Shown here piece after piece: positions 1-64,000 of a DNA stretch of 64,000 nucleotides. Below the pieces are notes generated by a model. The model saw only the letters and a program-made list of their open reading frames with translations. It made no database searches and was not told where the DNA came from. Source of the DNA: an uncultured Thermoplasmata archaeon. GTDB lineage: Archaea > Thermoplasmatota > Thermoplasmata > Lutacidiplasmatales > UBA184. Made by a program: the position numbers and the translations under genes. Within the stretch, counting starts at the first letter, position 1; every line of letters starts with the position of its first letter. The DNA is taken from contig CAWBEU010000007.1 of NCBI GenBank assembly GCA_963787975.1, positions 21,640 to 85,639 on the forward strand, written 5' to 3'.

Positions 1-887
1 CCGCCGAACCCGTCCATCTGCCGGCGCGCGATGGCGTGGCCCGGGTGCTGCGGGAGGCCCGGGTACAGCGTTCGGAGAATCTTGGGATGCCCCTCCAGGT
101 AGTCGGCGACCCGTTGGGCATTCTCCGCGTGCTGGCGAACGCGCACCCCGAGGGTCCGGACTCCACGAATCATGAGGTAACAGTCGAAGGGACTCGGGAC
201 GCCGCCGGCCGAGTTCTGGAACCAGTAGAGCTTCTTGAGCAGAGGCCGGGAGCGCACCACCAGCGCTCCGCCAAGAACGTCGCTGTGGCCTCCGATGTAC
301 TTCGTGGTCGAATGAACCACGATATCGGCCCCGAGTTCGAGCGGCCGCTGGAAGACCGGGCTCGCGAACGTGTTGTCGACCGCGACCTTCGCTAGCCCAC
401 GACGAGCGATCGCGATGGCGCCTCTCAGGTCCGTGATCTTGAGAAGCGGGTTGGTCGGGGTCTCCAAGTACAGCAGATCCACGGCGGGTCCCTCGGCGAA
501 GGCGCGGCGGACGTTCGCCAAGTTCGTTGTGTCCACGAAGTCCACCCTCACCCCGTGGGTTCGCGCCAGTTCGAGCAGGCGTTGGGCGCCGTGATAGAGG
601 TCGTCCCCCGCAACGATCCGGCTACCCGACGGGTACCCCATGAACAGGGCGGAGATCGCGGCGAGCCCCGACCCGAAGGCGAGGGCACCCGCGCCTCCCT
701 CTAATCTCGCCAGGATCCGCTCGAGGGCGGCGCGCGTCGGGTTCCCCGTGCGAGAGTAGACATAGCCTTGCGAAACCCCGGGGGAGGATTGCCGGAACGT
801 CGTCGAAAGGTAGACGGGAACGTTCACAGCGCCGGTCAGCGGGTCCGGGGCCTGACCGTCGTGAATGAGTCGAGTGTCCCACTCCAT
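1..887 (-). CDS. PLP-dependent cystathionine gamma-synthase/gamma-lyase family (Cys/Met metabolism); 3' end runs off the window
   Basis: Manual translation from ATG at 887: MEWDTRLIHDGQAPDPLTGAVNVPVYLSTTF...YSRTGNPTR...FGSGLAAI...ETPTNPLL...DNTFASP...HSTTKYIGGHSDVLGG (PLP lysine motif). Not in the ORF track because it is truncated. Confidence 0.93.
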   Translation of the reverse strand, partial: MEWDTRLIHDGQAPDPLTGAVNVPVYLSTTFRQSSPGVSQGYVYSRTGNPTRAALERILARLEGGAGALAFGSGLAAISALFMGYPSGSRIVAGDDLYHGAQRLLELARTHGVRVDFVDTTNLANVRRAFAEGPAVDLLYLETPTNPLLKITDLRGAIAIARRGLAKVAVDNTFASPVFQRPLELGADIVVHSTTKYIGGHSDVLGGALVVRSRPLLKKLYWFQNSAGGVPSPFDCYLMIRGVRTLGVRVRQHAENAQRVADYLEGHPKILRTLYPGLPQHPGHAIARRQMDGFG

Positions 888-1041
888 CAAGGGCCGCCAA
901 AGCGAGTCTTCTCTTGAATCGTTCGGCTGGTCTCCACAGTACGCCTGTTCGGCGTGCGATATTGTCGTGAAGCGCGTTTGCCAACATATTTAGACCTCCT
1001 CTTCCTGCTCGTGCTAGACCGCGTCGTGCCGCCGGAAGGCT

Positions 1042-2706
1042 GTGCGGGGGAACACGGAATTGACCGCTGCGATGGAAGCCGAGACGCCGGGCTTTGCGAT
1101 GAACACACCCGCCGCAAGCGCGACGCAGCCGGGCCTGTACGTCCGGCAGACATCGGGCCTCGTCCGTACGGTTGGGCCGCGCACCGCCCTGTTCGCGAAC
1201 CTCGTCGGCATGGGCATCATCGTGAACTATTTCTGGATCGTTTTTGCCTCCGCCGGCTACCCCAACGCGAACCTCGTTACGACGGTAGGTATTGGGGTCC
1301 TGATCAACCTCGGCGTCGGGTACGTCTACTGGATGCTGTCCAGCTCCATGCCGCGGTCCGGTGGGGACTATGTCTTTCTCGGGCGAATCTTCCACCCGAG
1401 CATCGGACTTGGCACGAACCTCTTGTTCACCGTTGTCTTCGTGACCTGGGCAGGGTACTTCGCGTACTACACCGCCATCTTTGGAATTCCAACGACGCTA
1501 GCTGCGTACAGTGTGGCCGGCGGTGGCTCCCAAGCTTTGACGATGGCGACCACCCTGGCTTCTTCGCATATCGACCAATTCCTCATCGGCTTCTTCGTCT
1601 TGCTCCTGGTGGTGCTCGTCAGCCTGCTTCCCACGAAGTGGATCTTCCGCACCATCGTCGGGATCTTCGTCCTCTCCGGCATCATCTACATCCTGATGCT
1701 TGGCGTCCTTCTCACGACGTCTCAGGCGACCTTCGCTGCCGATTGGAACGCCGCTAACACCGGGGCCTACTCGTACCAGGCCCTCGCCAGCAGTGTCGCG
1801 GGCACCACGGGCATCACGGTCGCCGGCACCTTCCTCGGCATCGTCTACACGATGCTGAGCTTCATCGGCTACGCGAACAGCTCCTACTACGGTGGCGAGA
1901 TCCGAGGGAACCCGACGCGAACGCAGGGACTCGCCATCTTCGGCGCCCCGCTCATCTTCGCCGTATTGATCGCCGTGTTGTACGCCGCCACCTATGCGAC
2001 GTTCGGACGGAATTTCCTCATCGGCGCCAGCCTTACGTACGTCACGGGAGGCTCGTTCGCCGCGATTCCGTCCCCTCTGTTCCTCGCCGCGTACATCCTT
2101 CACGGAGATCCGCTGCTGTCCGCCTTCCTCTCGTTCGGTCTGATCCTGACGTTCTTCGGGTTCGCCCTGGTCTACTTCATCGTCCCTACCCGGAACATCT
2201 TCTCGTGGTCGTTCGACCGCATCCTTCCGACCGCCTTCGCGAAGGTTAGTCGGCACGGCGTGCCGTGGGTCGCGGTGATCCTGCTCGCCGTCGCATCGTT
2301 CATCGTGCTCTGGGTCGGGGTCTACACCACACTCCTCTCCTACCTCTCATACTCCAACTTCGGGTTCTGGCTCGCGGTCGGCCTGGTCTGCCTCGGCGGG
2401 GCCCTGTTCCCGTTCCTGCGCCCCCAGCTCTTCCGCAGCAGCCCGCGGATCGTACAGGCCCGGGTCGGACGCGTCCCGGTGATCACCATCGTCGGGATCG
2501 TGAGCTGGATCTCCGCGTGGTTCGTCAGTTACGCCGCGTCGACGGCGCAATATGTGGAGCCGTCGGGGGCGTACAGCTACGCCTACCTTCTCTTCCTGCC
2601 GATCGTGTTCGTGATCGGCGTCGTGATCTACTGGATCTCCCGGGCGATCCAGATCTCGCGCGGCGTTCCCATGGACCTCATCAACAAGGAGCTCCCGCCT
2701 GAGTAA
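1042..2706 (+). CDS. APC-family amino acid/polyamine permease (copy 1)
   Basis: About 12 hydrophobic segments; N-terminal RQTSGLVR, MPRSGGDY motif, C-terminal KELPPE. Confidence 0.9.
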   Translation: MRGNTELTAAMEAETPGFAMNTPAASATQPGLYVRQTSGLVRTVGPRTALFANLVGMGIIVNYFWIVFASAGYPNANLVTTVGIGVLINLGVGYVYWMLSSSMPRSGGDYVFLGRIFHPSIGLGTNLLFTVVFVTWAGYFAYYTAIFGIPTTLAAYSVAGGGSQALTMATTLASSHIDQFLIGFFVLLLVVLVSLLPTKWIFRTIVGIFVLSGIIYILMLGVLLTTSQATFAADWNAANTGAYSYQALASSVAGTTGITVAGTFLGIVYTMLSFIGYANSSYYGGEIRGNPTRTQGLAIFGAPLIFAVLIAVLYAATYATFGRNFLIGASLTYVTGGSFAAIPSPLFLAAYILHGDPLLSAFLSFGLILTFFGFALVYFIVPTRNIFSWSFDRILPTAFAKVSRHGVPWVAVILLAVASFIVLWVGVYTTLLSYLSYSNFGFWLAVGLVCLGGALFPFLRPQLFRSSPRIVQARVGRVPVITIVGIVSWISAWFVSYAASTAQYVEPSGAYSYAYLLFLPIVFVIGVVIYWISRAIQISRGVPMDLINKELPPE

Positions 2707-2763
2707 CGGCGCTCACTAGGACGAGAGCGAGCTTTTGAGCTCCGACTCTCCTCCGGGGTTTCC

Positions 2764-3798
2764 GTGGACGAGCTCGTAGAGGTGATCGTCGATCCGTTCA
2801 CCCAGGAGAAGCTCCCGCTTCGCCTGCCCCTCGTATTCCGGACGGAGCCGGCCAAGGCCCGGGAGGCGTTGGGACTTCCGGACTATGTCGATACCACCGA
2901 CCCGGTCATGGGGCGGGCGGTCGGCCTGCTTCACGGCCTCTCGATGGAGCTGCCCGGTCACGCGATCGCTCTTCTGGGTGGGGTCGCCTACCGGTTTCGG
3001 TCGCCCTCCAGCAACTCTACGACCGGCGGCCTCCGCCGACCATTGCACGACATCGACATCTGCTGCCACCACCCCGACGCGAAGAAGCTCCACACCGCGC
3101 TGCTCACGCTCGGACAACGTCAGGGCAGCGCGCTGACCGTCGTCGAGACCCACGCCGACCGGATGTTCAACGCGCTGATGGGCGGTCGGCGCATGCGGCT
3201 GCATAACGTCAACCAGGTCGTGGAAGGCCGGTGCGTGTTGGGAACGATCGACGTGCTGGCCGATGAGTTCCGGTTCTGCCACAACCTGGACCTCAAGGCC
3301 GACATCACCCAGGCCCCGAAGGACGGGCACACCCTCGCCCTCTCCACGCTCCTCCTCACGAAGCTGCAGTTCATCCAGAGCATCCCCGCCGAACACCGGG
3401 CCCAGGTCCCCGGTCGTGTCCTCGGCCCCTTCGGCAAAAAGGAGCTCGTCATCGGACCAGAGGACAAGGACGTCCGGGACATCCTGGCGGTCCTCATCGA
3501 CCGCTCGCTCGGAGAGGGCCCGGGCGAGATCTCTCCCACCCGGTTCGTGGCACCCCTGACCTCGGATTGGGGGTTCTGGACCACGGTGCGGCTCAATCTG
3601 GACCATCTGGGAAAGTCCCCCCTTTTCGAGGCGCTGCCTCCCGCATCGAGGTCCGCGGTGCTGCCGAAAATCGAGACGTTGCGGGCCGCGACCGACCGCG
3701 TGCTACCGAAACGGCGCTTTGGGTTCCTGCAACGCGAGTGGTGGGAGCCGGTCGAATCGTTCGGAGCGGCGACCCAGTCGGCGGCCTCTTCCACCTGA
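2764..3798 (+). CDS. Uncharacterised nucleotidyltransferase-fold protein (copy 1)
   Basis: hGG..DhD signature (LLGGVA...HDIDI), later IDV, LLLTKLQ, DWGFW; clear paralog of 14907-15695. Confidence 0.7.
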   Translation: MDELVEVIVDPFTQEKLPLRLPLVFRTEPAKAREALGLPDYVDTTDPVMGRAVGLLHGLSMELPGHAIALLGGVAYRFRSPSSNSTTGGLRRPLHDIDICCHHPDAKKLHTALLTLGQRQGSALTVVETHADRMFNALMGGRRMRLHNVNQVVEGRCVLGTIDVLADEFRFCHNLDLKADITQAPKDGHTLALSTLLLTKLQFIQSIPAEHRAQVPGRVLGPFGKKELVIGPEDKDVRDILAVLIDRSLGEGPGEISPTRFVAPLTSDWGFWTTVRLNLDHLGKSPLFEALPPASRSAVLPKIETLRAATDRVLPKRRFGFLQREWWEPVESFGAATQSAASST

Positions 3799-3804
3799 AC
3801 GGGG

Positions 3805-4763
3805 TCACCCGGTCGTCAAGAGATGCGACCGGACGCGGTCCGGCTCCAGGTCCACGACGAGGCCCTGGAGGACCCCTTCGCTGTAGGCGCTGCCCGGGTT
3901 CACGCAGAGCGTTCGGCCCAGCTGGGAGAATCCTTTCGACTCGTGAATGTGGCCGTGCAGTCCGAGAAGCGGCTGGACCTGCTCAATGGCGGCGCGGACG
4001 GCCGTGCTGCCGACGTGGACCATCTCGGGCTCGCCGCCCGGACCCATCACCTTCGTGAGGTCCGCCGTGAGGCGAGGGGCAAGGTCGAGCTGGGTCCCCA
4101 CTGGCGGGACATGGATATTGAAGACGGTCCGTCCGGGGTTGCTCGAGCTTCTCCACCCACGAGCGCAGCCGTTCGGCGATTTCCGCCTCGGTCAACTCGC
4201 GGTTGGTGTGCCATGGCGTGATGTTGCTGTAGGGGAGGGTGAGCAACTCGTGATGGTCGTCGAGATGGAGGAGTCGTCCGTCGGTCAGTTCCACGTAGTC
4301 GCTCTGCGAGAGGATTCCCTCCATCTCGTCGAAATCGTCGTTCCCGAGCCCGATGAGCGTCCGAATGCCCGTCCCTCGCAGCCGCGTGGCCGCGAGGTCA
4401 ACCCACTGGCCTACCACCTCGAGGGCCAGCTGCTTGAACAGTCGCGTCCGCACGAGGCCGGTCCTGGGACAGCTCCTCCCATTCCTTGAGGGTGGTACGG
4501 TACGGGATCGAGCCCATGGCGCGCAAGTCCTCCTCGAGGCGGGACAGATCGGTAGCTGTCTGCACCCACCGGCGGCTTCCCAGGTAGAGGCCGGTCCATC
4601 CGCCATTCTCGGGCCAGAGGGGTGTGATCGTCTTCCCGGCGATATCGCCCCCGATCAGCAGGACCTGCGCCTCGTAGACCTTCCCGGCGTTCACAAACTT
4701 CCGGAAGCATCGCTCGGACCCGTGCAGGTCGGCCACGAAGAAGATCCGGGTGGGCTTCGCCAT
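3805..4763 (-). pseudogene. Calcineurin-like metallophosphoesterase (copy 1), split by two +1 frameshifts (~4442, ~4128); pseudogene or sequencing error
   Basis: Three consecutive frames give DLHGS/GGD, GNDD...NITPWHT, NIHVPP...GHIHE...NPGS, collinear with the intact paralog 13947-14903. Confidence 0.8.
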
Positions 4764-4893
4764 GCGTTCTACCCGCGGGGGGCGAGACAGGTCCGGCTAA
4801 AAGGGTTCGCCGAGCGCTCCTGAGGAGTCTCCCGAGTCCTGGGCACGATTTCGGGACGAAAGACTTTAGCAGGGACCCGGGACTGGGCCGCCG

Positions 4894-5349
4894 ATGGCTG
4901 AAGAGCTCTACCCGATCATCATTCAGGTTACGATCCCTCTCCCGACGCATATGATCTTCTCGGCGCTGACCGAGCCCGCCGGACTGACCGGTTGGCTCTG
5001 CGCGGAGGCCCACGTCGACAAACGGGTCGGCGGGGAGTGCCGATTACGATTCGAGGGAGAGACTCCCTTCGAGACCCACGGCGCGGTGACCCACTTTACC
5101 CCGGACGTCGACTTCGGGTTTGAGTGGCGCGCCCCGAAGGCCTTCGCCGCGTTCATGAACGACCCCTCCCCCACGACCCGGGTGTACTTCCGACTCGCCG
5201 ATTCCCCCGAGGGCATTGACGTCACGTTGGAGCACATCGGCTGGGGATCCGGGGACAACTGGGAAGAGGCACGGTCCTGGCACTTCCATCTCTGGGACGA
5301 CAAGACGCAGCAGCTGAAGGCCTACCTGATCAAGACCGCCTACGGCTGA
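4894..5349 (+). CDS. SRPBCC/AHSA1 (START-fold) domain protein
   Basis: IFSALTEPAGLTGW, VGGECRLRF, VTLEHIGWG, W..HLW pattern typical of AHSA1. Confidence 0.8.
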   Translation: MAEELYPIIIQVTIPLPTHMIFSALTEPAGLTGWLCAEAHVDKRVGGECRLRFEGETPFETHGAVTHFTPDVDFGFEWRAPKAFAAFMNDPSPTTRVYFRLADSPEGIDVTLEHIGWGSGDNWEEARSWHFHLWDDKTQQLKAYLIKTAYG

Positions 5350-5368
5350 CGGAAAACGCGGCCTAGGT

Positions 5369-5533
5369 TCAGCCGACGGGATGGTACCGCGGGCAGACCA
5401 GCGCTCCACAAACGGAGCAGAAGCCCTCGGGGGCCATGTGAAACCCCCCGGGCTTGCCGGGAGCGTCGGGGACGACGATCATGTGCTGCGTCGGGAAATG
5501 CCCGCAGCCGCAGCGGGCGCGGCCCGTCGGCAC
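5369..5533 (-). CDS. Putative 54-aa Cys/His-rich zinc-binding micro-protein (not in ORF track)
   Basis: GTG at 5533 to TGA at 5369: VPTGRARCGCGHFPTQHMIVVPDAPGKPGGFHMAPEGFCSVCGALVCPRYHPVG; fills an otherwise empty gap. Confidence 0.5.
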   Translation of the reverse strand: MPTGRARCGCGHFPTQHMIVVPDAPGKPGGFHMAPEGFCSVCGALVCPRYHPVG

Positions 5534-5667
5534 GGACTGTGCGACGATACCATTCCCCCCGTCGGGGAAGGGGGACCTGAGCCCAAAAAGGCTTCCAAAA
5601 CCGTGAACGGGATTGGGATGCCTCCACTGCAGCGAATCGATAAACGCCCTCCCGCTACGGCCCCTCC

Positions 5668-6387
5668 ATGGACGTTCTTGGCTGCCCCGTCCCCGACGAT
5701 TGCTGGGTAGATATCGAGAACGATACGTGGACCCGAGTCGAGGGCGATGGCGTCACGTTCTCCGCCGGGGTGCTCGCCTCCCAGGCGGCCTTCGTCGGTC
5801 GGTACATTTCCGTGCGGTTCCGCGAAGTGGATGGCGTCCTCGAGCGGGAACGCAGCGTCGCGACGCTGGAGAGCCTCCGCTCCACGGCGCCGTTTCGGAT
5901 CCCCGTCACGGCGCGGGTCATCGCCCGGAACGAGGCCCTCGCGACGCGCCCCAAGCTCCTCAATGATTCACCCTATGAGCAGGGGTGGGTCGTACGGATC
6001 GCTCCCTCCGACCCCCGGGACGTTCCCCGGTGGCTGGCGCGCCCGGAGGCGGTACGGGACGTCCTCGCCGCCCGCATCACCGAGCGACGGATCCACTGCT
6101 ATCCCGCCGTCCCTGACCTCGAGATGTACGAGATCGGCTCGGAATGCTCCGCGACACTCGCCAAGCTCGACGAGGAGCTCGGACATCGCGAAGCCGGCGA
6201 CGTGGTCCTGCTCGTCACGGACGACCCCACCAGCCCGATCGAGCTCGTCCGGTGGGCCGACCGTACCGGGCACGCCGTGCTCCACCACCGGGTCGAGGGC
6301 AATCTCCACCATTTCCTCATTCGGAAAGAGGCGGCTCCCGTGCCGCGTGTGCGCCGCGCGACGACCGGGGAGATCGGAAGCGGCTAG
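5668..6387 (+). CDS. Fusion of a GcvH-like (glycine cleavage H/lipoyl-carrier fold) domain with a C-terminal TusA/SirA-like domain
   Basis: N-terminal ATLESLRS...PVTARVIARNEAL...PKLLNDSPYEQGWVVRI (GcvH); C-terminal GSECSATL...GDVVLLVTDDP...HHFLIRK (TusA). Confidence 0.78.
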   Translation: MDVLGCPVPDDCWVDIENDTWTRVEGDGVTFSAGVLASQAAFVGRYISVRFREVDGVLERERSVATLESLRSTAPFRIPVTARVIARNEALATRPKLLNDSPYEQGWVVRIAPSDPRDVPRWLARPEAVRDVLAARITERRIHCYPAVPDLEMYEIGSECSATLAKLDEELGHREAGDVVLLVTDDPTSPIELVRWADRTGHAVLHHRVEGNLHHFLIRKEAAPVPRVRRATTGEIGSG

Positions 6388-7250
6388 ACGGTCTTTTCGA
6401 CCGGCACGCGCACTCGGTTGCCCCACTCGGACCACGAGCCGTCGTAGTTCCGGACGTCGGGGTAGCCCAGGAGATATGTCAGCACGAACCAGGAGTGGCT
6501 CGACCGCTCGCCGATCCGGCAGTATGTGATCACCGGCTTGTTCGGCGTGACTCCCTTCGGAACGTACAGGGCCTCGATCTCCTCACGGGTCTTGAACGTC
6601 CCATCGTCCTTCACGGTCTGGGCCCACGGGATGCTCGCGGCGCCGGGGATGTGGCCTCCGCGTTGGGCGGCCTCGTTCGGGTATTCCGGAGGCGCAGTGA
6701 TCTCGCCCGAGAACTCCTTCGGTCCGCGGACGTCGACCAGCGCGAGCTTGCCGGCCTCGACCTCAGGGAGCCGACCGAGCACGTCCTCGAAGTAGACGCG
6801 CAGCCTGGCGTCAGGCGGGCTCTTCGCGGTGTAGGTGCTGGGGGTGACGGTCGGAACGTCCTTCGTGAGCGGCTTGTCCTCCTCGATCCATTTCTTTCGG
6901 CCGCCGTTCAGGATCCGAACGTCGTTGACGTGATGGTACTTGAACACCCAGAAGGCGTAGGCGGCGAACCAGTTGTTGAAGTCCCCGTACAGGACCAGGG
7001 TGGTGTCCGGTTTGACCCCCTTCGCGCGGAAGAGGGCCTGCAGCTGCGCGGTGTCGATGATGTCCCGCCGGACCTGGTCGTTGATGTCCTTCTTCCAATC
7101 GAACAGGACGGCGCCCGGGATGTGGCCGGTAAAGTAGTTCGCCTGTGGGTCGTAATCGACCTCGGCGACGAGCACCTTCGGGTCCTTGGCGTGTTCGGTC
7201 AGCCAAGCGGTGTCGACCAGGACCTCGGGGTGCGCGAACGGCTTCGACAT
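6384..7250 (-). CDS. Tandem-domain rhodanese (thiosulfate/3-mercaptopyruvate sulfurtransferase)
   Basis: GHIPGA twice, LNGGRKKW, DVR, active-site YCRIGERS, YDGSWSEWG; start placed at MSKPFAHPE. Confidence 0.93.
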   Translation of the reverse strand: MSKPFAHPEVLVDTAWLTEHAKDPKVLVAEVDYDPQANYFTGHIPGAVLFDWKKDINDQVRRDIIDTAQLQALFRAKGVKPDTTLVLYGDFNNWFAAYAFWVFKYHHVNDVRILNGGRKKWIEEDKPLTKDVPTVTPSTYTAKSPPDARLRVYFEDVLGRLPEVEAGKLALVDVRGPKEFSGEITAPPEYPNEAAQRGGHIPGAASIPWAQTVKDDGTFKTREEIEALYVPKGVTPNKPVITYCRIGERSSHSWFVLTYLLGYPDVRNYDGSWSEWGNRVRVPVEKTV

Positions 7251-7370
7251 GGTTTCGTTACTCTCTCGGGACGGGCCCGTAGCCTGCCTCGGGGGACCGT
7301 GGGTAAAGGGCGCTTGGTAACGTGGAGGTAACTGCACCTCGGTCCGCCCGTTCGGCCGGGGCCGTCGGAC

Positions 7371-7688
7371 TCAGTCCCGGCGGCCGCGTCGGGGCAGCTC
7401 GTCGGTGGAGACCTCGATGGTCCCGGGGTCGAAGCCGAGTTTCTCGAGCTCGACCCGAATGCGGGAGCGATGGTCGCCCTGGAGGTAGACCTCCCCTTCG
7501 ACCACGGACCCACCGGTCGCGAGTCGGTTCTTGAGTACCCGCGTCGTCTCGGCGAGGTCGGTGCCCGTCGGGAATCCGGAGATGACGGTGGCCGGCTTGT
7601 TGTACCGCCGGGGTTCGACACGGACCCGAATGCGGGCGGTCTCTCGGTCGAGCGCCGACAGGATCTCGTCGAACTCGTTGCTACCCAT
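7371..7688 (-). CDS. sui1: Translation initiation factor SUI1/aIF1
   Basis: IRVRVEPRRYNKPATVISGF...LKNRLATGGSV...LQGDHRSRI...LEKLGF. Confidence 0.9.
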   Translation of the reverse strand: MGSNEFDEILSALDRETARIRVRVEPRRYNKPATVISGFPTGTDLAETTRVLKNRLATGGSVVEGEVYLQGDHRSRIRVELEKLGFDPGTIEVSTDELPRRGRRD

Positions 7689-7886
7689 GATTCAGGTGTT
7701 TCCTCTCGTCCGGGCGCCCGAGAGTCCGGTCCCCTGTCGGTCCGTCCGGCCAGAATCCTGGCCGAAAGCGGGTAGGTCGTAATGGGGGGTTTCTATTCGG
7801 AGCAGCACCGGTTTCGGAGGGTCGAAGCGGCAGGGGATTATAGAGCCTCGTACCCCGGCGATGGGCGGGTCGTCGAGGGCTTCCCG

Positions 7887-8663
7887 CTACCGTTCGCCCC
7901 ACCGGTACAGGCTCACCGCGATGGCGGTGCCGAGCACGGCGGCCACCGCGAGCAGCCCCGCGTCGAGGGCCGACCCGAAGCCGACCGACACCCCCGCTGG
8001 TAGGAGTCCCACGCTCGACTGGACGATGACCGCCGCGTAGGTTCCGGGCAGGAAGTAGGCGATCGACTGCCAGACGTGCGGGAGCAGCCAGATGGGAAGG
8101 TAGAGCGGGCTCAGCATTCCGAGGGACGTGAACAGCAGGTTGCCCACGGGCCAGATCTCCCGCTGGCTCCGGAGCCGACTCGAAATCGCGATCCCGATCG
8201 CGGAGAAGAGGATCCACAAGAGCCCGATCGAGCCGACCAGCTCGATCCAGGCGATCCAGGGAACGTGGACCACCGAGGCGAGCAGCAGGCTCAGCACCAC
8301 GTAGGCCGGCAGCGCCGCGATCATGTTGGAGACCGCGATGCCGAACAGGTAGCCCACCTTTCCCAGCGGCGAGACGATGAACAGGTCCTGGAGCGAGGAT
8401 TCGAGCCGCCAGTAGGCCGAGTCCCCGAGCACCCAGTTCCCGATGTTCTGGGTGGTGAACAGCATCGCGCCAATGATCTCGAGCGGGAACAGCCCCGGCG
8501 GCGAGATCAATTTGAGGAAGTACAGGAAGATGAACGGCAACAGGATCGGCGCGATCGTCGCCGCCGGGTTCCGGCTGATCCACCGCCAGCCGATCAGGGC
8601 GAAGGCGGGGAAGACGCGGCCCCGGTGAGGCAGCTCGAACGCGGGGGCGGTGGCGCCGGCCAT
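7887..8663 (-). CDS. ABC-2 type transporter permease
   Basis: Six TM segments, LQDLFIVSPL, LSPLYLPIWLLPHVWQSIAYFLPGTY; start at MAGATAP. Confidence 0.8.
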   Translation of the reverse strand: MAGATAPAFELPHRGRVFPAFALIGWRWISRNPAATIAPILLPFIFLYFLKLISPPGLFPLEIIGAMLFTTQNIGNWVLGDSAYWRLESSLQDLFIVSPLGKVGYLFGIAVSNMIAALPAYVVLSLLLASVVHVPWIAWIELVGSIGLLWILFSAIGIAISSRLRSQREIWPVGNLLFTSLGMLSPLYLPIWLLPHVWQSIAYFLPGTYAAVIVQSSVGLLPAGVSVGFGSALDAGLLAVAAVLGTAIAVSLYRWGER

Positions 8664-8665
8664 GT

Positions 8666-9439
8666 TCAGCGCTCCCGCGAGATCCGGCGCGCCCAGTAGA
8701 CGGCCCCCACGAAGGCGAGACTCGCCGCGACGACCAGGCTCACCGAGGCGAGGACTATCCATCCGGTCGGGAGGGGCAGGATCCCCGCCGCATACTCCGC
8801 CACGGCGGCGCCGCCCGCGGTCGGAAGGAGGAGGACGAGGGGCTGCAGCGCCTTAGGGAACAGGAAGAGCGGATAGAAGACCGGCGGGAGGACGCCGAAG
8901 AAATTGAAGAACAGTGTCGAGTACGGCCAGATGCTCCGCATGTTCTTGAACCAGGTCGAGATCATGTAGCCGACCGATGCGGTGAAAACGAACTCCGCGC
9001 CGAGGACGGCGACCAGGACGAGGGTCGCCGGCGCGGTGAACGCGACGATGACGGCAGCGGCCGAGAACAGGACCACGATGGGGAGGCAGTACGCGATCAG
9101 GATCCCCACGGACATCCCGAGGAAGTACGCCTCGGGGGTCATCGGCGAGGCGTGGTAGAGCTCGTGCAGCTTGTGGTCGATCCGGATCCAGGCCGCCTCG
9201 TTCTGGACCCGTTGGCCGATCTGGAACGTCGAAAAGACCACCGCGCCGATGAGCGTGTACCAGAGGTACTGCCGGGCCAGGACGGCCACGAAGACGAGGA
9301 ACACGGCCTGGACGATGATCGACGTCGCGATGGAAAGGACCTCATGCAACTGCACTCGGAGCTCGGTCCCGACGAAGGCCCCGAGGCCGGTCCACCGGGA
9401 TCGGGTGACCGTCGGTAGCGGCGCTTCAAGATTCGTCAT
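8666..9439 (-). CDS. ABC-2 type transporter permease
   Basis: Six TM segments, LHELYHASPM, LPPVFYPL..FPKALQPL; overlaps the ATPase stop. Confidence 0.8.
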   Translation of the reverse strand: MTNLEAPLPTVTRSRWTGLGAFVGTELRVQLHEVLSIATSIIVQAVFLVFVAVLARQYLWYTLIGAVVFSTFQIGQRVQNEAAWIRIDHKLHELYHASPMTPEAYFLGMSVGILIAYCLPIVVLFSAAAVIVAFTAPATLVLVAVLGAEFVFTASVGYMISTWFKNMRSIWPYSTLFFNFFGVLPPVFYPLFLFPKALQPLVLLLPTAGGAAVAEYAAGILPLPTGWIVLASVSLVVAASLAFVGAVYWARRISRER

Positions 9440-10356
9440 TGATGGACCTCCCCACGACGCGAAGGAACGCTTCTTCGAGCGTGACCGGGCCCACGGTCGC
9501 GGTGAGATTGGCGTGGGCCGCGAGCGCGAGGATCTCCTGGAGCCCTCGCGGTCCCGTGATCACGTGCACCGTGTCGCCGTCGCGCACGAGAGGTCCGAAG
9601 GTGGCAAGCTGCGGCGAAATGCCGTCTCCGGAGACCACGGAGACCCGTAACGTTCCGCCGACGCTGTGCTTCAGATCATCCGCCGTTCCTTCCGCGAGGA
9701 GGCGACCACGGTCCACGATGTACAGCCGTTGCGAGAGCGCCTCGGCCTCGTCCAAGTAGTGGGTCGTGAGCAGGATCGTCGACCCCTTGGCGGTCAGCTC
9801 CCGGAACGACTCCCAGACCCCGCGTCGGGCGAACGGATCCATTCCTATCGTGGGCTCGTCGAGGAACAAGAGCGGGGCTTCGGTCGCAATCACGGTGGCC
9901 ACCATCGTCCGTTGCCGTTGTCCCCCGGAGAGGGTAATCGAGAGTCGGTCGGCGACCTCGGTGAGTCCCATCTGCTCGAGAGCGTGATCGGCCCGGCTCT
10001 TCGACGTCTCACGCGTGAATCCCCGGGCGCGGAGGTAGGTGTAGGCCTGCTCTCGCGGCGTCAGGTGCATGAACGGCTTGCCTTCTTGGGGCACGACGGC
10101 GAGGTACGGGCGGACTGATTCCGGGTCGAGCGATCGCGTCCTGACCGAAGATCTCCACGGTGCCCGAGGTCGGTGCGAGCAACGTCGAGGCGATGCGCAG
10201 GAACGTGGTCTTCCCCGCACCGTTCCGACCGAGAAGGGAAATGCGCTCCCCTCGCGAGACGTGGAGGGAGACGCCCGAGAGGGCCTCGATGTCGGGTCCG
10301 CCCCGTCCGCGGTAGATCTTGCGGACGGATTCGGCGCGGAGGGCTTGAGAATTCAT
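9426..10356 (-). CDS. ABC transporter ATP-binding protein, one +1 frameshift near 10129
   Basis: Walker A GRNGAGKTT in ORF 10009-10356; LSGGQRQR, Walker B LLFLDEPT and H-loop TTHY in ORF 9426-10220. Confidence 0.88.
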
Positions 10357-10536
10357 GGCGCGGCCGAATCTCGTCCTCTATTTCAATCTCGACCGCGATC
10401 GGCAACCGAGGACGGAAAATCTGGGCGCTCGGGAAGCGCCTCGAGAATCCGACCGGCGGACGCCGGTGTCGCGGACCCGACCAACTAGAGCGAACTCCCT
10501 AGCGGACCGCAGGACGTGGAGGATGAGCGAGTCCGC

Positions 10537-10932
10537 TCAGCCGCCGCAGCCGCAGCCGCCACCGTTCGACGAGTTGCTGCCGCAGGATCCGCATCCGCCC
10601 GCGACTCCAGCTTCATCCGGCTCGGGCAGGGTGGGATTGGTAATCTTGAAGCCCGACTCCTGGAGCGTCTCAACGTAATCGACGACGGCTCCGTCCACGA
10701 ATTTCTGGCTGCTCGGGTCCACGATTAAGGAGAATCCATCCACCTTGACGACGGTGTCGTCCGCGCGCGCCTTCGAGAAGGCCATGCCGAACGCGACGGC
10801 CGATCCCCCGCCACAGCCACATCCGCCTCCGCCCGGCTGGGCGTAAATGCGGACGCCGACCTCTCCCTTCTGGCCCTGCATGAGGCGGCGAATCTGCTCC
10901 TGGGCTGTGGACTTGAACTCGACTGCGACCAT
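10537..10932 (-). CDS. HesB/IscA-family Fe-S cluster carrier with Gly/Cys-rich tail
   Basis: GVRIYAQPGGGGCGCGGG...D.VVKVDGFSLIVDPSSQKFVDGAVVDYVETLQESGFKITNP; start at MVAVEFK. Confidence 0.85.
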   Translation of the reverse strand: MVAVEFKSTAQEQIRRLMQGQKGEVGVRIYAQPGGGGCGCGGGSAVAFGMAFSKARADDTVVKVDGFSLIVDPSSQKFVDGAVVDYVETLQESGFKITNPTLPEPDEAGVAGGCGSCGSNSSNGGGCGCGG

Positions 10933-11077
10933 GATTGACCTCGTCATTCCAACGAGTGCGGTCCCTTTGATAAGCATTCTCCCATCGAGTCGCACCTGAT
11001 TTCCTGTCGCTCATCACGCGACGAACTGTGAGCCACCGAGGAATCGACGGGGCTCAAGCCCGCCGAAGCGCGAGGCG

Positions 11078-12787
11078 CTACGCGTTCGGCGGAGTCGGGG
11101 GGCTGCCATTCAACGTGACGTCGGGGTCGGACATTTCCCTCCAACAGACGCGGGCCAGCCGATTCGCCCATCGCTCCGGTATCCCGATTGCGCCCGCGTA
11201 GATCCGGACGTCCTGGCGTGAGAGCTCTCCCACCGCGATAAGGACGATCACATAGACCGCCAGCGCGAGCGCCCCGATGGCCACGAGTTGGTACCATCGA
11301 TTCACCGCGAAGTACGCGTTGACGCTCGCCAGCGCATTGAGACGGGACATGACCAGGAACTCGGCGACCGCGGCGAGTGGGATGGTCCAGAGGGGTCGCC
11401 AACGGAACGGGAGCTTCATGTTCGTATACAGGAAGTACGAATTCAGCGCGAGCGCGGCGATCGAAGACAGGAGCGCGGCAAACGCGATCGCAGCGAGGCC
11501 GGTGAATCCGAGCACGCCTCCCGATCTCAGGAAGGCGAAGATCCCGGCGAACAACACCACGACCTGCACCGACGTCAGATAGAACTCGAGTCGTTGGAGC
11601 CCGATCGAATTGAGTGCGGTCCCGATGATCTGACTTAGCGCGAGCGGGATCGCAGAGATCGCGAGGATGGCGAGCGGGATGGCGCCGCCGCCGGCGCCCG
11701 GAAGGGGTCCGAGGTAGGATTTCTGGAATAGGATGAGCAACAGGTTCACGCGATAGACGACGAACAGGACAGCCCCGGGAACCACCATCATACCGGTGTA
11801 CCGGAGGGCGCGCCAGACCCGGTCCCGGAGCAACCCCATCTCCTTCCGTTCGTGGAGGCCGGCCAGGTGGGGGAAGAGTGGGACGACGACGGCGGCCGGA
11901 AGGGCCAGTAGCAGCACGCGGAACCCGTTCGCCGCGTTGAAGATGGCGACGGCCGCCGTGTCGTAGAAGGCCCGGGTGAGGAGCGGCATCGCGTTCGTTA
12001 CGAGGTACATGAGCCCCATGCTGCCGAGGAGGGGCCAGGAGTAGCTCAACAGATGCCGGAGCTCCGACCACTTGGGCGCGGCGTAGTGCTTCCAGACCGC
12101 GGGGACGGCGATCGCCGACGAGGCGGCCGCCCCGGCGACATAGCCGCCCGTGAGGCCCCAGATCGCATGCGCGTTCACCGCGCCCGCAACGGTCGGAAAC
12201 GTGAGAGCGACCGCGACGAGCACAGAGGTACGCACTAGGGACTCGACGAGCGTCGGCAGCTGGCCCCGGATCGAGTTCCCCAGCCCTACGTAGAGCTGAC
12301 TGTAGACCACACCCGGTGTCCAGAGAAGCGGGAGCAGCATGAACACCGCCAGACAGAGGTACAGCGTGGAGGAGGGGATCGTGAGCCCGCCGGACATCGA
12401 GACGATACCGATGAACGGGGCGACCGCGAGGAGGGCGAGGCCGAAGATGACGACGAACGCTGCACGCGACGCGAAGTACGTTCCCGTGAATCTCTTCATC
12501 GACGGGTCGCGGGCGACGTAGTAGACGAAGGCCGAACCGAGCCGCAACTCCCCCAGGGCGTTGATCGACGACGCGAGGAGTAGGTTGAACTGGACGAATC
12601 CCACGAGGGCGATGCCGGCCCCCGGGGCCGCGATGTGCCGCGCGATGAAGAACGAACTGATGTAGCCGATCAGTTGAGTGATAAACGTCACGACGTAGAC
12701 GAAGCTGGAACTGATGGCGAGCGGGCGTCCCTGCGGAGTGGACCCGGTCTCGACGGACGGCTGCTGGGAGGGAACGGGACCCGCCAC
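11078..12787 (-). CDS. MOP-superfamily oligosaccharide flippase / polysaccharide biosynthesis protein (Wzx/RfbX-like)
   Basis: About 14 TM segments; LLSYSWPL, AVAIFNAA, VVPLFPHLA, ALRYTGMMVVPGAV. Confidence 0.8.
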   Translation of the reverse strand: MAGPVPSQQPSVETGSTPQGRPLAISSSFVYVVTFITQLIGYISSFFIARHIAAPGAGIALVGFVQFNLLLASSINALGELRLGSAFVYYVARDPSMKRFTGTYFASRAAFVVIFGLALLAVAPFIGIVSMSGGLTIPSSTLYLCLAVFMLLPLLWTPGVVYSQLYVGLGNSIRGQLPTLVESLVRTSVLVAVALTFPTVAGAVNAHAIWGLTGGYVAGAAASSAIAVPAVWKHYAAPKWSELRHLLSYSWPLLGSMGLMYLVTNAMPLLTRAFYDTAAVAIFNAANGFRVLLLALPAAVVVPLFPHLAGLHERKEMGLLRDRVWRALRYTGMMVVPGAVLFVVYRVNLLLILFQKSYLGPLPGAGGGAIPLAILAISAIPLALSQIIGTALNSIGLQRLEFYLTSVQVVVLFAGIFAFLRSGGVLGFTGLAAIAFAALLSSIAALALNSYFLYTNMKLPFRWRPLWTIPLAAVAEFLVMSRLNALASVNAYFAVNRWYQLVAIGALALAVYVIVLIAVGELSRQDVRIYAGAIGIPERWANRLARVCWREMSDPDVTLNGSPPTPPNA

Positions 12788-12817
12788 CGGAACTCTCTCC
12801 GCCGAGCGTTCCCCGTG

Positions 12818-12825
12818 TTATTATA
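12818..12825 (-). promoter_or_regulatory. TATA-box candidate (TATAATAA on - strand) about 31 nt upstream of the flippase start
   Basis: AT-rich octamer in a GC-rich divergent intergenic region; spacing fits an archaeal leaderless transcript. Confidence 0.45.
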
Positions 12826-12892
12826 GCCCTTCGCCGAAGTGGCTCGGTCAGTCGGTGCCGGAACGGCACGTGGGCCTGGGACTCGTGCGGAA

Positions 12893-13393
12893 GTGAATGC
12901 TCCCTCTGTGCCCCCGCTGCCGCCTCCCCATACGCGGCTGGGCGTCGGGGGGGTTCTGCTCCGAGAGGGCCGGGTGCTGGTCAACCGGGCCGTCTACCGG
13001 ACGCGGTTCACGATTCCCAGCGGCTACGTCGAGCCCGGCGAAGGATTCGAAGCGGCCCTGGCACGCGAGTTCGAAGAAGAGACCGGGGTCCGCGTGTCCG
13101 TCGGACCGTTGCTCCTGAGTCGGCACAAGGTGATCAGCACGGGCGAGAGCGACGTGTACTTCGCCTTCCTTCTGGAATATCGAGAGGGCACCCCGGAGGC
13201 GCGTCCCCCGGAGATCGCGGAGATCCGGGAGCCGACGATCCATGAAGCCTTGACGGCAGTGTGGATCTCCGAGCTCTCCCGGCTGGCGATTCGCCTGGCC
13301 GGGGAGAAGGTCTTGGGTTGGCCCCGTTCGGCATGGCCGGGTGGAGAAGTCCCCGGCCTACTCTCGGAGACGTACCACGCCCCTCCCAAGTAG
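12893..13393 (+). CDS. NUDIX hydrolase
   Basis: Nudix box SGYVEPGEGFEAALAREFEEETGV. Confidence 0.9.
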   Translation: MNAPSVPPLPPPHTRLGVGGVLLREGRVLVNRAVYRTRFTIPSGYVEPGEGFEAALAREFEEETGVRVSVGPLLLSRHKVISTGESDVYFAFLLEYREGTPEARPPEIAEIREPTIHEALTAVWISELSRLAIRLAGEKVLGWPRSAWPGGEVPGLLSETYHAPPK

Positions 13394-13423
13394 TGGCCGC
13401 GACGCGGCCAGCCTGGGGTTGGC

Positions 13424-13870
13424 CTAGTCGCCGCCCCGCGATGCAGGGGGTTCGTCGGGGGCTTCGGCCTCCCACAGTTCGACCCAGATGCCGTCCGGGT
13501 CCGACAGGAAGACGAGGCGCTCGTCCCCTTCGCGGAAGGGAGCTATCCGGACCTTTCCTCCGAGCGCCTTGAGTCGTTCGATGGTGGCATCGAGTCCCTC
13601 CACCCGGAACCCGAGATGGTCGAGCTCATCGCCTTCTCGGAACGGGGGGGCGTCGGGGTAGAAGTTGAGTTCGAGCTGGGCCTTGCTTTCGGGGTCCTCC
13701 AGGGTCTCCCAGATTCCCCCGGCGGCCACCCGGCCGGAACTGTGACGACGGAGCCCCAGCCCCTCGCAATAGAATCGTCGGGAGCGGTCCAGGTCACGGA
13801 CGCGGATCCCAACGTACTCGAGCACGTCGGCTCGGAGGAAGACCCCCGCTAAATCGGTTCCGCGAGGCAC
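13424..13870 (-). CDS. VOC/glyoxalase family protein
   Basis: YVGIRVRDLDRSRRFY, LEL, DHLGFRV, FLSDPDGIWVEL. Confidence 0.9.
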   Translation of the reverse strand: MPRGTDLAGVFLRADVLEYVGIRVRDLDRSRRFYCEGLGLRRHSSGRVAAGGIWETLEDPESKAQLELNFYPDAPPFREGDELDHLGFRVEGLDATIERLKALGGKVRIAPFREGDERLVFLSDPDGIWVELWEAEAPDEPPASRGGD

Positions 13871-13917
13871 GACCGCGGAGATCGTATGGTTCGAGGGCGG
13901 ATGCGCGAGGCTCGCGG

Positions 13918-13923
13918 TTATAT
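13918..13923 (+). promoter_or_regulatory. TATA-box candidate (TTATAT) about 24 nt upstream of the metallophosphoesterase GTG
   Basis: Sequence and spacing only. Confidence 0.4.
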
Positions 13924-13946
13924 CCCGATGGCGAGTTTGGCCGGCA

Positions 13947-14903
13947 GTGGGGCGCTTTCGCGTTTATTTCGTCAGCGACCTTCACGGCTCTGAGGTCTGT
14001 TTCCGGAAGTTCCTGAACTCCGGGCCTGTGTATTCTCCGGACCTCATGATCTACGGGGGAGACATCCTCGGTAAGACGCTCGTCCCGATCTTCCCGGACG
14101 AAGGCGGCGGGTTCCGGTGGTATCCATCCGGGCATGGGACCCAGCACGTGACCGACGCCGAGCTTCCGGCGGTTCAGAGGAAGATTGCCGACTCCGGGCG
14201 GTACTACCTGGTCACTTCCCCGGAGGAATGGGCGCGCCTCCAGCGCGCGCCCGAGGAGATGGAGAGGACGTTCGAGCGGCTAGCCCAGGAGCGCCTTCGG
14301 CATTGGCTCGCCCTCGTCCGGGAACGCCTCACCCCCAAGAAGATCCCGATCGTGATGAACGTGGGAAACGACGATACGAACGCCACCCTGGACCTGATCG
14401 AAGCGGAGGGACCTGAGAATTTCCTTGTTCCGGAAGGGCGCGTGATATCGGCAGGGCCCTACGAGATCTTCGGCTGTGGCTACGCGAACATGACGCCCTG
14501 GCACTGCCCCCGGGACCTGGAAGAGGTCGACCTCCAAAAGGAACTCGACCGGACGCGCGGGCAGATCGGCAACCCCCGGCGGACCATTCTCGACATTCAC
14601 GCGCCGCCCTACGAAACCTCGTTGGACATGGCGCCGCAGCTGAGCCCGGACTTCAAGCCCCAGGTGGTCGCCGGGAACATGTTGATGCATCACGTCGGGT
14701 CGACCTCGGTGCGGGACCTGATCGAGTCGGTCCACCCCATCGCCGGCCTTCACGGTCATATTCACGAGTCCAAGGCGGTCGACAACGTCGCGGGCGTCCC
14801 GGTGTTCAACCCGGGGAGCGCGTACTTCAGCGGCCAGCTACAGGGGCTGCTCGTCGACTTCGAAGGCGACCGGGTGCTCTCCCACCTCTTCGTCCTGGGG
14901 TAG
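13947..14903 (+). CDS. Calcineurin-like metallophosphoesterase (copy 2, intact)
   Basis: SDLHGS, GGD, GNDD, IHAPP, GHIHE, NPGS. Confidence 0.88.
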   Translation: MGRFRVYFVSDLHGSEVCFRKFLNSGPVYSPDLMIYGGDILGKTLVPIFPDEGGGFRWYPSGHGTQHVTDAELPAVQRKIADSGRYYLVTSPEEWARLQRAPEEMERTFERLAQERLRHWLALVRERLTPKKIPIVMNVGNDDTNATLDLIEAEGPENFLVPEGRVISAGPYEIFGCGYANMTPWHCPRDLEEVDLQKELDRTRGQIGNPRRTILDIHAPPYETSLDMAPQLSPDFKPQVVAGNMLMHHVGSTSVRDLIESVHPIAGLHGHIHESKAVDNVAGVPVFNPGSAYFSGQLQGLLVDFEGDRVLSHLFVLG

Positions 14904-14906
14904 CGG

Positions 14907-15695
14907 GTGCCCGATAGCGTCCTCCTCGACGAAGCCCCCTTCATCGGGGAGCTCGAGCGGATCGTCCGGATGGCGGAGGAACGGGGGGTCGTCCTGAGGG
15001 CCTGCGGGTCGGTCGGTCTCTACTACCGCCTGCGCCACGACCCCGGAGCGCGCGCAGTGTACCTGTTGCGGGACGGGACGTCCCGTGCGACGCCCCTGTT
15101 CAAGGACCTCGACCTCGCCAGTCGGGAAAAACACTCCAGCAAGATCTACAAGTTGCTCGTGCAGGAACTCGGCTACACCGAGGACCGGGAGACCAACGCG
15201 CTCTTCGGGATGTATCGGAACGTGTACTTCCATCCCTCGTTCGCGATCGACATCTTCTACGACGTGCTGCGGTTCAGCCACGAGATTCCCCTCAAGGATC
15301 GCTTCCCTCCGGGCGTGACGCTGTCCCCCGAGGACCTCGTCCTCGGGAAGCTCCAGATCCACAAGACGACGCCCCGGGACCTGATGGACCTCGCCGCGGC
15401 GACCATGGCGTTCCACGTCGCCGCGCTCGACCGAAGGTACATGTCGACGATCCTGGGAGACGACTGGGGATTCTGGTACGACGCGGAGCAGAACCTCCGG
15501 CGGAGCAAGGAGCTGGTGGAGAAGCTACCGACCAACGGCGACCCCGCGAAGCTGGAGATCGCCTCCCGGGCCGAGCGCCATCTCCAGGAGTACCTCGACT
15601 TCCTGGTCGAGATTCCCAAGACCCGGAAGTGGGAGAAGCGGAGGTCGAAGGGGACCGCCGAGCCCTGGTTCGAGGACGTCGACGAGCTACACTAA
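14907..15695 (+). CDS. Uncharacterised nucleotidyltransferase-fold protein (copy 2)
   Basis: ACGSVG...KDLDL, IDIFYD, GKLQI, DWGFW; starts 3 nt after the phosphoesterase stop. Confidence 0.7.
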   Translation: MPDSVLLDEAPFIGELERIVRMAEERGVVLRACGSVGLYYRLRHDPGARAVYLLRDGTSRATPLFKDLDLASREKHSSKIYKLLVQELGYTEDRETNALFGMYRNVYFHPSFAIDIFYDVLRFSHEIPLKDRFPPGVTLSPEDLVLGKLQIHKTTPRDLMDLAAATMAFHVAALDRRYMSTILGDDWGFWYDAEQNLRRSKELVEKLPTNGDPAKLEIASRAERHLQEYLDFLVEIPKTRKWEKRRSKGTAEPWFEDVDELH

Positions 15696-16642
15696 CCGGT
15701 GCCGGCACGTCGCCGGGCGACGGCCGACATGACCTCGAAGAGTGCGTTGGCGGCCGTGAGCGCCGTCACCTGGCCCATATGGTCGTACTGCGGGGCGACT
15801 TCCACTACGTCGAACCCGACGACCTGGAGCCGGTAGAGTTCACGAAGGAAATGTATCAGCTCCCGGCTGGTCAGCCCCGGCTCCGGCGTGCCGGTCCCGG
15901 GAGCGAACGCGGGGTCCAGCACGTCGATATCGAGTGAGACGTACACTGGGTGGTCGCTGATCTCCGAGACGAGTTGGTCCATAATCGGCGCATACCCTTG
16001 GACGTCCACGTCCTCGGTGGTGTAGGTTCGATGGACGATCGCGGCATTGTTCGGTACGTCCTCGGCGTTGTAGAGGGGGCTTCGAATTCCCACCTGGAAA
16101 ACGTTCCCCTTGGTCACGAGCCCTTCTTCGTAGGCCCGCTTCACCCACGTGCCGTGGGTGTACCGCTTGGTCCCCCAGTACGCCTCCCAGGTATCGAAAT
16201 GGGCGTCGAAATGGAGCAGGCTGACCGGGTTCCCGGTCGCCGCCTTCTGAGCCCGGAGGATCGGCAGGGTGATCGAGTGGTCGCCGCCGGCAACGAACGG
16301 CACCACGCCCGCCTCGAAGATCGGTCGGAGACCCTCCTCAATCCGCTGGAAGGTGTCTTCGAGGAAACCGGGGACCGGATCGATGTCGCCGTAGTCGACG
16401 ATGTCGAGGATCCGGAAGGGGTAGACCTTCGCAAACATGTTGTACGAGCGGACCAGACGGGAATTGTTACGAATGGCCGATGGACCCTCCCGGGCGCCGC
16501 TCCGGAAGCTCGTCGCGTCGTCCCAGGGGATTCCGAGGAAGACCCCTTTGGCGGTGCTGAGGTCCTGCGACTGAGGTAACCTCGCAAAGCTGGCAATCTG
16601 GGCGAACCGGGGTGACCGGCCCAGGCCCTGCGGGTCGGTCAT
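15692..16642 (-). CDS. speB: Agmatinase-like ureohydrolase (arginase family)
   Basis: GGDHSIT, HFDAHFD, SLDIDVLDPAFAPGTGTPEPG, FDVVEVAP; the exact guanidino substrate is not proven. Confidence 0.85.
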   Translation of the reverse strand: MTDPQGLGRSPRFAQIASFARLPQSQDLSTAKGVFLGIPWDDATSFRSGAREGPSAIRNNSRLVRSYNMFAKVYPFRILDIVDYGDIDPVPGFLEDTFQRIEEGLRPIFEAGVVPFVAGGDHSITLPILRAQKAATGNPVSLLHFDAHFDTWEAYWGTKRYTHGTWVKRAYEEGLVTKGNVFQVGIRSPLYNAEDVPNNAAIVHRTYTTEDVDVQGYAPIMDQLVSEISDHPVYVSLDIDVLDPAFAPGTGTPEPGLTSRELIHFLRELYRLQVVGFDVVEVAPQYDHMGQVTALTAANALFEVMSAVARRRAGTG

Positions 16643-16660
16643 CTCGACGGATCGGCCGGC

Positions 16661-18304
16661 TTAGTCGGGAGGGAGTTCCTTGAAGGCCAATCCGATGTCA
16701 ATGCCCCGCGTCTTCTGGTTGTACCACCGGGACGCCAGATAGAGGATCCCGGCCCCGATGAACACGGCCGCGATGATCACGGCCCCCGTTTCCTTGTTCG
16801 AGGAGGTGAACCCGGCGGCCCCGCCGAGGAGCGGCAACGTGGAGACCAGGTACGCGGCGACCAAGGTCACGACGAAGGAGGCTCCGCCCGCGACCACCTC
16901 GAGCGGTTTCTTGACCCTCAGGCCGAGGCGCGCGAGCGACAGCGACGTCAGCATCACCGTGATCATCGGCAGGAAGAACAGAAGGAACACCATCGGCGTG
17001 TACAGCGCGAGGTAGTTGTAGGCAAGGATCGGGAGTAGGATGATCCCTGCGACGCCGATCGCGACAATCCCGACCCACGGTTGGTGGGTCGAGCGCGTCA
17101 CGTTGCCCATCCATTTCGGCACGAGCCGGTCGAGGGACATCGACAACATGAATCGCGAAAAGATGTAGAACCCCAGGATCAGCCAGAGGAGATACCAAGC
17201 CGCCGACCCCAGCATGATGATCGCGAGCAGGACGGAATTACCGTGCGCGGCGAACGCCGGGGCGGAGGTTAGGCCCATGGCAAACGGCAACCCCGGGATG
17301 GTCGTCGGCGGTGTCACGATCGCGGGAAAGTAATCCGTGAACGAGACCGACCCGTTCAGGAAGTTCATCCCGACGACCTGCTCGAAGGTGAACACGATCA
17401 GTACGGAGAAGACGATCGCCAGGATGAACGAGACCGCCATGCCGTACGTGATGCTCCGGGACGAGCGCTTGAACTCCCCAGCGATGTAGCTCGGCGCCGT
17501 GGCAAACATGAAGTAAAAGGCGAAGACCAGCGGCACGAAGAGAAGCGTATTCGTGAAACTCGAACCATATGCCACGAAGTTCGTGGCGCCAAAGTTGGAC
17601 ACGTCCTGGTAGTAGGTCGGGTCGGCGGTGAAGTTGTTCACTGCGTTGATGAATCCGGTGTGCCCCATCGCGAGGAGGAGTCCGCACGAGAGGAGAATCC
17701 CAATCAGCTCGAGAATGAGGAGGCCCGAGAAAACCTGGAAGGCGAGCTTGGGTTTCATGACAATCCAAAGCGCCATCGCGATGAGGGTGACGACGATCCC
17801 GATGATCGTGATGTAGAGGGGATTGCCGATCCCGAGGCTGATGCTGTTCCCCATGTTCTGCAGGTTGATGTTGTTGGTGAACGCGCCCCACACCGCAACG
17901 CCGGGCCCGACGCTCAGCGTCGAGAACCAGTAGGGGAGGACCGCTGCGTAGACGATGACGTTGAGAAGGCGGCCAAAGGCGGAGAGGACGCCAAAGTAGG
18001 GGTGCAACTGCCGGGAGGCGTAGACGTACTCCCCTCCGGACCTGGGCATCTCGATCCCGATCAGCGTGTAGGTCACGATCATCGGGATCGCGATCAGTGC
18101 GGCGAGCAGCGTCGACTGCATCAGGTTCGCGCCGGTGACGAACAACAGGATGATCAGGAACAGACCGAAGGCGGGGCCGGGTCCGAGCGAGATGAGGTTG
18201 ATGGAGAAGGACTCGAACGCGCCGAGGTCCTTGACGAGCCCGCTGGTCTTTCGCGCGAATACGGTCTTCTCGGTGTCCGCCGTCGATGCAGCCGTGGTAT
18301 CCAT
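16661..18304 (-). CDS. APC-family amino acid/polyamine permease (copy 2)
   Basis: FARKTSGLVK, MPRSGGEY, about 12 TM segments, C-terminal FKELPPD; 18 nt upstream of the agmatinase. Confidence 0.9.
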   Translation of the reverse strand: MDTTAASTADTEKTVFARKTSGLVKDLGAFESFSINLISLGPGPAFGLFLIILLFVTGANLMQSTLLAALIAIPMIVTYTLIGIEMPRSGGEYVYASRQLHPYFGVLSAFGRLLNVIVYAAVLPYWFSTLSVGPGVAVWGAFTNNINLQNMGNSISLGIGNPLYITIIGIVVTLIAMALWIVMKPKLAFQVFSGLLILELIGILLSCGLLLAMGHTGFINAVNNFTADPTYYQDVSNFGATNFVAYGSSFTNTLLFVPLVFAFYFMFATAPSYIAGEFKRSSRSITYGMAVSFILAIVFSVLIVFTFEQVVGMNFLNGSVSFTDYFPAIVTPPTTIPGLPFAMGLTSAPAFAAHGNSVLLAIIMLGSAAWYLLWLILGFYIFSRFMLSMSLDRLVPKWMGNVTRSTHQPWVGIVAIGVAGIILLPILAYNYLALYTPMVFLLFFLPMITVMLTSLSLARLGLRVKKPLEVVAGGASFVVTLVAAYLVSTLPLLGGAAGFTSSNKETGAVIIAAVFIGAGILYLASRWYNQKTRGIDIGLAFKELPPD

Positions 18305-18527
18305 TGCAGCCCCCCCAGGTTACGGGATCAGTGTCCGCGAAGGCGATTCGGACACCGCAAGGGCGTGAGCCCCCACGTTCCCGAAGACCGAACCGGCCTT
18401 CCGAGCACAAAGTCCTGAGCGAGTTTTGCTATTTAATCCGACCGATTTTGTCCGCCGAAGGATTCGCGAGGACACCCGACCGACGGGGAATGCCGACCTT
18501 TTCTATTCCGTCACGTTGGCCCGCCCG

Positions 18528-19379
18528 ATGCGAGTCGCGCTGTACCAGTTCGCCCCCGAGTTTCCCGGCAAAGACCACAACTGGGAGCGGATCCGAGCGC
18601 TTGCCGAGTCGACCGACGCGGACGTGGTCGTCTTCCCGGAACTTACGTCCTCGGGGTACATGTACAAAAGCCGCGACGAGATCGCGCCGTACACCGACTC
18701 TCGCGACGCTCTTCGGTCCCTCGAGCCGATCGCTCGCAAGCACGACCGGCTCATCATCGGGGGATTCGCGGAGCGAGCGGCGAACGGTCAACTGTTCAAC
18801 AGCGCGTACGTCGTCGGTCCGGAGCGAAACTGGGTGTACCGGAAGGTCCACCTCTGGAACGTCGAGAATGAGCTCTTCGGCACCGGAAGCCAGGCGCTGA
18901 CGTTCGAGTTCCAGGGCCACCGCCTCGGCGTCATCGTCTGCTACGACCTACAGTTCCCCGAGCTGGCCAGCTACTATGCACGCAAGGGAGTCGAGCTCCT
19001 GCTGGTGCCGATGGCGTGGGCGGAGGAGCCAGTCGCCCTCGGTTCCGACCTGCAGATATACAACCACCTTGCGATCTCCACGGCATTCTCCCACGGGATC
19101 TACGTCGGGGTCTCCAATCGCGTCGGCACGGAGCGGGGCGCGGTCTTTCCCGGGCAGTCCAGCTTGACCGACCCGTTCGGTCGGATCCAGCACCTGGATT
19201 CCACCGAGGGAGCCCTTGTTGCGAGCCTGGACTTCTCTCTTATCGCCAAAGCGAAGCAGCCCAGTCCGCGGAACAACCTGGATACTGACCCGCGACTGAG
19301 GATATCGCTCCCGCCCGCGAGACCCTCGCGAAAGCGGAGCGAGCCGAAGAGCCGCCGAGGCCGCCCGCGACGACGTTAG
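18528..19379 (+). CDS. Carbon-nitrogen hydrolase (nitrilase/amidase family)
   Basis: Catalytic triad context FPEL, YRKVHL, VCYDLQFPE; start at MRVALYQ. Confidence 0.9.
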   Translation: MRVALYQFAPEFPGKDHNWERIRALAESTDADVVVFPELTSSGYMYKSRDEIAPYTDSRDALRSLEPIARKHDRLIIGGFAERAANGQLFNSAYVVGPERNWVYRKVHLWNVENELFGTGSQALTFEFQGHRLGVIVCYDLQFPELASYYARKGVELLLVPMAWAEEPVALGSDLQIYNHLAISTAFSHGIYVGVSNRVGTERGAVFPGQSSLTDPFGRIQHLDSTEGALVASLDFSLIAKAKQPSPRNNLDTDPRLRISLPPARPSRKRSEPKSRRGRPRRR

Positions 19380-19383
19380 GCAA

Positions 19384-19854
19384 CTAGCTCCCCGAAGGGG
19401 GCGGGGTAGCGGGCGGCGACGCGGGGGGAGCTGCGGGGGGCAGCTGCGAAGTGCAGAAGCCGCAGCGGGTCGCCAGGAGCGGGATCGTGTTCTGGCAGAA
19501 CGGGCATGTCTTGGTCGTCGGCGGGGCAGCGGCCCGCTTCGCTGCTTGATGCTCCTGGTATCGTAACAAGGGATAGACGATCAGGAAGAACAGGACCGCC
19601 GCGACGATCAGGAAGTTGAGGACATCCGACAGGAAAGCGCCCCAATGAAACGTCACGTGGCTGACGTTGGTCGACTCGTTGGCAAGATTTCCGGTTCCTC
19701 CCGCCAGGCCGATCAGGGGGGAGATGATTCCGGTGGTGAGTCCCGTGATGACGGAAGCAAAGGCCACGCCGATCACGAAAGCGATCGCGAGCTGAATGAT
19801 GTTGCCCTTGGTGATGAAGTTGCGGAACTCCTGAGCGATCTTCGGTTGCTTCAC
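19384..19854 (-). CDS. mscL: Large-conductance mechanosensitive channel with C-terminal zinc ribbon
   Basis: EFRNFITKGNIIQLAIAFVIG.AF, FLSDVLNFLIVA; tail CPFC...CGFC. Confidence 0.9.
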   Translation of the reverse strand: MKQPKIAQEFRNFITKGNIIQLAIAFVIGVAFASVITGLTTGIISPLIGLAGGTGNLANESTNVSHVTFHWGAFLSDVLNFLIVAAVLFFLIVYPLLRYQEHQAAKRAAAPPTTKTCPFCQNTIPLLATRCGFCTSQLPPAAPPASPPATPPPSGS

Positions 19855-20101
19855 AGGCGATCGGTCCCCTCCGTGCCGAGCAATCATATCGGGGTCAAAA
19901 GCGTACCGCTGAGACCGATCTCATGTTCACCACAGGGCCGCCGGGCGCGCGGTCGGTCCGACGGCGGTCGACCTGCTGAGTTGGACCGGCGCCGCGCCGC
20001 AACGCGGGCCACACGAACCGGCCAGGGTGGGGGCGCGCAGGAAGAGCAGAAAAGGGAAGGAAGCCTCGCTCTACGCCTAGGTCTCCCGCGGAGCTGGGTC
20101 C

Positions 20102-22614
20102 TTGATCGGTCGGGTCGGCGACACGCAGTTGGCTCGCATCTCAAGGCGGTACCCGGTCCTCCGGCGATCCCGCCCTCGGCTCTGGGTCGTAGCCATCGCG
20201 GTCGGTCTCGTCGCGCTCCTGCTCCTCGGGAGCGGGATTCAGGCTCCGGGTCTCGGGACACCCGGCTCCAACTCCGGGCCCGGCGAGACCCACAGGGCCC
20301 AACCCTCGATGAGTGCCCTATCCGCCGGAAGGGTCGCCTCGGCCACGCCCGCGCCGTTGCCGGCCCAGCTCCCCACCGCGCCGGCGGCCCCCGGCTCGCC
20401 CCAATTCGCTTGGAGCACTGCCCGGCCTGCCCCCGTCGGGAACCTGACAGGATCGGGGCTCGCGTCAGACCCGGGCCGCGCGGAAGCGGTGCTGTTCGGC
20501 GGTGCGAATTCGAGTGTGCTCCAGAATCAGACGTGGGCCTACTGGGAGGCCAACAACACCTGGACGAACGTTTCGACGCCCGCCCGCCTCACTCCTCGGA
20601 GCGACTTCGGCTTCGCCGGCGACTCGGCGTCCCAGGTCGCTGCCCTGTTCGGGGGCCTCGCGAACGAGACCACCGGACGGGTCGATGCAGACACCTGGGT
20701 CTTCAACTTCCTGGCCGGAACGTGGACCAACGTCACCAGCGGCACGGCTCCGCCGGCCCGGCAGGACCCCGCGTTCGCCGTTGCTCCGGCGCTGGGAGAG
20801 GCGCTCCTGTACGGAGGTTGGAATCGGAACTTCTCCGGGAGCGGTGCCCTCCTCTACAGCGACACGTGGCTTCTCAACCTCACCTCGTACGCCTGGACCC
20901 GTGTTCCCGTGGGGAGTGGAGCGCAGCCCCCACCGCTCCAGGGCGCCAGCCTGAGCTGGGACCCAGCCCGCGCGCAGTTCGAGCTCTTCGGCGGATGCTT
21001 CCCCTGCCTCTCGGAGGTCTGGCGTTACACCCCGTCGACCCGAATCTGGTCCCAGGCAAACGCTTCCGGCACGCTCCCGACACCCCGAGGGTCCCCCGCG
21101 TGGGCCTACGACCCAGCACAGCAGCAGGATGTGCTGTTCGGAGGAATCGGCAACGGGGGCCCATTGAACGACACGTACGCCTGGAACCCCGCCACCGGAA
21201 ACTGGACCGCGCAGGCGCTCGCGGTCCATCCGTCGGGCCGCTCCGCCGCCGCCGCAACGTGGATGGACGTCCCCAGCAACGAGACGCTCCTCCTCACCGA
21301 AGGGGCGGGACTGAACGGGTCCGCAGACCTCTGGAGGCTCGCACCGATGGCGAACGTGTCGATTCTCGTGCAGAACGTGTCCAATCAGCTGCCAGTGGCG
21401 AACGCCACCGTCAGTCTCGACGGCGGAGACGCGGCGTTCACCGATGCCCACGGCTATCGCAACCTGACCCAGGTGACGCCCGTGGAGCACACGATCGCGG
21501 CGATCGCCCCGGGATATGCTCCGACGAACCTCTCGGTCTGGATTTCACCCGGACTCACGACCCACCTGGTACTGAATCTGACGCCCGTCCGGCCCGCGAA
21601 CCTAACGGTCGAGGTGACCAGTACCACCGGGGTCCCGGTCGTGGGGGCCACAGTAGCCGTCTTTCTCCAAGGTATCCTGTTCCTGAGCCCTCCCCTGGTG
21701 ACCGACTCTTCGGGCTTCGCCAACTACACGAACATCCCAACCTTTTCCGTGGAGGTAGCGGCCTACGATCGGTACTTCCACTCCGCCTCGGCGCTGGTGG
21801 ACCTCGTGGCCGGCCAGGGAACGTTCCTCCAGCTTCAACTGACCCCGTTCGCGTTGGCCTTCGTCCATGTCCTCGGATTCCTGCCGCCGCTCGGATTCAG
21901 TCAACCGCTGTTCGGTGCCCAGGTTAGCGTCGACCCGTACGCCGTCGGCATCACGGACATCGACGGGGAGGCGACCGTGCAGATGGACCTCGACGGAATC
22001 GTCGGGTTCACCGGCTCGGCCCCGGGATTCGCCTCTTCCCAGGTGCTGGCGCAGGCCCCGTACACTGGAATCTTCCTGGTCAATCTCACTCTTACGTCAC
22101 TGCCGTTCGGGGCTCTGGACATCCACGTTCTCGATGCCGGGACGCACGCGCCGATCGTGGGCGCGTCGGTCAACCTGAGCACGCTGGCCGGCACCCCCCT
22201 CATTGGACTGGTGCTCACCGCCCGGTCCGGGGCGACGGGCTACGCGAACGAGAGCTACCCTCCCACCAACTACTCGGCCACCGTGGAACATCCGGGATAC
22301 GTCACGAACACCTCGCTGACCGACCTTACGGTCTTCCCCTCGGGCGTGCAGATGCTTACCGTCAACTTGACTCCCCTGCCCGCGTCCCAGAGTCCGGGGG
22401 GAACGGCTCGTTCTACCTCTTCCCGCCCGGTCATCCGGTCGCGTGGCTGTTCCTCGTCGTTCCCCTCCTCCTGGTTCTCGCGGGAGGAGCGTACTTGGGG
22501 GCGCTGCGGGGAGAGCGTACGAGGCCGTGGCCGGTTCCCGCGACCCGGCAAGTCCCGAGACCCCTTCCGCCCCCGGACCCGAGGCTCCCACCCCCGCCCC
22601 CTCCCGCCGAATGA
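20102..22614 (+). CDS. Large secreted/surface protein: Kelch-like beta-propeller + carboxypeptidase-regulatory-like beta-sandwich repeats + C-terminal TM anchor (frameshift in a G-run near 22400)
   Basis: Signal/TM segment, repeated LFGG...DTW..W, many NxT/S sequons; the shifted frame gives VAWLFLVVPLLLVLAGGAYLG and a Pro-rich tail ending at TGA 22614. Confidence 0.75.
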
Positions 22615-22641
22615 CGAAGCGGTTCTCGCTCCTCGCCGCCG

Positions 22642-23535
22642 CTAGCGGCGCGGTGGAAGTGGCCGGAGCATCAAGCCGATCGTGATCCCGAGAGCGACGA
22701 CGACTCCGGCCGCAAGTATCACGAGGGTGATCCCCGGGCTGAAGAAGGCCACCCCGACCACCAAAGCGGCCGCGATGCCACCGCCCAGCAACGACGGAAG
22801 ACCAGGGGGAAGGCCCTCGGCCGGTTCGGGGCTCGAGCGGTCCGCCAGAACAGCCGCGAGCTCCGGCCCCACATCGGAGGAGGCCCCGACGATAGGCGGA
22901 GGCGAGGGCGTTCCGCCGGCCGCCGGCAGGAGCTCCCCCCAAGCTGTCTGCGGGCGGAGCGAAGTGAACAGGAGCCCGGCCGCCGCGATCGCGGCGAGCA
23001 CTACATAGTCCGGGTCGAAGAAATCCCGCAGGGGCAGCGCGCCGCCGGAGGACGCGAGCAGTCCGTACAGCCCCGAGCTTTGGGTCACGAACACGGAAAT
23101 GAACTCGTGAACGAACTCGCGTCCCGTCACGATGACGCCGGCAGCCGTGAGCGCCTGGGTTGCGGCGAGCAGCCCGAGTCCTTCCGTGAGCGCGAGCGCG
23201 AACCCGAACAGACGCCACCCGGGCGCTCCGGGCCGGACCGAGTAACTCACCAGCAGGGCGGGGGAGGCGAGGATGGTTCCCGCCAGCAGCTCTACTCCGG
23301 ATCCGCTCGCGAGGTACAGCGCACCCAGCATCACGCTGGTCAGCACCAGTTGGGCGACGGGCGCCCACAGACGAAGGGACTCGACCGGGAGTACCGCGAG
23401 GACCGCGAGGAGGAACAGCGCGACGAACATTCCCGAGAACAATCCGTCCGAGGCAGGGACCGACTCGAGCACTACGGCGCCCACGTACAACGTGACGGGA
23501 AAGGCCAGGAGGATCGAGGGCCAGACCTCTTTCAT
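22642..23535 (-). CDS. Multi-pass membrane protein, last gene of the MoxR operon
   Basis: Hydrophobic ORF; ATGA overlap with the DUF58 gene. Confidence 0.65.
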   Translation of the reverse strand: MKEVWPSILLAFPVTLYVGAVVLESVPASDGLFSGMFVALFLLAVLAVLPVESLRLWAPVAQLVLTSVMLGALYLASGSGVELLAGTILASPALLVSYSVRPGAPGWRLFGFALALTEGLGLLAATQALTAAGVIVTGREFVHEFISVFVTQSSGLYGLLASSGGALPLRDFFDPDYVVLAAIAAAGLLFTSLRPQTAWGELLPAAGGTPSPPPIVGASSDVGPELAAVLADRSSPEPAEGLPPGLPSLLGGGIAAALVVGVAFFSPGITLVILAAGVVVALGITIGLMLRPLPPRR

Positions 23536-24860
23536 GCGCGCCTCCGGAACGCCCGGATTCGCACCGACAGCTCGGTCATCGCCTCCGTGGGTCCGTCGCG
23601 GTCGTAGCCGAACACCGGTATCTCGAGCGCTTCGACGGCCGCCACGACCTGGTTCCGGCGCCCCTTCTCCGGAGCGTCGACCAATGCCGCGACCCTGCGA
23701 GCGGTCGCGTCCCCGAGCTGGGGGTACATTTCAGGGAGATCCGGGAGGAAGAAGTAGAGCCGGTGTCCCTGACGAGCGAGGTTTCTGTACGCCTCCGAAT
23801 CCGGTTCCCTCCAACGAGCAGGCGCCGCGAAGAGGAGCAGATGGGCGGGTTTGTTCACCTTGTCGCGGAGGAACCCCAGGGCCTCGCTGGCCTCAAAGTT
23901 GCTCGGTCCGTCGGTCGCCTCCGTGAGCCCGCGCCGGACGGCCGCCGCCAAGTCGGAGCTCCGGCCGACCGGTACGAACAGGTCCGGTCGACCCGACCAC
24001 CGCAGGAGTCCCACACGGTCGGCTCGAAGGAGGGCGTACCGCACCACGAGCGCGCACGTCTCGACCGCGCGGTCGAGCGCGGACCTTCCGAACTCCCCGG
24101 CCCCCATGCGCGATCCGGTGTCGAGCACGATGAAGATGTCCTGGGGCGTTTCTCGTTCGAACTCTCGAACATACAGCCGGCCCATCGCCGAGCGCTTCCA
24201 GGCCACGGTCCGGATGTCGTCGGAGGTCTCGTAGTCCCGCAGCGATCGGAACTCGGTCCCCATTCCGCGGATGGGGAGATTGATTCCTCCCTCGATCCGA
24301 CGGTCGTGCTCGAAGCTGGAGGGCCCCGCCGAGACCAGAGGCACGCGCAGCGCCACATCGACGGTCCAGGGGTTCTCGACATTCGCGACACGAAACGCGA
24401 ACCCGAACGGTTCGTGCGCCACCACGACCGTCGGGCCGAGCAGAAATTCCCCTCGCCGGACCGGCCGGAACGCGTAGACCAGTCGCTTCTCCGCTTGAGA
24501 GCCCCACCACGTCACGAGACGCGGCGAGCCCGCCACGATCTCCAGAGAGTCGGGATGGGAGTCGAAGATCTCGGCAAAGAACCCCCACCGACCCTGGTAC
24601 CCTAGCCGGAGTCCCATCGAGCCGACGTCGCCGACGATCACCTCGGCCGAGTTCTGGTAGCGGTCGTACACGAAATCCGCCGGCCCGAAGCCGCGGGTCG
24701 TTACGCAGAACCAGAGCAGCGCCCCGAGGACGAATCCCGAGAAGGCGGTACCGACCACGAGGATCAGCAGGTTGAGCGAGAAGAATCCGAGCAGGAGGGT
24801 CCCGAGCCCGCCGGCCAGGGCACCCCAGCCCCGGGGGGCCAGCATCGCGGACGAGCGCAT
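23532..24860 (-). CDS. DUF58 domain protein (MoxR-associated)
   Basis: RRGEF.LGP, GMGTEFRSLRDYETSDDIRTVAWKRSA, LYVREFERE, IVLDTG; start MRSSAML. Confidence 0.88.
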   Translation of the reverse strand: MRSSAMLAPRGWGALAGGLGTLLLGFFSLNLLILVVGTAFSGFVLGALLWFCVTTRGFGPADFVYDRYQNSAEVIVGDVGSMGLRLGYQGRWGFFAEIFDSHPDSLEIVAGSPRLVTWWGSQAEKRLVYAFRPVRRGEFLLGPTVVVAHEPFGFAFRVANVENPWTVDVALRVPLVSAGPSSFEHDRRIEGGINLPIRGMGTEFRSLRDYETSDDIRTVAWKRSAMGRLYVREFERETPQDIFIVLDTGSRMGAGEFGRSALDRAVETCALVVRYALLRADRVGLLRWSGRPDLFVPVGRSSDLAAAVRRGLTEATDGPSNFEASEALGFLRDKVNKPAHLLLFAAPARWREPDSEAYRNLARQGHRLYFFLPDLPEMYPQLGDATARRVAALVDAPEKGRRNQVVAAVEALEIPVFGYDRDGPTEAMTELSVRIRAFRRRA

Positions 24861-25984
24861 CAGGGACGACCCCAGGTGTCGGCCTGGGCCGCGCGGGGCA
24901 CCGCAACCGAGGCGACCTCGGCCCGGATCGTCTCGGAGATCCGGCTCAGCGAACCCCCCCATCGGTCGCGCGACGTACCGGCGGTGAGGGCGCTGGGTCG
25001 GAGTACCAGTCGGTGATTCAGTAAGGCGACCACGAGGTCCCGGGCGTCATCCGGGATGACATAGGTCCGTCCGGCGAAGAGCGCCCCGGCCTGGCTCGCG
25101 TGGAGCAGATGAATCCCGGCACGCGGGGAGGCCCCGATCTGGACCGCCGGGTCCTCCCGCGTCACCCGGATGATCGCCGCGACGTACCGGATCAGGTCTT
25201 CCGAGACGTAGACCTGGGGAACTTGCGCCCGAAGAGTGTTGATATCCTCTCGGGAGATGAGGCCCACGGGGGACTCGGGTTCCGGTCCCGACCGGCTCCG
25301 GAGGATCCGGCGCTCGTCTTCTTCACTGGGGTAGTCCATGAGCCAGCGGAACAGGAACCGGTCGAGCTCCGCTTCGGGGAGGGGATAGGTTCCTTCCTGC
25401 TCGATCGGATTCTCCGTGGCGATGACGAGGAAGGGCCGGGGGAGGGGGTAGCTCTTCCCGTCGATCGTGACCTGTCGCTCCTGCATCGCCTCCAGGAAGG
25501 CAGACTGAACCTTGGGCGGCGCCCGGTTGATCTCGTCGGCCAGGATGACGTTCGTGAAGATGGGGCCGGGTCGGAATTCGAACTGCTGCTCCCGGGGGTT
25601 CAGCACGACGGTTCCGAGGATATCTGCCGGAAGCATGTCGGGAGTGAACTGGATCCGCCGGAACGATAGGTCCAGCGCGCGGGCGAACGACCGCGCCAGG
25701 TAGGTCTTCGCCAGACCCGGGACCCCTTCCAGCAGCACGTGGCCTTCCGTCACGAGGGCGATCGCGAGGATCCGTGCGGCGTCCTGGTACCCGACGACTA
25801 CAGTGGCGATCGCCTTCTGCAATCGGTTGAGAACATTGAGAGCGAGGGGGCGACCCGAGACATCGAGAGCGCCGAGCGGGCCTCGGCCGGATGCGGGGAC
25901 AGCCCCGGCGGGAGGATCCTGCGCTGGCGCCGTAGGGACCGTGGCGCCGGGGAGGCCCGTAACGGGGTTCGACGGAGCCGTCAT
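24860..25984 (-). CDS. moxR: MoxR-family AAA+ ATPase
   Basis: EGVPGLAKT, RIQFTPDMLPAD, ADEINRAPPKVQSAFLEAMQE, ATENPIEQEGTYPLPEAELDRF; start MTAPSNP. Confidence 0.93.
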   Translation of the reverse strand: MTAPSNPVTGLPGATVPTAPAQDPPAGAVPASGRGPLGALDVSGRPLALNVLNRLQKAIATVVVGYQDAARILAIALVTEGHVLLEGVPGLAKTYLARSFARALDLSFRRIQFTPDMLPADILGTVVLNPREQQFEFRPGPIFTNVILADEINRAPPKVQSAFLEAMQERQVTIDGKSYPLPRPFLVIATENPIEQEGTYPLPEAELDRFLFRWLMDYPSEEDERRILRSRSGPEPESPVGLISREDINTLRAQVPQVYVSEDLIRYVAAIIRVTREDPAVQIGASPRAGIHLLHASQAGALFAGRTYVIPDDARDLVVALLNHRLVLRPSALTAGTSRDRWGGSLSRISETIRAEVASVAVPRAAQADTWGRP

Positions 25985-26514
25985 GTCCCCGAGCCTTGCG
26001 GCCGACCTCCCAACTGCGACTCCAGGGCCTCGAGGTCGACCAATGCACGAACGAAGATACGCTGCGCCCGGGCTCTCGCGCGGGGGCGCCGCCACTTGGC
26101 CAACCAGCTCGCCGGAGAGGTATCCTCCGCGTACTGGGCCTCATAGAACGCCGATTGCAGGGCCCCGACGGCCCGACGGAACCGCGGCCGGTTCGGAATC
26201 TGGTTCCGGAGGAAGTATCCCCCGAGGCGGACGAAGCGTGAAATTGGGACCCCGTACCGCCGGTAGAATTCCTGGGATAACCAGGTGTACGTGGCCTGGA
26301 TCGGCGGGCCGAGTTGATCGGCGCTCAATGCCTCGTGGAGCAGACGCACGGTGTCCAGCTCCCACGGACGCCGCAGCGAGTAGGGTGCAAGCGCCGGTGG
26401 GAGGACGCTAGACTCCCAGCTCCACCAAGCAACGACGGAGCAGACCAGGAGAAGCACGGGAACTCCGAATTCCGGCTGGACGAAGAGCGCAAGAATCGCG
26501 TCCGTGGCGCTCAT
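25981..26514 (-). CDS. Hypothetical protein with N-terminal TM segment (MoxR operon)
   Basis: ATGA overlaps on both sides; hydrophobic N-terminus. Confidence 0.6.
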   Translation of the reverse strand: MSATDAILALFVQPEFGVPVLLLVCSVVAWWSWESSVLPPALAPYSLRRPWELDTVRLLHEALSADQLGPPIQATYTWLSQEFYRRYGVPISRFVRLGGYFLRNQIPNRPRFRRAVGALQSAFYEAQYAEDTSPASWLAKWRRPRARARAQRIFVRALVDLEALESQLGGRPQGSGT

Positions 26515-26951
26515 GCAGACATCCGCCGGGCGGAAGGCATCGGGTCCGGCGAGTTCACGGGCAATCCCCGCCTCCGGACGCCGACCGGCAGACCGGGCTC
26601 GAGTCCCTGAATGGGCAGAAGGGCGGGTTGGTCGTACAGCTGACGAAGGGTCTCGACCACGTCCCCGGCGGGGACGTTCCGCGTTTTCCCATACCGGACG
26701 GGCTCGTATACGCGATAGAGGCGGGCAAGAAGGACCGGCGCGTAGCCCATGTCAGGCCTGACCCCGAACCGGAAGATATCCGAGTAGGTCCAGTTGAGGG
26801 GCGGCTCGAAACCGAAAGTCGCCTCGAAGTCGCGAATGGCCGTCTCGAACCCGACGAGGATCGCCCTCGCTGACTCGCCGGTCTCCAGCATCCGACGAAC
26901 CTCGGATATGACGGGGATCTCGGCCGGCGCAGCCACGGTCTGGTCCTTCAT
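26511..26951 (-). CDS. Hypothetical protein (DUF4129-like?), first gene of the MoxR operon
   Basis: Overlap with the next gene; LARLYRVYEPVRYG resembles the DUF4129 pattern. Confidence 0.55.
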   Translation of the reverse strand: MKDQTVAAPAEIPVISEVRRMLETGESARAILVGFETAIRDFEATFGFEPPLNWTYSDIFRFGVRPDMGYAPVLLARLYRVYEPVRYGKTRNVPAGDVVETLRQLYDQPALLPIQGLEPGLPVGVRRRGLPVNSPDPMPSARRMSA

Positions 26952-27347
26952 GGAACTACGTCCCCCGAATTGGCCGGGTTCCGCCTCGAGGATCGCGATG
27001 CGCGGGCGCGGAGGCCGACGGGCGGCCTATCGAGGTGGGGGGAATGACCGTAGGGTGCGCTAGGCGCGCGCATCGGAAGCCCGGCTGGGTCGCACCGCGT
27101 CTTCAGACAACTAGATTGCGGGGCCGGCACGGGGACCCCGGAACTTCCGGGCTCGGGTCGCCCCCCCGGACGCCCGCGACATCCTTCGAAATGATCCTGT
27201 CCGGAAGCCTACTCCGAAGTAGGTGCAAGATGCGTTGCACCCACACGGGGACCGGCGGCTCTCAGCCGTGGTCACTCGCTTTTGAACCAATCGTTTGCGT
27301 TCTTGGACCAAAAACTGGGTGACCCCAAACGCATCCTCTGAGCCTCG

Positions 27348-27848
27348 ATGAAAGCGCGACCTGTCGGGGTGTTCGGGGGACTGCTTCTGCTGGACTTCGT
27401 ACTGCTCCTTGTCATGCTGGCGACGGACAAGAACCTTCAAACCGACTTCGGCGCCGTCTCGCCATACTACCTGCACTGGTACGGTGTCCTCGCACTCGCG
27501 GTGGTAACCCTTCTCTCCGGGATCGCTGTCCTCGGGACCCTTAGCCCTTCAATGTCGAAGGAAAGCATGTTCACTCGAAACCGATACTCCTTGATTGCGG
27601 CCACCGTCTGGGCCTGGCTCGCCATCGTCGCGATGGTGGCGGTCGTGGCAACCTACCAACAGGTGGGATTCTCCTCGACCAGCCAGTTCGCCCGGTACTT
27701 GTTCGGCGTCTCGGCATATCCCGGGGCGTTGTCGTATATTCCGTGGCTCTACGACCTGCTTCTTGCTCTGTTCATCATCTCGGCCATTGTTGGTGTGATT
27801 GTCGTGGTGCAGACCCGGAAGCCTGCCCCTCCTCCCGGGTCGACCTAG
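27348..27848 (+). CDS. Hypothetical four-TM membrane protein
   Basis: Four hydrophobic segments. Confidence 0.65.
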   Translation: MKARPVGVFGGLLLLDFVLLLVMLATDKNLQTDFGAVSPYYLHWYGVLALAVVTLLSGIAVLGTLSPSMSKESMFTRNRYSLIAATVWAWLAIVAMVAVVATYQQVGFSSTSQFARYLFGVSAYPGALSYIPWLYDLLLALFIISAIVGVIVVVQTRKPAPPPGST

Positions 27849-27923
27849 GGCCGGAATCTCCCGTACAGATCGACAACGGATCCATAACGGGACCGCTTCG
27901 GATGCCCCTCTGCGCGGCGTCGC

Positions 27924-28391
27924 TCAGCGAGACCGCTTGGAACGACTCGAGCGGTAGTCCCGCTCCAAGGCCCTCCCGAGGTTCCGCCACATGGTATGCA
28001 GTTCCTTCTCGAGAGCGGCCTTCGTGGGGTTCTTCACGCCTAACGGAGTCGCGCGCCGTTTTCCTCGCATGGTGAACTCCGTTTGCCCGTTGGACGGCTC
28101 TCGGAGGGAATACTCGAGGTCCCAGGTCCGGTAGTTACCGACTGCGGTCGCGGTCCATCGGTTCGGCGGCCGAAGCGTCACCGTTTGCCTGCTCCACATC
28201 CATCCGTGGGGAGTTTCGTTCAAGTCTTCATAGACCACGGTGCGGGAGGTCTTCCGGATGATCTGACGGGAACCCGGGTCACCCTGGAGCTTGCGATCCC
28301 GCGTGGTGTAATCAGTGCACCAAGTATAAACGAAGCTGAGCGGGGCGCGGAACGTCCTCTTGATCACATAGATCGAAACCGGCCCAGTCAT
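27924..28391 (-). CDS. START/SRPBCC-like protein, family X copy A
   Basis: FRAPLSFVYTWCTDY...YEDL...GWMWSRQTVTLRPPNRW...GNYRTWDLEYSL; paralog of 36546 and 37092. Confidence 0.65.
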   Translation of the reverse strand: MTGPVSIYVIKRTFRAPLSFVYTWCTDYTTRDRKLQGDPGSRQIIRKTSRTVVYEDLNETPHGWMWSRQTVTLRPPNRWTATAVGNYRTWDLEYSLREPSNGQTEFTMRGKRRATPLGVKNPTKAALEKELHTMWRNLGRALERDYRSSRSKRSR

Positions 28392-28448
28392 CCCAACGTG
28401 CTTCCTGCCGGGCTCCGACCGATGGTGCGAGGTAGGGCGCGTCGTCGC

Positions 28449-28874
28449 TCAATCCATCCCGGGCGCGGAGGGATTGTTCTGCCAAACCATCATCAGATTA
28501 CCCTCGGAATCCTTGAAGAACGCGGCGGCCCCGGTCGGGTCGTAGGCGATCGGTCCAACCACTTTCGTCTCCCAGCTCATCCGATCGGGCCGCTGAAACT
28601 TGACTCCTTTGCGTTGCAGTCCGCTCACGAACCCTCTAATGTGCTTCACGACGAACGTACAGTACGCCAGGGTCCGTTTCTCCCGCTTCTGGGGGGCAAT
28701 CAGCCAGACATCATCCTTCCCGAGCCTCACGGAGGCCCAAAAATTCCTCATCTCGCCCGTCCCTCGGGTAATCAGTTTCCCCCCCACGGCCTTGGTGTAG
28801 AACTTGACTGCGCGGCTCATGTTCCTGATCGGGATGAAAGTCACTACGCGTGCTCCAGACAACATCGATACCAC
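28449..28874 (-). CDS. VOC/glyoxalase family protein
   Basis: IPIRNMSRAVKFY, TFVVKHI, AAFFKDSEGNLM. Confidence 0.8.
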   Translation of the reverse strand: MVSMLSGARVVTFIPIRNMSRAVKFYTKAVGGKLITRGTGEMRNFWASVRLGKDDVWLIAPQKREKRTLAYCTFVVKHIRGFVSGLQRKGVKFQRPDRMSWETKVVGPIAYDPTGAAAFFKDSEGNLMMVWQNNPSAPGMD

Positions 28875-29013
28875 CCACTCCGTCCCCTCGTCGTCGAGGA
28901 GACATTCAAACCGCGGCTAATCTCGGTCTACGCTATGTAGCTTCGCTAGGAGCGGTCCGTAGGAAACAGCCCTACTCGCCCTTCTCGAGCACGTCGGAGG
29001 TGCCAGCGGGTTT

Positions 29014-29766
29014 TCACCCGCGGGAAGGCGTTTTCCTCGCTATCCACCATTGGTCGATGTAGACCGTGCTTGTACCGAGGAGGAGAAGGGCCCCGAACAC
29101 CGCGACAACCCCGACGGTGAAGGTGTCGCTTGGCAGGTTGATTCCGAGGAACCAAACGAGCCCGCCCACGAGTATTCCCGCGCCAACGATCCCGGCTGGC
29201 CAGAATCGTGGGCCCAGACGCATCATGAGAGGGATCGAACCGCCGACGATGAGAACCGCGACGAGCGTTTGGGCGTATGGCCAGAGATAAGGGCCGTATG
29301 TTACACAGTGGGAGAACGCCCCCGACGAGACGCATGCCGTAACCGTTCCCACGTTGCTTGACGCGTAGGCGTTGTCCACGACAAGCAGGACCGCCGCACC
29401 TACCAATCCAAGGGAGGCGAGCGTCACCTGCTTTCCCACTGAGTGAGTGGTGCCGTCGAATCCGACCATCATGCCAATGCTGAATCCGGCGAGGGCCCCG
29501 AGGAATAGAAGGGGCAATGCGAGCGTGTACATGTCGGCCAGAAACAAGCCCAAAGACAGCCCGAGCAGGAGCGATTGGCTCGCGACGATGGGACCCGTCA
29601 GATTGGGTCGAACGAATACCAAGAGCGGAAACCAACCGAGCGCAAGAATCAATTGCCAGTCCACCAAAGGTCCCCACGTCGGCAAACAGGTTGCGATGCC
29701 AGAACATCCGTCCAGACTTGCCGGATAAATCGCGAAGAGGGAGGCTGCCTCGAGGTTCAGGGCCAC
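29014..29766 (-). CDS. Hypothetical multi-pass membrane protein
   Basis: About 7-8 hydrophobic segments. Confidence 0.6.
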   Translation of the reverse strand: MALNLEAASLFAIYPASLDGCSGIATCLPTWGPLVDWQLILALGWFPLLVFVRPNLTGPIVASQSLLLGLSLGLFLADMYTLALPLLFLGALAGFSIGMMVGFDGTTHSVGKQVTLASLGLVGAAVLLVVDNAYASSNVGTVTACVSSGAFSHCVTYGPYLWPYAQTLVAVLIVGGSIPLMMRLGPRFWPAGIVGAGILVGGLVWFLGINLPSDTFTVGVVAVFGALLLLGTSTVYIDQWWIARKTPSRG

Positions 29767-30058
29767 GGAAACGACGGCCCACCCTCGGATAGTTGGAGAG
29801 GCTCCGATAACTCACCCTAGAGGGTAGTATCCGTTACTAGCGTCAAGAACCTGCCTGCGGTCAGGCATTTTGCTCGGGCACCGACTCGGTTCATGGCGGT
29901 CTCTCGGCCGAACCACTCTTCCTTGACGTGAAACCGGGTCCCGAACGACCCGGAGGGGGGTTTTTCCTCGGCGGAGAGCGCGCTACTCTAAACACGCAAC
30001 CGACCTTGCACCTACCGCCAATCTTCATCCTCCCTATTCATTATCGAGGACGGGATGC

Positions 30059-30661
30059 GTGATGGGGGTTCCCGAAGGACTTGGTCCAGAGAGCTACCGC
30101 GGCACATCGCTTCGGCGGGTGAACTGGTCGAAAGACACGGACACCGTTCGCCGGCTTTTCCAGGGTTACCGCCAGTGGCTCTCCGACCACCGAGATTCCG
30201 CACCTGCAGCCGATTCGAGAGTGAGGGTCGGATTCGGGCAGATCGACAAGCAGATCGCGGAGCTGCCTGGATCCTATGGGCCACCCCGCGGGGAGATCAT
30301 TCTTGCTTTTGCAAAGAAGGCGGTGGTGGCGTGCGGCGCTCTCCGGGAACTGAAACCAAAAGTCGCGGAGATCAAGCGAATCTACGTGCGGGCCGACCAC
30401 CGGGGGCTGGGGTTCGGGCCTCGCCTCACCCGCGCGCTTCTCCGCCGCGCGCGCGAACTCGGCTACGAGCGAGTACGGGTCGATACACTCCCAACAATGT
30501 ACGCGGCCATTCAGTTCTATCAGGAGCTGGGGTTCGCCCCAATCCCCGCCTATTGGGACCACCCTGTTTCTGGCGCACTATTCTTTGAGTACAAGGTCGG
30601 GAAACCAACGGCTGTATCTCTCCGGCGCAGAGCTTCGGGTTGGAGCCGCTCCGGAAAGTAG
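30059..30661 (+). CDS. GNAT N-acetyltransferase
   Basis: AEIKRIYVRADHRGLGFG, AAIQFYQELGF. Confidence 0.9.
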   Translation: MMGVPEGLGPESYRGTSLRRVNWSKDTDTVRRLFQGYRQWLSDHRDSAPAADSRVRVGFGQIDKQIAELPGSYGPPRGEIILAFAKKAVVACGALRELKPKVAEIKRIYVRADHRGLGFGPRLTRALLRRARELGYERVRVDTLPTMYAAIQFYQELGFAPIPAYWDHPVSGALFFEYKVGKPTAVSLRRRASGWSRSGK

Positions 30662-30850
30662 TCGTGCCCCGGTGGGTGCAATGGACCTTGCGCCCACTTT
30701 CGGTCGCGCCACGGGGAGGGCAGTCGCAGGCTTATCCTCAGTCCTCTGCGCCTGATCATGGGGGAGTCATCGGCCTACGAGGGACTGTTTCAACCCCTCT
30801 AGGGCAGACCAAGATACCCCCTATCATGTTTCACAAACGGGCAAAGGTCA

Positions 30851-31609
30851 ATGAGCTTGCATGCATCGTGCTGGAGTGGGGACGAAGTGCAGACGGATGT
30901 TGCTGCTAATGGAACCCTCGTTCGCCTAGTGACGCCGCAGGAGCTTCTCGGCCCCTTGACGGACCAAGAATTGAAGTTCGCTCCTCCGAAGCTCTACGTC
31001 ACCGGGCGACTCCACCTCCCCTTGTTGCACCCCAGAGTGGCGATCGTCGGAACCCGCCGCCCTTCCGCCGAGGGCGTCCAGGTTGCCACAAAGATTGCCA
31101 CCACGCTAGCTGAGAACGGGGTGATTGTAGTGAGCGGCCTCGCGAGGGGGATCGATACCGCTGCGCACACCGCAGCGATCGAGGCGGATGGTACGACGAT
31201 CGCTGTCTTGGGCACCCCACTTTCCCGCTTCTACCCCGCCGAGAACGCCGACCTTCAGCGGCGAATCATGCGGGAGCATCTCGCAGTGAGTCAGTTCCCC
31301 GAAGAGGCTCCCGTCCGCCCTGGCAACTTCGTTGTCAGGAATCGGACCATGGCACTCATCGCGGACGCTTCTGTCATCGTCGAAAGCGGCGAGGGAGGCG
31401 GCTCGCTCGATCAAGGTTGGGAAACCCTCCGTCTAGGGCGACCTCTGTTCGTCCACACTCGGGAGTTCGAGAAGTCGGGCCTGGAGTGGCCGAGCAAAAT
31501 GGCGCGTTACGGCGCTGTTCGCTTCAGGGAGCCGACCGACATTCTAGACCAGATTCCTACCGCCACCCCGAGCCCGGACCTTGCAGTCTCTATCTTGGAC
31601 ACGGCTTGA
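30851..31609 (+). CDS. dprA: DprA/SMF-family protein (Rossmann domain only)
   Basis: VAIVGTR, VVSGLARGIDTAAH, VLGTPL..YPAEN, FVVRNR, VIVESGEGGGSL; no C-terminal winged helix. Confidence 0.9.
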   Translation: MSLHASCWSGDEVQTDVAANGTLVRLVTPQELLGPLTDQELKFAPPKLYVTGRLHLPLLHPRVAIVGTRRPSAEGVQVATKIATTLAENGVIVVSGLARGIDTAAHTAAIEADGTTIAVLGTPLSRFYPAENADLQRRIMREHLAVSQFPEEAPVRPGNFVVRNRTMALIADASVIVESGEGGGSLDQGWETLRLGRPLFVHTREFEKSGLEWPSKMARYGAVRFREPTDILDQIPTATPSPDLAVSILDTA

Positions 31610-32261
31610 ATTCGCTTCGCTCCTCGCCTATTGCCCCCGTCCTGGGGATATCGGAGAAACCCGGCGGACCGAGGCCCGGCTTTCTCGGAATCTCGTTCTA
31701 TCGCTCAAGGATGGTCGACTAGTTGGACAGCCACCGGAGCCGGTTTCGCGTCGCATCGCACTCCATTTGCGGGCCTCCCCATCGATCGCCACAAAGTTCT
31801 CGGCGTTCTTGGGCCCGTCGGCGATTCTGGTACCTGTGCCGAGGAGTTCACTCCTAACAAAGGGGGGACTTTGGGTCCCTGAGCGGTTAGCCGAGGAGTT
31901 GGTTAGGTGTGGACTCGGGAACCGCGTGGCCCGGTTGCTTGAGAGAACCGAACCAATCCCTAAGGCGGCGACGAGTATTTCGGCGGAACGACCCACGGCT
32001 CTAAGAAACTACCAGACGCTACGCGTCAGAAGGGAGCTCGAACCGCCAACGACACTCACGTTAATCGACGACGTCGTGACCGCGGGTGCCACACTCATGG
32101 GATCGGCCAATCGGCTGTTAGACGCCTATCCAACCGCCTCCGTTCGGGGATTCGCCGCCGCCCGGACCATAACGGATGCTACGGACTTTCATGCGACCAT
32201 CGAGCCTGTTGTTGGAACGATATCTTTGCGCCCCAACGGTCGCACCCACCGAGATCCGTAG
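31581..32261 (+). CDS. Type I phosphoribosyltransferase (ComF/ShosT-like)
   Basis: LVPVPRS, PRPP-binding LIDDVVTAGATL; overlaps the dprA end by 29 nt. Confidence 0.85.
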   Translation: MQSLSWTRLEFASLLAYCPRPGDIGETRRTEARLSRNLVLSLKDGRLVGQPPEPVSRRIALHLRASPSIATKFSAFLGPSAILVPVPRSSLLTKGGLWVPERLAEELVRCGLGNRVARLLERTEPIPKAATSISAERPTALRNYQTLRVRRELEPPTTLTLIDDVVTAGATLMGSANRLLDAYPTASVRGFAAARTITDATDFHATIEPVVGTISLRPNGRTHRDP

Positions 32262-32543
32262 TACTGAGTGACGGCCACGTTCCCTGGACGAGCTAGTATC
32301 CCCGCCTGTTCGACCCGCAGATCTCTCACAAGTTGGGTGGGGATGCACGGCGGAAGCAAAGTCGCCCGCCGAAGGGAAGCAGGCAGGGGGGTGCCGATTC
32401 TACTCCCACATCGAGTTAATTGTAAGAGGCATTGCACCTCCAAGGACCCCGCCTGCCTGGTACTGCTCCGTCAAGCGTCGGTCACGCCACCCAAGTCAGA
32501 CAGCATGGGGTGGTCGAGAGAGACACAATTCTCTTAGGGACAC

Positions 32544-33101
32544 GTGACCTCTTGCTTCTCGCCACGGGGGGATCGGTCGTTGAGCGAGATGGTAGTCCGC
32601 ACAAGGCAATCCTTCTCTTCTTCGGCCAGCATCGTGTGGTCGCTGATTTGCAATTCGCGAATGGCCGACACATCCACCCTGTTGTTCAAGTTGGGCGTTC
32701 CTCAACCCGTGGAGTGTCGTGTGCCGGATGGCCACGGCGGGGTGGGGAGCGAACGGGAGTGTGTGTCGGACCAGGGGATTGTCCATCAGCGAATTCTCGA
32801 GTGGGTGCCGGAGAAGCGCCTATCATTCCGCATGGAAAGGACGGACTTGCACTTCCAGCGTTATGTGAGTGAAATCGTGGATACGTTTGATTTCGTTGCG
32901 ACGAGCGAGGGAGTCGGGGTAACGCGCACGACCCAAGTCTGGACGAAAGGACATTTCCAGCTTCTGAAGAAATTCGCTCTCTTCCTCAGCTTGACGCAGG
33001 TACATCGCTACGTCTTTCGAAATTGGCGTCGCCTGGCGAAACGAGGGAGTCCTATCCTAAATCCACTGGGGAGCGGGTCATCCACCACACCCGTGCCTTG
33101 A
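32544..33101 (+). CDS. SRPBCC/polyketide-cyclase-like protein (start uncertain, possibly ATG 32589)
   Basis: IVWSLI...LFKLGVPQPVECR...GGVGSERECV...ILEWVPEKRLSFRM. Confidence 0.65.
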   Translation: MTSCFSPRGDRSLSEMVVRTRQSFSSSASIVWSLICNSRMADTSTLLFKLGVPQPVECRVPDGHGGVGSERECVSDQGIVHQRILEWVPEKRLSFRMERTDLHFQRYVSEIVDTFDFVATSEGVGVTRTTQVWTKGHFQLLKKFALFLSLTQVHRYVFRNWRRLAKRGSPILNPLGSGSSTTPVP

Positions 33102-33297
33102 ACTCTCGGGTAAGTTGAGATCGACGCTGGCCGAGGCCGTCGGGCCAACGGCCACTCGAAAGGTCAGCGATTCGCTGCGAGGAGCGCCGTGAGTTTGAGC
33201 GGCTGTAAGCAGCATTGCACCCCGATGCGGTGGGTTGGCTGCAAAGGTGGTTCCCCTTGCGGCCTGTTCACCGTTCATCGGTTTCGGTAAGGTGATA

Positions 33298-33317
33298 TAG
33301 TAGGGAGTTCCCTACTA
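33298..33317. promoter_or_regulatory. Perfect inverted repeat TAGTAGGGA-GT-TCCCTACTA, candidate VapB operator
   Basis: 9-bp arms with a 2-bp spacer, 21 nt before the antitoxin ATG; extra half-site GTAGGGA at 33322. Confidence 0.7.
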
Positions 33318-33338
33318 ATAGGTAGGGAAAAAGGTCGC

Positions 33339-33593
33339 ATGCCGACCGAGATCGGGACGGTCAGCACCAAGGGACAAGTGACGGTACCGAAGGAGATCCG
33401 TGAAGCGCTCCACATCCGGGCCGGCGACAGGCTCCTCTTCGATCTCGAAGGAGGAGATCGCGCCCTGGTGCGCAAAGCAGAACCCCAACGGCTGAGCGCT
33501 ATACTCGATCGGCTCGGGTCGACCGAGGAGACCGGTCTCCAGACACAGCGGAGGCTACGAGGTGAGTGGGTCAGCCGTACTCGTCGACACTAA
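33339..33593 (+). CDS. vapB: AbrB/MazE/SpoVT-type antitoxin
   Basis: VSTKGQVTVPKEIREALHIRAGDRLLF. Confidence 0.9.
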   Translation: MPTEIGTVSTKGQVTVPKEIREALHIRAGDRLLFDLEGGDRALVRKAEPQRLSAILDRLGSTEETGLQTQRRLRGEWVSRTRRH

Positions 33594-33987
33594 CGTCTTT
33601 GTGTCGGCGCGGAACCGGCAAGAGCGGGGGTGCTCCGCTTGCCGAGAACTCCTAGATCGCATCGATAACGGGGAGCTTCAGGCGATCGTCTCCACCGTAA
33701 CGATCGCAGAGCTGCGGGTCGGCGTCCGGCCGCAGGATGTGCCTACATTCTGGCGGGCGATCCTGACCCATCTCCTCACCTCAGCGAACTTCCGCGTTGA
33801 GCCGGTGGGAGTGGACATTGCGGAAGCGGCTGGAGAGCTGCGCGCTACCTTCCGGTTGACTCTGCCCGATGCCCTCATCGTGGCCACCGGCCGGCTCGCG
33901 GGAGCATCGTGCTTGGTCACTCAGGATACTGCGCTTGCCACCCAACAGCGCGTTCTTCCGGTCCGAGCTCCCTCCGACGCGGCTTGA
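33562..33987 (+). CDS. vapC: PIN-domain toxin
   Basis: VLVDTNVF, STVTIAEL, LTLPDALIVAT, LVTQD; overlaps the antitoxin. Confidence 0.9.
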   Translation: MSGSAVLVDTNVFVSARNRQERGCSACRELLDRIDNGELQAIVSTVTIAELRVGVRPQDVPTFWRAILTHLLTSANFRVEPVGVDIAEAAGELRATFRLTLPDALIVATGRLAGASCLVTQDTALATQQRVLPVRAPSDAA

Positions 33988-34103
33988 TTTTACCCTGCAC
34001 AAGCAGAGCGTCGTCCGGTGGGCGCAAGATGCATCGCACCCACCCCTAATTCATAGCCACGGGTTTGAATACCCACCATCGCATCGCCCGGCGAGGGACT
34101 CCC

Positions 34104-34262
34104 ATGCCGACAGAGCACAAGGAACTAGTCGCGTTGCACAAGGAGCTCGACGCGCTCCACAAGGAAGTCGATACCATCCACAAGAAGATTCACTCCGAGG
34201 TGGACAAGCTCCACGAAGTCGTCGACAAGCTACACAAGGAAGTTCACCACAAGAAGAAGTAG
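34104..34262 (+). CDS. 52-aa His-rich coiled-coil micro-protein
   Basis: MPTEHKELVALHKELDALHKEVDTIHKKIHSEVDKLHEVVDKLHKEVHHKKK; GAGGGA just upstream. Confidence 0.7.
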   Translation: MPTEHKELVALHKELDALHKEVDTIHKKIHSEVDKLHEVVDKLHKEVHHKKK

Positions 34263-34357
34263 ATCGCGTGCAGGCTACGTTCTGGGTACAACAGGCATCG
34301 CAGCCTAGAGGCCTCAGTTTCCTCGCAAGACGTAGGCATCGTCAGTGGGTCTACGGG

Positions 34358-35707
34358 TCACGCTGACCCTGACCGGCGCCGCCGATTTCGAACCCAGACC
34401 GCCAGGGCGACGATTCCGCCCACCGTGAGCTGGAATACCGTCAATTCGCCCAACACGGGCGGTAGCCAGAGGAGAGAGGTCAGAACCGGGACCGTCCCAT
34501 GGTGGAGTTGCACCAACAGGCCGGGACCCAGCTGGTAGATCGCGTAGGTCGAGAAGATCTGGTCGGTGATGGGGTCGTAGGTCGAGCTGGCCTCCGGTCC
34601 ATTCCCGTAGTCGAAGGTGGTGCCCACCAGGGACAAGGTCGAGAGGTTGAGGGAGAAGAGTCCGACCGTAATGACCAAGTAAGCGTCTCCATGGGACGGG
34701 TCGACCAGGATCTCATTGACGTCGTTGGGGGAGGCACAGTCATTTTGGACGCACGAAGGGATCGTGAATCGAGCTTCGAGCGCAAATGAAGCGGCATCGA
34801 AGACGCTCACGACGCTCGCGTTGCTTTCCGGCGTACTCAGATCGACGGAGGACGCAAACAATTGGTTGGTTGCCGGATCGATCGCAAGAGTTTGGAGGGG
34901 GGCAGGCAGCGCCATCGAGGCTTCGACCGCCCCGTTCGAAGGGTTGACGGAGAGGAGACCATCCGTCGTGGAGGGAACGATCAGGCTGTTCGTGGCCGGA
35001 TCGTAAGCCAGAGTGGAGGCGAACGACTGCCTGCCGTCGCTGGAATTGACCGTAGCTCCGGAGATCTGCAGCGCCCGGCCCACCACGCCCGTCGTAGCAT
35101 TGATGGGGAGCAGACCATGGCCCTCTCCGGCGTATAGCGTGCCCGTCGCCGAATCGTAGGTTAGGGAGGTGGGGAGCCCGGCGCCGGAGATGTTGAGCAC
35201 TACCGACTGGGTAACGTAGTTCACGGCGAGGATGGAGGCCCAGGGCTGGGTGAGGTTGTAGCACGGCAGGAAGACAATGTCCCCCGACCCCGGGAAGTAC
35301 GGATTCTCCGGGAAGCAGTTGAGTTTCAGGGCGGTGCCGTACCCTGGCTGGGCGGGATTGAATTCGACGAGATCATTTCGGCTTCCGTTGCAAAAGTTCT
35401 GACACTGGCCCTCGGACAACATCACGACATTCGCCGAGGAGATGTACGAAACTCCGATGGGGTACGCGCACCAACGGAACTGAGCTTGCGAGGGGCAGTT
35501 GAAATTGTCCCAGTCTGCCGCCGCGCTGACCCGTTGCTCCGGGGTCAAGGTGTACAGGCCGTCGGCCAGATCATAACCAGATGACGACGTCGCGAGGCGC
35601 TGAGGAGCGGCGGCGGACAGGAACGCGGGAAGCGTGGGCAGGCAAAGCAGCACAGCCACCGCGACGATTTTAGCGAATCTCGACGCTCGGCCCCCCGTCG
35701 CGGGCAT
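34358..35707 (-). CDS. Secreted YVTN/YncE-like beta-propeller with C-terminal membrane anchor
   Basis: Signal peptide, repeated YDPATN.LY/IF motifs, C-terminal TM segment + RNRRRR. Confidence 0.7.
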   Translation of the reverse strand: MPATGGRASRFAKIVAVAVLLCLPTLPAFLSAAAPQRLATSSSGYDLADGLYTLTPEQRVSAAADWDNFNCPSQAQFRWCAYPIGVSYISSANVVMLSEGQCQNFCNGSRNDLVEFNPAQPGYGTALKLNCFPENPYFPGSGDIVFLPCYNLTQPWASILAVNYVTQSVVLNISGAGLPTSLTYDSATGTLYAGEGHGLLPINATTGVVGRALQISGATVNSSDGRQSFASTLAYDPATNSLIVPSTTDGLLSVNPSNGAVEASMALPAPLQTLAIDPATNQLFASSVDLSTPESNASVVSVFDAASFALEARFTIPSCVQNDCASPNDVNEILVDPSHGDAYLVITVGLFSLNLSTLSLVGTTFDYGNGPEASSTYDPITDQIFSTYAIYQLGPGLLVQLHHGTVPVLTSLLWLPPVLGELTVFQLTVGGIVALAVWVRNRRRRSGSA

Positions 35708-35841
35708 TTTTCTCCTCAGACGCTCGAGGGGCTTAAACTAGTGCGACAGTCGAAGTTTCCGGCGCGCGGACAGCGACAGTCGACATCCGAAAGTTGCAAA
35801 CAGCATTGCGCCCACTCTTTCTGAGCAACCTCGACCGGATC

Positions 35842-36405
35842 CTATCCGGTCGGGGTGAGGTACCTGAGAAAATCGCGATGTTCGCGGCCGATCCGTAAGG
35901 AGCGTAGCTGGGCTCTCGGAACGAATCGCAACTCGGACCAACCTGGATCCACCCGGGGAGTTCGCGACGCTCGCACCTCGTAGACAAACCCGATGGCCCA
36001 GTGGTAGAGCTGGCGACGCCGCCGGCCGACCCCCTTCCACTGGCCGGTCGGCATCCGGCACGAGTCGACACCCACCAGGCGAGGGCGTGGGTTGGAGAGG
36101 CCGGCCCAGGTTCGCGCGATCCGCTTCGCCCCATGTTCCGGGTCCTCTCCGACGAGCAGGTGCGTTGCCGGTAGAGTCCAAGCTCCGTCGCGTGCGAGAT
36201 CACGGATTCGCCACACCCCGACGCCGCCTTTCTCAGGCCAGTTGCGATGCGGTCGGGGTCGTCCGAAGAGCACGTCCCCCCGGCGATTCTGAACCAGAAC
36301 GAACGCGGAGAGACACAGTCCCCCCGGCGGTACGTGGATGAGCCACTTCCGGTTCGTCGGACCAATCCGCGCCCATCGGGTGGTTGCTGGCTCCATTCCG
36401 CCCAC
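35842..36405 (-). CDS. Nudix-fold protein with degenerate Nudix box
   Basis: LSAFVLVQNRRGDVLF...WTLPATHLLVGEDPEHGAKRIARTWAG...VDPGWSELRF. Confidence 0.6.
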   Translation of the reverse strand: MGGMEPATTRWARIGPTNRKWLIHVPPGGLCLSAFVLVQNRRGDVLFGRPRPHRNWPEKGGVGVWRIRDLARDGAWTLPATHLLVGEDPEHGAKRIARTWAGLSNPRPRLVGVDSCRMPTGQWKGVGRRRRQLYHWAIGFVYEVRASRTPRVDPGWSELRFVPRAQLRSLRIGREHRDFLRYLTPTG

Positions 36406-36545
36406 CGATAAGTTCGCTCCGTATAGAGGGCTACTCAGAGGAGGTCAATCCGGGAAGCAGGTGCAACACGCATTGCACCCAGAACCGCGGCGAAGGTAAT
36501 ATCGCGCCTTACGTTCTCGCGCTCCTACGTCCTTGGGGCGAGACA

Positions 36546-37004
36546 ATGGGTTCCTGGCCTCCTCCGCTCTACGAGATTCGCGTGACCTTTCACGCTCCCC
36601 TACCGTACGTCTTTCGTTGGCTCACGGACTATTCGCCGCAGGATCCGGCGCTGGAGAAGGGAACATACCAGCGCAAGGTCATCGAGCGGGGTCGAAAACG
36701 GGCTGTGCTCGAGGATCTGTCGGAGACGAAGAACGGCTGGGAGTGGTACCGATCGGTCGTCACCCTCCATCCACCGGACCGTTGGCACGCCGAGTTGCGG
36801 GGAAACGTCCCGGATTGGAGCCTCGACTACCGCCTGACTCCCCTCGCCGCCGGTCAGACCCGTCTCACGATCCGGTGGCACATCCGACCGCAAGCTAGGT
36901 TTCCATACCACGCGATTCCGCCGAAGGCGGTTACGGAACGAATGATGCGTCGGCTCTGGAAGCATTTCGCCGAAGCGCTCGACCGAGACTATCGCCGAGC
37001 GTAG
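36546..37004 (+). CDS. START/SRPBCC-like protein, family X copy B
   Basis: FHAPLPYVFRWLTDY..QDPAL...EDL...GWEWYRSVVTLHPPDRWHAE.RGN..DWSLDYRL. Confidence 0.7.
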   Translation: MGSWPPPLYEIRVTFHAPLPYVFRWLTDYSPQDPALEKGTYQRKVIERGRKRAVLEDLSETKNGWEWYRSVVTLHPPDRWHAELRGNVPDWSLDYRLTPLAAGQTRLTIRWHIRPQARFPYHAIPPKAVTERMMRRLWKHFAEALDRDYRRA

Positions 37005-37091
37005 TGGAGCCGGACCCGCGATGAGCGATCCGGCCACGGCGTCCCGCCTCCGTGCGCCATCGACGATCTGGTCCAGCAAGACGGTGAGTTG

Positions 37092-37558
37092 ATGACCCGC
37101 TGGCCTTCTCCCCTCTACGAGATCACCACCGTTTTCCGTACCCCCCTCCCATTCGCCTTCCGCTGGTACACGGATTTTCACCCGCGGACCCGGGCCTTGC
37201 CGGATTCACTAGTCAGCGGAAGCCGGTGAAAAAAACCGCGCGTCAGATCGTCTTCGAGGATCTCTCCGACGAGCCCAAGGGTTGGGACTGGACCCGGTGG
37301 GTGGCCACCCTCCACCCTCCGGACCGATGGCACGTGGAAGGGAAGGGAAGCCGCGGTGACTGGACCATCGACTACCGTCTGACGGCGCTGGATGACGAGC
37401 GGACGGAACTCGCGATTCGAGGACGGCGAAGGCCGGCGGCCATCGGCCCGGCTAACCCGCGGAAAGCCGGATTCGAACGCGATATGGGCGTCATGTGGAG
37501 GACCTATGGCCGCGTGCTCGAACGGGACCATCGACGGCGGCCGCGTCGCCGTCGATAA
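37092..37558 (+). CDS. START/SRPBCC-like protein, family X copy C (frameshift near 37185)
   Basis: ATG 37092 gives MTRWPSPLYEITTVFRTPLPFAFRWYTDFHP, then shifts into DPGLAGFTSQRKPVKKTARQIVFEDL...GWDWTRWVATLHPPDRW. Confidence 0.65.
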
Positions 37559-37705
37559 GGGATAGCCCGCCCGCATCGGCCCGCGCCAGGTTCCGCCCGT
37601 TGATCCGCCCCGGAGGCGTGGGTGCAAGCCGGCTTGGGTCCTCCGAATAGGACCGAGCCCCGAGCGCGTGCTCCGGGCAAACAGGACTTACATAGGAACG
37701 CCGGG

Positions 37706-38026
37706 ATGCGGCCCCGAGCAACCTTGGGCGCGTACTTCGTAGCCGACGTGGATTGGCACGATGAGGAAAAGTACGCCCAGTATGTGGAGACGTTCTCCGC
37801 GGTCCTCAAGAAGTATGGCGGTCGAACCCTGGCTACGGATCACGAGCCGAGGACCGTGGAAGGAAACTGGAAGCTCCACACGCTCGTCATCCTCGAGTTC
37901 AAGGACATGGAAGCCCTGAACACGTGGTACGGCTCGCCCGAGTACGCTCCCTTACAGTCGCTCCGCGAAGCAGGGGCCGTTACGAACGTCGTGACGGTAC
38001 GAGGAGTCCCAGCGCCCAGCGGTTGA
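37706..38026 (+). CDS. DUF1330 family protein
   Basis: KYGGRTL...VEGNW...VILEFKDMEALNTWYGSPEYAPL..LR. Confidence 0.85.
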   Translation: MRPRATLGAYFVADVDWHDEEKYAQYVETFSAVLKKYGGRTLATDHEPRTVEGNWKLHTLVILEFKDMEALNTWYGSPEYAPLQSLREAGAVTNVVTVRGVPAPSG

Positions 38027-38249
38027 TGGTCACCCGGGGCCTCGTTCGATTGCGCCCGGCGGAGGGACGAATGCCGTCCCGATGCCGCGCTCGAGCTGTC
38101 GTCCTCGCGGAGTAATGCCGCGGCAACCGAACGCTTAATTCCCCACGCGGTGCGGGCGGGCACGGGTCGGAAGAAGGGAGACCCGGCTCGGAGATGTCAA
38201 CGCAGGCTGCGACCGACCGACACGCCGGAGTACGAACCGGGATTCCTTC

Positions 38250-39867
38250 GTGACCGATCTCGCCTCTTCCCCCGCCGAAGGATCGCCACCGACCGCGCCG
38301 AACGAACTCCCGGTCCAGCCCAAGCTCGAGTTCGAGCTGGTCATCACCATCGGAATTCTTCTCGCCCTGCTGATGGGCGCATTGGACCAATTCGTCGCCC
38401 TGACGGCCCTGCCGACGATCCTTGCCCAGTTCCACACGCCGACCAGCGGCACCTTCGTGATCAGTGCGTACGTCATCGCCTCCACGACCAGCATCCCGAT
38501 CTTCGCCAAACTGTCGGACCTCTGGAGCCGCCGGAACGTGTTTCTGGGCGGACTCGCGGTGTTCATCGTGGGCTCGATCTTCTCCGGCCTCAGCCAGAAC
38601 CTCCCTGAGCTCATCTTCTTCCGCGCCGTTCAGGGATTCGGAAGCGGCGGTTTCTTCCCGGTCGGGATCGCCATCGTGGCCGTGGTGTTCCCCCCGGAGA
38701 CCCGGGCAAGGGTCATCGGCGCCCTCTCGGGAGTCTTCGGGATTGCCGTCGTGGCCGGCCCGCTCCTAGGGAGCGCGATCGTGACGTACACGAGCTGGCG
38801 CTGGGTGTTCTACGTCAACATTCCCATCGGGCTCGCGGGATTCGCTCTGATCGCTCTTACCCTCGGGCCGCTCCGTCCGGAGGTCGTGCGGAGATTCGAC
38901 CTCGTGGGGGCCGCCCTGTTAGCCGGCTGGGTCGCCGCCGTGATGTTCCCCCTCTATCAGATCGCCGACAACGGGTGGACGTGGACGGAGCCTCGGGTGC
39001 TGGTACTGCTCGCCGTCGGAGGGGTTCTGATCGTCGCCTTCGTCCTCTGGGAGCTCCGACAGGAGAATCCGTTGGTCCCCCTCCAGCTCCTCGCCCATCG
39101 TGTGATGGCGGCGGGAGGGGGCTCCACGTTCTTCATCGGCATGGTGTTCTTCCCCGTCGCGACGTTCCTCTCCTTGGTGGTGGGGGTCGCCCTGGTCCCG
39201 GCGGGTACCAGCTCGGCCGACACCGTCCGGGACATCCTTTACTTCCTGGTGATCCCACTCGTGTTTGGAGCCGCCCTCGGGGGTAATCTCCTGACCCGGC
39301 TCCCCTACCGGACGGTGGCCGTCGCCGGTCTGCTCATCGGAATGGTCGGCTTGGCCGGTTTGACCCGGCTCTCCATGAGCACCCCCCTCTGGGTGTTCCG
39401 ATTCGGGTTCATTCCGGTAGGAGGTATCGTTCTCCCATTGCTGCCCCTCGGCTTCGGAATTGGGTTGACCTTCCCCGTGTTCTTGCTTGCGGCCCAGAAC
39501 CAGGTCAAGAAGGTCGACGTCGGCGAGGCGGGGGGACTGATTCAGTTCCTCCAATCCTTAGGCGGGGCGGTCGGGCTGTCGGTCCTCGCGTCCTTTCAGC
39601 TCACCCAATTCACGGCCCTCGACCCTTCCCCCAAGCCCTGCCTGCTCGAGCGCAGCCCCTCCCTTTCCGTTATGCGCGCACTATCTCGAGTCGTTCAAAG
39701 GCGCTTTGATCACGTCCTACGACCATACGTTCACCGTGATGTTGGGGCTTCTCGTCGTCTCCTTCGTGTTCGCCCTGTTCCTCGTGGGGCGGTTGCCCAA
39801 GGCGCCTCCACGGGTCTCCCCCGTCGCAGTCATCGAGTCGTCCCCGTCTGCTTCGACGGCACCGTAG
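38250..39867 (+). CDS. DHA2-type (14-TM) MFS efflux transporter; +1 frameshift near 39650
   Basis: LLMGALDQ, KLSDLWSRR, FRAVQGFG, GPLLGS...WRWVFYVNIPIG; the last TM (TVMLGLLVVSFVFALFL) lies in the shifted frame ending at TAG 39867. Confidence 0.88.
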
Positions 39868-39961
39868 CGGCGCCGCGCGGCGAGTCGCCGGAGTCGCTCC
39901 CGCGGATGCAAGACACGTCGCATACGTCTCGAGCGGACAGGGGCCACTTAGCTCGAGGCGC

Positions 39962-40840
39962 CTAGGACTGGTCGTCGAGACGGGCTCGGTCCACGACCAA
40001 GAGTCGCCACCCCGACTCGACCTGCACGTTGGCGACGACGATCCCGAACTCGGCGAGGTCGGCTCGGTAGCGGATCAGCGTCTCGGTGAGCATCGTCTCG
40101 TCCTCCCCGAGTCGGGACGAGAGGTCTTGGGTGGTGCCCATCCAACCTCCGTTGCGGACGAGGCTCTGGAGAACACGGATGTAGTGGGGAAGCGGGGGCT
40201 CCTTCCGGCCGGCTCGCATGAACCCGCCCGAGAAGGAGATCGATAGTCCCGGAAGGGACGCCGGCACCCAGGGGTCTCCAGGAATCGCTGGCTTCACCGC
40301 CGGTTCCTCGTTCTCTCCGGGAACCCGTGGGGACGGGACGCTCGGCGTTTCCATCCCCATCGGCTCAGGAACGTCATGGGGGGGAGAAGGGACGCTGGCA
40401 TCCGGATCGGTAACGCGGGCGTGCACGATCCGAACGAAGTCGTCAATGTCCTTCGAGGGGGACGGACGAACGCCGCGTCGCATCCGGAATCGGTCCAGTG
40501 CCCCCATCAACTCCGGGCTCGGACAGCGGAAGCTCCTCCGGTTCTCGCCGTCGAGGAATACGAGCAGGGGCTCCCCGTCGGCGTTGCGATACAGCTTCAG
40601 TCCCGCATGGAGCACGAGTTCGTGATACAGCACGTGGGCGGGTGGACCCCCGAGGGCGCTGATGGGGGGAACCCACTCCCCGGTCTGGTGCTGAACCAGT
40701 TCGTGGATCCTTACCTCATCGCCCTCCATGGTCTCAACCGCTCGTCCGATTGTGAGGGGCGTTCTATCCTCCTCTGGGGAGGGTTCCTCGCCGTGCTCAC
40801 CCCCGATGGTCGGTTGAGGTGGCTTAGTTCTTTGCTCCAT
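39962..40840 (-). CDS. Hypothetical protein, two globular domains joined by a Pro-rich linker
   Basis: Long ORF with plausible composition; start uncertain. Confidence 0.65.
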   Translation of the reverse strand: MEQRTKPPQPTIGGEHGEEPSPEEDRTPLTIGRAVETMEGDEVRIHELVQHQTGEWVPPISALGGPPAHVLYHELVLHAGLKLYRNADGEPLLVFLDGENRRSFRCPSPELMGALDRFRMRRGVRPSPSKDIDDFVRIVHARVTDPDASVPSPPHDVPEPMGMETPSVPSPRVPGENEEPAVKPAIPGDPWVPASLPGLSISFSGGFMRAGRKEPPLPHYIRVLQSLVRNGGWMGTTQDLSSRLGEDETMLTETLIRYRADLAEFGIVVANVQVESGWRLLVVDRARLDDQS

Positions 40841-40985
40841 CAGGAAACCGGCGGGCCGCTCTTTCCGACACGAATCCTCGAGACGGAGGGAACCACCCTT
40901 GTACCCACTCCCATGGTCGGCGGTCCCGTCCGGTGCGCACTGAAAGTGACCTACGCTCTTATTCTAGAACCTGGGTCCTCGGCCG

Positions 40986-41255
40986 ATGAACGCCAATCGG
41001 TTCTCCGGAACGCACCCTATTCACTCCCGGGAGTTCGACCTGTTCCGCAGCGTCAGGCGGCGGGCGTTGGCGTCGATCGCCGTCGCGGTCGGCTGGCTGA
41101 GCTTGACTCTCCTCTACGTCGCTTTCTGGGCCCAGCGGTTCAGCCTGTTCCAGGACATCGTCGTGGTAGTCGTTTCCCTAGCGGTGCTCGCCGGAATTCT
41201 CCTGGGATTGTGGGTATCGTTCGGGCTGCGCTTCGTCTCCGGCTGGGTCGAGTGA
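40986..41255 (+). CDS. Small two-TM membrane protein
   Basis: Two hydrophobic helices. Confidence 0.6.
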   Translation: MNANRFSGTHPIHSREFDLFRSVRRRALASIAVAVGWLSLTLLYVAFWAQRFSLFQDIVVVVVSLAVLAGILLGLWVSFGLRFVSGWVE

Positions 41256-41435
41256 GGCCGGGGTCTCGATCCCCCCTTAAGCTCAGGACACCGCCGCCGT
41301 GGGCGTCGGAAGCCCCGGTGGCCCGGCGATGCGGGCGGCGGTCCTGGCCTTCCTGATCATCGGTGCCCTGGCGCCCCCGAACGAGTGAGAGTCCCTGCTC
41401 GCGGGCGGGACGCGCGGCGGCCTTCGGACCCGCTG

Positions 41436-41672
41436 CTACCCGTGAACGTGGGCGATGGTAGCCGCCGCGTGGGCGGCTTTCTCGTCGTCGGTGAGATCGC
41501 GCAGGTGCACGGATACGGTTACCGTCCCCGAGAACTTCAGGGAAAGAGGGGTGCCGGGCACGCTGAGCGTCATCCCCTTGAGCTGGACATCGAGCTGGCT
41601 TTGCCGGTCCGTCAGCGCGTCGATGAGCCCTACCACTAGGTCCTTGCTGATCTCTGTTCCACCCTCGGTCAT
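41436..41672 (-). CDS. Small hypothetical protein
   Basis: 78-aa ORF with a beta-rich pattern (LDVQLKGMTL...LSLKFSGTVTVSV). Confidence 0.6.
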   Translation of the reverse strand: MTEGGTEISKDLVVGLIDALTDRQSQLDVQLKGMTLSVPGTPLSLKFSGTVTVSVHLRDLTDDEKAAHAAATIAHVHG

Positions 41673-41814
41673 GTTTTCCGCCGCGACGGGCTAGGAAAGA
41701 GGAAGGATTTCAACTTCGCGAAAGGGACCGTCGGTGGCCTCCCTCAACGTGGGGAGGCCTCCGAGGCTCGGTCGACGCGCGAGTTCCCTCGGCCCGCGAC
41801 CGCGCGCGCGAGGA

Positions 41815-42642
41815 TCAGCCGTCCCCGAGCCTTCGTCGAGCCGTCACCGACCACATCAGTGGAATGACCCCGGCTTGCTGGGTAAGATGCCAGTACCCTT
41901 GCCGGTCCTCCGTCATAAACGGATATCGGGGCCAGTAGCTGTACGGGTATTCCTGGACTGACGCGATGTCGAGTCCATGCCGGATCAACGCGGAGAGGGT
42001 CTCCGACACAGGGTGGATCCACGAGTAGCTGACTTTGTGCTTCATCTTCACGTGGGTCGCATACGTTCCATCATACTCCTCTCGGAGCGCTCGGGAGCCG
42101 AAGTAAGGGTCCTTCGGCACGAGACTCGTGATCGGCGGGTCGTTCGGAAAGATCTCGGCCACCGGGTGGTCCTCGAGCAAGTACAGCTGCCCGCCCGGTT
42201 TCAGGAACTTTGCGACAACGTGGGCCCAGCGGTCGATGTCGGGGAGCCAGCACATCGCTCCCTTCCCGGTATACACTATGTCAAACCGATCGTCGAGGAC
42301 GTCGGGTAGGTCGTAGAGATTCGACTGGACGAACCGGGCCTTGATTCCGACCCGCCGGGCGAGTCGGCGCGCGGCTCGGACCGCGGGCAAGGAAAAGTCC
42401 ACCCCGGTCACCCGCGCGCCGCGTCGCGCCCAGGAGAGCGTGTCGAGCCCGAAGTGGCACTGTAGATGGAGGAGAGACTTTCCACGGACCGGTCCCATCT
42501 CGCTGACCTCGACGGGCTGCAGGGTCGAGCGACCCCGGAGGAAGGAGGGAACGTCGTACGAGGGACCGGCAACGTGCAACGGAACGCTCTCATCCCACTT
42601 GCGCCGGTTGACGGTCATCCGCCGGCGGTCGCTCGCCTTCAC
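41815..42642 (-). CDS. Class I SAM-dependent methyltransferase
   Basis: LLHLQCHFGLDTLSWARRGARVTGVDFS, FDIVYTGKGAMCWLPD. Confidence 0.9.
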   Translation of the reverse strand: MKASDRRRMTVNRRKWDESVPLHVAGPSYDVPSFLRGRSTLQPVEVSEMGPVRGKSLLHLQCHFGLDTLSWARRGARVTGVDFSLPAVRAARRLARRVGIKARFVQSNLYDLPDVLDDRFDIVYTGKGAMCWLPDIDRWAHVVAKFLKPGGQLYLLEDHPVAEIFPNDPPITSLVPKDPYFGSRALREEYDGTYATHVKMKHKVSYSWIHPVSETLSALIRHGLDIASVQEYPYSYWPRYPFMTEDRQGYWHLTQQAGVIPLMWSVTARRRLGDG

Positions 42643-42954
42643 GCGCCCCTCACCTCGCCTACGGGTGATAACGGGACCGGCGAGCTGAGGAGGCTCCCGC
42701 GCGCGCGTCCAACAGCCATCCCCGGCGCGGACGGGCTCTTCCTCCCCGGCGCCATTTTGACCTTCCGCACGGGCATCCCGATGACCATCTAACTCGCGAA
42801 CCTAGAGCGGAGCATTCTCACGCCCCGGAGTCGCTCGGCTCGGCGTTCAAGACCTTGCTCCGTGGTGGGGCGTAGTTGCAATCCTCCTTGCAACCGTAGC
42901 TGACTGTCGTCATGGACCCGCAAACCAGGGGCAATCCCGAGGTTCCCCGAGGCA

Positions 42955-43467
42955 TCACGAGGTTCGCGGAATTAACCAAGTCCCGCAATGCGGGCAGACC
43001 CTAGCCGACTCGCCCGTTGGTCTTCCGCACTCCGGGCAGACTCCGGGTCCCCGGGTAGAGGTCGACGGGTCGATACGTCGCGCCGCCGGCCCGACACCTC
43101 GGTCCGCCGCTTCCCACACCTGTTCTTCCCAGCTCTCAGAGAAGATGCCGAGGACTCCCCCTACGATACAGAGCGCCGCGCCCGGGTAGAATGCCGAACC
43201 TCCAAAAAGTGTGAGCGATGAAAGAATAACAATAGCGATGCCGAGGCCCGTGTGAATCTCCGGGGCGAGCTTCAGAGCGATGCCCAGAAGCAGGAGGACG
43301 ATGCCTACCACAGCGACCGCGACGCCCACGCCGACGATCGGCCCGGAGACTAAATTTCCCGCCACTCCACTGGCCCCTATCCCGGCGACCACCGCCCCGA
43401 TGACGAATGTGACGAACCCTCCGGTGGCGGAAAGGACCGCGCCCGCGAACAGCGAGTTTTCCGACAT
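42955..43467 (-). CDS. Membrane protein (4 TM) with C-terminal double zinc ribbon
   Basis: CPECG...CPHCG at the C-terminus. Confidence 0.7.
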   Translation of the reverse strand: MSENSLFAGAVLSATGGFVTFVIGAVVAGIGASGVAGNLVSGPIVGVGVAVAVVGIVLLLLGIALKLAPEIHTGLGIAIVILSSLTLFGGSAFYPGAALCIVGGVLGIFSESWEEQVWEAADRGVGPAARRIDPSTSTRGPGVCPECGRPTGESARVCPHCGTWLIPRTS

Positions 43468-43705
43468 ACGGGAGGACCCTTGGCGGGATCCCTGTGGCCC
43501 GTGGAAACAGACGCTGACATATCATCGTATGGAGGAACGGAGGGTCTCTAGAGCACACGGAGCACGGAGCGATCAACCCATCCCGTTCCTCGGACGCCTC
43601 GGTCTACGGCGGAAAGGGACCAACGCCCGAGCAAGCCTCTTGGGCCCGGTGCTCGGCTCGCAGCCGGATTCAATTGAGGTTGCAACTTTTTCGCGTACCA
43701 GCGCT

Positions 43706-44026
43706 CTACTTGCCAGGTTCGTAGAGGTCGACCCGGCCGCACGTCGGGCAGTGGTACACCGAGAACGGCTGAAGCTGCTCGGACAGCTGGTTCCAGTTTC
43801 CGAGGAGGAACCCCGGCCCGCCTGTGGACCCGCCCACCCGAAATTGAAGCTCACCGGCGGCGCTCATTGCGGTCTTACAGTTCGGGCACGTCACGGCGGT
43901 TCTTCCTTGGGGAACGGGTGTGCCCGGCGCCGACGCTGCCGCGGCGGGCAGGAGCGTCCCGCACTCCGGGCAAGCCGTCCAGGGGCCCGGCCCCAACTCG
44001 ACGCCACATTTCGGACAGGTCGACAT
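43706..44026 (-). CDS. Small protein with four CxxC pairs (zinc ribbons)
   Basis: CPKCG, CPECG, CPNCK, CPTCG. Confidence 0.75.
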   Translation of the reverse strand: MSTCPKCGVELGPGPWTACPECGTLLPAAAASAPGTPVPQGRTAVTCPNCKTAMSAAGELQFRVGGSTGGPGFLLGNWNQLSEQLQPFSVYHCPTCGRVDLYEPGK

Positions 44027-44171
44027 TTCGGTTCTCCCTCAGCCGGCCAACGTTGATAGAACCAGCGAACCCGTCCCGATCTTCAAACCCACCCGATCGC
44101 CGAACCTCGAGGGGGCCCTTCGATTCTCGAAAGAATGAAGCGCATCCACTCCCTGACCGTCCCAGGGTCCA

Positions 44172-44621
44172 ATGGCAGCACAGGCGCCCAGCCAGTTCTG
44201 TCCTTTCTGCGGCACCTCCAACCCGCCTGGATACAACTTTTGCCTGCAGTGCCACCGCGCGTTGCCCCCGGCCGGGCCGGTCGCCCCGAGCGCCCCCGCA
44301 CCGGAGCCGGATTCGTTTCAGCTCGTCACGGCCCGACGCGACGCCACCACCCTGTCGCTCAACGTGGGGCGGGGGTTCTGGGGAATCCTCTTTCTGTACC
44401 TGGGAATCCCGATGCTGCTGATCGGAATCGGCCTCCTCATCGGGTCCGTCGTCGTAGCCCAGGGGGTGGCGAACTTCAACCAAGCCTGTTCGATGAATCC
44501 CCTCTGTTCCCCTCAACCGGATCCGAGTGGCGCATTCGCCGCAGGCGGGGTGGTGGTCCTCATCCTCGGGATCGTGCTCGTGGCGTACGGGATCAGCCAG
44601 TATCGAAACCAACCATCCTAA
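44172..44621 (+). CDS. N-terminal zinc ribbon + two-TM membrane protein
   Basis: CPFCG...CLQCH followed by two hydrophobic helices. Confidence 0.72.
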   Translation: MAAQAPSQFCPFCGTSNPPGYNFCLQCHRALPPAGPVAPSAPAPEPDSFQLVTARRDATTLSLNVGRGFWGILFLYLGIPMLLIGIGLLIGSVVVAQGVANFNQACSMNPLCSPQPDPSGAFAAGGVVVLILGIVLVAYGISQYRNQPS

Positions 44622-44752
44622 CCGACCTCCCGCTGCGTCGATGTCCCTCCAGTGCCTCCCGATGAAATGGGTGCTCCGCCGTGGGGTGTTTCGCGACCCT
44701 CCCCGAAGAGTAAGACCCCCTTCGAGCTTGGACGAGGCCGGAGGCCGTCAAC

Positions 44753-45241
44753 ATGGCCAAACACGTGAAAGCAAAACCCGACCAGTACCACACCCTGACC
44801 GCGGCGATTCCGATTAAGGGAGCCGACAAGGCGATTGACTGGTACACGAAGGTCTTCGGCGCGAAGCTCCTGAGCCGCATGGGAACCCCCGACGGCAAGG
44901 CCGTCTGGCACGCTGAGATTCGCATCGGCGACAGCGTCCTCATGCTCTCGGACGAGGACCCGACCATGGGGCCGCGGAGCCCGACGACGCTGGGCGGGGT
45001 TACCTCCACGATCCACTTCTACACGGAGGACGTCGACAAGCTGTACGCCCGCGCCCTCGCCGCCGGAGCCAAGTCGAACGCTCCTCCAACGGACATGTTC
45101 TGGGGCGACCGCTACGCGCAGATCGTGGACCCCTTCGGTCACGTCTGGGGTCTCGCAACTCACACCGAAGACGTTCCGGAGGATCAGATGGAGGCCCGGG
45201 GTCGCGAATGGGCCGCCAAGATGGGGTCCCAAAATTCGTGA
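44753..45241 (+). CDS. VOC/PhnB-like glyoxalase family protein
   Basis: KAIDWYTKVFGA, HAEIRIGDS.LMLSDE, DMFWGDRYAQIVDPFGHVW. Confidence 0.9.
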   Translation: MAKHVKAKPDQYHTLTAAIPIKGADKAIDWYTKVFGAKLLSRMGTPDGKAVWHAEIRIGDSVLMLSDEDPTMGPRSPTTLGGVTSTIHFYTEDVDKLYARALAAGAKSNAPPTDMFWGDRYAQIVDPFGHVWGLATHTEDVPEDQMEARGREWAAKMGSQNS

Positions 45242-45699
45242 TGATCCTCCACAAGGAAACGACGGTATCGTCCCCCATCGAGAGAACGTGGTGGGCCTGG
45301 ACCACGTCGGAGGGAATGGCCTCGTGGTGGGCGAAGAACTCCTGGATCGAGCTCCGGATTGGGGGCCCCTTCGAGCTCTACTTCCTCCTGGACCAACCGC
45401 GGGGCATGCAAGGGTCGGAGGGTTGCCGCATCCTGAGCTACCGTCCTCCCGAGATGCTCTCGTTTAGCTGGAATTTTCCGCCGTCCCTCCCAGAGATTCG
45501 GGGGGAGCATGCTTGGGTCGTGTTGAGATTCAACCGTCCCGGGCCGGAGGGGACACAGGTCAGCCTCGACCAGCTCGGATGGAAGGAGGGGCCCGCGTGG
45601 GAGGCCGGCTGGAAGTACTTTGATGATGCATGGGAAAGCGTTCTCGAGCGGTTCAAGACACGATTTCCATCCTCCGACGCCGCGAGGCGACACGACTGA
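45238..45699 (+). CDS. SRPBCC/AHSA1 domain protein
   Basis: WWAWTTSEGMASWW, ELRIGGPFELYF, PPEMLSFSWNFPP; overlaps the VOC stop. Confidence 0.85.
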   Translation: MMILHKETTVSSPIERTWWAWTTSEGMASWWAKNSWIELRIGGPFELYFLLDQPRGMQGSEGCRILSYRPPEMLSFSWNFPPSLPEIRGEHAWVVLRFNRPGPEGTQVSLDQLGWKEGPAWEAGWKYFDDAWESVLERFKTRFPSSDAARRHD

Positions 45700-45717
45700 C
45701 CCGGGCCCGAGTTCGGA

Positions 45718-46509
45718 GTGATTTCTCCCCGGCCTCGGATGCGGGCAGGGCCCGCAACCTCTGCCTCCCATGGGATATGCGAAGAATCAGGGGAGGACAA
45801 GAGGGGCGCAACGTTTCATCCCGATGAAGTCGTTCCCGTGCTTGTGGACAAGGGAGTCCGGGACGCATCGCTCCTCCGGGTTAAGCGGGACCTGCGCCGG
45901 TGGGGCCTGTTGCCCTTCACCGACTCAAGATCCCCCTCCCTCGTGTCCATCGTGGCGGGGGCTCCCATCTCCGGTTCCTGGTGGGGGCATCCTGCCGGGC
46001 AAGCGATCTACCGGGTGGGAGAAGCTCTCGAGTCCGACCCCGACGCGTTGCTCGTGCGGCTTTGGCGAGGAAAGCAGACCCTCGTGCACCGTCGCCTCTG
46101 GCCCGCCCTCGAGCGCGTGGGGAGCGCGAGGGCGCCCTGGCAGATGACCGGACTCAGCGCGGTCGGCCGACGACTCCTCGCCAATGTCGATCGTGTGGGC
46201 CTCGTCCGGAGTGATCTGCTCCCGTCGGACATCTCGTCGAAACCTCCGGGGTCCCCTCTCGACCTCCGTGACCTCGGAGAACGATTGCTGGTCCTGACCC
46301 GGTCCGTGCATACGCCCAGCGGTGCCCACGCCTTGGAGGCCGAAGGGTGGTCCGCCTGGCGCACGCGGGTGGGGTCGCCGCGTTATCGCGGCTCGGTCTC
46401 GTCCGCTCAGATCCAGCTCGAGGAAGCCGCCCGCCACCTCACCCCGCGAATCGAACCCCGGCCCTTGTTTCCATGGGGACGATCCGGGGCGCGAGGGACC
46501 TCGAAGTAG
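45718..46509 (+). CDS. Hypothetical protein, possibly AlkZ-related winged-helix (start uncertain)
   Basis: SWWGHP...LWRGKQTLVHRRLWPAL pattern; family assignment from recollection only. Confidence 0.5.
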   Translation: MISPRPRMRAGPATSASHGICEESGEDKRGATFHPDEVVPVLVDKGVRDASLLRVKRDLRRWGLLPFTDSRSPSLVSIVAGAPISGSWWGHPAGQAIYRVGEALESDPDALLVRLWRGKQTLVHRRLWPALERVGSARAPWQMTGLSAVGRRLLANVDRVGLVRSDLLPSDISSKPPGSPLDLRDLGERLLVLTRSVHTPSGAHALEAEGWSAWRTRVGSPRYRGSVSSAQIQLEEAARHLTPRIEPRPLFPWGRSGARGTSK

Positions 46510-46559
46510 GCGTGTCCCGTGTGCCGGCGGGACGTAGTCCTACTTATCCCCTTCGGCGA

Positions 46560-46569
46560 TTTTTATATA
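46560..46569 (+). promoter_or_regulatory. TATA-box candidate TTTTTATATA upstream of the SnoaL gene (GAGGAG RBS at about 46574)
   Basis: Strong AT-rich box in a GC-rich context. Confidence 0.5.
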
Positions 46570-46583
46570 GATGAGGAGAAAGA

Positions 46584-47030
46584 ATGACGCAACTGACAGA
46601 ACAAGAAGCCCGCCAGATGATCGCCGTTGTGAACACCCGAAATGTCGACAAGGTCTTGGAACAATACGCCGAAGACGCGACGTTCCAGGTCCCGACCCTG
46701 GACGCGCCCCTCCACGGAAAGACCGCGATTCGCGGCTTCCTCGCGGGGAGCTTCCAAGCGTTTCCGGACTGGACGCTGGACGTCAAGAACGTCTACCTCT
46801 CTGGCCACGACGTCGTCGTCCTGAACTCGGTTCACGGAACCCACACGGGTCCGCTCACCGCCCAGGACGGAAAGTCGATCGCCCCGACGAACAAGAAGTT
46901 CGTCCAGGAGCAGATGGCTCGCGTGGTCCTGAACGAGGCCGGTAAGATCCAGTCGTTCCGTGCCTACGGAATCGCCTCGGACCTCAACCAGCAGCTCGGT
47001 CTCGCCCGGCAGATCGCTCTCGCGCCGTAG
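46584..47030 (+). CDS. SnoaL-like/NTF2-fold protein (ester cyclase family)
   Basis: YAEDATF...HGKTAIRGF...AFPDW...GTHTGPL. Confidence 0.85.
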   Translation: MTQLTEQEARQMIAVVNTRNVDKVLEQYAEDATFQVPTLDAPLHGKTAIRGFLAGSFQAFPDWTLDVKNVYLSGHDVVVLNSVHGTHTGPLTAQDGKSIAPTNKKFVQEQMARVVLNEAGKIQSFRAYGIASDLNQQLGLARQIALAP

Positions 47031-47180
47031 GCCCATCGGGTCTACTGCCGTCGGGTCTTCGGACCCGATCACGAGCTCAACCTCTTCCCCGGCCCTCCGG
47101 GCCGGGTCCCGCCCCTCGTGAGATGGGGATGGCGCGGCGACGTCCCGAACGGAAGACCGACGCGCCCGATCCCTACACCC

Positions 47181-47795
47181 TCAGCCCAGCGCGTCGACGA
47201 TGTTCTGGGAGGTGACGATGCCTACGAGGTGTCCCCCCTCAACGACGGGAAGGCGCCTCACCGAGAAGGCGCGGAGGAGCCGCGCCGCCTCCCCCATGGA
47301 GGCATCGGGATCGACCGTCACGACCCGCTGGGTCATCACCTCTGCGACACGGACCTTTTCCAGGCGCCGGAGACATTGGTCCAGCCGAGAGAGCGTGGTC
47401 CGCCCCTCCACCTCGAGCAACAGGTCGAGGACTCCGCGAACCGACCCCACTCCCACCGACCGGTCGAGGTCCGCGAGAATGTCGAATTCGCTGAGGACTC
47501 CGACCACTCGGTTGGTGTCATCGACGACGGGCAACCCCGAGACATGCTTGTCGCGCATCACCCGAGCGGCGTCGAGGAGCGACCAGGCGGGCCGGGCCGT
47601 GCACACCTCGAGGGTCATTATCGCGCGGACCGTGAGCGCGCGGGGACGGTCGCCCGGGGGGATCTTGGAGTATTCTTCGTGCTCGCGCGCCTTGGTTCTG
47701 TTCGCTACGGTTTGAGACGGCGTCCTCATCCTTTGCAACCCCCCGATATCGCCTGGCAAACAAGGATGGCATCGCCCGCATAGAGTCGAGGTCAA
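47181..47795 (-). CDS. CBS-domain pair protein
   Basis: VSGLPVVD...VGVLSEFDI; VAEVMT...VRRLPVVEGGHLVGIVT. Confidence 0.88.
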   Translation of the reverse strand: MTSTLCGRCHPCLPGDIGGLQRMRTPSQTVANRTKAREHEEYSKIPPGDRPRALTVRAIMTLEVCTARPAWSLLDAARVMRDKHVSGLPVVDDTNRVVGVLSEFDILADLDRSVGVGSVRGVLDLLLEVEGRTTLSRLDQCLRRLEKVRVAEVMTQRVVTVDPDASMGEAARLLRAFSVRRLPVVEGGHLVGIVTSQNIVDALG

Positions 47796-47927
47796 TCACT
47801 GTTCACGGAATGGGTAGGCGGCATGAGCTGGACCGGGCCCGAAGTGGGCGGATCCTGGACGGAACCTCCCCTGCGTCGCCCCCGTTAGGGGAAAGCTCCT
47901 AATCGGGGATGGCCGATTCCAGAGTTC

Positions 47928-48389
47928 GTGCGCCGAAGGACCGACCCGCTGAGCCGGGGCCAGCACCGCAAGATCGCCGGTGACCTCTTCAATTACACCT
48001 GGTCGCTCTTGGACCAAACGAAACGAAGCGCGGAGGAGTGCGACGAAATGCTCCACGCGGCTCACGCCTCACGCTATCACTGGGGCCACGCAGGAACGCC
48101 CCTCAACCTGTCAGTCGGTGAGTGGCAGGTTTCCCGCGTCTACTCGGCCCTGGGACGGGCGGAGCCCGCCTTGTACCACGGCCGTCGCGCCCTGGAAATC
48201 GCCCGCCGGGACCGCTTGGGTCGCTTCTATCTTGCCTACGCGTACGAAGCCATGGCGCGCGCCGCCGCTGTGGCAGGGCAACGGCGCAACCGGAATCGCT
48301 ATCTCCGGGAAGCGCGCCGGGTTGGGGCCCAAGTGCGTGACCGGGACGACCGGCGGATGTTGTTGGAGGACCTGGCAACTATTCCCTGA
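47928..48389 (+). CDS. Conserved hypothetical helical (TPR-like) protein
   Basis: MLHAAHASRYHW...GEWQVSRVYSALG...LAYAYEAMARA. Confidence 0.7.
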   Translation: MRRRTDPLSRGQHRKIAGDLFNYTWSLLDQTKRSAEECDEMLHAAHASRYHWGHAGTPLNLSVGEWQVSRVYSALGRAEPALYHGRRALEIARRDRLGRFYLAYAYEAMARAAAVAGQRRNRNRYLREARRVGAQVRDRDDRRMLLEDLATIP

Positions 48390-48513
48390 CGTGGCACATC
48401 CTTCTGAGGGCCCGGGCCGGGCCCCGTGGCTCTCCGCCCTTCCGATCGTGGGTCATGGTCCGGAAGGGGTCGCCCGTCCACGGGCTTTAATCTGCAAGCG
48501 GACTGCGCGGACC

Positions 48514-49008
48514 GTGATCTCAGTGGAGGCGTCCTGCGTACTGTGTCGCGGTCCCTCTGGCGACCCGGAGCTTGGGCGCGTCCAGGTCTGGGAAGACGCG
48601 CACTGGCGACTGACCACGGCCACCGAAGGAGAGATTGCGGGTTTCTCGTATCTCGAACCGAAGCGCCACGTGCCGCATATCACTGACCTGGAGGGCGATG
48701 AAGCCCGCACGCTGGGCCCCGTCCTAGCTCGGGCCGCACGAGCGCTCCGGGAAGCCACGGAGGCCGAGGTGGTCTACATCTACGTTTTCGGCGGCGGAAT
48801 CCCGCATCTCCACTTTCATCTCGCGCCGCACAGGAAGGGCGACGCCCTCAACCACCAGATGATTCGCGGCGAGGTCACGGAAACCCACTTGCCCAGCGGG
48901 GCGACGGCGTTCGTTAGCAAGGAGTTTCCTCCGCTGCCCACAAGCGTCCATTCTCAGGTCCGAGAACGACTCTGCCGCGTCCTCGGAAGCTCCAGCGGGA
49001 CCGCCTAG
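48514..49008 (+). CDS. HIT-family protein
   Basis: CVLC near the N-terminus, PKRHV, histidine triad PHLHFHL; start placed at GTG 48514. Confidence 0.82.
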   Translation: MISVEASCVLCRGPSGDPELGRVQVWEDAHWRLTTATEGEIAGFSYLEPKRHVPHITDLEGDEARTLGPVLARAARALREATEAEVVYIYVFGGGIPHLHFHLAPHRKGDALNHQMIRGEVTETHLPSGATAFVSKEFPPLPTSVHSQVRERLCRVLGSSSGTA

Positions 49009-49052
49009 GTCGCGCGAAAGGGGTAGGTTTCTACCACGGTCGTCAATTCACC

Positions 49053-49469
49053 TTACATCGCAACCAGCAGATGGACTAGGCCCCCTTGTTGGTACTGGGC
49101 CGCCTCATTGGCGTCCGGGGCTACCCACGTTTCCCACCGAGGCTCGGGGCTCGGTGGTCCGTCCCAAAACGAGAACGCGTAGCGCTTCCCGTTCGATTCG
49201 GTTGCGTTCCCACAAATCTCTCCTGCGGCTGGAGACGCCAGGCACCAAATATGGAAACCGAAGGTGACGCCGTGGTAAGTGAAATTGGACCAACTGGCAC
49301 CGAACAGCGACTCCGCCTCGAAAGAATAGAGTCTGAGTCCGATTAGCATGGATCCAGACTGCTCTTGCGCGATGGGGATCGCGAGTAGGACGAAGGCCGT
49401 GGCCAGTACAGCCGCGCATGCCGCGATCGCGATGATTGTGAACTTCTTCTTACGAAGAGTTAGGACCAC
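49053..49469 (-). CDS. Hypothetical exported/membrane-anchored protein
   Basis: Basic N-terminus + hydrophobic helix, then a soluble domain. Confidence 0.55.
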   Translation of the reverse strand: MVLTLRKKKFTIIAIAACAAVLATAFVLLAIPIAQEQSGSMLIGLRLYSFEAESLFGASWSNFTYHGVTFGFHIWCLASPAAGEICGNATESNGKRYAFSFWDGPPSPEPRWETWVAPDANEAAQYQQGGLVHLLVAM

Positions 49470-49621
49470 GATAGCTAAGGACCTTGAGGCTGAAGAGTCC
49501 TTCGTTGGACGGGGGTTTGAAACGGGTAGGATGTGCTCGGACTCGAGGTCATCGACGCAGCGTGCAACAGCCGTTGCACCTTCGGCCTCGATGCCCCGGC
49601 TCGGCCGCGGGCCCCTCCGGA

Positions 49622-50077
49622 CTAGTGGGCCGGGGCGTGCTTCTTGGGCTTTTGCTTGAATTCCTTGATCGCGGCGAAGTCCTCGTTGAAGACCTTCTCG
49701 AGGTTCGCCATGACGGCCTTCTCGAGCTGCGCCTCGGGGATCATTTTGGAATGCCAGTCGCCGACCACGACGACCTCGGTCTGCTCACCCTTCGGGACGT
49801 AGTAGTTGAAGAACTTCGATCCCGCCATCGGGCCTTCCATCGGCTCGACGAAGAACCCGATGGGCGGATGGAAGGTGAGCCGGTTCGACATCGGGATCCA
49901 CTTGCCGTCGATGTCCTGCTCCCAGGAGAGCATCACGGTGTTCTCGTTGACCTGTTTCCTATCGAACTTTCGGCGGCCCTTGTGGCTGTTCCCGTGATCG
50001 GTATCGGACTGCACGAACTCCCAGACCACATCGACCGGCGCGTCAAAGACGCTCCCCCAATCTCGTACGTAGACCAT
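49622..50077 (-). CDS. START/SRPBCC-like protein
   Basis: VFDAPVDVVWEF...start at MVYVRDWG. Confidence 0.65.
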   Translation of the reverse strand: MVYVRDWGSVFDAPVDVVWEFVQSDTDHGNSHKGRRKFDRKQVNENTVMLSWEQDIDGKWIPMSNRLTFHPPIGFFVEPMEGPMAGSKFFNYYVPKGEQTEVVVVGDWHSKMIPEAQLEKAVMANLEKVFNEDFAAIKEFKQKPKKHAPAH

Positions 50078-50314
50078 GCCGGCGAGAATGATTTCCGGTA
50101 GAAAGACCCTCCGAAGAGGTACCCCTGCCTCCCCCGTAGCTTTAGGCGGTTTCCGACAACGTACGTAGTTTCCGAGAACGTTCGTATCCAGCGCGTGAGA
50201 AGCGTGCAACGAGTATCGTGCTGCCTGAGTTTGGAAACCGTGCCGTCGCATCGCCCCATCAGATCTGGACACGCCTCGCCGGCGGCGCGCCTGATGAACC
50301 TTCGGGTGCATGTC

Positions 50315-50334
50315 TTTTATATGATACATATGTC
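50315..50334 (+). promoter_or_regulatory. TATA box (TTTTATAT) plus palindrome GATACATATGTCTC upstream of the HTH-MNT gene
   Basis: TATA about 27 nt before the ATG; the palindrome core ACATATGT at 50326-50333 lies between TATA and start. Confidence 0.55.
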
Positions 50335-50348
50335 TCTCAGATGAAACG

Positions 50349-50957
50349 ATGAGACTCAAGGATGGGCTCGACCCGCTCCTTGGGAGCCCGACCAAGCTCC
50401 GGTTACTGCGGAAGCTTCTGGCCACCCCCGGCCGTCGCTGGACGGGACGGGAACTCGCTGCAGCGGCTCGGGTCTCTACGGCGCAGGCCGCTAGAGACCT
50501 GGACGACTTCCTCCAGGTCGGTATCCTCCTTCGCGACGTGCAGGGGCGGTCCTACGCTTGGAGCGTGAACGAGGGACACGTTCTCGCACCCACGCTGTCT
50601 CAACTGTTCCATGCGGAGGCCTCGCTCCGGGACGCGCTCGCCCGCGACGTGGGAGGCCTCCTCGCAGGAGTGCCGGTCCGCCGGGCCCGGCTATTCGGTT
50701 CCGTGGCGCGGGGGGACGAGCGGGCCGACAGTGACGTTGACCTGTTCGTCCAGGTGGGAACGGCCGACGAACGAGCCTCGGTCGACTCAGCGCTAGAGAA
50801 GATCCGCGACCGGGTGTGGATCCGCTTCGGCAACCCGCTGGCCGCGTTGGTCTATACCGACGCCGAGACCCGACACCCGAGGAACCCTTCGCTACTGGGA
50901 GCGATCGATCGAGAGGGGGTCGAAGTGACCCCGGGGGGTGCGGGTGGCGCGGATTGA
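50349..50957 (+). CDS. Winged-HTH + minimal nucleotidyltransferase (MNT) antitoxin
   Basis: WTGRELAAAARVSTAQA (HTH); LFGSVARGDERADSDVDL (MNT). Confidence 0.88.
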   Translation: MRLKDGLDPLLGSPTKLRLLRKLLATPGRRWTGRELAAAARVSTAQAARDLDDFLQVGILLRDVQGRSYAWSVNEGHVLAPTLSQLFHAEASLRDALARDVGGLLAGVPVRRARLFGSVARGDERADSDVDLFVQVGTADERASVDSALEKIRDRVWIRFGNPLAALVYTDAETRHPRNPSLLGAIDREGVEVTPGGAGGAD

Positions 50958-51339
50958 AGTCGTCGCAAGAGAGCGCAGTGCGGTCTATCTGCAACGCGCC
51001 GAGGAGTTTGCCTGGCAGATGGACCACGCCGCCTCGGTCCGCGCCTGGAACTCGGTCGGGTTGCTCGGGGTTCATTGCGTGATCTCCGCGTGCGATAGCC
51101 TGACCGTCGCGCTCTCGGGCCAGCGATGGAGCGGACAGGATCATGCGGGCGTCCATGGGATGGTTCGATCGCTGAAGCTCCCGGACGCGGACGCCGCGCT
51201 GCGGCAGGTCGCCGAGGTCTTGGACAGCAAGAATCGGGTCGAGTCCGAGGCCCGTGCGTTTACGGAGAAGGAGGCTGAGGAGCTCCGCAAGCGGGCCCGA
51301 CGCGTGCTGGGCTGGGTGAGGTCTCACCTTTCGGGCTGA
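50938..51339 (+). CDS. HEPN-domain protein (partner of the MNT)
   Basis: Overlaps the MNT; YLQRAEEF, ISACDSL, QDHAG, LDSKNRVE, A..LRKRARRVLGWV. Confidence 0.78.
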   Translation: MRVARIEVVARERSAVYLQRAEEFAWQMDHAASVRAWNSVGLLGVHCVISACDSLTVALSGQRWSGQDHAGVHGMVRSLKLPDADAALRQVAEVLDSKNRVESEARAFTEKEAEELRKRARRVLGWVRSHLSG

Positions 51340-51609
51340 TTCCATCGGGAGGGTCACGCTCTACGCGCTGGACGGGGGTCGGCCGGACCACCGGCGACGG
51401 AGACCCAAGGAAGCCGGGTCTTCGTCACGTCCGGTCGCCGGGCGCTATGACCATTGCACCAACGAAATCGAAACGACCTCGCTGCCGTCCCTATCCCGCA
51501 GCGTGGATTCCCGAACGGAACTGTCCGGACGCAAGCTGCCGATCAGCGGGGTGGGGCTGGTGTGCTTTGGCGAAACGTATTTCGGTGCGACGCACTGTAG
51601 AGTCTCTTG

Positions 51610-51780
51610 ATGAGCGGTATGTCCTCCCTAGGTGCCGTCGGCTCCCGCCCGAATGAACTCATGTTGTACCGTTGCCTCGTCTGTGGCTACCAGACGCTCA
51701 AGGCAGACGAGATCTCAGACCATTTGATGTCCCACGCAGAAGCGGCGAAGTACGCCTTCACGAGCGTCGTGAAGGACTAG
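51610..51780 (+). CDS. Micro-protein with a classical C2H2 zinc finger (not in ORF track)
   Basis: In-frame ATGs at 51610/51619/51661; YRCLVCGYQTLKADEISDHLMSH = C-x2-C-x12-H-x3-H. Confidence 0.7.
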   Translation: MSGMSSLGAVGSRPNELMLYRCLVCGYQTLKADEISDHLMSHAEAAKYAFTSVVKD

Positions 51781-52109
51781 ACGCGTCGCGGTGACCCGAC
51801 TTCTCCGCGCACGGCGGACGAGCGCCTAGGGTCTCAACTGGTATCGTACGACGACGACGCGGGGTCTGATTACCCCGCGGCGGAGCAGATACCGGGGGCA
51901 ATCAATATTGCACCCGCGGAGTCCATACCGAGGAACTGAGCAGCTTCTCTGTCTGAATCCATGTAGAAGCCCGCCGGAGGTCCGATAGCTGACTCAGCGC
52001 CCACACCGCGGCGTTCATCGAATCATCTTCGAGTCGTTGGGGTGCAGGTCGATTTCCATTCCAAAGTGACTAATATCGAGAACAGGTTCCCCCTCCGCCG
52101 AGCCGACTG

Positions 52110-55100
52110 ATGGTCCTTCCAAGGCGACTGAACCGGTCCCACCTCGCGTCGCGCGAGATCTCAAGCTCGCGGGCGCTCGGGAAGCCGCTCGCGGTAGTGA
52201 TCCTCGCCGTGGTGTTGGTGGTATCGGGAGCCGGGACCTACGTTGCGTTTTCCCATCCCATAACCACATGCGCCCCCGCCAACGGTCCTGTCTGCAGTGC
52301 CAGTACCAACACCCACGATCTGGGTGTCCTGGTGCCGTTGCGCACTACCCAAGAGAACGTCCCGATCCCCGTGACCGCGATCGTGCCGTCTCAGTACCAG
52401 GCCTCGAGCTTCTTGTTCACCTTTGGCGACGGGACCACCAACCACACCACGTCTCCCACCGTCATCCACACCTACACGCACACGGGGGTGTACATCATCT
52501 CGGTGTCCGCGGTGGTGAACGGCGTCGTTCACGACAATGAACACGCCCTCACGACCGTTTCAGTAGCCACGGACTATGCGACGGACTCTCTCGGGACCGT
52601 TCCGACCGCGCTCGGGGCCCTCGTGTCCAATTCCACGTCAATGGTCAATCCGACGTCGCTGCTCCAAATCGGAGAGACTCTCACGTTTCAAGGCATGTAT
52701 ACCCTCCCCCCAACGAACCCTCTCTACACGCTCGCTACGCCGACGATCGTCTCCCCGGGCGGCACGGTCAGTGGCGCCACCAATACCTCTCAGACTGCTC
52801 AGGCGTCGTTCACCTACGCGAAGGCCGGCACGTACCAGGTCACGTTCGTGGGCGCCGGGGTCTCCACTGGAAACCCGACAGCCTACGGGAACTTCACCTG
52901 GACCGTAGAGGTCGCTCCCTCGGGTCAGAACTACGGCTTCGCGGGCTCCCCCACGACGGTGGACCCGCATCCGGGGCAGATCGTGGCCTATGAAAGCTAC
53001 TCCGGCGGAGCCACCACGTTCGACCCGGCGATCGACTACGACCTGGCCGGGTACGAGGTCGTGGGCAACATCTACCAGACCCTGATCCTCTACAACGGCA
53101 GCGCGGCGGGACCCAGTCCGAACGATTATGTGCCCATGATCGCGACGTGCGTCCCCGGCAGCGCGCAGTGCGCCTCCTTGTACGGAGGAGACAACCTGCA
53201 GCAGGGAACCAACTACACCTTCGTCATCAGCAGCGCGCCCCAGTTCTATGACCCGTACGACGCCGGACACCCGTCATGGGGAGTCTACCCCTCGGACGTG
53301 ATGTTCTCTGTCCTTCGCACGCTGGCGTTCTCGCTCCTACCGGCTCCCCTGTTCACGAATGGTTGGATCATCACCCAGTCGTTGCTCCCGGGCGGAAATG
53401 CCAGCTGGGACACCGGCCTCCACGCGACGTTCAACAACACCCCGCAGTGGATGTTCGCTGCGATGACCATCAATGAGTCGGGAGCCTGTCCGAGCATTGC
53501 GATCACGGACACGGCGCTCTACCACGGATGCATCACGTTCCACGCGAACGCCAGCAACAGCTATGGAAACGCGTGGCCGTTCTTCCTGGAGCTCATTTCG
53601 GACCAGCAGGGGAGCAGCGTCGTCCCCTGCGGCTGGTTCAGCATGCCCGCCCAGGGACAGGGGATCCCCGGCTGGACCGCGTCGAACGCCTCCGACCAGG
53701 GGCCGCATCCGTGCCGGGCCCCGACACCGGCTCAGATCACGACGCTCTCTTCCCCGTCGTTCTACACCGGGTTTGACAGCTGGGAGCAGAACTACTACAA
53801 CGCGGTCACGGGCGTGTACGCGGGCAACACCCAGTGGCGCCCCGCCGGGTCCGGTCCCTACTACCTCTCCGGGTTCCAGCTCGGCGAGAGCTACGACCTC
53901 GCCGCCAACCCCGCGTACCACTCGAACCCGTTCTGCACCTGGTCGGCATGTCAGCCCGTGGCCGGAGACTACGTGCCGATCGTCCGCGTGGTCTGGGAGT
54001 CCGACCCAACCCTCGGGGAACAGTCGATGGCGTCCGGCGTCGCCGACTTCGCGAGCTTCCCGTCGACCGATACCGGTTTCCTGCTCCAGCTGATTCAGGC
54101 TGGGAAGACCAATGCTCAGGTGGTCCCCTCCCTGGCCATCAATACGCTCTTTTTCGCCCTCAACTTCAGCAAGTCGCGCGAGAACACCTACACGTCGAAC
54201 CCGGTGACCATCCCTTCCGACTTCTTCAGCTACCTGGGCATGCGCCAGTTCTTCGTTCACGCCTACCCGTACGCGTCGGTCCAGTCCACCGTCAACACCG
54301 TCGACGGAATCCAGTATGGCTTCGACTTCGGCGGGGCGATCCCCGATTTCATGGGCAACTACTATCCCCACGACATCAACTGGCCGAGCGGCAACCCCTG
54401 CACGAACGCCAGCGACACGAGTTGCCCCGCGTACTGGTGGGCGGCCATGAACACCCATGGGCCGTACTACGACCCCGAAGCGGCCTCCTGCACGACCGCC
54501 AACCCCTGCAAATTCCCCGTCTACAATTCCCAGGGGGACACCGCGGAGGACGAGCGAATTCCGCTGTTCATCGGGTCCGTGGCCAATGTGACCGGAGGGG
54601 CGATCCAGATGAGCCTCGTGGACATCCCGGCCACCACGCTCGCCCTCGAAGGCACGGCCGGAATCGGGACGAATGCCCTTCCCATGGAAACCGGGGTGTG
54701 GTACCCCGACTACCCGGACCCGACCGACTACGCCTATCCGTTCTACTATCCCGACGCGACCTTCACTCTCCCCGAGGCCACCGCCGAGGGGCTCGGCTCC
54801 TCCTACGTGACCTCGACGCCCAACGCCTTCAACTCGACGATGCCCGGGGGCGCCGCCTGCCCCACGGACTACAACTTCTACGTGAACATCTCGGCGGCCG
54901 GATTCCCCGTGGTCCCCCAGTCCTGCCAGGGCGCGGCGTACGACGCGATGATCGGGCTCATGACCGCGGCCGGGTCCCTCCCGGCGAACTCCCTTCGGGT
55001 GCTCCAGTTCGCCCAGGCGGAAACGATCGCCAACGAGCTGGGAATCATGATCAGCGAGTTCCAGAACGACCTCGTCATCCCGTATGCCGCCTGGATCCAC

Positions 55101-55190
55101 CCGTCCTCGGTGTCCACGAACGTGGTCTACGCCGGGTTCTACTGGTGGTGGCTCGTGAACGGGAACGGCGTTCTCTCGCCGCCTTCCTAA
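52110..55190 (+). CDS. Peptide/nickel ABC substrate-binding protein (family 5) with N-terminal PKD domain
   Basis: TM anchor, FTFGDGT...HTYTHTGVY (PKD), TFDPAIDYD..GYEV..NIYQTLILY, SGPYYL, W.PDYPDPTDY. Confidence 0.85.
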   Translation: MVLPRRLNRSHLASREISSSRALGKPLAVVILAVVLVVSGAGTYVAFSHPITTCAPANGPVCSASTNTHDLGVLVPLRTTQENVPIPVTAIVPSQYQASSFLFTFGDGTTNHTTSPTVIHTYTHTGVYIISVSAVVNGVVHDNEHALTTVSVATDYATDSLGTVPTALGALVSNSTSMVNPTSLLQIGETLTFQGMYTLPPTNPLYTLATPTIVSPGGTVSGATNTSQTAQASFTYAKAGTYQVTFVGAGVSTGNPTAYGNFTWTVEVAPSGQNYGFAGSPTTVDPHPGQIVAYESYSGGATTFDPAIDYDLAGYEVVGNIYQTLILYNGSAAGPSPNDYVPMIATCVPGSAQCASLYGGDNLQQGTNYTFVISSAPQFYDPYDAGHPSWGVYPSDVMFSVLRTLAFSLLPAPLFTNGWIITQSLLPGGNASWDTGLHATFNNTPQWMFAAMTINESGACPSIAITDTALYHGCITFHANASNSYGNAWPFFLELISDQQGSSVVPCGWFSMPAQGQGIPGWTASNASDQGPHPCRAPTPAQITTLSSPSFYTGFDSWEQNYYNAVTGVYAGNTQWRPAGSGPYYLSGFQLGESYDLAANPAYHSNPFCTWSACQPVAGDYVPIVRVVWESDPTLGEQSMASGVADFASFPSTDTGFLLQLIQAGKTNAQVVPSLAINTLFFALNFSKSRENTYTSNPVTIPSDFFSYLGMRQFFVHAYPYASVQSTVNTVDGIQYGFDFGGAIPDFMGNYYPHDINWPSGNPCTNASDTSCPAYWWAAMNTHGPYYDPEAASCTTANPCKFPVYNSQGDTAEDERIPLFIGSVANVTGGAIQMSLVDIPATTLALEGTAGIGTNALPMETGVWYPDYPDPTDYAYPFYYPDATFTLPEATAEGLGSSYVTSTPNAFNSTMPGGAACPTDYNFYVNISAAGFPVVPQSCQGAAYDAMIGLMTAAGSLPANSLRVLQFAQAETIANELGIMISEFQNDLVIPYAAWIHPSSVSTNVVYAGFYWWWLVNGNGVLSPPS

Positions 55191-55251
55191 GCTCCGCCGT
55201 GTCCCGATGCTCGCCGGGCGGCGGAAGGGGAGCGAGTTCCCCCAGGGTATG

Positions 55252-56406
55252 TTAGCGCCGGAGGCGGGGGTCGAGGGCGTCGCGCAGTCCGTCGGCGAGG
55301 AAGTTCACGCTGATCGCGAACAGGAAGACCGTCAGCCCGGGGAACAGGATCTGCCACCAGGGGAACGTGCACACGATCCCGGGCGTAGCGCAGTCGAGGA
55401 CGAAGGTCTCGAGGTTCTGCACCGCGATCGCGGAGAGCGTGCCCCACTCAGGGAACGGCGTGGACGGCCAGATCGGGAAGCCGAGAAAGACGATGACCCC
55501 GAGCAGCAGCGGCACGGTCCCGACGTCGAGGGAGAACTGGACCAGGACCGGATACATCACGTTCGGGAGGATGTGTTTCCGGAGGATCCGGCCCGGGCCC
55601 GCGCCGCCGGCCTTGGCGGCCTCGACGTACTTCTGCTCCCGAACGACGAGCGATTGTCCCCGGACCAGCCGGGTGTAGAACGGCCACCAGGTGACGACGA
55701 AGGCGCCCACCAAGATGCCCACGCGCCCCAGGAACGTGAGCGAGTTGCCGAGCGCCGTCGAGAGGACGGCGAGGAGCACGAGCACGAGCAGCAGGCCGGG
55801 GATGGAGAGGAAGATGTCCGTCACCCGCATGATGGTCTCGTCCACGACCCCCCCGTGGAACCCCGACACGGCGCCGAGAATCATGCCGATCAACGCGCCG
55901 CTCCCCACAATCGTCACGGAGATCCCGAGCGACCAGGGAGCCCCTTTGATGAGCCCGGTCGCCATGTTGTAGAACAGCCCGTCCGCCGGGGTCGACGAGA
56001 GAGACCCCAGAGGTAACGGGCCGATCGAGAGCGGCAACAGCGAGACCGTGGGCGGAACCAGCGACTTTTCGAACGAAGACACCAGATAGCACCCGGCCCC
56101 CGGCGAGAGCTGGGGCGCGGCGTAGGTGCAGACCTTGACGCAGTTTGTCGCCGAGGAAAGGTAGGTTCCGCAGTAGAGGGTCATCGACGTGGACGGCCCC
56201 GGGTAAAAGAACGAACCCAGCGCTACCAGGACGAAGAACAGCAGGAGCCCGAGCCCGACCATCGCGAGCGTGTTCTGCTTGAGGGTGTGCCATGTCCGCC
56301 GGAACTGGTCGATGCGCGCGCGGAAGGAACGTGCCTGAGCGCTCTCCTTCTCGGCCTCTGCGCCCTTTTGCGGGCCGGATGGGGAAGTCTCGGAGGTATC
56401 CTGCAC
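55252..56406 (-). CDS. Peptide ABC transporter permease (OppC/DppC-type)
   Basis: DETIMRVTDIFLSIPGLLL, EQKYVEAAKAGGAG..RILRKHILPN, DGLRDALDPR. Confidence 0.92.
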   Translation of the reverse strand: MQDTSETSPSGPQKGAEAEKESAQARSFRARIDQFRRTWHTLKQNTLAMVGLGLLLFFVLVALGSFFYPGPSTSMTLYCGTYLSSATNCVKVCTYAAPQLSPGAGCYLVSSFEKSLVPPTVSLLPLSIGPLPLGSLSSTPADGLFYNMATGLIKGAPWSLGISVTIVGSGALIGMILGAVSGFHGGVVDETIMRVTDIFLSIPGLLLVLVLLAVLSTALGNSLTFLGRVGILVGAFVVTWWPFYTRLVRGQSLVVREQKYVEAAKAGGAGPGRILRKHILPNVMYPVLVQFSLDVGTVPLLLGVIVFLGFPIWPSTPFPEWGTLSAIAVQNLETFVLDCATPGIVCTFPWWQILFPGLTVFLFAISVNFLADGLRDALDPRLRR

Positions 56407-56410
56407 GATC

Positions 56411-57615
56411 TCAGCCCAGCCTCACCCGGGGGTCCAGGTAAGCGTACAGGATGTCCACGACGATGTTCGCGATGACCACGATGACCGTGAACACGATCGT
56501 CGTTCCGAAGATGACGCCGAAATCGTACGGAGGCCGTACCGAGTAGGTGAAGAGAAGGCCAATTCCCCTCAGGCCGAAGATGAGCTCGGTCACGGGGAAC
56601 CCGGCGATGAAGAAAGCGAAGGTGAGCCCCAGTACGGTGAGGCTCACGTTGAACGCATTTCGTCCCGCATGCCGGGCGATCACCTGGCGTTCCGGGACCC
56701 CGATCGCGCGAGCGTGCTTGATGTAGTCGAGGCTCAGCACCTCGAGCATGCTGTTGCGGACGAACCGGAGGATCCTGCGACAGAGCCGTACGCGACGGTG
56801 AAGGCTGGGAGAAGGAGCCGGCGAATCGTGTCGAGCGCGATCAGGGGCTGGCCATGGAACAGGGCGTCGACCGTCGGAAAGTGGGTCGGGGAGGTCTGCC
56901 CATACTGGCCGATCCAACTGGGCTGCACTCCCCCATACGGAGGACAGGCGTACCCGGTCGGGTCGGGGGGAAGCCCGTACCACAGGTCCCACGGCGTCGC
57001 GGTCCCTCCGCAGATGTGGGTGAACCCCCCGGTGAGAAGGACCGCGCCGAGCAAGGTCCCGCCCGCGAGCAGGAACGTCGGAAGCGCGAAGCCCGAGAAG
57101 GAGAGCAGCCGGGCCCCCTGGTCGAACGGCTGATTACGATGGACGGCGGCTCGGTTCCCGATCGGAAAGGAAAGAAACCAGATCATGACGAGGGAGAGGA
57201 TCGCCAGCTCCAAGGTGTACGGAAGGTACCAGGACAGCACAGTAAGGACCGGAATCCCCCCAGGAATGCCGACCGTGGGCAGGAGGCTGTGCGCCGACGT
57301 GTACCCCCACTGTCCCGTCAAGAGATTGAACATGTAGTGAGCCCACTGCACCGGTACGGGCTGGTTGAGTCCCAGTTCCCGGATGCCATTCCAGTACCAG
57401 GGGTTAGGGCAGAATCGGGAGCCGTTCGGCGATGTGAAGCCAAAACGGGAGCAAAGGACGTACGGCCCGGACCCGAACTTCGATTGTCCGAATTGAGAGT
57501 CGAGCCGCTGGCCGACCGGAATGGCGCTGATCATGAGGAACGTGATCGTCATCACGCCCAGCAGGACCGGGACCAGCAGCAGGACCCTCCGGAGGACGTA
57601 GACGTAGAGCTTCAA
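56411..57615 (-). CDS. Peptide ABC transporter permease (OppB/DppB-type); -1 frameshift near 56772
   Basis: YVLRRVLLLVPVLLGV, LPYTLEL; shifted frame RFVRNSMLEVLSLDYIKHARAIG...YAYLDPRVR. Confidence 0.9.
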
Positions 57616-57937
57616 CCGGGCTCACCGCCACCCTGGCCGATCCAGGTCGTCGTGACCTCCGACGGGTCCCCTTCCCATCATTCGTCCGCTGGCCCCACGG
57701 GGCGCTTGGGTTTGACGACCTTCGGGTCTTTCTTGCACCTTAGAAACCGTCGAAGGGTTCGATAGTCTACCCCTACAAGAACAGTAGGGGTGCCACCCTG
57801 CTCGACCTTTCGCCACCGGAGGGAAGGCAATGCCGTAAACCGGAAACTCGGCTATCCTGCCAGAGCGTCTGGACGGGGGGAGCAGAAGTCTCGCTAGGTA
57901 AGTTTACTTGCATCCGTAGGTGCGGTCCGGTCGAGAC

Positions 57938-59356
57938 ATGACCCCGACGTCCGACGCCGTGCTGGACGATATCCTCTCGGTCCGTGGCGGCCGATTATTC
58001 GTGGAAGAGGTGGCGGCCGAGGAGCTCGCCCGTCGCTTCGGTACTCCGATCTACGTGATGTCCGAGAACGGCCTGAGGCGCCGAGTTCGGAGGTACATCC
58101 AGGCGCTCAAGGAACGCTGGCCAGAGGGGCCCGTCCACATTCTCCCTTCAATTAAGGCAAACTATTCACTTGCGCTCCGACACGTGCTGACCCAAGAGGG
58201 AGTGGGTTGCGACACGTTCGGCCTCCCCGAACTGTTCGCTGCCCTTCAGAGTCGTGTCCGGCCCGAGTTGATCTCCGTCAACGGTTCGAGCAAGGACCGG
58301 CCCTTGGTGGAGCGGGCGCTTCGGGCGGGAGCACGGATTACCCTCGACAGTCCACGAGAGGTAGCCCTCGTCCGGGAGGTGGCTCGCGAACTCCACCTCC
58401 GCGCCCGGGTACGGTTTCGACTGCGGCCGCTGTACCAGGATCTCGAGCAGTCGTCCGACTTTCATGACGAGGAGGTGTCCATCCGAGACGCCGCCCAGGC
58501 GTACAAGCCCGGTATTCCCACCGAGGAACTGCTCAAGATCGGTCCGGATGCCATTACCGCCCCGGAACTCGACGTGACCGGCGTGATGGTCCACCTCGGT
58601 CGGCACAGCACCGACCTCGAGGTCTGGCGACGGATGGCGAGCGGCGTAGGAGGGCTGATCGGCGAGCTCCACGACGCGTGGGGTGGCTGGGAGCCCCACG
58701 AGATCGACTTGGGTGGCGGGTTCGCATCGCCACGCGACCCTACCGCGCGAGCGACCAGCCGGGGCAGCAAGAGAGCTGTCGGGGCTCTGGCGCCCACGGT
58801 CGAGGACTACGCGCAAGTCCTGACCGACGGTCTCCGCGGCGCCCTCACCAACGCGCGAATCGCGACGCAGGGAAAGGTTCTCGAGGTGGAGCCAGGACGA
58901 GGACTCTACGCCGACGCGGGTCTCCACCTCACCACGGTTCGCAACATCAAATCACAGACCGAGCCGGTCCCCCGAACCTGGGTGGAAGTAGATACCACCG
59001 AGATGTTCCTCCTCGACACCCTGATCGAGAGGAACCGATGGACTCCCATCGTCACGGAACGGGCCGGGGCCTCCGCCGTGCTGACGGCGGATATCGTCGG
59101 GATCTCGTGTGGCTTCGACGTCATCGTCCCCGACGCGCGACTCCCTCTAGTAACGGTGGGCGATCATATCGCCTTTCTCGACACGGGCGCCTACCAAGAC
59201 GCGACGGCGGCGAACTTCAACGCCATGCCGCGGCCGGCGACGATCCTCGTGAACGGTTCTGAGGCGGAAGTAATCAAGCAGGCAGAGACGATCGAGGACG
59301 TCTTCCGACGGGACATTGTTCCGCCCCGCCTGCAGGCCCCCCCGCTCGCAAGGTAA
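57938..59356 (+). CDS. PLP-dependent group IV decarboxylase (diaminopimelate decarboxylase-like), substrate uncertain
   Basis: FGTPIYV, PSIKANY (PLP Lys), DLGGGF, EPGR, DTGAY...NFN.MPRPA. Confidence 0.85.
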   Translation: MTPTSDAVLDDILSVRGGRLFVEEVAAEELARRFGTPIYVMSENGLRRRVRRYIQALKERWPEGPVHILPSIKANYSLALRHVLTQEGVGCDTFGLPELFAALQSRVRPELISVNGSSKDRPLVERALRAGARITLDSPREVALVREVARELHLRARVRFRLRPLYQDLEQSSDFHDEEVSIRDAAQAYKPGIPTEELLKIGPDAITAPELDVTGVMVHLGRHSTDLEVWRRMASGVGGLIGELHDAWGGWEPHEIDLGGGFASPRDPTARATSRGSKRAVGALAPTVEDYAQVLTDGLRGALTNARIATQGKVLEVEPGRGLYADAGLHLTTVRNIKSQTEPVPRTWVEVDTTEMFLLDTLIERNRWTPIVTERAGASAVLTADIVGISCGFDVIVPDARLPLVTVGDHIAFLDTGAYQDATAANFNAMPRPATILVNGSEAEVIKQAETIEDVFRRDIVPPRLQAPPLAR

Positions 59357-59361
59357 CGAGG

Positions 59362-59892
59362 ATGGCGCGCGGGCTGGACCATGTTTCGGTGACGGTGGCC
59401 GACCTCGAACGCTCCCTCCTTTTCTATCAGGGGCTCCTGAAGATCCCCGTCCTGGGTCGCGGGGAAGACGCGGGACCCCCGGTACGCGGGCCGGCGGGTG
59501 TCGCCCATAGCCGGTTTCGCTACGCCGACCTCGAACTCGGGGGTGGACAGATCCTGGAGCTCCTCCAGTACCTTCAACCGAAAAGGAGGCCACTCCGTCC
59601 GACTCCGTTTGCTCCCGGTGGGGGACACATCGGCCTTCGCGTCGTGGATCTGGACGCGGCCTTGAGGCGTCTCCGTGCAGCGGGCGTGCTTCCGCAATTC
59701 GACCCGATCCAGGTGGTTACCCCCACCTGGTGGGCGGGCGCGCGAGTGGTGTACGTGTCCGACCCCGATGGAACAACGGTAGAACTGGTCGAGCGACCTG
59801 GTTCGCCTCAGTCTACGCTCCGCCGAGAGAAAACGGCGAAAGGGAGCCACAGCCGCCGGAAACATTCGGCTGGCGCAGCTAGGGTACCCTGA
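59362..59892 (+). CDS. VOC-family protein (methylmalonyl-CoA epimerase/glyoxalase-like)
   Basis: DHVSVTVADLERSLLFY, LELLQY, GHIGLRV, YVSDPDGTTVELVE; starts 5 nt after the decarboxylase stop. Confidence 0.88.
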   Translation: MARGLDHVSVTVADLERSLLFYQGLLKIPVLGRGEDAGPPVRGPAGVAHSRFRYADLELGGGQILELLQYLQPKRRPLRPTPFAPGGGHIGLRVVDLDAALRRLRAAGVLPQFDPIQVVTPTWWAGARVVYVSDPDGTTVELVERPGSPQSTLRREKTAKGSHSRRKHSAGAARVP

Positions 59893-60082
59893 GCTCCGAT
59901 CGAGGGCAGGGACGGCTACTCCGACCGGTTCGAGGCCGGATGGAAGCCTTTCAGCCTTGGCATTCGGTCCTGCGCCTGGCCTCCGTTCCACGAGACAGCA
60001 GGTACGTCCGCCTTCGCGGCGAATCGGAAAGTCAACTAGAACCGACGGCGGACTAATTGTCCCTTGGATCATGCAATTTTAG

Positions 60083-60526
60083 GTGAGTGGCATGAACACA
60101 GTGAACCCTCCGTTCCCCAGTCGATCCCTCGATGATTCAACCAGCCCGGCCCGGTGGATCCTTCTCGGGCTGGCCGTGATGTTCGTGCTGATCGGTGTCG
60201 GTGTCCTCCTGTCCATCGTCGCCTCGGCGCCTTCCTTCACGTTCACGGCGCCGTGGGCGACATGGGCCTCGGTGTGGGCGTGGGTGATCGGCGCCTTCGT
60301 CTTCGCGATCTTCGTGCTGATCGTCGTCAGTATCGCGCGGTTCGTAACGGGAGGATTCGGCGCCGGATACCTGTCGCGCCGCTACTTCCGGCACTACGGG
60401 CGCTGGGGTCGTGACCCAGCGGTGGACGTGGCACGGGAGCGCTTCGCCCGGGGAGAGATAACCCGGGAGCAGCTGGATCAGATCTGGACAGAACTAGAGC
60501 GCCATGAGTCGACCTGGCACCCATAG
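60083..60526 (+). CDS. Membrane protein with C-terminal SHOCT domain
   Basis: Two TM segments + DPAVDVARERFARGEITREQLDQI. Confidence 0.8.
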   Translation: MSGMNTVNPPFPSRSLDDSTSPARWILLGLAVMFVLIGVGVLLSIVASAPSFTFTAPWATWASVWAWVIGAFVFAIFVLIVVSIARFVTGGFGAGYLSRRYFRHYGRWGRDPAVDVARERFARGEITREQLDQIWTELERHESTWHP

Positions 60527-60737
60527 GTGGACTGGGCCGCCGGGGGACGCGAGGAACCTCGAGAGCTGCTTCCGGCGAGGTCGGGAAGCACCCTCGATCC
60601 CGCGTGCCGGTGCCGTTCCTTGGCCATCTTCCCCTGACGTGATTGGCTTCAGGCCAACCGCCAGCGGTATCGACCCCCGGATGGCGTCAACCCGGTTTGA
60701 CAGCCAGGGGATACCGTCGGTTTGAATTGGCCTATGG

Positions 60738-61334
60738 ATGGAAGCTTCTACGCCGGCCGCGGTGAGATTCTCGAGATCCGTTCATCGCATGCGGCCAACG
60801 TCGTCGCCTTCCCGTACCCGCATTCCAATTCCCCTCGCATACAACGTAACGGTCGGCGATGTGATGAATCGGGCACCGGTGACCATCGGGCCGGACGCGT
60901 CGCTGTTCGACGCGTTAGTCCTGCTGAGGGGCCGGGAGATTTCGGGGCTTGCGGTCGTGGACGCCGCCCAGAACGTCGTCGGAGTTCTGAGCCAGAAAGA
61001 TCTCGCGCGTAGTCTGGGAGTTGCGTTCAGTCTCCCGGATACGAAGGGGTTGCTGGACGTTCTGTTGGCCGGTATCCGAAGTGAACCTGACACCTTCCTA
61101 ACCGGCTTCCGGAGGACCCTGGAGGCGACCTCGGTTGAAAGCGCCATGTCGCGTCCTCCGTTCGTGGCGCAAGTGGACGCTCCCCTGGAGCTGGCCATGG
61201 AGGTCATGTCAGAGAACTCGATTAGTCGACTCCCCGTGGTGGACCGGAATAAGCTCGTAGGCATCGTGACTCCGACGGACCTCGTCAGTGCCGCCCTTCG
61301 CGTGCGCCCGGGAAAGCCCGCGAAGCCGGCCTGA
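60738..61334 (+). CDS. CBS-domain pair protein
   Basis: VGDVMNR, ISGLAVVD, ISRLPVVDRNKLVGIVT. Confidence 0.88.
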   Translation: MEASTPAAVRFSRSVHRMRPTSSPSRTRIPIPLAYNVTVGDVMNRAPVTIGPDASLFDALVLLRGREISGLAVVDAAQNVVGVLSQKDLARSLGVAFSLPDTKGLLDVLLAGIRSEPDTFLTGFRRTLEATSVESAMSRPPFVAQVDAPLELAMEVMSENSISRLPVVDRNKLVGIVTPTDLVSAALRVRPGKPAKPA

Positions 61335-61349
61335 ACCGAGGGATTCTTT

Positions 61350-61490
61350 ATGGGCGGTCCCGGCCGGCATCGTCGCCAATCCAAGCGCAAGAGGAAGGGA
61401 ACCAAGCGCGCCAAGGCGACGCTCATCCGACGAGAGCTGTACCGAGTGAAGCCGTTTTTGACGGACGTCGAGGTTTCCGAGACAGAGTAA
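61350..61490 (+). CDS. Putative 46-aa highly basic micro-protein (not in ORF track)
   Basis: MGGPGRHRRQSKRKRKGTKRAKATLIRRELYRVKPFLTDVEVSETE; GAGGGA upstream. Confidence 0.5.
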   Translation: MGGPGRHRRQSKRKRKGTKRAKATLIRRELYRVKPFLTDVEVSETE

Positions 61491-61667
61491 CGGTTCCCTC
61501 CGGTCCGCGAGGTGGAGGGGGTGGAACCCAGATTGCGCCCATCAACGCGCGGTGCCGGACACGCTCCGCGCGAGGCGACGGCGTTGGAGCGGAGAGCCCG
61601 GGACCCGCAGTCTGATCGGTGCGGGGCGCGAGACGCGGGGTTTATCCTCCGAAACCCATCCCCCTGT

Positions 61668-62267
61668 ATGCCCGACGCCTGGTCGATGAAGGGTGAATAT
61701 TTCGAAGCCTGCAACTGTGAGGTCGCCTGCCCATGCATTTTCATGAGCGACCCAACGGGGGAGACCTGCACCGTCCTTCTGGGCTACCACGTCGAGAAGG
61801 GAGTCTCGGGGACGCACCCCCTGGACGGGCTCAGCTTCGCCATCGCCGCGTTCTCCCCTGGAAACATGCTCAAGAACAAATGGGAGGGAGCGATCTATCT
61901 GGACCAGCGCGCCACGGAGGCCCAGCGGAAGGCGCTGGAAACGATACTGACGGGTCAGGCCGGCGGCATCTTCGGAGTGCTGGCTCCGTTCTTTGGAAAG
62001 GTCCATGGGATCCGCTCGGTTCCCATCGAGTTCCACGTCGACGGGAAGAAGCGGTCGCTGAAAATTCCCGGCGTGGCCGAAATGCGAGTTCAGGCTATGA
62101 CCGACTCGGACGGGAAGGAGGTCAGGATCTTGAACGCTCCGTTTGGGGCGGTGGCGAACGTCTCGGTGGCCAAGTCCGAGAAGCTCAGCCTTACCGACTA
62201 CGGGTGGAAATGGGACGTCGCCGAGAAGAACAGCTTCGTCGCTCCCTTCTCAGCGCGAGGCCCATAG
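61668..62267 (+). CDS. DUF1326 domain protein
   Basis: WSMKGEYFEACNCEVACPC...PTGETC. Confidence 0.85.
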   Translation: MPDAWSMKGEYFEACNCEVACPCIFMSDPTGETCTVLLGYHVEKGVSGTHPLDGLSFAIAAFSPGNMLKNKWEGAIYLDQRATEAQRKALETILTGQAGGIFGVLAPFFGKVHGIRSVPIEFHVDGKKRSLKIPGVAEMRVQAMTDSDGKEVRILNAPFGAVANVSVAKSEKLSLTDYGWKWDVAEKNSFVAPFSARGP

Positions 62268-62294
62268 CCCGACGACCGGATCGCTTGCGGGCGG

Positions 62295-63083
62295 TTACCG
62301 GAGCCCATAGGCGCCGGCGATGGCCAGGGCCGAAACCGCGGCCCCGACTGACAGGGTCCCGAGGCCTATCCCGCGGGTGATCCAGAGGGTGTTCCCCCAC
62401 ACCTTCTCGGCGAGCACGAGCCCGGTGACCGCTCCCATCCAGAGGAGGCTCATGGCTCCCGAGACAAAGACCACGAGCATGAGCAGCCAGCAGCATCCCA
62501 GGCAGAAGTACGAATGGGCGAGGCCCATGCGAACTGCTCCCTGACGACCGGGCCGCCACCGGCTCAGGAAAAAGCCGATCGGGGACTGACAGCCCTCGAG
62601 GCAGTATCGCTTCCAGGTAGTGAACTGGTAGACCCCGGCGGCGACCAGGATCGCACCCGGTACTAGGATGAGCCAGCCTGACAAGCCGCCCATCAGACCG
62701 AGACCCATCACCACGACGAGGACGATCGCCGCGAAGATGGCCCAGACCAGGAGGTAGCTGAACGTGAACAGGGCGACGCGCGCGTTCCCTTCTCGCGGCA
62801 AGGAGTCGGCGTGGGCAAACCTCCGGTAGACGAGGACCATCGGGATCGCCGACGGGAGCATCATCGCGGTCATCATGACCCCCGTCAGGGAAACATAGGC
62901 CAGTGTCGCGATGGGCGCGGCGCCGGCCAGCTCGTTGCCGAGGAGCGTCATGAGGTCGTTGGACGTCAGTACGGTCGCGACCCATGCGGCGGCGACGACG
63001 GCCCCGAAGGCCACGAGGACGAGGACAGCGGGGCGCGCAAGCCGGGGAGTAACCGCCCGGGCAGTCCCAAAGGAAGTCGACAT
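62295..63083 (-). CDS. DUF2182 predicted metal-binding integral membrane protein
   Basis: MMTAMMLPS, AGVYQFT.WK..CL..C..P, G..CLGCCWLLML. Confidence 0.88.
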   Translation of the reverse strand: MSTSFGTARAVTPRLARPAVLVLVAFGAVVAAAWVATVLTSNDLMTLLGNELAGAAPIATLAYVSLTGVMMTAMMLPSAIPMVLVYRRFAHADSLPREGNARVALFTFSYLLVWAIFAAIVLVVVMGLGLMGGLSGWLILVPGAILVAAGVYQFTTWKRYCLEGCQSPIGFFLSRWRPGRQGAVRMGLAHSYFCLGCCWLLMLVVFVSGAMSLLWMGAVTGLVLAEKVWGNTLWITRGIGLGTLSVGAAVSALAIAGAYGLR

Positions 63084-63342
63084 GACGACCCGCCTCCCAG
63101 CAATTCGCGTCGGGCGCGCGCTCAGCCAGCCAGTGCCTGACCCCAAATAGAACCTTCCGCGCGATGCTCGCCAGGTTTCCCGATCTAGGATCGGCCCTCG
63201 ACGTCCTTTGACCCAAGAATCGGCAAAGACGCAATCGAGATTGCACCTCCAGTCCAGTGGCGCCTCGGTCCCGGAGAACGTCTCTGCCCTCTAAGAGGTG
63301 AGATCGACACTTTCGTAGCCGCGATCGATCGCGGCGAGGGCA

Positions 63343-64000
63343 TCAACTAAGTAGCTTCTCCAACTGAATCGTGGTGGACACCCGGCGAAAGCCGAGCTGC
63401 TCGTTCAACTTCCACATGGGAGCGTTCATCGAGTCGTTGTTCGTACGAATCCGCCGGAAACCGTGTCGCCGCGCGTACTCGATCACTCCGAGCTTGAGGG
63501 TGAGGGCCACTCCCCGTCGTCGGTATTCCTTCAGCGTGCAGGTGTATTCTTGCTGGAGCATGTCTGGGTCGGCCGCCTCGCGCGCCGCCCAGCTCATGGC
63601 GACGTATTCGTCGCCTGCCTTTGCGATGAACCAACCGTCAGGGAGGACGTTGGGTCCCACCAGCTCCGCTTGCCGGAACTGGTCTAGGGTCCAGGGGATG
63701 TAGGGATCCATGCGGGGAACATCTGGCGAGGTCGCCACCTCCAGCCGGTACAGCCTCTGAACGACGCGGGGATCGCTGACCCCTTCCTGGGCCAGTGTGG
63801 TGACCTCGATTCCGCCGTCCTTCAAGCCGCGAAGGAGCGACGGTAGTCGGTGGGTGTCGGCGGTTTGGACGTCCAGGACCGACTGCCAGTCCCGTGTTCG
63901 TTCGGTGAAACCGCGATGGGCGGAGAACGCGAGGCCCGCCGCTTCCCCTGTCTGGACCGAGGTCCGAAGGCAAACTCCGTTATGGCGGCGCGCATCCTGA
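63343..64000 (-). CDS. GNAT acetyltransferase (5' end outside the window)
   Basis: TCTLKEYRRRGVALTLK, IRTNNDSMNAPMWKLNEQLGF. Confidence 0.88.
   Translation of the reverse strand, partial: QDARRHNGVCLRTSVQTGEAAGLAFSAHRGFTERTRDWQSVLDVQTADTHRLPSLLRGLKDGGIEVTTLAQEGVSDPRVVQRLYRLEVATSPDVPRMDPYIPWTLDQFRQAELVGPNVLPDGWFIAKAGDEYVAMSWAAREAADPDMLQQEYTCTLKEYRRRGVALTLKLGVIEYARRHGFRRIRTNNDSMNAPMWKLNEQLGFRRVSTTIQLEKLLS

What the first reader, a model, noticed from the sequence alone, without database searches (positions are those of the whole stretch)
5668..7250. GcvH-like domain without the lipoyl lysine fused to TusA, convergent with a rhodanese: possible lipoate-independent sulfur relay
Seen: the H-protein lipoylation motif ES(V)K reads ESLR (Lys to Arg), so canonical lipoylation is impossible. 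The C-terminal TusA domain has ECSAT in place of CPxP, with the persulfide Cys kept. Further Cys residues occur (GCP, DCW, IHCY). The gene overlaps the stop of an intact rhodanese (CRIGER). Established: TusA and rhodaneses carry persulfides, and GcvH-like LbpA proteins work with TusA in sHdr sulfur oxidation but need lipoate. Inference: this is a new domain architecture in which the H-fold is a scaffold or partner-binding module for persulfide transfer.
Basis: partly seen in the sequence, partly recalled or inferred. Interest (0 to 1): 0.72.

Follow-up and report, generated by a model that had tools for sequence, protein, structure and literature searches.

The report
Lysine-less LbpA–TusA fusion with rhodanese partner
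A soil archaeon carries a widely conserved but unstudied gene pair, an ordinary thiosulfate-type sulfurtransferase next to a two-domain sulfur-carrier protein that has lost its lipoate-attachment lysine but kept three cysteines, which points to a lipoate-free way of passing sulfur atoms on.

Summary
ORF 5668-6387(+) encodes 239 aa with an H-protein fold and a TusA fold (Pfam 1.7e-20 and 1.1e-9; AF2 pLDDT 94). It reads ESLR at the lipoyl site (R71, codon CGC) and ECSA in place of CPxP (C160). Its stop overlaps that of an intact two-domain rhodanese (CRIGER, about 62% identical to T. thermophilus 1UAR).

- **Not private, not an artefact.** All 43 Thermoplasmata species have Arg. Bathyarchaeia and Nitrososphaerales switch between K and R at least 8 times.
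- **LbpA-type, not GcvH-type.** The H-domain keeps the LbpA Cys pair (C6/C144) and is sister to sHdr-linked LbpAs.
- **No sHdr.** None was found in this genome or in 7 Nitrososphaerales genomes. Five of those also have no detected LplA-type ligase or canonical GcvH.
- **Rhodanese always adjacent.** It is tail-to-tail in 76 of 76 testable loci and co-directional upstream in four of five remote members; the fifth is a 2 kb fragment. No other gene is shared across lineages.

Best reading: a dedicated, lipoate-independent persulfide acceptor for the rhodanese. The downstream fate of the sulfur is unknown. I rate it a new variant of a known kind; I found no paper on it.

The parts
5668..6387 (+). 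Fusion gene, 239 aa: LbpA-type H-fold domain joined to a TusA domain
   Evidence: ORF. Pfam GCV_H and TusA. AF2 pLDDT 94, pTM 0.83. Fold matches to H-proteins and to TusA. Orthologs mostly of similar length (about 215-245 aa).
5668..6105 (+). N-terminal H-protein-fold domain (residues 1-146), LbpA-type
   Evidence: GCV_H matches residues 17-132. TM 0.93 to 1ONL. In the tree it lies in a clade (SH-aLRT 96) sister to sHdr-linked LbpA singles and away from canonical GcvH.
5683..5685 (+). Cys6 (TGC), the N-terminal LbpA hallmark cysteine
   Evidence: Near-invariant in the family. Corresponds to Cys7 of Thioalkalivibrio LbpA2. GcvH lacks it.
5878..5880 (+). Arg71 (CGC) at the lipoyl-lysine position
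   Evidence: Aligned to the Lys of ESVK in the genome's own GcvH. Invariant in 119 close relatives. At least 8 K/R changes across the family.
6097..6099 (+). Cys144 (TGC), the C-terminal LbpA hallmark cysteine, followed by a conserved short linker C-[YFW]-P-x-x-P-D
   Evidence: Invariant or near-invariant. Corresponds to Cys145 of LbpA2. In published LbpA models it lies within disulfide distance of the N-terminal Cys.
6136..6327 (+). TusA domain (residues 157-220)
   Evidence: Pfam TusA 38.4 bits against a cut-off of 28.6. TM 0.87 to E. coli TusA 3LVJ_C.
6145..6147 (+). Cys160 (TGC), the TusA persulfide-carrier cysteine, in an ECSA context instead of CPxP
   Evidence: The only cysteine invariant across all 32 remote fusion members. 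Some remote members still read CPGP or CPET at this site.
6384..7250 (-). Two-domain rhodanese, 288 aa, SseA/CysA/1UAR type; this is the protein from the Met codon at 7250, although the longest listed ORF (from a GTG) reaches 7337
   Evidence: Pfam Rhodanese 1.5e-32, two stretches. E 2.6e-108 to T. thermophilus rhodanese 1UAR. An ortholog lies adjacent in 76 of 76 testable loci.
6519..6521 (-). Cys244 of the rhodanese active-site loop CRIGER
   Evidence: Aligned to the CRIAER loop of 1UAR.
6384..6387 (.). CTAG: the TAG stops of the two convergent genes overlap

Best explanation
The two genes form a self-contained, lipoate-independent sulfane-sulfur relay.

1. The rhodanese is an ordinary SseA/CysA/1UAR-type thiosulfate sulfurtransferase. 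It takes the outer sulfur of thiosulfate, or of another sulfane donor, onto Cys244 of its CRIGER loop and releases sulfite. This step is established for close homologues and inferred here.
2. The fusion protein is its dedicated acceptor. The persulfide passes to Cys160 of the TusA domain (inferred).
3. From Cys160 the sulfur reaches the Cys6/Cys144 pair of the attached LbpA-type domain. By homology with LbpA these two cysteines sit within disulfide distance (inferred). The pair either holds the sulfur as a persulfide or trisulfide for a downstream acceptor, or resolves it reductively to sulfide and forms a Cys6-Cys144 disulfide.
4. The lipoyl arm that LbpA uses in sHdr sulfur oxidation is not needed. 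The hairpin tip only has to carry a basic side chain, Arg or Lys.

The sHdr complex is absent, so the downstream fate of the sulfur is open. Candidates are assimilation into cysteine, Fe-S clusters, Moco or thionucleosides, or removal of the sulfite by a SUOX-family enzyme.
For: **Domains and catalytic cysteines are present and under selection.**

**The H-domain is LbpA-type.**
- It has the N- and C-terminal cysteine pair that defines LbpA and is absent from GcvH (Cao 2018; Cys7/Cys145 within disulfide distance in models).
- Its closest single-domain relative, P0164, lies inside an sHdr cluster with sHdrA-like, Fer4, CCG, DsrE and radical-SAM genes.
- In the tree, fusion domains (23 of 34 rows, the rest short sequences that look like truncated fusion genes) form a clade (SH-aLRT 96) sister to LbpAs. 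The genome's own GcvH falls in the other half of the tree.

**Lipoate independence.**
- R71 is invariant in 119 relatives and in 43 of 43 Thermoplasmata species.
- There are at least 8 K/R switches, at least 6 of them forced by well-supported branches, some between near-identical sequences.
- 268 of 271 sampled fusions have K or R at this position.
- Five of 7 Nitrososphaerales genomes carrying the fusion, one of them K-type, have no TIGR00545 ligase hit and no canonical GcvH. Where a ligase is present, so is a canonical GcvH, 3 kb from it in one genome.

**Functional coupling to the rhodanese.**
- It is adjacent tail-to-tail in 76 of 76 testable species loci across three archaeal lineages whose other neighbours differ.
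- Only these two genes are shared across the lineages.
- In remote fusion members (23-33% identity) a rhodanese is again adjacent but upstream and co-directional. One such operon also holds DsrE, TusA and a cysteine desulfurase.

**Outside sHdr.** This genome's only CCG protein sits beside SdhA/SdhB. No HdrB-like protein was found in 7 Nitrososphaerales genomes.

**Literature.** TusA co-purifies with LbpA in Aquifex, and rhodaneses exchange sulfur with TusA. Rhodanese can use dihydrolipoate as a sulfane acceptor.
Against: - There is no biochemical evidence for any transfer step.
- I could not read the model's coordinates, so the distances C6-C144, C144-C160 and R71-C160 were not measured. C6/C144 proximity rests on homology to published LbpA models.
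- About 40% of Nitrososphaerales and Bathyarchaeia orthologs keep Lys. All six Bathyarchaeia genomes tested and two of three K-type Nitrososphaerales genomes do encode an LplA-type ligase, so lipoylation of K-type members is not excluded.
- TIGR00545 would miss LipB/LipM-type transferases or very divergent sLpl ligases.
- Convergent genes are not co-transcribed, so co-regulation is not shown.
- The TusA motif CPxP is replaced, which might alter or abolish persulfide carriage.
- No downstream acceptor was identified.
Confidence: 0.6

Rival explanations
1. Protein-only thiosulfate reductase or sulfide generator. The Cys6/Cys144 dithiol plays the part that dihydrolipoate plays for rhodanese in vitro. 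It attacks the persulfide on Cys160 or on the rhodanese, releases H2S for cysteine and Fe-S synthesis, and leaves a Cys6-Cys144 disulfide that thioredoxin re-reduces. This is a specific version of the relay in which the fusion is a reductant rather than a carrier.
For: The Cys pair is conserved and, in LbpA models, within disulfide distance. The one fusion that lacks Cys6 also lacks Cys144 (P0167). Dihydrolipoate is a known rhodanese acceptor. In one Nitrososphaeraceae locus the pair lies near SufBD, an assimilatory-type sulfite/nitrite reductase and an IscA-like gene.
Against: No thioredoxin or reductase is linked to the pair. The neighbourhood is a single case. Nothing distinguishes carrier from reductant computationally.
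Confidence: 0.2
2. Sulfur supply for molybdenum-cofactor or thionucleoside synthesis. The rhodanese and TusA deliver sulfur to a MoaD/SAMP-type thiocarboxylate, as TusA and TUM1/MOCS3 do in bacteria and eukaryotes. The LbpA-type domain acts as a docking module.
For: A Moco-dependent SUOX-family protein (PF00174) is present in 19 of 22 fusion-bearing genomes against 2 of 10 relatives without the fusion. The role of TusA in Moco synthesis is cited in the LbpA paper's reference list. One remote locus lies near a ThiF/ubiquitin-like system.
Against: The co-occurrence is confounded by phylogeny and is not strict: G025 (100% complete), G176 and G202 have the fusion without PF00174. No MoaD, MoeB or Ncs6 gene is linked across lineages. 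This reading does not explain why the LbpA cysteine pair is conserved.
Confidence: 0.1
3. Ancestrally lipoylated LbpA-TusA. K-type members are lipoylated and work like LbpA, and the Arg forms, including this one, are decayed or regulatory remnants.
For: LbpA singles keep Lys strictly. K-type fusions exist. An LplA-type ligase is present in 2 of 3 K-type Nitrososphaerales genomes and in 0 of 4 R-type ones.
Against: R-type proteins are under strong purifying selection, with 24 invariant columns in 119 sequences, all three cysteines kept and the rhodanese partner kept. K/R flips occur at least 8 times, some between near-identical sequences. Ligase presence tracks a canonical GcvH. K-type G218 has neither. 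No sHdr partner exists for a lipoylated LbpA in these genomes.
Confidence: 0.07
4. Artefact: the fusion or the Arg arises from an assembly or sequencing error. This genome shows frameshifts nearby.
For: A metallophosphoesterase 900 bp upstream is split over three frames in this assembly.
Against: The same 215-245 aa architecture occurs in hundreds of independent assemblies. The CGC codon needs at least two changes to give Lys. The AF2 model is confident over both domains.
Confidence: 0.01

Closest known systems
LbpA, the lipoate-binding protein of the sHdr sulfur-oxidation system (Cao et al. 2018, PMC6067878; bioRxiv 10.64898/2026.10.01.755906)
   Same: H-protein fold. N-terminal GC-x-x-P-[ED]-D-L-x-Y and a C-terminal cysteine at the same positions (Cys6/Cys144 against Cys7/Cys145). 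The hairpin has an aromatic residue at +1 and Gly-Pro after it (ES-x-[KR]-[YFW]-x-G-[AP]). It is the phylogenetic sister group. It works with TusA and rhodaneses.
   Different: The lipoyl Lys is Arg, or K/R is interchangeable. No sHdr, sLpl(AB) or LipS1/S2 genes accompany it. It is covalently fused to TusA. It is strictly paired with a two-domain rhodanese.
TusA sulfur carrier (E. coli TusA, PDB 3LVJ/1DCJ; A. vinosum and H. denitrificans TusA)
   Same: Two-layer alpha/beta fold (TM 0.87). The carrier Cys sits at the N-terminus of helix 1. It partners with rhodanese and DsrE proteins.
   Different: The CPxP motif is replaced by ECSA. It is not free-standing. No TusBCDE, DsrEFH or DsrC partner was looked for or found nearby.
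GcvH, the H protein of the glycine cleavage system
   Same: Overall fold (TM 0.93 to 1ONL) and the Pfam family.
   Different: No lipoyl Lys. It scores below the NCBIfam GcvH cut-offs. It has extra cysteines. The genome has a separate canonical GcvH (ESVK) elsewhere.
SseA/CysA2-type thiosulfate sulfurtransferases (T. thermophilus 1UAR; M. tuberculosis 3HZU/3AAX)
   Same: The rhodanese partner is about 62% identical to 1UAR over its full length, with two domains and a CRI[GA]ER loop.
   Different: Nothing unusual in the enzyme itself. What is new is its fixed archaeal partner.

Membership tests
GcvH (glycine cleavage H protein) | H-protein hybrid barrel-sandwich fold | tested here: met
   Foldseek TM 0.93 to 1ONL, 0.91 to 3A7L. 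Pfam GCV_H 73.6 bits.
GcvH (glycine cleavage H protein) | Lipoyl-lysine in the ES(V)K hairpin | tested here: not met
   R71, codon CGC. Invariant Arg in 119 relatives.
GcvH (glycine cleavage H protein) | Scores above the curated equivalog cut-off | tested here: not met
   PRK01202 71.8 bits against 117. TIGR00527 53.1 bits against 115.85.
GcvH (glycine cleavage H protein) | Is the genome's H protein for glycine cleavage | tested here: not met
   A separate canonical GcvH (136 aa, ESVK) lies at C9:231253. In the tree it falls in the other half.
LbpA (sHdr-associated lipoate-binding protein) | [quoted passage not shown] | tested here: met
   C6 and C144 are near-invariant. The matching positions 7 and 145 are.
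LbpA (sHdr-associated lipoate-binding protein) | Strictly conserved lipoyl-lysine | tested here: not met
   Arg in all 43 Thermoplasmata species. K and R are interchangeable elsewhere.
LbpA (sHdr-associated lipoate-binding protein) | Encoded in or beside an shdr gene cluster | tested here: not met
   This genome's only CCG protein is SdhE-type, beside SdhA/SdhB. No HdrB-like protein was found in 7 Nitrososphaerales genomes. No shdr genes lie in 80 loci.
LbpA (sHdr-associated lipoate-binding protein) | Accompanied by dedicated sLpl(AB)/LipS1/S2 lipoylation genes | tested here: inconclusive
   This genome gives only a weak TIGR00545 hit (9.5e-6). Five Nitrososphaerales genomes give none. LipS1/S2, LipB and LipM were not searched.
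LbpA (sHdr-associated lipoate-binding protein) | Groups phylogenetically with LbpA rather than GcvH | tested here: met
   A clade holding all 23 fusion domains (SH-aLRT 96; 34 rows, the other 11 short sequences that look like truncated fusion genes) is sister to an LbpA clade that includes sHdr-linked P0164. The tree uses 145 columns and a quick search, so deep order is weakly resolved.
TusA sulfur carrier | TusA fold and a Pfam score above the gathering cut-off | tested here: met
   38.4 bits against 28.6. TM 0.87-0.88 to 3LVJ_C and 3LVK_B.
TusA sulfur carrier | Conserved carrier cysteine at the start of helix 1 | tested here: met
   C160 is invariant in all remote members. Helix 160-172 in the model.
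TusA sulfur carrier | CPxP motif around the cysteine | tested here: not met
   Reads E-C-S-A. A few remote members keep CPGP or CPET.
TusA sulfur carrier | Accepts and donates persulfide sulfur | not testable with these tools
   Needs mass spectrometry of purified protein.
Two-domain thiosulfate sulfurtransferase (rhodanese, SseA/CysA/1UAR type) | Tandem rhodanese domains with the catalytic Cys in a CRxGxR loop of the C-terminal domain | tested here: met
   Two Pfam stretches. C244-RIGER. E 2.6e-108 to 1UAR, with the loop aligned.
3-mercaptopyruvate sulfurtransferase (SseA equivalog NF008557) | Score above the equivalog cut-off and a CG[ST]GVT loop | tested here: not met
   137.9 bits against 250. 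The loop is CRIGER, which by general knowledge is the thiosulfate type.

The most novel reading that the evidence does not exclude
The pair is a protein-only thiosulfate and sulfane-sulfur processing module of aerobic soil archaea (Lutacidiplasmatales-like Thermoplasmata, Bathyarchaeia and ammonia-oxidising Nitrososphaerales). In it, the Cys6/Cys144 dithiol of an LbpA-type domain does the job that dihydrolipoamide does elsewhere. That would mean the conserved cysteine pair, whose role in LbpA is still unknown, is itself a sulfur-handling site, and that lipoate is dispensable for this branch of the family.
Probability: 0.25. Interest if true: 0.8.

Novelty: new variant of a known kind. Interest (0 to 1): 0.66.

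Why it matters
**An open question becomes testable.** LbpA, TusA and rhodaneses are known players in sulfur trafficking, but the role of LbpA's two conserved cysteines is unresolved. The 2026 preprint shows only that they are not needed for lipoylation. Here nature has removed the lipoyl-lysine, kept the cysteines, welded the domain to TusA and tied it to one rhodanese. That is a natural separation-of-function variant, and it can be tested with three small soluble proteins.

**Ecological reach.** The pair was found in 349 stretches of GTDB species-representative genomes, in abundant soil archaea that include ammonia oxidisers. Sulfur assimilation and thiosulfate handling in these organisms are poorly understood. 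Sheridan et al. 2022 proposed that Lutacidiplasmatales oxidise sulfite generated from thiosulfate. This pair would be the thiosulfate-splitting front end and would say where the sulfane sulfur goes.

Tried and rejected
- **Assembly artefact or private mutation:** rejected.
- **Part of an sHdr sulfur-oxidation system:** rejected for this genome and for Nitrososphaerales. One relative, G205, does have a separate sHdr-like/LbpA/ligase cluster.
- **A third universally linked gene:** none found. The only other large cross-lineage 'cluster' consisted of antisense ORFs of the fusion gene itself.
- **Metal site C6/C144/C160/H202:** dropped, because H202 is not conserved in remote members.
- **Lys type correlating with a lipoate ligase:** it looked suggestive in Nitrososphaerales but is explained by co-presence of canonical GcvH.
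- **The search for related loci with the most divergent alignment** failed for lack of a conserved stretch. It was repeated with a narrower alignment.
- **The phylum-wide search** found full-length fusions only in the window's own family (3 of 4 genomes). All other hits were single H-domains.
Full report
**1. What is there**

The window comes from contig C7 of a 2.14 Mb, 12-contig genome. Its closest relatives are labelled Thermoplasmata archaeon MAGs from soil and peat. Isolate names such as AcS, SubAcS and UBA184 match the Lutacidiplasmatales set of Sheridan et al. 2022 (PMC9287336).

ORF 5668-6387(+) encodes 239 aa.
- Pfam finds GCV_H at residues 17-132 (1.7e-20) and TusA at residues 157-220 (1.1e-9, above the gathering cut-off).
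- NCBIfam GcvH models match but stay far below their equivalog cut-offs.
- An AlphaFold2 model built on 119 homologues is confident over both domains (pLDDT 94.1, pTM 0.83).
- The model superposes on solved H-proteins (TM 0.93 to 1ONL) and on E. coli TusA (TM 0.87 to 3LVJ_C). No solved structure has the two folds in one chain.

The lipoyl hairpin reads E68-S69-L70-R71. In the genome's own canonical GcvH the same columns read ESVK. R71 is CGC, so it is not a one-base error.

C160 sits at the start of the first TusA helix, in ECSA rather than CPxP.

The convergent gene, read from the Met codon at 7250 down to the stop at 6384-6386 on the minus strand, gives a 288-aa two-domain rhodanese.
- Its active-site loop is C244-RIGER.
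- It matches the T. thermophilus rhodanese 1UAR at E 2.6e-108, about 62% identical, and also actinobacterial SseA/CysA structures.
- The two TAG stops overlap in the palindrome CTAG at 6384-6387.

**2. The fusion is a large, conserved family, and the Arg is a family trait**

| Search | Result |
|---|---|
| Word-indexed protein search, this protein | 450 hits |
| Profile of remote members | 1098 hits |
| Exhaustive search of 50%-identity representatives | about 40 full-length clusters, down to 23% identity |
| GTDB species genomes | 349 stretches |

The GTDB hits are labelled Thermoplasmata, Bathyarchaeia/Bathyarchaeota and Nitrososphaerales, including Nitrososphaera spp. A few contigs labelled as bacterial MAGs carry sequences nested among the Bathyarchaeia or Thermoplasmata sequences.

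Within the window's phylum, a 201-genome sample shows the full-length fusion only in the window's own family, in 3 of 4 genomes. This patchy spread, with 58-63% identity of the rhodanese between lineages, suggests lateral spread of the pair. That is an inference.

The residue at the lipoyl position:

| Set | Residue |
|---|---|
| 119 closest relatives | Arg, invariant |
| 43 Thermoplasmata species loci (42 so labelled, plus L039 labelled 'bacterium') | Arg in all |
| 14 Bathyarchaeia-clade loci (11 so labelled, plus three labelled as bacterial MAGs) | 8 R, 6 K |
| 23 Nitrososphaerales loci | 12 R, 11 K |
| 271 sampled fusions | 143 R, 125 K, one each T, V and S |

On a maximum-likelihood tree with that column masked, at least 8 K/R changes are needed, and at least 6 of them are forced by well-supported branches. 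Some separate near-identical sequences such as L072 (K), L074 (R) and L088 (K). A lysine that carries an essential cofactor does not behave like this. The position is constrained to be basic, not to be Lys.

**3. The H-domain is LbpA-type**

The best single-domain matches (145-166 aa) share three features with the fusion:
- the N-terminal motif G-C-x-x-P-[ED]-D-L-x-Y;
- a hairpin ES-[GA]-K-W-V-G-P;
- a C-terminal cysteine aligned with C144.

Canonical GcvHs, including this genome's own, lack the cysteines and read ESVKAASD.

Cao et al. 2018 define LbpA by exactly these two cysteines, 'that GcvH proteins lack'. A 2026 preprint places them at positions 7 and 145 of Thioalkalivibrio LbpA2 and reports that they are close enough for a disulfide in AlphaFold models. 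Here they are C6 and C144.

The closest single-domain relative, P0164, lies in a cluster of sHdrA-like, ferredoxin-like, CCG-domain, DsrE and radical-SAM genes. That is an sHdr-LbpA locus.

In a tree of 98 H-domains, all 23 fusion domains fall in one clade of 34 rows (SH-aLRT 96). The other 11 rows are short sequences that look like truncated fusion genes. The clade is sister to an LbpA group containing P0164, and canonical GcvHs form the other half (SH-aLRT 98). The tree uses few columns and a quick search, so only this coarse statement is safe.

C6 and C144 are kept in 268 of 271 sampled fusions. The one remote member that lacks C6 also lacks C144 (P0167). That is consistent with the two acting as a pair, but it is a single case.

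**4. It does not work with sHdr or, apparently, with lipoate**

This genome's only CCG-domain protein sits directly beside SdhB- and SdhA-like genes, so it is a type-E succinate dehydrogenase subunit and not sHdrB.

I searched 22 fusion-bearing genomes with an sHdrB from the P0164 locus.
- None of the 7 Nitrososphaerales genomes gives a hit.
- Most Thermoplasmata genomes give a single hit at 31-34% identity, like the Sdh-type protein of this genome; G025's is split into two pieces.
- One relative, G205, has a better hit (46%) next to a single LbpA-like gene and ligase-like genes. That is a separate sHdr-type cluster coexisting with the fusion.

An LplA-type ligase (TIGR00545) is detected strongly only in the six Bathyarchaeia genomes and in two Nitrososphaeraceae genomes. 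The same genomes are the ones with a canonical single-domain GcvH, and in G213 that GcvH lies 3 kb from the ligase. Five Nitrososphaerales genomes, four R-type and one K-type, have the fusion as their only GCV_H-family gene and no ligase hit.

Two caveats apply. LipB/LipM-type transferases and LipS1/S2 were not searched, and the completeness of these MAGs is unknown.

**5. The rhodanese is the constant partner**

In 80 species loci an ortholog of the window's rhodanese (57-93% identical) lies immediately downstream on the opposite strand in 76. In the other four the contig ends within 160 bp of the fusion gene, so they cannot be tested. The gap ranges from an overlap of the two stops to roughly 100 bp.

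Other neighbours differ between lineages:
- AHSA1, SUI1 and an ABC-2 transporter in Thermoplasmata;
- unrelated genes in Nitrososphaerales.

Clustering all ORFs of the 80 loci finds only the fusion and the rhodanese shared across the three lineages.

In four of the five remote fusion clades I looked up (P0133, P0151, P0167, P0169; 23-33% identity) a rhodanese is again adjacent, but upstream and co-directional. In one of them the operon continues with DsrE, a free TusA and a cysteine desulfurase. The fifth look-up, P0144, returned only a 2 kb contig on which neither neighbouring gene has a Pfam hit on record, one of them cut by the contig end. Linkage that survives a change of gene order and orientation is strong evidence for a functional pair.

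**6. How it most likely works**

Shown:
- two folds, three conserved cysteines and a basic hairpin tip;
- a fixed rhodanese partner;
- absence of sHdr.

Established for homologues:
- rhodaneses of this type form a Cys persulfide from thiosulfate and release sulfite;
- TusA carries persulfide on the equivalent cysteine;
- rhodaneses exchange sulfur with TusA, and TusA co-purifies with LbpA;
- rhodanese can hand sulfane sulfur to dihydrolipoate.

Inferred: rhodanese Cys244-SSH passes sulfur to Cys160 of the TusA domain and then to the Cys6/Cys144 pair. The pair either holds the sulfur for a downstream acceptor or resolves it to sulfide and forms a disulfide. The fusion would be a Rosetta-stone record of the TusA-LbpA interaction, with the lipoyl arm made redundant.

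The sulfite by-product may be removed by a SUOX-family enzyme. PF00174 is present in this genome and in 19 of 22 fusion-bearing genomes, against 2 of 10 relatives without the fusion. Sheridan et al. proposed thiosulfate-derived sulfite oxidation for this order. The association is confounded by phylogeny and is not strict. It fits a Moco-biosynthesis role equally well.

I put 0.6 on the general relay reading. I put less on any particular downstream fate.

**7. Comparison with the known, and novelty**

The rhodanese is ordinary. The fusion fails membership of GcvH: no Lys, below cut-offs, and a separate GcvH exists. It also fails membership of LbpA as defined: no strict Lys and no sHdr. It does share LbpA's fold, cysteine pair and ancestry. 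It passes TusA on fold and cysteine but not on the CPxP motif.

Databases carry machine labels for the architecture. Four full-text searches found no paper that describes an LbpA/GcvH-TusA fusion. The library is not complete, so this is absence in what I could search.

I rate it a new variant of a known kind.

**8. Limits**

- No coordinates, so no distances were measured.
- No biochemistry.
- Earlier notes of this scan on other genomes reached a similar reading. I treated them as leads and re-tested the LbpA relationship, the cysteine pair, the K/R pattern and the rhodanese linkage here. They are not independent support.

Noticed in passing
window 3805-4763 (-): A metallophosphoesterase that is an intact 318-aa gene in relatives (L001 4141-5097) is split over three reading frames here, with breaks near 4442 and near 4100-4140. 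It is either a pseudogene or the result of indel errors in this assembly.
   Followed up: partly
window 7887-10220 (-); L103 7675-9335; L060, L062, L070, L076: An ABC-2 transporter (one ATPase and two permeases) lies just beyond the rhodanese and SUI1 in 38 of 43 Thermoplasmata loci. In a very remote fusion clade (P0169) a homologous ATPase (39% identical) and permease (32% identical) follow the fusion gene in the same operon. Four Bathyarchaeia-type loci have a related ATPase 1-3.5 kb away. This may be a loosely linked third component; Nitrososphaerales loci lack it.
   Followed up: partly
G205 (genome of L047) C3:21660-25932: One fusion-bearing Thermoplasmata relative also has a separate cluster of an HdrB-like gene (46% identical to an sHdrB), two single GCV_H/LbpA-like genes and two LplA-like genes. 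A true sHdr-LbpA system can therefore coexist with the fusion.
   Followed up: no
L064 and L071 (same MAG, CAWBAU01); L059 and L092 (same MAG, DATFBG01): Some Nitrososphaeraceae genomes carry two fusion genes on different contigs; in CAWBAU01 both have a rhodanese beside them, while in DATFBG01 the second contig (L092) ends before the rhodanese position.
   Followed up: no
L039, L060, L074, L076: Contigs labelled as bacterial MAGs ('bacterium', Acidiferrales, Dormiibacterota, Methylomirabilota) carry fusion and rhodanese sequences nested among, in two cases nearly identical to, Thermoplasmata or Bathyarchaeia ones. They are probably mis-binned archaeal contigs.
   Followed up: no
L101 (remote member P0151): The rhodanese-fusion pair lies on an archaeal contig that also encodes a ubiquitin-like system (ThiF E1, UQ_con E2, RING fingers, ubiquitin).
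   Followed up: no
own genome C9:203335-203541 (L099 1339-1761): A second, free-standing TusA-like ORF has the cysteine in an LTCKGA context. It lies between an aldolase-like gene and a DapA-like gene.
   Followed up: no
window 5630-5667: An A/T-rich ATAAA box lies about 25 nt upstream of the fusion ATG, with no room for a leader. This fits a leaderless archaeal transcript. It was not tested.
   Followed up: no

Follow-up and report, generated by a model that had tools for sequence, protein, structure and literature searches.

About ten specificities are known among the group IV decarboxylases, in which the Arg343 that binds the distal carboxylate in diaminopimelate (DAP) decarboxylase (DAPDC, LysA) gives way in L/ODC, ADC and CASDC to a specificity-helix aspartate that marks basic substrates (PMC7857480). 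An acidic residue following the catalytic cysteine is used by L/ODC, ADC and DAPDC and is absent from FigC alongside a larger N-substituted substrate (PMC7857480). The D-Orn/D-Lys decarboxylase DokD pairs with a PLP racemase, and its stereospecificity is altered by Y430F according to the title of a study cited in the same source (PMC13397332). The decarboxylase family described here combines two of these features, the helix aspartate and the absence of a post-cysteine acid, and is encoded beside a VOC enzyme.

The window analysed is a stretch of 64,000 nucleotides from a 2.14-Mb metagenome-assembled genome (G000) that is 85.7% complete and whose nearest relatives carry the label Thermoplasmata. 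The decarboxylase gene (57938–59356, + strand) starts with ATG and encodes 472 amino acids; its stop codon ends at 59356 and the VOC gene (59362–59892, +, 176 aa) begins with ATG at 59362, which leaves the 5-nt gap that the first-pass annotation had reported. The operon had also been described there as divergent from peptide permeases, and this arrangement is indeed present, as an oppB/dppB-like permease gene (56411–57615, −) starts at 57615 on the opposite strand, 322 nt from the decarboxylase, and is followed by an oppC/dppC-like permease (55252–56406, −; both from profile matches) and by a PKD-domain family-5 solute-binding protein (52110–55190, +; Pfam) that converges on the permeases. The oppB-like neighbour, which lies outside the conserved module, is frameshifted by a 1-nt deletion near 56773 in comparison to the intact orthologue of locus L026 (84% DNA identity), reflecting either a sequencing error or a recent pseudogene. 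A 30-nt intergenic element (57756–57785) is near-identical in L026–L028 although its flanks have diverged, and a looser copy adjoins oppB in L029 and L031, where a ligase gene has been inserted; since this copy stays with oppB despite the insertion, the element is likely part of the opp promoter. A candidate archaeal TATA-like box occurs at 57903–57910 (+), approximately 30 nt upstream of the decarboxylase start codon, and elements loosely similar to it also precede the gene in L027–L031. Elsewhere in the window, an HTH/nucleotidyltransferase-like gene overlaps a small HEPN-like gene (50349–51339, +) in what looks, by sequence, like an MNT-HEPN toxin-antitoxin pair, and convergent DUF1326 and PpoB2-type membrane genes (61659–63146) adjoin a CBS-pair protein.

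Pfam places both the PF02784 barrel and the PF00278 sheet domain in the 472-aa protein, and its AlphaFold2 model (pLDDT 90) was matched by Foldseek to DAPDC and DOKDC with TM scores of about 0.8, DAPDC ranking first. As judged from the sequence and this model, it is a group IV (alanine-racemase-fold) PLP decarboxylase. The catalytic set is intact, and because the PLP lysine K73, the stacking histidine H219, E318 and R321 of the EPGR motif, C391 and the GAY tyrosine Y419 are all invariant across 80 orthologous loci, the protein is very likely an active enzyme. The three variant motifs singled out by the first-pass annotation were all located, namely PSIKAN with the Schiff-base Lys73 (aa 70–75; 58145–58162, +), HLGRHS, where His219 is retained and the serine of HIGSQ has become an invariant Arg222 (aa 219–224; 58592–58609, +), and SCGFDV, where the catalytic Cys391 is followed by no acidic residue (aa 390–395; 59105–59122, +). 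These motifs are family traits rather than drift, as K73, S390, C391, F393 and D394 are conserved in 120 of 120 homologues, R222 and S71 in 119 and G392 in 118. The altered specificity motifs were thus real and family-wide, but the more telling changes had been missed: Asp360 and Glu364 occupy the specificity helix (59015–59029, +) in place of DAPDC Arg343 and Tyr347 and are found in 79–80 of the 80 orthologues, while Phe427 (59216–59218, +) is found in all 80. Alignments to 2p3e and 2yxx further indicated that the cysteine loop lacks one residue relative to DAPDC (C-x-x-D versus C-x-x-x-D). Other conserved residues of the pocket are E355, F94, Y189, F357 and F393, besides Arg222 where other enzymes have serine. 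K190 and D394 correspond to the inter-subunit salt bridge of ODC. The roles assigned to individual residues were derived by aligning sequences.

The VOC protein consists of a PF00903 domain of approximately 148 aa and a basic tail. Its metal ligands H7, E66, H89 and E141 are invariant in alignments, and both the glyoxalase fold and the His/Glu/His/Glu ligand set were supported by a structural model and Foldseek. The best PDB sequence matches were glyoxalase I and methylmalonyl-CoA epimerase (MMCE) at about 25% identity, and the metal site resembles that of Ni-glyoxalase I. The best score against the GloA, MMCE and YaeR models was 39 bits in comparison to a cut-off of 140, and all cut-offs were missed. 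The VOC protein forms a subfamily of its own, which tracks the decarboxylase. At L102:11344-11774, on an otherwise complete chromosome, a frameshift separates the VOC gene into two frames.

The extent of the coupling was determined for the 80 orthologous loci, which were picked on the decarboxylase alone, with counts made by profile and tblastn searches. The VOC gene was directly downstream at 51 loci, directly upstream at 11 and fused at six, placing it within 400 bp of the decarboxylase or in one fused gene with it at 68 loci; at five more it was about 800 bp away with an SDR gene in the locus and at one it was 8 kb away, giving 74 loci with a VOC gene nearby and six, confined to two lineages, where it was absent. 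Conservation of the linkage, on which the proposal of the first-pass annotation depended, was seen in 18 of 19 lineages (70% clustering). Sequence identities of the two proteins co-vary (Spearman 0.54, or 0.41 among distant pairs, with the caveat for both that related sequences are not independent), and both genes occur in the same seven of eight genus relatives, with G007 possessing neither. When 400 genomes were drawn evenly from Actinomycetota, the phylum of one actinomycete carrier, a VOC gene adjoined or was fused to the decarboxylase at all six core matches (five in addition to the centre genome) and at none of the canonical lysA loci. Further decarboxylase-VOC fusions were identified among distant representatives, and deeper family members often retain a VOC gene nearby. 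Overall, the coupling is very strong, near-obligate and conserved far beyond chance. A separate subfamily (L135–L144, P0124, P0127 and P0137) carries a partly hydrophobic insertion of 35–45 aa after the GGG motif and has no VOC gene within about 1.5 kb, and in L144 of this subfamily a small membrane protein and an SDR take its place.

Mapping of the genes surrounding the pair at 85 loci identified PotD-like binding proteins (21), SDRs (12), APC permeases (10) and FrlD-like proteins (10) as the most frequent neighbours, followed by PuuR-like regulators (7), FrlB-like proteins (4) and agmatine deiminase, putrescine carbamoyltransferase-like proteins and PuuA-like ligases (3 each). By our own count, genes for polyamine or agmatine uptake and catabolism lie beside the pair in nine of 19 lineages and are commoner than peptide ABC genes. 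Compact units included TetR-VOC-SDR-decarboxylase-permease, VOC-decarboxylase-carbamoyltransferase-antiporter-agmatine deiminase, and decarboxylase-VOC opposite agmatine deiminase and an amidase. Peptide ABC genes of family 5 occur next to the pair in only about three of the 19 lineages, as well as at two single loci, which weakens the earlier suggestion that the substrate is released from imported peptides. Five genus members retain the divergent peptide permeases, but these are absent beside the deepest member, L032, so that they represent local synteny with only partial outside support, and a peptide ABC transporter was rejected as a defining part of the module. A CaiC-like CoA ligase gene lies directly upstream in three genus members (L029–L031); most loci, this window among them, have no such gene.

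One Gaiellales-rich lineage has the pair in a fructoselysine-type operon with the gene string LacI-frlB-like-frlD-like-aminotransferase-oppACBA-decarboxylase-VOC-aldose epimerase. Its representative at L094:445-12653, with LacI, FrlB-like and FrlD-like genes, a class III aminotransferase, two family-5 binding proteins with permeases, the decarboxylase, the VOC gene and an aldose epimerase, is a candidate Amadori-product utilisation operon of Gaiellales-like genomes. The FrlB-like gene of this lineage was named from sequence motifs. No matches to FrlB, FrlD or PotD were found in G000. Among other gene contexts, a LysW-type lysine/arginine biosynthesis cluster is found about 2 kb away from the pair at L032:10133-14999, and in L036–L048 the pair abuts an arg operon. 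A plasmid of Halioglobus pacificus RR3-57, a cultured carrier of a sister subfamily whose enzyme differs in the specificity helix, encodes an SDR, a decarboxylase-SDR fusion, a VOC protein and a protein resembling the N,N-dimethylformamidase beta subunit (L108:9122-14322), with genes for a TonB receptor and an amidinotransferase-like protein close by.

G000 itself encodes a pyruvoyl arginine decarboxylase, so plain agmatine supply needs no group IV decarboxylase in this host, and a housekeeping role as the agmatine source for tRNA modification was rejected for this reason. Homologues of agmatine deiminase, carbamoyltransferase and carbamate kinase are also encoded, unlinked to the pair, and together with the pyruvoyl enzyme this gene content fits a specialised feeder role. 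Within the archaeal phylum the orthologue is restricted to a single genus, with none in 400 other sampled genomes, and the family occurs mainly in soil Actinomycetota, Dormibacterota and Chloroflexota. The nearest ESM Atlas cluster has 1968 members, of which 95% are bacterial, and our quick tree places the archaeal branch within the bacterial ones, at modest support. The GC content of the pair matches that of the host. The archaeal genus has probably acquired the pair from soil bacteria, as suggested by these sequence relationships.

The stereochemistry of the substrate was approached through a mapping to DokD made via the DokD-like sequence P0254 and not a true DokD sequence, in which D360 corresponds to D356, C391-G392 to C387-D388 and F427 to Y430. 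Tyrosine occupies the last of these positions in DAPDC and DokD, which act at D-centres, and phenylalanine occupies it in two ODC-like references. The argument from Y430 draws on the cited title mentioned above and on PDB titles. D-specificity is disfavoured because Phe427 replaces the DokD tyrosine, as in L-ODCs, and the D-amino acid option raised by the first-pass annotation has accordingly lost ground. From the pocket residues we infer that the substrate would be an L-amino acid whose side chain is bulky and cationic.

The reading that we favour, and to which we would give about an even chance on the sequence evidence, is that the pair forms a catabolic two-enzyme module for a side-chain-modified L-basic amino acid derived from arginine or lysine. 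In the first step, the α-amine of the substrate would be bound at K73, CO2 lost and the intermediate reprotonated at C391, yielding a substituted agmatine- or cadaverine-like amine. D360 and E364 may anchor the positively charged side chain, and space for a bulky substituent may come from the short, acid-free cysteine loop. In the other step, which may precede or follow the first, metal-enediolate acid/base chemistry of the VOC enzyme would either isomerise a substituent that bears a carbonyl or hydroxyl group or take it off, so that the amine could enter agmatine/putrescine catabolism. Glycation adducts of arginine and lysine are the single most likely substrate class, although as a specific assignment this is itself unlikely, and hydroxylated or N-alkylated arginine and lysine make up the remaining candidates. 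The boldest version of this reading, likewise unlikely, is a microbial pathway dedicated to basic amino acids that have been glycated. A purpose-evolved decarboxylase and a VOC deglycase would act on methylglyoxal-hydroimidazolone arginine, carboxy(m)ethyl-lysine/arginine or Amadori-type adducts and release agmatine or cadaverine together with a sugar or hydroxy acid. Against the favoured reading, the neighbours vary by lineage (polyamine, Amadori, CaiC-like ligase, TMADH-like, SDR) with each context coming from related genomes, the Amadori context is confined to the single Gaiellales-rich lineage, and the six loci without VOC have to be accounted for. A trimethyllysine/betaine reading, based on the aromatic pocket and on Rieske, TMADH-like and CaiC-like neighbours, was folded into the modified-lysine class and had no specific support.

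Among the rival explanations, a divergent but ordinary meso-DAP decarboxylase could account for DAPDC being the best PDB and NCBIfam match, for the label given to the decarboxylase in databases and for its being the only group IV gene in G000, but we consider this hardly credible. The TIGR01048 (lysA) score of 210.5 bits falls below the cut-off of 297.9, and alignment to the M. jannaschii enzyme shows Arg343 replaced by Asp360, Tyr347 by Glu364 and the post-cysteine glutamate by Gly392. DapB was not found in nine genus genomes (82–93% complete), whereas relatives with canonical lysA possess dapB, and the DHDPS- and DapF-like matches of G000 sit in proline-racemase and sugar-acid clusters. Of five bacterial carriers, three also have a distinct LysA whose score exceeds the cut-off. 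Phylogenetic analysis, which the first-pass annotation had proposed, resolved the family as one clade (SH-aLRT 100; quick tree without bootstrap) nested with support of 98 in a wider uncharacterised radiation that excludes LysA, the ODC-like sequences and the DokD-like P0254; the references included P0254, standing in for DokD, and the ODC-like L153 and L154. LysA identity was therefore rejected, in agreement with the first-pass annotation, and since the enzyme is not a normal DAPDC and its VOC linkage is conserved, with fusions in several lineages and matching presence and absence in the genus, the two-step pathway on a non-standard substrate that it had put forward is well founded. It is important to note that P0254 scores above the lysA cut-off, at 355 bits, although it lacks the DAP-binding arginine, indicating that lysA annotation over-calls. 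The surrounding radiation (P0151–P0270, L109 and L110) is broad, and its specificity helices are varied.

A plain catabolic decarboxylase of L-arginine (or L-lysine or L-ornithine), feeding the agmatine deiminase route while the VOC enzyme clears a reactive aldehyde or dicarbonyl side product, is a serious though unlikely alternative that agrees with the acidic pocket, with the L-type F427 and with the agmatine deiminase, putrescine carbamoyltransferase-like or N-carbamoylputrescine amidase genes adjoining the pair in four lineages (L046, L098/L100, L065 and L127). It does not explain the loss of the post-cysteine acid, which is used by L/ODC, ADC and DAPDC (PMC7857480) and also by DokD, nor what such an enzyme would add to the pyruvoyl arginine decarboxylase already in G000, and a clean-up role accounts poorly for repeated gene fusion. 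Less probable is a DokD-like D-amino-acid decarboxylase whose D-substrate is supplied by the VOC protein acting as a racemase or epimerase, even though the enzyme descends from the DAPDC/DokD side of its family, DOKDC comes directly behind DAPDC in the Foldseek ranking, the Arg-to-Asp swap is shared with DokD D356 and VOC epimerases exist, MMCE being among the matches. The Y430 position is phenylalanine at all 80 loci, where the cited title on Y430F bears, the score against the DokD model NF052544 is 85.1 bits in comparison to a cut-off of 700 and P0254 falls outside the clade. To our knowledge, the known VOC epimerases act on acyl-CoA thioesters and not on free amino acids, which also counts against a supply of D-substrate. 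Thioester chemistry could in turn be reconciled with BtrK-like action on an amino-acyl-CoA or carrier-bound substrate and an MMCE-like VOC epimerase, given the CaiC-like ligase directly upstream in L029–L031 and MMCE among the VOC matches. We judge this improbable, as the ligase is missing at most loci including the one studied here, no carrier protein recurs and the polyamine-type transporters point to a small amine or amino acid in free form. The module for a modified L-arginine or L-lysine remains our preferred reading.

In summary, both folds are well known, while the open-access literature searched appears to describe neither the subfamily nor the pairing: no report of a group IV decarboxylase coupled to a VOC enzyme was found there, and searches on hydroimidazolone catabolism and on trimethyllysine decarboxylase returned nothing relevant. 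Members of the family routinely receive the annotation diaminopimelate decarboxylase, from which one would wrongly conclude that these archaea are lysine prototrophs. Enzymes degrading carboxymethyl-lysine have been described as hypothesised and unconfirmed (PMC9501902), and if the substrate is a glycation adduct the pair would bear on that open question. The natural decarboxylase-VOC fusions, for example L101 and P0118, offer a single-protein test object.

In comparison to known systems, LysA (M. jannaschii 1TWI; TIGR01048) is the best sequence and structure match, with the same fold, PLP and catalytic residues at about 28–30% identity; the family differs in the distal-carboxylate Arg/Tyr being Asp/Glu, the post-cysteine Glu being lost, the HIGSQ Ser being Arg and the D-centre Tyr being Phe, in the lack of a DAP pathway in the host genus and in its VOC partner. 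Scores against the SpeA ADC (20.8 versus 624 bits) and FslC (36 versus 500) models were far below their cut-offs, and the ODC-like L153 and L154 carry Cys-Asp and fall outside the clade. CASDC/NspC (3N29), whose CLAGD motif has no acid after the catalytic cysteine, is very distant at 24.6 bits to the family profile, with TIGR01047 (NspC) unmatched by the decarboxylase at E 0.001 and no carboxyspermidine dehydrogenase recognised among the recurring neighbours. It is nevertheless alike in its helix aspartate (D272; PMC7857480) and acts on an N-substituted basic amino acid. FigC/FslC, SbnH and BtrK of AR-fold clade 2 are likewise DAPDC-related and retooled for N-substituted or tethered substrates, with FigC also lacking the post-cysteine acid (PMC7857480), but they sit in biosynthetic siderophore or antibiotic clusters, whereas the present family has an acidic helix and catabolic neighbours. 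At about 25% identity, the VOC partner has the fold and the His/Glu/His/Glu site of Ni-type glyoxalase I (E. coli GloA) and of methylmalonyl-CoA epimerase. DokD is likewise DAPDC-derived, has the helix aspartate (D356, equivalent to D360) and is encoded with amino-acid transporters and one partner enzyme; it keeps C387-D388 and Y430, whereas the family described here has C391-G392, F427 and a VOC partner.
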